A stretch of DNA of 20,000 nucleotides, taken from the NCBI GenBank assembly GCA_010093745.1, contig MU005972.1:112725-132724 (forward strand), in the 5' to 3' direction. Source of the stretch: Piedraia hortae CBS 480.64 (lineage: Eukaryota). Below are positions 1-20,000 of this stretch, piece after piece; positions within the stretch are counted from its first letter, which is position 1, and each line of letters begins with the position of its first letter. Both the position numbers and the translations under genes were made by a program. The notes below the pieces were generated by a model that saw nothing but the letters and a program-made list of their open reading frames with translations, was not told the DNA's origin and made no database searches.

Positions 1-995
1 AGATGGCGAACAAGAAAGAGAACTATAAAGCTCGGATTGTCTGTGAGAAATCGAAAGGTTGGCCGGGCAGCCGAAGGGAGTGAAGCTGGAATGTGATGTT
101 TCAATGGTGAACTTAGATTTGGGAGGGTTTACTTCCTCGAAGCAAGTTGCTGCCTCGCCTAAAGGAGCAACTCGAGGTCAGTTTACGAAGGCGAATGAGG
201 TTTATGTTTCAACATGCTACAAAGGGTCTGTCTGCAGACCACGTTATTTTAGCTTCAATCATGCCACGAAGCAGTCCAGACACAGTATTGCAATAACAAG
301 CCCATACACCATACATAATGGTGATTGATGGTCATGAACAACTCTCGTATCAGCCGAATACCCCGTATACACCCCCTGCACCCAATTGTTCACCAAAGTG
401 CCAAACGTGCAGTATAATGTCCATCTCAATGACTGCAAGCACAGTCAGCCGCAGCTCCACAAGCATGCAAACCCAGTGAGACATGCATCGAATTTGAACA
501 ATCTCAATGAGAGTCAGCAATAGATCGACATAAGCCTCTATTATTTCGCGGAGAGTAGGGAACCAGAATAACAGGAGGAGCAGGAGTCATAAAAGCAACA
601 AGTCGTTTCCTGTTTGATGGAGTGAGTGTTTGGAAGAGTGCGAAGGGGTGATATGCATTGCCGAACAGGCGACGCATGTGTTGTGTGGGTGACAGTATTG
701 TTTGTTGTAGGATATCCATCTGTGCAGGTGAGCGTATATTCCGATTGAGGAAGGTGCGGAGCTTGGCATTATGTGCACATAGCGTTTTGGGAATAGAGTT
801 GAGTGCAATCGAAAATCACATTAACGTGATTGGTAGAAGACAACCCTTTTCGAGGGCATCGGCCCTGCGTGTATCGGAGAATTAGCAGGTCAGACTGCCT
901 GACGAGAACGGGCACATGTGCTGTCCAACCGATTAGCTGCATGCATATAGCATTTTTAGACATATACAATGGTTGACAGCCCGACGTCTATAAGT

Positions 996-1979
996 TTAGC
1001 TCCCCTTTAACTTTTCCCTCGCCTCAACCAGCCGTCTCATTCCCATGAGTCCAATCCAAACAGCCTCCTCCGTCCTTATAGTCCTACTTCCCTGTCCCTG
1101 AAGCAAGTTAACCCACCGATCAAAAACCTCATGCACCTGTACGGCTTCCAGAACAGGATCGTTGCGTACAGCAGTTTCCAAGCCCGAAACGCCTCCAAAG
1201 AAAACGATACAATGCCTCCATCGGGGAATCGTCTCTTTCAGTTCCCCCAAAGGAGAGCCACGTTCACTCGTTCCGATTGAGAAATCATATCCCCCATCAA
1301 ACGGACATTCGGTAAAGACGTCCGAAAGCGAACTTGCAAAACGCGTCGCATACCCCCAGTAATATCCGTCCTCTTCCCTTGGGGTAGCTGGGTGGACGGC
1401 TTCGCCGGACTTGGCATCGGGAGACAAACGCACCGTGACGCGCGTTCCTGGGTCGATTACATCCTCTCCCTTGAGACGGAGGGGCGAGGGGAACCCGACA
1501 TTAACATAGCAATTTCCTTTCCCACTAGGGGGGGCCTCAACGACCACACCTTCCCTGTATCTGCACTCCTCGCCAGGCTTCAGGTGGTGCGGAGCGTCAA
1601 TCGATTGAGTCGCTCCGGCAGATTTAAGATCGGGATGGATGCCGAAAAGGCTCCTTCGCAAAACCGGTGGGGTCTCGAGGAACGTCAAGAGACGGTATAA
1701 GAAGAAATTTGGGTCTGTGTATGCGGTGTAGCCGTCGGATTCGGGCGGCTGGATTTTGACGGTGCGGTCATCGAAGACTACAATTTCGTCGACATTGAAC
1801 ACAGTGCTTGCACGAGCGATGGTGCTGGCTAATAGCGTTTTTGATTCATGTGTCTGCGAGTTGGAAATTATACTTCCTGGTAAGGCGATGCTTAATGTCC
1901 ACGACCTCGGGCCTTTGGGTGTGAATGAAGCGGTGGGTTTAGAAGTGTCTACCTTCTGACTTTGAGTAGGAGTAGACAT
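996..1979 (-). CDS. SPOUT-family RNA methyltransferase (SPOUT1/C9orf114/CENP-32-like; yeast YGR283C/YMR310C family), 327 aa, apparently intronless
   Basis: N-terminal TLSIALPGSIISN and IARASTVFNVDEIVVFDD, central LETPPVLRR..F..HPDLK.AG and PHH..YREG, C-terminal SPOUT knot motifs IGTSERG, FFGGVSGLE and GQGSRTIRTEEA. ATG at 1979; the frame upstream is closed by a stop at 2084-2082 with no other ATG. Confidence 0.93.
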   Translation of the reverse strand: MSTPTQSQKVDTSKPTASFTPKGPRSWTLSIALPGSIISNSQTHESKTLLASTIARASTVFNVDEIVVFDDRTVKIQPPESDGYTAYTDPNFFLYRLLTFLETPPVLRRSLFGIHPDLKSAGATQSIDAPHHLKPGEECRYREGVVVEAPPSGKGNCYVNVGFPSPLRLKGEDVIDPGTRVTVRLSPDAKSGEAVHPATPREEDGYYWGYATRFASSLSDVFTECPFDGGYDFSIGTSERGSPLGELKETIPRWRHCIVFFGGVSGLETAVRNDPVLEAVQVHEVFDRWVNLLQGQGSRTIRTEEAVWIGLMGMRRLVEAREKLKGS

Positions 1980-2509
1980 TGCTGCAATGAGCGCTTCTTC
2001 TTGTTGTGCGTAATCTATCCCTGCTGTGCTGTATGCAATATATACATAGAGAACAATGGTTGAATTAGGCGGTGCGTGTTTCTAAAGTTCAACAGTCAGA
2101 TAAAAAGTCAGATCATGTGACCAACCCCACATTTCTGGTCGAATCAAATTGGCGATGGATCTGGCACACTTCTTGGCATGATTTATCAGTCTACCGTAAC
2201 TATGACTACACTAACAAGTCGAAGCGGCGGGACTTCCATAGGTTCAGATTATCATGCGTTTTTCCATGCTTGCCTAGTAGCTGCAAATACGTAGTAAGAG
2301 TGGATGAATACAGGTCGGCTTTTCACCACCCACACAACCACTTTGCTTAGGGGGCACTAATGTATACTACCATTTATTGCAAGGTTACTTGGGTGAGAAC
2401 TGGTGGGCACATTTAACATGGATCAATCAATACAAGCAGAGTGGGACACACGAGGCTTCATATAGAACATCTTGGTTGAACAGAAAACGCCTGGGTATCA
2501 AGATTACAT

Positions 2510-4489
2510 CTAATTCGAAGACTGGGTTCTTCCGAGTTGATAATCACTGGTATCGCACCAGAAGCCACTGCCAATCGAAACGTTCCCGCGATTCCCGAGT
2601 GTCTGTTGCAGTCGAGTCTGCGCATCCACGGCAGCATTTTCATCTTCCGTAGCATTAAAGACGTAGAGGACCGTTACCCCAGCAAAGTCGACCAACGTGC
2701 GCGCCGCGCCAGTCGGAGGTGTTGCCTCCACCGCTGCTTTTTTAGGTGCATTGGTGGCATATACGATGCCGGATTTCGTGGCGGCCGCGCCTGGATCGTG
2801 ACTGTTCCATGACAGCGGCGCCGTCTGGAATGTCACCAACGCGTTCTGATCCACACATCCCACCTGCAAGTTTGCAAATTTCTCCGCCAACGTAACGGAG
2901 TCAAGTGCCAGATTGAACTGGCCAGCGGCCTTGACAAGTGCCGGTATCGCTTCACCTATAACCACGTTTCCAGACTGCGTGCATCCTTGTTCCAGGGTTG
3001 ATCCGCATGCAGCGCCAGTACACGCGGCCGGGACCCCACGCGAGGTCTGGGTTTCATTTCCCCGGTGAATGTGTGCAGTCTGTGACTGCGTCAGGACGAT
3101 TGGTACTGCTATGGCCGCCGATACGAGCATGGCCAATCCAACCAGCAAAGCCATCAGCAGCCAGAGGGGCAGGCCGCAATAATGCTTTCTGGATGGCCGG
3201 TCTCTATCATTACACACACTCTGCGACCTCACTGGCGGTGGGTTCCACTGCGTGTCCTCGACGATTCTGGAACCGATGTATGCATGCTCCGGGGGTGCTG
3301 GTCGAGGTGGCGGAATCTTGGGATCCACGTTCACCGGTTCAAAACGCGTCTCTTGCTTCGGACTCGGGCTTCGCACTTTTTCCATTCGGTCGTCAACATC
3401 AACCATATCTAATCGGCTGGCAGTTCTACCTCGATCTAAATTAACAGCCAGCTTGGTTGCCCGCTGAATCAGATCCGGCAGGCTGGTCAACGAGCCGCGA
3501 GCTTCAGCCTTCTTGATGGTGTCAATGCTGATCTCTGGTGGCAGCCGTTGGGAACGGCGTTGGCTGAAGCCATTGCCTACGGCCACAATGGGGGCTGGCA
3601 CAGAAGCAGGAGTCTGTTCTGTAGGCGAATAAGTGAAGATGGCTGCCGCATTTGTACGCAAGCCATCTCGGGAATTCGTGAGTGAATCCTTGGGAGAGCT
3701 CTCTAATTCATCTTCTGAGTCCGAGCTGGCATCAATTAAACCAGTGCCGGTTTCGAGGATGCTTCCACTTGGCTGGGATTGGTGAAACTGCTCTGACCTC
3801 GGGCTATACGGGTCGCCGGAGCTTGACTTCCGCACCGTCGTCAAAGTTGGACGGCTCTTGCGGCCCAAACTGGCTGTACGAACCATGACCGCATCTGAAG
3901 CAGGCTGTGGGCCCTGCCGAAGGTGTAGCGGCTGCGGTAGAGGCGGAGCATCGGCAAGGCTGTCGCTGTAGGCACTGGTTGCCTCAGAGAGAGGCCGCGA
4001 ACTCGGGTGGGCGAGGCTGGCCCAAGCCGGCGGCGGACCTTCGCGGGGAGACGAGGCAAAGCCAATAGGAATGGCGGTGCTGCTGGCAAAAGATCTGGTG
4101 CTCTCATGGCCGGTGAGATTGCTGCGGCTGGTGAGGCCACTGGCACGCGAGGTGCTCTCGGACTCTTCGGCGATGGAGTGCACCGGGGCAAGATGCTGGT
4201 GCTGGTAGTAAGATGGAGGTCCGCGACGAGACGATGGCGGTGGGCCGAGCGGAGGGCGGATTGGAGGCCGTGGCGGCTCCAGAATGCCAATATCGGCCTC
4301 ATCCGGTCGCTGGGGACGCGGCGGAGGTCTCTTCGGCCTGCCGTCTCTGCCGTCTCCAACAGCCCCATCTGGAGGGGGCGGCGGGGCCGGAAGGGGCCAA
4401 TGAGAGGACCTGTCCTCACGCTCTCCGCTGGGAAATAAACCGGGCCCTACATGCTGTCCAGCAGCGGAGAAATGAGTGTGATGGGCCAT
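2510..4489 (-). CDS. Hypothetical single-pass membrane protein, 659 aa: long Pro/Ser/Arg-rich N-terminal region, one TM helix, Cys-containing C-terminal domain
   Basis: Long uninterrupted ATG-initiated ORF. Ordered-looking block EARGSLTSLPDLIQRATKLAVNLDRGRTASRL, basic RKH followed by hydrophobic CGLPLWLLMALLVGLAMLVSAAIAVPIVL, then a C-terminal part with several Cys and N-glycosylation sequons (NET, NAT, NVS). Confidence 0.85.
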   Translation of the reverse strand: MAHHTHFSAAGQHVGPGLFPSGEREDRSSHWPLPAPPPPPDGAVGDGRDGRPKRPPPRPQRPDEADIGILEPPRPPIRPPLGPPPSSRRGPPSYYQHQHLAPVHSIAEESESTSRASGLTSRSNLTGHESTRSFASSTAIPIGFASSPREGPPPAWASLAHPSSRPLSEATSAYSDSLADAPPLPQPLHLRQGPQPASDAVMVRTASLGRKSRPTLTTVRKSSSGDPYSPRSEQFHQSQPSGSILETGTGLIDASSDSEDELESSPKDSLTNSRDGLRTNAAAIFTYSPTEQTPASVPAPIVAVGNGFSQRRSQRLPPEISIDTIKKAEARGSLTSLPDLIQRATKLAVNLDRGRTASRLDMVDVDDRMEKVRSPSPKQETRFEPVNVDPKIPPPRPAPPEHAYIGSRIVEDTQWNPPPVRSQSVCNDRDRPSRKHYCGLPLWLLMALLVGLAMLVSAAIAVPIVLTQSQTAHIHRGNETQTSRGVPAACTGAACGSTLEQGCTQSGNVVIGEAIPALVKAAGQFNLALDSVTLAEKFANLQVGCVDQNALVTFQTAPLSWNSHDPGAAATKSGIVYATNAPKKAAVEATPPTGAARTLVDFAGVTVLYVFNATEDENAAVDAQTRLQQTLGNRGNVSIGSGFWCDTSDYQLGRTQSSN

Positions 4490-4838
4490 AACGAACGTCA
4501 GGAGTGTGTGGAAGTGCGAAGGGTGAGGAGCGTTTGGGCCATGACCCCTGCTCGTCTCAAGCCACTTACAAACCGATATCTATCATGGGCCACTTATCAT
4601 CATTCACGAAGGGCGATGATGAAACGACATGGCTCTCACACACGCCTTAAGTGCATCACGTGGTCTGGTAATAGTACTACCAATATGTGAAGATCATCGC
4701 TGCACGCAACAGAGGCGTCGCTGTGAGAAATTGGCTGCAGCAAGTGGGGGTATCTAAATATAACCTGTCAGGCTGAAACATGTGGCCCCCCCCCCGCCGC
4801 AAAAGTTGCTGATCTCCACATTCGTTCGTGAACACCTA

Positions 4839-6079
4839 TTATTGCCTCATTTCCTCGCTGCTCCGCGTACTAAAAGGGTCTACGGGTCTGACTTCGCTTT
4901 GGACCTCAACCACTGTGTGGCTACGCACCCCTCTTGAGTTGAACAGGCGATCCAAACTGCCATCATGACTCCGAAGTGCAATCTCTTCATCTTTCCGACC
5001 ACGGCGTCTTCCACGTCTCGTTGGCGTCGACTGCTGTGGATGCGCCGTTATCGTTGTAGTTGTCCCGAATTCCTGATGGGACCGCAGCGTGACGAACGTG
5101 TCTAAACCTTTGTTGTTGTCCCGGTCGGACGCACGCCCAAAGAGCAAAGTCCCTCGAGTCAGTCCATAGACGACAACATCAAGCCAACCAATGCACGTAA
5201 TCAAAGCGCCCACCGCACACATCAGCGAAACGCTAGGCGTCCAGTGCTCCATGCCTTTGAGACGCACAACGATCAATGGCAGCGTACATACCACGTAGAC
5301 AATGGGGTAGATGATGATTAGTCGTGCCGCTGATCGAGCTCGTAATGCCGTCGAAGGGGTGGCGTAGTAAGAGGTGTGAAGGCGACGCTGCAAGATGGCG
5401 AGAATCGCTCCGTAGATGATAACAGTCCCAAATTCAGCCACAATGACCCAAAAGTAGTGGAGCCAGAGCCGTTCTGCCGCATACTTGCCGCTCACCCAGC
5501 ACCAGGGACCGGCGCGAGCATAACTGCAACGCATTAGCAAGTACCGAGAAAGCGTTGGTGCACTTACTAGTCGGAAGCGTGGGCAGCAAAGCCCGCTACA
5601 GCAAGGACGTGTACAAGGCACCATAAAGCCGCCAGGCAGGACAGGAAGGTAACTTGAGGGAGGTGGTAGTCGAATGTAATGTCGGCAAACAGGTGAATGG
5701 CAATGGCTAGAGTGAAGACGCCGCTTGATAGATTGCCAACGCTGATGAACCAGCCTTGGGCGATACAGGCCTTGTCACTAACCAGGACCCCGTCCAGGGA
5801 CACCCAGCGCGAGTTGAGCATGAAGCCCACCGACTGCAGCATGTCGGCAAAAATCAGGTTGTATATTAGGATCAGGAATTGGCTGACTCGCAGTGTTGAA
5901 CTTTGACGACGGCGACGAAGCTCAGTAAAGACCTTGTAGCTCAGCCATAAGAAGAGTAGAGTGGATGATATGAAAGAGAGAAGGCCGAAGAAAGCCACGG
6001 CGGTGAGGCCACGACGATGCTCTGGAGAAAGAGGCGAAAGGGAGGCGCTGGCCTGCTGCATCGCCTGTTCGGTGGCCAT
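4839..6079 (-). CDS. Fungal 7-TM G-protein-coupled-receptor-like protein (Git3/Gpr1-related), 398 aa; exons 6079-5568 and 5523-4839
   Basis: ORFs 5567..6079 and 4839..5624 join in frame across a 44-nt intron (GAC TA|GTAAGT...GCTAAT...TTGCAG|T TAT GCT), giving ..HASDYYARAGPWCWV.. Seven hydrophobic segments, with motifs NLIFADMLQS, CIAQGWFIS, AGPWCW, LWLHYFW, YPIVYVVCTLPL and GWLDVVVY. Confidence 0.88.
5524..5567 (-). other. Spliceosomal intron (44 nt, phase 2) of the GPCR-like gene
   Basis: Minus strand GTAAGT donor, GCTAAT branch site, TGCAG acceptor. Splicing restores the frame; unspliced RNA reads TAG across the donor. Confidence 0.9.
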
Positions 6080-6581
6080 TGGTCTTGATACGCGTTGCTC
6101 CTCTGATAAAGGAAGTCGGCGTACTCTATTGGTATTGTTGCGAGGTTTCCCACGCTTCCAAAGTATGTAAATGCGCTCATAAATGTGTCGCTATGCACGC
6201 TGTGAGAGCTTTTTCACTGTGTCGCTGTGCGGGTCCAGTGTCTGTTTACCGTTTAGGTTCGAGAGGTAAGGCCTTCTTCACTGCTTGGGTTCCCAGTTTT
6301 CCGGGCTTGTGCGTTCACAGTCACACTTACAGCAGCCATCCTGATAGAGGGACATTAAATGCGGAAGAAACAGGTCAGAGAGATTTTTTCGGAAAAGGCT
6401 GTGGCCTGACCTGCACCGCCGGTTTTAACAACATCAATGCTGAGGCAGCCGGCAGATTTGTGGTGAACATTGCGTGCAGACGAGACGAGGCTTACCGGGG
6501 TCACTGGTAATACGAGCCCTACCGTAATTATCCCTGACGTGTCAGTTTGAACGATGGGGAGAGCAGCGCTCTATAATTACC

Positions 6582-7301
6582 TCAGTCACTGTCACTGTCG
6601 ATTCCATTGTCGTGAATCTGCTGCTGATCGCTGTCTTGCTCTTTCCCTTCTAGTCGCTTGTCACCGAGCTTCACCGCTCCCACTGCCACCAGGACCTTCT
6701 CCACATCTCCGACGTTGGTCCCGGTGCCGCGGAGCTCCTTGAGAGTTACAATTTGACGCTTGATCTGCTCATTGTGGTAGATTAGAATCGTCGGGGTGTT
6801 CCGATCAGGGTAACCCTCAATGCAGAGGTTCGCTTGCATTTGGCAAAACTTGAGCTCGCCAAATTTGGCCGCCAGGCATCTCCACAGCTCAGCCATTCTC
6901 TGGCTATCTTGGTTGGCACCAGAGCTGCTTGTCAACAGGACCAGGACAAAGGTTTTTTGACTGGCCTCAGTAACTTCTTTGGCGTATTCAGGCTTTTGCA
7001 ACGGATAAACCTGGCCGTACACGCTTGCAGCTTGTAGTTCGGCTAGCTCCTGCATCCGCTTACGTCTATATTCATTGAGAAACTCCTCGTCCTCATCATC
7101 CTCCAGTTCATCTAGTTCGTCCAAGTCTTTACCCTCGAGTCTGTTCTCGTGAGCCAGTTGCCTTGCCTGCGTCAAAGCCTCCTCAATCATGGGAGTCGGC
7201 GACGGAGGCTTCTCGGGAATGACACCATGCTTACGCAGAATGTCGTTCCACTCCGTGTCGGCTTGCGGGTCGTCCACGGGGACGTTCACTGGCATATCCA
7301 T
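6582..7301 (-). CDS. PLP2: Phosducin-like protein, subgroup II (Plp2/PhLP2/PDCL3/Viaf1 type; CCT co-chaperone), 239 aa
   Basis: N-terminal DTEWNDILRKHGVIPEKPPSP, acidic LDELDELEDDEDEEFLNEYRRKRMQEL, thioredoxin-like domain YGQVYPLQKPEYAKEVTEAS..CIEGYPDRNTPTILIY. The first ATG is at 7301; the ORF-track start at 7325 is a non-ATG codon. Confidence 0.93.
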   Translation of the reverse strand: MDMPVNVPVDDPQADTEWNDILRKHGVIPEKPPSPTPMIEEALTQARQLAHENRLEGKDLDELDELEDDEDEEFLNEYRRKRMQELAELQAASVYGQVYPLQKPEYAKEVTEASQKTFVLVLLTSSSGANQDSQRMAELWRCLAAKFGELKFCQMQANLCIEGYPDRNTPTILIYHNEQIKRQIVTLKELRGTGTNVGDVEKVLVAVGAVKLGDKRLEGKEQDSDQQQIHDNGIDSDSD

Positions 7302-7417
7302 TGTGTGACTTTGCGGAAACGCCAAGAAATCCCAAAAGGGCAGCTGGCGACCTCACCTCCACAGCTCCCCCCCCCCCCCCCCCCCCAAATTCGAGGCCTC
7401 CGACCTAGCCGTCCACT
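7302..7417. promoter_or_regulatory. Putative compact bidirectional promoter / 5' UTR region shared by PLP2-like (-) and SEC21 (+)
   Basis: Head-to-head ATGs at 7301 (-) and 7418 (+), 116 bp apart. Promoter function is inferred from geometry. Confidence 0.6.
7367..7386 (+). repeat. C20 homopolymer inside the 116-bp divergent PLP2/SEC21 intergenic region
   Basis: Twenty consecutive C read directly from the sequence. Confidence 0.9.
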
Positions 7418-10259
7418 ATGAGCTTCAACAAAAAGGACGAGGATGATGCAGCCGTCGTCAAGGTTGACCGCACGTCGGTGTTCCAGGAGGGTAAGTGCTG
7501 TCGCTGTCCGCTTTGCGCCGCGCTCACCTTGTCCATCAGCCCGTGTCTTCAACACATCGGCCATATCACCCCGGAGATGTCGCATTTTACTGACCAAGAT
7601 TGCGCTGCTACTCTTTACGGGCGAGCGATTTCCAACCAACGAGGCTACGGATCTCTTCTTCGGCATCTCCAAGCTGTTCCAGAACAAGGACGCCGCCCTG
7701 CGCCAGATGGTGTATCTGGTTATCAAGGAGCTCAGCAAGGACGCGCAGGATGTGATCATGGTTACGAGCAGCATCATGAAGGATACGGCCGTCAATAGCG
7801 ACGTCCTCTACCGTGCCAACGCCATTCGGGCTCTGATCCGCATTATCGATGCCTCAACGGTGCCCTCAATTGAGCGCAGTATCAAGGCTGCTATTGTGGA
7901 CAAGTCGCCGTCGGTGGCCTCTGCTACCTTGGTGTCGTCGTACCATCTGCTGCCCGTCGCCAGGGACATTGTAAGGCGATGGCAGAGCGAGACACAGGAG
8001 GCGGCCTCGTCGCAGAAGAGCGGCGGCGCTTTCTCTGGCTGGGGCTCAGCAGCTCAGCTACCCTTGGCCACCAACAGCATGACGCAGTACCATGCCATTG
8101 GCCTGCTCTATCAGATGCGTAGCCACGACCGCATGGCTCTAGTGAAGATGGTGCAGCAGTACTCCGTTGCCGGTGTTGTCAGGTCGCCTCCGGCCCGCAT
8201 AATGCTTGTCCGCCTGGCCTCCAGGCTGGCCGAGGAAGAGCCTAATCTGCGGAAGCCGATGATGAAGCTGCTAGACGAATGGCTTCGCGACAAGAGCGAA
8301 ATGGTGAACATCGAGGCTGCCAAAGCCATCTGTGCCCTGCCCGACCTCACAAACGCCGATGTTTCGCAGGCAATCCACGTGCTCCAACTCTTTCTTACTT
8401 CGCCCCGCCCCATTATCAAATTCGCCGCTATTCGTATCCTGCATTCCTTTGCCAATTTCATCCCCGCAGCCGTCAGTCCATGCAATCAAGACATTGAGAC
8501 TCTTATCGGCAATTCTAATCGCAGCATTGCCACGTTTGCCATCACAACGCTGCTCAAGACGGGCAATGAGAGTTCGGTAGACCGGCTCATGAAGACCATC
8601 TCTACTTTCATGTCGGAGATTACAGACGAGTTCAAGGTGACGATAGTCGAGGCGATTCGTACCTTGTGTCTCAAGTTTCCCAACAAGCAAGCCGGTATGC
8701 TTTCGTTCCTGTCCAACATTCTTCGTGATGAGGGTGGCTACGACTTCAAAAGGGCAACAGTGGAGTCGATGTTTGACCTTATCAAGTTTGTGCCAGAGAG
8801 CAAAGAAGACGCGCTGGCGCATCTGTGCGAGTTTATCGAAGACTGCGAGTTCACCAAGCTTGCTGTGCGCATCCTGCATTTCTTGGGGGTCGAGGGACCT
8901 CAAACTGCCAAGCCAACCAAATACATCCGTTACATATACAACCGCGTAGTGCTCGAGAATTCGATTGTGCGCGCAGCCGCCGTCACGGCGTTGGCCAAAT
9001 TTGGCGTTGGACAGTCGGATCAGGATGTAAAGAAGAGCGTCGGTGTGCTACTGAAGCGCTGTCTAGACGACACGGATGACGAGGTCAGGGACCGTGCAGC
9101 GCTTAACTTGCGACTGATGGGTGAGAACGATGACTTGGCCGTCCACTTTGTTCGAAACGGTATTTACCTTTTGCCCATTGGTCATTGTGCAGATGCTGAC
9201 GACTTAGATTCAATGTTTTCTCTACCCGTCCTGGAGGACCAGTTGGCACATTACGTCAACGGTGGCTCTGCTGAGGCATTTGCAAAACCTTTTGACCTGC
9301 AAAATGTGCCCGTGGTAACGCGAGAGCAGTCTCTGGCCGAGGACCGTACGCGGAAGCTTCACACTGCAACGCCAATGCTCCAGGCGCCGTCTACAGGGCC
9401 GAAGAAGAGCAGCACAGTGACAGAAGCGGCAGAAGAAGCCTCAGCCGCCAATCAAAGGTATGCAAAGCAGCTACAGGCTGTGCCCGAGTTTGGCCCATAT
9501 GGAAGCCTACTCAAGAGTTCTCCGGTAACGGAGCTTACCGAGAGCGAGACCGAGTACGTGGTGTCGGCTGTGAAGCACATCTTCCAAGAGCACATCGTGC
9601 TACAGTTTGACATCAAGAACACGCTGGCGGATTACGTTTTGGCAGACGTCAGCGTGCTTTGCGTTGCCGAAGCCGGTGACGAGAGCAGCAGCGAGCTAGA
9701 AGAGGAGTTCATAATCCCGGCGCCCTTGCTGCGTCCTGATGAGCCCGGGACCGTTTTTGTTTCCCTTGCACGAGATTCGGAGGCCTACACCGTGGCCAGC
9801 TTCACCAACACGCTCAAATTCACACTCAAAGAAATCGATCCAACCACATCGGAGCCAGAGGAGAGCGGATACGAAGACGAGTACCAAGTTGAAGACTTGA
9901 CACTTGCAGGGAGCGATTACGTCGTTCCGGCATTCGCAGGCAGCTTTGATGAAGTGTGGACCAGCCTAGAAGGCAGCGACGCGGCAGAAGAAACACTACA
10001 ACTGGACAATGCCAGCGATATCAACGAAGCGGTGGAGATGCTGGTCAAGGCCTTGGGCATGCAGGCGTTGGAGGGCAGCGATGTTGCAATATCTACATCT
10101 ACGCACGTGCTGAAGTTGTATGGAAAGAGTGTGGCGGGGGGTAAGGTTGCATCGATGGTGCGCATGGCGTATTCTGCCAAGTCTGGCGTTACGGTAAAGG
10201 TGAGTGTACGCAGTGAAGAAGCGGATTTGGCGGGGCTGGTGTTGGCGTCTATAGCCTAG
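7418..10259 (+). CDS. SEC21: Coatomer subunit gamma (gamma-COP), 914 aa; exons 7418-7490, 7540-9159, 9208-10259
   Basis: MSFNKKDED..VDRTSVFQE|ARVFN..ISPRRCRILLTKI after splicing; LFFGISKLFQNKD, LAHLCEFIEDCEF, YIRYIYNRVVLEN, DDEVRDRA, LTESETEYVV..VKHIF, appendage GYEDEYQVEDL. Confidence 0.97.
7491..7539 (+). other. SEC21 intron 1 (49 nt, phase 1)
   Basis: GTAAGT donor, GCTCAC branch site, CATCAG acceptor. Joins ORF 7418.. to ORF 7443.. in frame (G|CC = Ala). Confidence 0.93.
9160..9207 (+). other. SEC21 intron 2 (48 nt, phase 1, in frame, no stop)
   Basis: GTATTT donor, GCTGAC branch site at 9195-9200, TTAG acceptor. Splicing gives ..FVRN-DSMFSL..; the ORF track reads through it as GIYLLPIGHCADADDL. 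Confidence 0.85.
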
Positions 10260-10979
10260 GATTGTCCTTAGAGTATGAATCATCCTCACGTTGAGTTACG
10301 CTCCAATTTACTCGGCCTAGACACCGAAAAACATCTTTTACCATCGGTTGACAAGATGCGTACTGTGGTGGAGATACTGAACACGCCAGGGTGGTACTGT
10401 CCATGGGGATGACCGTGACTGGAAAGCAAGGGGATCAACGGCAGTCACATGAACTTGGAGAGGTTAAGTTCAATTGATCTATCGTGTGCTATGGTATGCA
10501 TATAAACTCTCTATATGTGCGTGGCCCACATCAATGCCAAGCATAGTAAGACGTACACTCCAGCAGGAAGGAAGCAATGTTGTTTACACTCGAAGTCAAT
10601 GTACGGCGTTAGTTAGGAACAGATCCTGATGAATGACTTGGTTCTTTTTGTGTCAAGGCTTGAACTTTCCATGTGAGGGGGAAAAAAAAAAACAACAACA
10701 CATGAAGCGGGAGAACTCTATCTTGGGCGGGTGTTGATATTCGAGATAGGCGACAGACAACGTTCTGCATGTCATTCAGGCCCTTTCCACTTGACGATTG
10801 CAAGTGGGCACAGACTGTTACGCTCGGCTCGTTCCGGCTGCATCTTACATTGCAGTGACGTATTGAGACATCACGTGAGTTAATTGACCGGAAACCAGGA
10901 AGTGGCCGGGCATGGGCGCTTTGTGTGGCCAACAAACCCTCCTTGATCAAACACACAACACAATGTGCAATCGCTAAGT

Positions 10980-13900
10980 ATGTCCAGACAAGACATCTCA
11001 TTCAAGACGGTTCCGGGCCGCAACCGGACGCAAAAATGGTCGCAGGCCAAGACGTACAACTACGACGGCGACGACTGGGGCGGGTATGACGACGGCTACT
11101 ATGAAGATGCCCCACAATTGGAGCGTCAGCGCAGTTTCGACGTGGGGCAAGAGGCGGAGCGACGGCAGTTTAGCGGGCCGCTGGCCGCTGACTCGATGGC
11201 GGCCGGCCCCGACGACGCCACGACTCGCGCTCCCGTTGTCATCCGACCGGCCGACATTTACAAGCGCATGGCGGCCGCCAACAGCGCGCGGGAAGACGCG
11301 GGGCAGCAGTCGAGCCAGCCCCAGCATGCGACGCTCTCGAGCCTCGCGTCGTCGACCTCCTCGCCGCCAGGCCCCCAACAGAACCTCCAGCAGACCCAAC
11401 AAACCCAACAAACCCAACGCCTCCAAGCGGAACAAGCCCAACAACTCCCACGATCTCAGCAGCACCGCCAGCTGCCCCCCGTCAGCCGCATCTCCGGGTT
11501 CGGCACCGACTTTATCCAGAACAGCTCCCAGCCGGACAACCGCGATCGGGTGCAAAGCACGATAGCGCGCGTGATGAACGCACCTGTAGTGCGGACAGAG
11601 GCAGCGCTACAACAGAGGCCAAGCGGTACCAGCCAAGATCGCAATGCAGTCCTGCATTCAGCCTCAGAGGGCGGAGAGAACCCGATCTCGCGGGACGATT
11701 CGGCTACAAACCTGACGTCTAGCATTGGTCCAATGACTAGCCGCGATACCTCCACGACCCATTCACGGCTGGTTGAACCCGTAGTGTCTCCAATCGCGGA
11801 AGAAGCCGCGCAGTCCCCTGGCCAAGGCGTGCAAGGATTCCGGCAGAACACGGAGCTGCCAGCCCACGAAGAGTCGCCTGCAAGGCCGCTTGAACATGAA
11901 CAAATCGACAGTAGACGGCTGAACGGGCCAATGGCGACCGAGAGGGTCGAACAGCCCGGCTATGGCGGCCGCGGCCGGCCGGACTACGACGGCGTCCAGG
12001 CGGATCGCGGCATTCGCCAAGCCAATGTAACCTCCAGATCGCCTCCAGAAGAGACCGACCGACAGCAGCCGTTGACTCGTGTCCAGTCCGTGACGCCCAC
12101 ACCTCCTGGTGCAGGGCTGGGCGCCCCTCGGTCAGGCACGGCCAATGAGCGCAACAGTCCGGTGCGAACAAACCGTGTGCGGGCAATCGCCGAAAACTAC
12201 AACTTGATTGAGGCGGCGTCGAACCGCAACAGCAATACCAGTCTCGCCTCGTGGCGGTCTGGCAAGAACAGCGTGCGCGGGTCAGAGGAGAACCTGTCGT
12301 TGAAGAAGAAGAACACGGGGCTGAGCATTGAAAGCCGCAAGTCGACGCTAGAAGATGCCGAGCGACGGCTGACGCTCGATACGCAGCCCAGCCAGGCCAG
12401 TTTCCGGCCCCATTTGCCTGGCGAGTGGATCAGCACCGCTCCCACTCCGGTAAGCGAGTCGCCCACGAAAGCGTCAGCTTCCACGCCCTCGGCATCTCCT
12501 TCACACCTCGCTCAGGCCGCATCACGCTTTCCGCGACCTTCTTCACGCTCTCCGAAGAGGAACGAGACGTTGCCGCAGGCTGCGTCGCCCGAGCGCACCC
12601 CAAAGGCTGCCGATTCCGGAGTGCAGGCCAAGGGCGCTCTTGATCAGGTCAAGGACGCCGGCACAGCTCTTGGGGCGTCTCTCATGGCCACTGCCGGCCT
12701 GTCCAGCGTTGCTCGTGACTTTGCCTCTAACCAGCCAACACAGCAGCCGGAGCAGCCGGACATGAGAGCCAAACGAACGACGGGAGATGTTGCTCAGATT
12801 CGTCCGGCTGCTGTTCGTTGGGAGAGTGAGGCTCCGAGCAGCGTTGCCAACTCCATTCCCCCAAGTCCCACGCCCCCACAACGGCCAGCAGAGACCAGAG
12901 CGCAGTCAGGATACTTCGCCGACGTCGTGCAGCCCCTCCACACCAGCCGTCCAGATTCTGACCTGCAGGAGGTTCAGCCAAAGTCTCGCAGCGTGTCAAA
13001 CCTCAGCGATGATGTCCTTGATCAAGACTTTGAGAGCGATCGACTTAGAAAAGAGATTGTTGCCAGTCTGGACCCTTTCAAGGCGCAGGACGACATCTAT
13101 CGCACGCAAGACGCTCTTGACGCTCCAGACAACGCTGCTCGTGTTGCGCGCGGAGAAGAACCGCTTCCGGGAGCCGAGATAGCCGGGCAGTCGAACCGGC
13201 GGTTCAGTTGGGAAGGTCAGGAGACGCCAGGTGTGCTGCCAGTGGAACATTCGGTTCAGCAGCCAGTCGGGCAGCGCATGGAAGATTCTCCAGAAACGCC
13301 CAGGCAGCAGTCTATTGAGGAGCCAAGGGAGAGTCAAGTGGAGCGAACAGCCGAAAGACCAACAGTCATCACACCGGAAAGGCCGTATGAGAGGCCAGAA
13401 ACTCGTGGACTGCATGTCACAAACACAGACGATCTCCGCGATGCAAATCAGCAGATAATTAGTCCGACTGGAAGCCTTGAACGGCATGGGCGGTCTGCTA
13501 ACGGTCAGCCCGTGGCCGTTGCCGACTCCAGCCCCATCTCGGCATTGTCTGACGCTCAGAGGAATGTTCCCGACGAGTCTCCAAGCAGCCCTCTCCACAG
13601 CCCTCGGGTTGGGTCCGAAATTTCATCTCCAGTGGCTGCTAAAACGCCTATTTCGCCTGCTGCTCAGACCAAAATCCCGCCATTCCGTGAGATCCTCGCG
13701 ATCCGTCACACGCCTGAGCGCATCCAGACCTACAACGATACCCGCCAGACGTTCGCCGACATGGACACTGGACTCCCCAACTGGCTCTCGGCCACAATGG
13801 CACAAAGACCAGAATATGCCGCCGACCTTGAAGCGCCCGTTCCATCTAATTTGGTGGCATCTCGCCAACAGAAACCATCAATTCTGAAAATCGCTAAAGG

Positions 13901-14072
13901 CTTCTCCAACACCGACTCTGGCATTGGCGAGAGGAAGGCATCGCTGAGCGATGCCAGCGCGATGCGCGGAAAGGAAATTATGAAGAATGCGAAGGGACTA
14001 TTTGCCATGGGGAGAAACAAATTTGGGACGCTCAGTGGGAAGTCTGGGGGTAATGGGAGTGAGAAGGTATGA
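10980..14072 (+). CDS. Large Ser/Pro/Gln-rich hypothetical protein, 1,030 aa if unspliced; probably exon 1 (10980-14066) of a roughly 2,711-aa gene
   Basis: 3.1-kb ORF, first ATG at 10980. Short ordered-looking motifs in a disordered background: SFKTVPGRNRTQKWSQAKTYNYDGDDWGGYD, FRPHLPGEWIS, ESDRLRKEIVASL, RRFSWE, FREILAI..ERIQTYNDTRQTFADMDTGLPNWL, AKGLFAMGRNKF. Ends GAG AAG GTA TGA. Confidence 0.88.
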   Translation: MSRQDISFKTVPGRNRTQKWSQAKTYNYDGDDWGGYDDGYYEDAPQLERQRSFDVGQEAERRQFSGPLAADSMAAGPDDATTRAPVVIRPADIYKRMAAANSAREDAGQQSSQPQHATLSSLASSTSSPPGPQQNLQQTQQTQQTQRLQAEQAQQLPRSQQHRQLPPVSRISGFGTDFIQNSSQPDNRDRVQSTIARVMNAPVVRTEAALQQRPSGTSQDRNAVLHSASEGGENPISRDDSATNLTSSIGPMTSRDTSTTHSRLVEPVVSPIAEEAAQSPGQGVQGFRQNTELPAHEESPARPLEHEQIDSRRLNGPMATERVEQPGYGGRGRPDYDGVQADRGIRQANVTSRSPPEETDRQQPLTRVQSVTPTPPGAGLGAPRSGTANERNSPVRTNRVRAIAENYNLIEAASNRNSNTSLASWRSGKNSVRGSEENLSLKKKNTGLSIESRKSTLEDAERRLTLDTQPSQASFRPHLPGEWISTAPTPVSESPTKASASTPSASPSHLAQAASRFPRPSSRSPKRNETLPQAASPERTPKAADSGVQAKGALDQVKDAGTALGASLMATAGLSSVARDFASNQPTQQPEQPDMRAKRTTGDVAQIRPAAVRWESEAPSSVANSIPPSPTPPQRPAETRAQSGYFADVVQPLHTSRPDSDLQEVQPKSRSVSNLSDDVLDQDFESDRLRKEIVASLDPFKAQDDIYRTQDALDAPDNAARVARGEEPLPGAEIAGQSNRRFSWEGQETPGVLPVEHSVQQPVGQRMEDSPETPRQQSIEEPRESQVERTAERPTVITPERPYERPETRGLHVTNTDDLRDANQQIISPTGSLERHGRSANGQPVAVADSSPISALSDAQRNVPDESPSSPLHSPRVGSEISSPVAAKTPISPAAQTKIPPFREILAIRHTPERIQTYNDTRQTFADMDTGLPNWLSATMAQRPEYAADLEAPVPSNLVASRQQKPSILKIAKGFSNTDSGIGERKASLSDASAMRGKEIMKNAKGLFAMGRNKFGTLSGKSGGNGSEKV
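11388..11417 (+). repeat. Coding 9-nt tandem repeat (ACCCAACAA unit) encoding QQTQQTQQTQ
   Basis: cagcagacccaacaaacccaacaaacccaa read directly. Confidence 0.8.
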
Positions 14073-14160
14073 TTATCTTCCCTATTCTTCTTCTTCTTCT
14101 TCGTTTTTTTTTTTTTTTTTTTTTTTCTCCATATCCGTGCCACTTGCTTATCAGTGTAGG

Positions 14161-14170
14161 NNNNNNNNNN
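14161..14170. other. Assembly gap (10 N)
   Basis: nnnnnnnnnn in the sequence. Confidence 1.
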
Positions 14171-14252
14171 GAATGCGAAGGGACTATTTGCCATGGGGAG
14201 AAACAAATTTGGGACGCTCAGTGGGAAGTCTGGGGGTAATGGGAGTGAGAAG

Positions 14253-14345
14253 GTATGATTATCTTACCTATTCTTGTGGCCTTGATTAGGAAATCCATTT
14301 TTTCTATCTTTCCTCCATATCCGTGCCACTTGCTTATCAGTGTAG
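14253..14345 (+). other. Predicted 93-nt phase-0 intron (the other copy is 14067-14159) linking the two large ORFs
   Basis: AAG|GTATGA donor, pyrimidine-rich body, degenerate branch-like GCTTAT, TGTAG acceptor. The downstream long frame opens exactly after this TAG. Confidence 0.72.
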
Positions 14346-17300
14346 GGGTTCGCTTCTTTTCAGAGGAGGAGCTCCAGTTCTCGTTCCCGGTCGAGAACTG
14401 TTTCTACTCCTATTCGACCTACTGAGGAAGATTCGGCGACGGGGAGAAGAGGCCGTTCGTCTCCTCCTCCAACCCTACCCATATCGACCCTTTCCGGTCG
14501 GGGCCCGCCTGCTCGGGGAAGGTATGCATCGCAGCCTTTGCCTACCACTCGACTGCCGAGTTACACCAGGGACTCTGAACCTATGACGGTAGCAAATCCT
14601 TCGCAGGGCGATGGTCCCGTCATAGGGTATTTCACCACCTCGTCCACGACGGAGCACTTCTCCATGACTGTGTCGACGACGACATCTGTTAGGTTCAACG
14701 TGCGGGGCAACCAGGGGGGTGGGAATGCGAGGAGGGTGACATCTGGGGCTGGAATTGGGACCGAGACTGCTGCCGCGGGCGCTGTATCGATTGGGAATGC
14801 TGTCGCCGCTGGGGCGACAATGTCAGGGAGAGACGGGTCTTCCTCTAAAGCAGGTGCAATTTCTACTCCTGAGGATGGGAATGCAGCAGCTGCAGCCGTA
14901 GCAACGACTAGCCCTGCAAACGGACCTGTCATGTCCCTTGCTGCAGGCACCCGTTCCCGTATTGTGTCCATTTCTAGTCAAGATGAGGCTCCAACACGGA
15001 CCAACATACGGTTTACCGATGTGTCATCGAGTCAGAACGTGGGTTCTGCCGAAGCAAGAGCCCATGGAATGGACGACTTTGTGTTTGACATCGGTCCAAG
15101 TAAAGAAGAACATGACGATACAACGCTGCAGGAAGTACCGCTCCCGCATACGAGGACGAGGTCTCAGGCGGGTTTCTTCCATCAGTTTGGCCAGAGGGTT
15201 GCTTCATCACAGGATAGGGATGGTTTGTTACCTTTTGAACACTCGACGAACCTTCCTCCTCCCTCTCCGGATGGAATGAGTCATGAAGCTTTTGTTCCCA
15301 AGCAGCAACACCTTCCCCTGCCTGATAATCGTAAACCGGAGCCGGAAGGATCGCGAGCTCTTGTCGAACGCGGTGATGGAGATGGTTATGGCTCAGCTGG
15401 GGTTGAAGATGTTCATGGGCCATCTGGGGACCTGAAAGGGCAACCTCTCCCCGCAGATGGAGATGGCTACGGACCCTCTGATAGTCGACATGGGCTCGTC
15501 ACATCTGGAAACGGTGACGAATATCATTCTTCCGAGCTTGGGTATGGGTATCGTCCTTCTGTAGACGAGCAAGTCTATACTGCATCTGAAGACGAACAAG
15601 TACATGCAGACCGACATCCGGAGACCTTCCGAATTCCAACGCAGAGCCCTCCACCCACCTTGACGCAAATGTTCTTCTCTGCGCTGCTTGGTCGACCTAT
15701 TCATGCTTCGAATGAACAGGACTCTCCCCATCAGCAGGAGTATTCTACGTCTCTGGAGGACGATCGCTTCGAAAGGGATGAGAGGCAAACCAGGCGTCTT
15801 TCGCAGGAGAAAGCCCTTCCAGGCCAGGTCCAAGCCCGGTCTGGGTATGCTACTCATGAGCGGGATCTGGAAGAAGAATATGCTGCGGGTTATAGACAGG
15901 GTATGCTCGACCAAAAGCGAGGCAATGCCGGAGCTTATGGCCCTAGCCGGCGAACACCAAGTCCCGTCGGGTACCATGGTCATATGCCCCTGCAGCGTGA
16001 GAACAGCAGAGGTCATGCGCAACAAGGTCATGACCAACGAGCTTCGAGCTTCGTTGTCTATGCAAGTCCCCAGATCGGGCAGGAAAACGCTGAATGCCAT
16101 CGTCAGGGTCCTGTCGATCGCGGTCAAACGTTTTCACCCCCGCAGCAAGAGATGGTGCGGTCGATGCAGAGACATAACAGCCAAATGGCTGCTCAATATC
16201 GGGGTCCAACCAATAATGTCGAGATGCCTCCTTCCCAGCTGAGGCAAGAGAACCATGGTGAATACCCAGGCCGCCCTCTCCGTCCTGGTCAATCTGGTCA
16301 ATCGCTGCCTCAAGCAGACTTACCCATGCAGCGAGGACCCGCGCAGCCTATGCATGAACCCCAAATACGGCATGATGTGCCTTCCCAGGATGATCAGATG
16401 CTCCAACGCTCTGAGAGTTATGGTCAGCGAAATCAAAACCCCGTCCATGATGGCACAATGGGACGTATGCCTGCTCTAACCGGGCACGAAATTGGTCCGT
16501 CGGAAGCTCCCCAAAACCGGATGCTGGACCAGTCATTCGACGGTTACGGCCAGCAACCTCAAACTTGGACCGACCACAGTGGACCCGATCCAATGCAGCC
16601 ACGAGCCGGCTCATCAGTCCCAGAAGGGGTCACTAGGCCGACGCACAGTCATGCTTCGCCAGAGATTACCCAAACTCGAATGCATAACGCCAACATGTCC
16701 TATCCCTCGCAGAGTTCTAATCAACAAGCACCTCAAACTGGCGTTCTCGCCGGCTCTCGAGACGGGCAGACCTCTCGGGGGATCATGGCCGAACAGCCTT
16801 TTCCAAGTGGATATACAACTCCTGGTGGCCGGGCGCGAAGCCCCGCTGACGGCCCCTACCTTGGGCAAGAGCTGCCAGCTGAATGCGTACGCAGCACGTC
16901 CGAGTATGGTCATATTCCTGTTGATCAAACGTACTATAACAGACCTGATCAAACCCCGCGCCAAGGCATGTCAAATGCACCTGAAGAGTATGCACGTGCA
17001 GAAATATACGACGGTGGCTATGGGCAAATGCAAGAGCATACTGGTCCCGGACAGGGCTCCCAAATGCCAATGCAGCAAGCTCCGGCACAGATGAACATGG
17101 CTCAACAATATGAATCGCCATCTTCCCAGACATCTGTCCAGCAATACCCGGAACAAAGAGTGACTGGTTTTGACACCGCTGGCCTACAGCAAACCTTTGA
17201 CGGTGCACAAATGTCTACGGATGCGCAGTCTACGTCCAGAGGGCAAGTCCCTACTCAGCTTCCATCTGTTATGTTCAATCAACCAATCTCTCGAAGCTCT

Positions 17301-19394
17301 GAATATCAAGCTCAGCCAAGGGGTGATGATGCTGGAGCATTCCTTAATCAATGGATCGGTCCGCAACATTCTGACTCGCACCCGCCGGTTGCACCCGGTC
17401 CTCACAGGCAGGGAAGGCAAAGCTACGTAGAGGAAAGTTTGGCCAGCAGTGACGCCCCTCGCCAGGCGGGGGCTCAGAGTTTTCAAGGCGTACGTGAAGG
17501 TGCTCCGGTAGATTCTCGGGGTGAAACTGTCAACGAATTCGTCGATCGACCACGTGTACCAATGATTTCTCAGCAGCAGCCACCTCTTTCTGAACAGCAG
17601 GAAATGGACCCTATGAATTTTGGATATAGAGGCAATGCGGGCTCACGCCAACGCTGGAGTTCTTATGAGTATATCCAGAACCAGTCTACTGCTTATGGAT
17701 CAACTAGGTCCCCGCAGGGCTACGAGCACAACCAAGCTGCTCCCTATGAAGCTGCCTCAGTCTCGTACGCTCCGCAGAGACAAGGTGTGAACGTTCGTCA
17801 TTCATACGTTCAGGCTCCGCCCAGCAGACAGCAGTATACCCCGGCTGCCATTCGTCAGCTCGGCATGGAACGGCAAGGGGATTATCCTTCGTCTCGTGTT
17901 CACAACAGGAGTGTTTCGCAACCTGGCGTGGCGTCTCCTTTCCAAGGGAATAATGCCCCGAGACTCAGCATGGATAACCCCCCGCCTCAAAGCTTTGCCG
18001 CTCATCAGAATCAGATGTATGGCAATCATCCCCGGGAGTTGCACTCCGCCAAGAACGCCCGCGGGTCTCAGACACCCTCCTTACGACACTCTTTTGCAGG
18101 ACGTGTGCGGCAACCGACCGGGATACCGCTCGGTGACGATACCCCAGAGGGAGCGCAGTCGCCTGACGAATATCCGTGGGCTCCGGTTCTGACCGGCCAA
18201 GACCTTGGTCCTGCTCATGCCCAGCAACCCTATGGGTATTTTGAAGTCCGTCAGCCCGTACAGGTGCATCGTGACAGTGGATATGTTGAGTCTGGACAAC
18301 CACAGAGCGCAGCGGATTCTGTCGGACGTAGCTCTCAAGAGTCGCGGACATTCTCGCAGGCTCCCATGGATGACCCCATCCAAGTTTCGAAATCCCGTCG
18401 TCAAGGCTCGGCAGATACGGGTAACTCGGGCAGCAGACAGGTAGAACGACCGAATCATCAGCGCAAGGTCAGCGCGTTATCAACGCTACCCAGCCAGCAA
18501 AGAGCGCAGCGGCTGGGAACGCCGCGTCGAATGCCCAGTCCTGAGCCAGTGGCTCGGGCGGAGGAAGTTTCACCAGCGATTTCACCAGCTATAAGTGAAG
18601 AACCGCGGGCGCCATCCATTTCCCATATTATTCGGGCAAGGGAGGCGACGCAAGGCATACCAATGCAGCAAGGCAGTGTGCCTGAGCCGGTGCAGCCAGC
18701 CGCGCAGCAGCAAACAAATGTCGCACCCGCCCCCTTTTCCATGCCGTTCGACGACGACATCGCCCACCTTTCCCATGGTCCCTACAATCAAACCCAGCCA
18801 CAATCCTACCCCTCGGTGCCTTCACAGCCCTACCAGTTCCATCGCTCCCCGCAGCCACAGACGCCAACCATCCAACTTCCTCTTCAAGAACAACCCATTC
18901 CGGATCCCCCAGCACCTCAAAACAAACACCACCGCTCGCGATCCCGCATGTCCCTTAACTTCATGCGCCGCCCTTCCTCAAGCGGAGCAACCCAACCCGA
19001 AGGCGTCGAAACCCCCAAGAAACGGAACAGCATTTTCCGCACCTTCAGCAGCAAGCGGTACCCAAAAGGCACACCCGAGAACGAGGAACCTAAACCTCAA
19101 AGAAGCTTCTCCACGCGTGCCGATCTCTCACCAAACCCATCCAGCCCAACAAGTACCGGGAATAAATGGGCAAACATCTTCCGCCGCTCTAAAACCCAAT
19201 ACTTTTCCGAAGGGAAGAAACTGATGAAATCTTCACCCGGGGAACTAGGTACAGCCCCCGTCTACGATGCTCCAACTACGGAGAATTTGCCCGCTTCGCG
19301 GGAGGGAGGACAGAATAAGGAACGTGATGCAAAGAGATTCTATAAATCCGCTCCGCCCACGGGAATACCTGAGGGGTCGCCTGATCTGAGGTGA
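14346..19394 (+). CDS. Very long Gln/Ser/Pro/Gly-rich, probably disordered coding region (1,682 aa); probable exon 2 of the gene starting at 10980 (if independent, first ATG at 14583)
   Basis: The frame of ORF 14538..19394 stays open upstream to 14346 (GFASFQRRSSSSRSRSRTVSTP..YASQPLPTTRLPSY), bounded by TAG at 14343-14345. About 5 kb without a stop; no recognisable domain. Confidence 0.8.
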   Translation, partial: GFASFQRRSSSSRSRSRTVSTPIRPTEEDSATGRRGRSSPPPTLPISTLSGRGPPARGRYASQPLPTTRLPSYTRDSEPMTVANPSQGDGPVIGYFTTSSTTEHFSMTVSTTTSVRFNVRGNQGGGNARRVTSGAGIGTETAAAGAVSIGNAVAAGATMSGRDGSSSKAGAISTPEDGNAAAAAVATTSPANGPVMSLAAGTRSRIVSISSQDEAPTRTNIRFTDVSSSQNVGSAEARAHGMDDFVFDIGPSKEEHDDTTLQEVPLPHTRTRSQAGFFHQFGQRVASSQDRDGLLPFEHSTNLPPPSPDGMSHEAFVPKQQHLPLPDNRKPEPEGSRALVERGDGDGYGSAGVEDVHGPSGDLKGQPLPADGDGYGPSDSRHGLVTSGNGDEYHSSELGYGYRPSVDEQVYTASEDEQVHADRHPETFRIPTQSPPPTLTQMFFSALLGRPIHASNEQDSPHQQEYSTSLEDDRFERDERQTRRLSQEKALPGQVQARSGYATHERDLEEEYAAGYRQGMLDQKRGNAGAYGPSRRTPSPVGYHGHMPLQRENSRGHAQQGHDQRASSFVVYASPQIGQENAECHRQGPVDRGQTFSPPQQEMVRSMQRHNSQMAAQYRGPTNNVEMPPSQLRQENHGEYPGRPLRPGQSGQSLPQADLPMQRGPAQPMHEPQIRHDVPSQDDQMLQRSESYGQRNQNPVHDGTMGRMPALTGHEIGPSEAPQNRMLDQSFDGYGQQPQTWTDHSGPDPMQPRAGSSVPEGVTRPTHSHASPEITQTRMHNANMSYPSQSSNQQAPQTGVLAGSRDGQTSRGIMAEQPFPSGYTTPGGRARSPADGPYLGQELPAECVRSTSEYGHIPVDQTYYNRPDQTPRQGMSNAPEEYARAEIYDGGYGQMQEHTGPGQGSQMPMQQAPAQMNMAQQYESPSSQTSVQQYPEQRVTGFDTAGLQQTFDGAQMSTDAQSTSRGQVPTQLPSVMFNQPISRSSEYQAQPRGDDAGAFLNQWIGPQHSDSHPPVAPGPHRQGRQSYVEESLASSDAPRQAGAQSFQGVREGAPVDSRGETVNEFVDRPRVPMISQQQPPLSEQQEMDPMNFGYRGNAGSRQRWSSYEYIQNQSTAYGSTRSPQGYEHNQAAPYEAASVSYAPQRQGVNVRHSYVQAPPSRQQYTPAAIRQLGMERQGDYPSSRVHNRSVSQPGVASPFQGNNAPRLSMDNPPPQSFAAHQNQMYGNHPRELHSAKNARGSQTPSLRHSFAGRVRQPTGIPLGDDTPEGAQSPDEYPWAPVLTGQDLGPAHAQQPYGYFEVRQPVQVHRDSGYVESGQPQSAADSVGRSSQESRTFSQAPMDDPIQVSKSRRQGSADTGNSGSRQVERPNHQRKVSALSTLPSQQRAQRLGTPRRMPSPEPVARAEEVSPAISPAISEEPRAPSISHIIRAREATQGIPMQQGSVPEPVQPAAQQQTNVAPAPFSMPFDDDIAHLSHGPYNQTQPQSYPSVPSQPYQFHRSPQPQTPTIQLPLQEQPIPDPPAPQNKHHRSRSRMSLNFMRRPSSSGATQPEGVETPKKRNSIFRTFSSKRYPKGTPENEEPKPQRSFSTRADLSPNPSSPTSTGNKWANIFRRSKTQYFSEGKKLMKSSPGELGTAPVYDAPTTENLPASREGGQNKERDAKRFYKSAPPTGIPEGSPDLR

Positions 19395-19511
19395 TTGTTT
19401 AAAACTAGTGATAATAATAATTGTTGGATTGAGGTAGACAAAAGCGATAATAATTTTCCTTTGCATTACATCTCAACGAGCGACTATTCGTGATTCATCA
19501 ACTACATACAC

Positions 19512-20000
19512 TCACAAATGGATAGTTGTCGGTCCCGTAAGGGGAATCTTTTGCTTGATCACCTGGCCCTGGGGTTTGCCACGATAGCCGGTATAGCTGT
19601 GCTGACCACCATATCCTCCTGAAGTGCCGCTACCGCCTAGGACGGTAACCCCCGCGATGACCGAATCGGTTTTGTAGGCAAACGTTCCCGATACCTTCAG
19701 CGTACGGTCGCTGTATTCAAACTTGATATCGCTCGTTGCAGCTTGCTCGATGCTGACGCCGTCGTCGAGGTAGAGGTTTCCACTTGCGGTGCCGTTCGCG
19801 GACAGGGCGATAATCAGCTCAAAGTCTTTCGTTCGGAGTGCTTTGGTTGTGTTTGCCGATTCGATGCGCTGTGGGATGATGGATCCACCGCGGTAGTAGA
19901 GGGGGATGGTATCGTACGCGACATCCGTCAGAGTGACTGTGCTGCCCTGGCCGTGGACGGGCTCCTGCGTGTAGTAGTCGTAGAAGAGGTCATTTGGCAA
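19512..20000 (-). CDS. Glycoside hydrolase family 31 alpha-glucosidase, C-terminal part (gene continues beyond the window)
   Basis: PNDLFYDYYT, IPLYYRGGSIIPQR..SANTT..LR...FELIIA, GTASGNLYLDDGVS are typical of the C-terminal beta-domains of secreted fungal GH31 enzymes. The catalytic domain is outside the window. Confidence 0.9.
   Translation of the reverse strand: MPNDLFYDYYTQEPVHGQGSTVTLTDVAYDTIPLYYRGGSIIPQRIESANTTKALRTKDFELIIALSANGTASGNLYLDDGVSIEQAATSDIKFEYSDRTLKVSGTFAYKTDSVIAGVTVLGGSGTSGGYGGQHSYTGYRGKPQGQVIKQKIPLTGPTTIHL

What the first reader, a model, noticed from the sequence alone, without database searches (positions are those of the whole stretch)
10980..19394. Two giant 'hypothetical' ORFs appear to be one roughly 2,711-aa gene, with a stop codon built into the splice donor
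Seen: ORF1 ends GAG AAG|GTA TGA, so its last codon plus stop is a consensus-like fungal 5' splice site (GTATGA). 93 nt later is TGTAG, and the 5-kb second frame begins at the very next base (14346), in the phase a phase-0 intron requires. That frame has no ATG until 14583, and there is little room for a separate promoter. Inference: splicing gives 1,029 + 1,682 = 2,711 aa, while intron retention or intronic polyadenylation gives a 1,030-aa protein ending EKV. This would be a splice switch that adds a 1,700-aa disordered tail to a scaffold-like protein, and automated annotation would probably split it because an N gap sits on the junction.
Basis: partly seen in the sequence, partly recalled or inferred. 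Interest (0 to 1): 0.72.

Follow-up and report, generated by a model that had tools for sequence, protein, structure and literature searches.

The report
Conserved splice-or-stop switch, giant fungal gene
The two long reading frames are one spliced gene of a filamentous fungus, already annotated as such, but the stop codon at its splice site belongs to a short-or-long switch kept across several fungal classes, which adds or leaves off a 1,000-2,000-residue unstructured tail and may have become fixed on the long form in this species.

Summary
Confirmed: ORF1 and ORF2 are one gene. An RNA-derived contig joins 14066 to 14346 (GT..AG), and a public 2,711-aa model equals ORF1(1-1029)+ORF2 exactly. 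The prediction that annotation would split it is wrong. The 176-bp duplicate is most likely an assembly overlap; the intron is 93 nt. A stop inside one donor is ordinary, but here it is inherited. In 21 of 22 distinct relative clusters the same AAG|GT donor has a stop 1-3 codons in (null 10.7% each). Only 2 of 21 donors have +5 G (93% in Fusarium). In 29 of 29 loci with enough DNA, a long open frame follows. Two relatives' contigs lack an upstream intron yet read through this donor and end inside the intron: short-isoform cDNAs. Best reading: a composite terminal exon (splicing competing with intronic 3'-end formation, as in IgM) in an uncharacterised, possibly Fyv8-related, disordered protein family. 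In this species only the long form was seen; its intron is shrunken and its donor stronger, so the short EKV form is unproven here. Protein function is inferred only.

The parts
10980..14066 (+). Exon 1 coding part (1,029 codons), shared by long and putative short isoform; mostly low-complexity S/A/P/R/Q with short conserved motifs
   Evidence: (RNA contigs 10495-11309 and 11341-14064)
10998..11090 (+). Conserved N-terminal motif (SFKT..R..KW..AK.Y.YDGDDWGGYD)
   Evidence: R14, W20, Y28, G30, D31, W33, G34 invariant in 29 sequences
13671..13829 (+). Only confidently folded part: small helical domain (IPPFREILA...WL...PEYA), four helices
   Evidence: pLDDT 79-96 over model residues 1-50; no fold match
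13962..14027 (+). Conserved basic, Gly-rich segment (RGKEIMKNAKGLFAMGRNKFG) just before the junction; C-terminal end region of the short form
   Evidence: not modelled as helix by AlphaFold2 (pLDDT below or near 50)
14067..14072 (+). 5' splice donor GTATGA, read as Val-stop if unspliced (first assembly copy; second copy 14253-14258)
   Evidence: conserved position in relatives
13985..14170 (.). Probable assembly artefact: degraded duplicate of 14171-14346 plus 10 N
   Evidence: 155/176; errors confined to a pyrimidine run; RNA contig contains no extra 93-nt exon; no DNA run was available to prove it
14253..14345 (+). 93-nt phase-0 intron (clean copy), stops in frame at codons 2, 10 and 31; non-canonical branch GCTTAT 14332-14337; acceptor TAG
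14346..19394 (+). Exon 2: 1,682-codon disordered S/P/Q/G-rich tail of the long isoform; lacks the family's terminal YPGQEW motif
18429..18578 (+). Tail motif RPxHxRKxSALxxLPSQQR shared with Capnodiales-type long forms
   Evidence: profile of 18 relatives' tails, domain 10.4 bits, E 1e-5; none of 20 shuffles above 5 bits
19395..19463 (+). 3' UTR covered by RNA; meets the convergent minus-strand transcript, leaving no room for a further exon
   Evidence: contigs 19072-19463 (+) and 19439-19800 (-)

Best explanation
One single-copy gene with a conserved composite terminal exon. SHOWN: here the intron is spliced to give a 2,711-aa protein. SHOWN in relatives: the exon-1 frame runs across a weak donor (mostly AAG|GTAGA[T/G/C]) and stops 1-3 codons later; the intron is long for fungi (first in-phase acceptors at 226-525 nt) with a non-canonical branch site; a 640-2,090-codon exon follows; two cDNA-type contigs read through the donor and end inside the intron. 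INFERRED: weak splice signals let intronic cleavage/polyadenylation compete with splicing, giving a short protein ending K-V-(D/E)-(K/N) at a basic segment, or a long one with a 1,000-2,000-aa disordered, motif-bearing tail usually ending YPGQEW. INFERRED for this species: the intron has shrunk to 93 nt, lost the ATGTA-bearing middle and has a +5 G donor, so the switch is probably biased or fixed to the long form (short form still made: about 35%). INFERRED, weakly (about 25%): the protein is a Fyv8-related cortical or secretory-pathway scaffold whose tail adds docking and phosphorylation sites.
For: Junction in RNA with gamma-COP introns as internal controls. P0079 identity. All 24 long models among the best 150 representatives continue at or next to the same Lys, 19 of 24 ending in YPG.W; they span Dothideomycetes, Lecanoromycetes and Eurotiomycetes (10 of them looked up). 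Donor plus near stop in 21 of 22 clusters versus 10.7% per-locus null; Val = GTA in 20 of 21 versus 18% of exon Val codons; +5 G in 2 of 21 versus 93% (PMC5677156). Stop position and codon vary (codon 2, 3 or 4; TGA or TAA), and the K-V-stop form sits in two separate clades, so the stop has moved yet stayed close. 29 of 29 loci with at least 3 kb downstream have a frame of at least 400 codons starting within 700 nt. L027 lacks a 57-nt GT..AG intron of 99.9%-identical L025/L026, reads through the donor and ends at +238, before the predicted acceptor at +286. L015 lacks the 5' intron of L017/L020 and ends at +254, acceptor +323 matching NCBI model P0109. Branch CTRAC 0 of 18, CTRAY 4 of 18 versus 91% CTRAY in Fusarium.
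Against: Both isoforms were never seen as RNA in one species. No poly(A) tail is visible on L027 or L015, and L040, a DNA contig, also ends at +203, so contig ends are weak markers. In this species no contig covers the intron. Fusarium poly(A) hexamers are not enriched in the introns (AATWVA 3 of 18, TAKMTA 4 of 18). Most short proteins in the databases are plain ORF calls that read into the intron, so they show where the stop is, not that the protein is made. Acceptors in relatives are predictions, and the branch pattern was chosen after seeing the data. Loci are related, so the 21 cases are not independent. The de novo control set of ordinary donors failed; the baseline is from Fusarium.
Confidence: 0.72

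Rival explanations
1. Ordinary constitutive intron; the early stop only feeds mis-spliced RNA to nonsense-mediated decay, and K-V is just the donor read through. The short cDNAs are unspliced pre-mRNA fragments.
For: The 93-nt intron is 3n and stop-containing, the expected pattern (PMC2911113, passages: 93.7% of Yarrowia 3n introns hold stops). Only the spliced form is seen here. About 3% of phase-0 donors give a stop at +4..+6.
Against: NMD needs a stop anywhere, not within 3 codons in 21 of 21. In 17 of 21 the stop lies beyond +6, outside the donor. It does not explain a conserved non-consensus donor (+4G,+5A in 16 of 21; 0.12% by the Fusarium matrix) or Asp/Glu after Val in 91 of 96. L027 and L015 have the 5' intron removed and stop before the branch site. 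This rival may still be true for this species alone.
Confidence: 0.15
2. The switch is regulated intron retention without intronic polyadenylation: the short protein is made from a full-length mRNA with a 3-6-kb 3' UTR.
For: Intron retention is 61.9% of alternative splicing in F. graminearum and UPF1 may not clear such transcripts (10.1101/2021.11.08.467853, passages). Both donor and branch are weak. It is the only route left in a 93-nt intron.
Against: L027 and L015 end 48 and about 70 nt upstream of the acceptor rather than running into exon 2; relatives keep introns long enough for a 3' UTR.
Confidence: 0.1
3. Two independent genes, ORF2 with its own promoter (a Leashin-like split).
For: Precedent in Neurospora lah-1/lah-2 (PMC2690989, passages); many genomes are annotated with the short model only; some lineages lack the GT donor (L012) or end differently (L066, P0076, P0140).
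Against: A single contig joins both frames; ORF2 begins at the acceptor, 79 codons before its first ATG; long models join at the same residue in three classes. An additional internal start cannot be excluded from contigs.
Confidence: 0.03

Closest known systems
Composite terminal exon intronic polyadenylation (IgM heavy chain; CstF-77 intron 3), PMC3708835, passages read
   Same: Weak, conserved 5' splice site in a relatively large intron; reading through it ends the protein early; splicing adds the distal C-terminus.
   Different: Fungal; the added part is a 1,000-2,000-aa disordered exon; the branch site is also weak; the poly(A) site is inferred from contig ends, not mapped; no regulator known.
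Conserved fungal alternative splicing of SKI7/HBS1 and PTC7, PMC3597508, abstract and outline read
   Same: An ancient two-protein gene kept across fungal classes, with lineage-specific loss of one form.
   Different: Those use alternative 3' sites or a translated retained intron in genes of known function; here a stop sits at the donor and the family is uncharacterised.
Cryptic peroxisomal (PTS1) isoforms of fungal enzymes by splicing or readthrough, PMC4207609, passages read
   Same: C-terminal extension switched on at the stop codon.
   Different: Those add a few residues as an address; this more than doubles the protein and carries no PTS1.
Neurospora Leashin lah-1/lah-2, PMC2690989, passages read
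   Same: Giant Pezizomycotina locus whose 5' half can end through splicing and intragenic termination.
   Different: lah-2 has its own promoter; no sequence relationship was found or tested; here the halves are joined in mRNA.
Fyv8 family (Pfam PF27837; yeast FYV8/YGR196C)
   Same: One homologue, P0127, carries PF27837; language-model neighbours carry it in 21% and 25% of members. Yeast FYV8 is uncharacterised and clusters with glycosylation, folding and cell-wall genes (PMC5427489, passages).
   Different: Scores 0.80 and 0.76 are leads only; this protein had no Pfam hit in the local copy; no direct alignment to a yeast Fyv8 was possible.

Membership tests
Composite terminal exon (intronic polyadenylation) switch | Spliced long isoform exists as RNA | tested here: met
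   this species
Composite terminal exon (intronic polyadenylation) switch | Weak 5' splice site overlapping a coding end | tested here: met
   for the family (+5 G in 2 of 21); this species has the stronger GTATGA
Composite terminal exon (intronic polyadenylation) switch | Processed transcript reading through the donor and ending in the intron | tested here: met
   L027 and L015, relatives only
Composite terminal exon (intronic polyadenylation) switch | Mapped poly(A) site in the intron | tested here: inconclusive
   no A tail on the contigs; Fusarium hexamers not enriched
Composite terminal exon (intronic polyadenylation) switch | Short isoform in this species | tested here: inconclusive
   no contig on the intron, but contigs drop rare forms and short tips
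Composite terminal exon (intronic polyadenylation) switch | Regulated ratio and two proteins with different functions | not testable with these tools
   needs raw reads across conditions and isoform mutants
Unnamed Pezizomycotina family (YDGDDWG / FREI helical domain / KV end; some UniRef entries auto-named 'SWI-SNF chromatin-remodeling complex protein') | N-terminal motif, RP.DIYKR motif, helical domain and basic segment in order | tested here: met
   725 clusters at 50% identity match the C-terminal profile
Unnamed Pezizomycotina family (YDGDDWG / FREI helical domain / KV end; some UniRef entries auto-named 'SWI-SNF chromatin-remodeling complex protein') | Long tail ending in YPGQEW | tested here: not met
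   absent from ORF2 and not found elsewhere in G000; also absent from Hortaea and Aureobasidium long models, so not universal
Fyv8 (PF27837) | Match of this protein to the PF27837 model | tested here: inconclusive
   no hit in local Pfam for P0001, P0002, P0079 or even P0127, so the local copy probably lacks the model; 1 of 116 homologues carries it precomputed
Fyv8 (PF27837) | Direct homology to yeast Fyv8 | not testable with these tools
   no tool returned a yeast Fyv8 sequence

The most novel reading that the evidence does not exclude
An ancient, developmentally regulated splice-versus-polyadenylation switch, held by a conserved non-consensus donor (GTAGA), a conserved non-consensus branch site and an intronic ATGTA element, lets filamentous ascomycetes convert a yeast-like Fyv8-type protein into a giant form with a 1,000-2,000-aa disordered tail used for hypha-specific structures such as septa or tips; reduced genomes like this one have locked it on the long form and rebuilt the tail.
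Probability: 0.3. Interest if true: 0.75.

Novelty: new member of a known kind. Interest (0 to 1): 0.55.

Why it matters
Conserved proteome-diversifying RNA processing is considered rare in fungi (PMC3597508, abstract). This gives a case kept across at least three, probably four, Pezizomycotina classes, with unusually strong sequence signatures and a very large protein consequence, testable by RT-PCR, 3' RACE and isoform tags in laboratory fungi. It also explains why databases hold this family as a mix of about 1,400-aa and about 2,300-3,000-aa models. The single-gene structure in this window is itself already annotated.

Tried and rejected
Pfam: no family for ORF1, ORF2 or 8 further proteins. 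PDB sequence and Foldseek searches with the helical domain: nothing significant. Amphipathic C-terminal helix: not supported by AlphaFold2; hydrophobic-moment ranks 24-195 of about 1,000-1,500 windows in 5 proteins, and the best window here was not the terminal segment. Mid-tail KKRFS-type cluster: resembles ORF2 1491-1643 by eye but scores -2.1 bits, below shuffles (best 6.2 of 200), so not claimed. ORF2 against the 76 short homologues: no match. A YPGQEW exon or paralogue elsewhere in G000: none found. DNA repeats in exon 2: three 18-nt two-copy families, chance level. De novo control introns in the loci: 4 unreliable calls, discarded. One search listed no holder on record as RNA; the one run, guessed RNA, proved spliced. 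A real tandem duplication with a 93-nt mini-exon: not in the RNA contig. Earlier findings by sequence and place: none. Atlas hits to Aim21 (0.77-0.78) treated as noise. Complex prediction not run, as no binding is claimed.

Full report
1. Observation. ORF1 (10980-14072, 1,030 aa) ends GAG AAG GTA TGA. The stretch 13985-14160 recurs at 14171-14346 behind 10 N, 155 of 176 identical, with all differences in one pyrimidine run that is degraded in the first copy. This looks like an unmerged contig overlap; no DNA run was available to prove it. The clean intron copy is 14253-14345 (93 nt, phase 0) and ORF2 (1,682 codons, first ATG 14583) starts at the next base. Neighbours are gamma-COP, a phosducin-like gene and a SPOUT methyltransferase.

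2. The gene is spliced. One public run held the stretch. Its contigs skip both gamma-COP introns and this one: a 7,075-nt contig covers 11341-14064 and 14344-18694 without mismatch. Bin depths over all three introns equal what the spliced contigs alone give (545.9, 801.3, 812.5, 814.6), so no laid contig holds any of the introns. Contigs drop rare forms, and a dead end under 100 nt would probably be clipped, so this does not exclude a short form. A search for longer homologues returned P0079, an NCBI model of 2,711 aa labelled Piedraia hortae by its source, equal to ORF1 residues 1-1029 plus ORF2. So the single gene is already annotated.

3. The family. One search gave 76 homologues and one search gave 725 clusters at 50% identity. 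Of the best 150, 24 are long (1,546-3,191 aa), 124 were classed as ending [KE]V plus 0-3 residues (one is probably a misfiled long model) and 2 end QV. After Val comes Asp in 80 and Glu in 11 of 96. The long models continue at or next to the same Lys and 19 of 24 end in a YPG.W motif; the 10 looked up come from Dothideomycetes, Lecanoromycetes and Eurotiomycetes. Most short entries are ORF calls that read into the intron, so they locate the stop but do not prove a protein. Full short forms have a median of 1,408 aa (n = 59); exon 1 here is compact and on a long branch beside Hortaea, Teratosphaeria and Baudoinia.

4. The junction in DNA. One search gave 65 metagenome loci; 39 reach the end of exon 1 and 26 were dropped for lack of a hit to it. 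The 39 fall into 22 clusters at 80% nucleotide identity. In 21 of 22 an in-frame AG|GT lies at the aligned K-V (invariant) with a stop 1, 2 or 3 codons on (4, 8, 9 cases); the per-locus null from the same introns is 10.7%. Donors are GTAGAT 10, GTAGAG 4, GTAGAC 2, GTATAA 2, GTATGA 2, GTGTTC 1. Val is GTA in 20 of 21 (18% of 876 exon Val codons), as a donor demands, yet +5 G occurs in only 2 of 21 against 93% of 2,022 Fusarium introns (PMC5677156, passages). All 29 of 29 loci with at least 3 kb downstream have a plus-strand frame of at least 400 codons starting within 700 nt. For 18 clusters the first in-phase acceptor lies at 226-525 nt; branch CTRAC is present in 0 and CTRAY in 4, while a looser pattern chosen after inspection fits 17 of 18 against 7 of 137 later in-frame AGs. 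This species' GCTTAT fits the same pattern. The loci spread over Capnodiales-, Dothideales-, Myriangiales-, Pleosporales- and Lecanoromycete-like clades. They are related, so the counts are not independent trials, but the stop has changed place and codon several times. Exceptions: L012 (no GT donor) and L066 (GTGTTC, no downstream DNA).

5. The short transcript. L027 is 99.9% identical to genomic L025/L026, lacks a 57-nt GT..AG intron near the 5' end, reads through the donor to K-V-D-K-stop and ends at +238, upstream of the branch site and acceptor (+286), behind which L025 has an intact 2,087-codon exon ending YPGQEW. L015, Aureobasidium-like, lacks the 5' intron present in L017 and L020 (about 80% identical, so a different species) and ends at +254; the acceptor at +323 matches NCBI model P0109. 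Against this: no A tails are visible, a DNA contig (L040) also ends at +203, and Fusarium poly(A) hexamers (10.1101/2021.11.08.467853, section 14 and passages) are not enriched. ATGTA is in the first 200 nt of 13 of 18 introns against 1 of 12 true 3' flanks, 1 of 18 in each flanking exon and 1 of 18 on the opposite strand; its role is unexplained.

6. This species. The intron is 93 nt, has no ATGTA, and its donor has +5 G. The tail keeps one significant family motif at ORF2 1362-1411, placed about 1,390 residues after the junction rather than 167-458, and has no YPGQEW here or elsewhere in G000. The simplest reading is a switch biased or fixed to the long form with a rebuilt tail. That is inference.

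7. Mechanism. Shown: splicing here; conserved weak donor, near stop and distal giant exon; processed short-type contigs in two relatives. Inferred: competition between splicing and intronic 3'-end formation, the composite terminal exon mechanism described for IgM and CstF-77 (PMC3708835, passages). The decay rival (PMC2911113, passages) explains a stop somewhere in a 3n intron but not its fixed closeness, the non-consensus donor or the acidic residue. For the protein, AlphaFold2 folds only a 50-residue helical domain with no known match. The link to Fyv8 rests on 1 of 116 homologues with PF27837 and two sub-threshold atlas hits. Yeast FYV8 is uncharacterised, clusters with glycosylation and cell-wall genes (PMC5427489, passages), was pulled down by Rad53 FHA1 (PMC2064674, passage) and appears in C. 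glabrata wall proteomes (PMC11936215, passages). A cortical or secretory scaffold with an optional docking tail is my best guess, about 25%.

8. Novelty. The mechanism type is known and fungal parallels exist (SKI7/HBS1, PMC3597508, abstract; PTS1 tails, PMC4207609, passages; Leashin, PMC2690989, passages). I found no paper on this family or switch in searches for fyv8 (9 papers), YGR196C, the family motifs and PF27837 (1 unrelated), intronic polyadenylation in filamentous fungi (listing only) and fungal Iso-Seq. The library lacks most subscription journals, I had no model-organism gene identifiers to search, and Iso-Seq supplements were not seen. Verdict: observation confirmed; single gene already known; the conserved switch appears to be a new member of a known kind, well supported for the family and unproven in this species. 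Interest 0.55.

Noticed in passing
L006, L013, L023: about 20 nt upstream of the predicted acceptor: A perfect donor GTAAGT sits just behind the putative branch (GCTCAT) in three Capnodiales-type introns; possibly a decoy or a further alternative exon boundary.
   Followed up: no
switch intron of relatives, e.g. L041, L048, L052: Strand-specific ATGTA/CATGTA element in 13 of 18 introns, absent from this species' intron; could be a 3'-end or splicing factor site.
   Followed up: partly
L012; P0034, P0049; L066, P0076, P0140: Mycosphaerellaceae-like and some Sordariomycete-like members end differently (E-A-S, E-V-E, K-V-F-N, K-K-G); they may have lost the donor or the long exon.
   Followed up: no
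L023, L024, L020: Gene neighbourhood partly kept: gamma-COP and phosducin homologues in L023 and L024, SPOUT in L020 and L023.
   Followed up: partly
window 9160-9207: Second gamma-COP intron is spliced from a non-consensus donor GTATTT.
   Followed up: no
window 10495-10979: RNA cover begins about 485 nt upstream of the ATG at lower depth (252 versus 1,000); the contig has one more A at the 10681 homopolymer.
   Followed up: no
window 19439-19463: The 3' ends of this gene and of the convergent minus-strand gene overlap in RNA contigs.
   Followed up: no
window 2510-4579 (-) and 4839-6190 (-): A 689-codon frame with one hydrophobic segment and a two-exon multi-pass membrane protein that looks GPCR-like by eye; no Pfam hit for the parts tested.
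   Followed up: no
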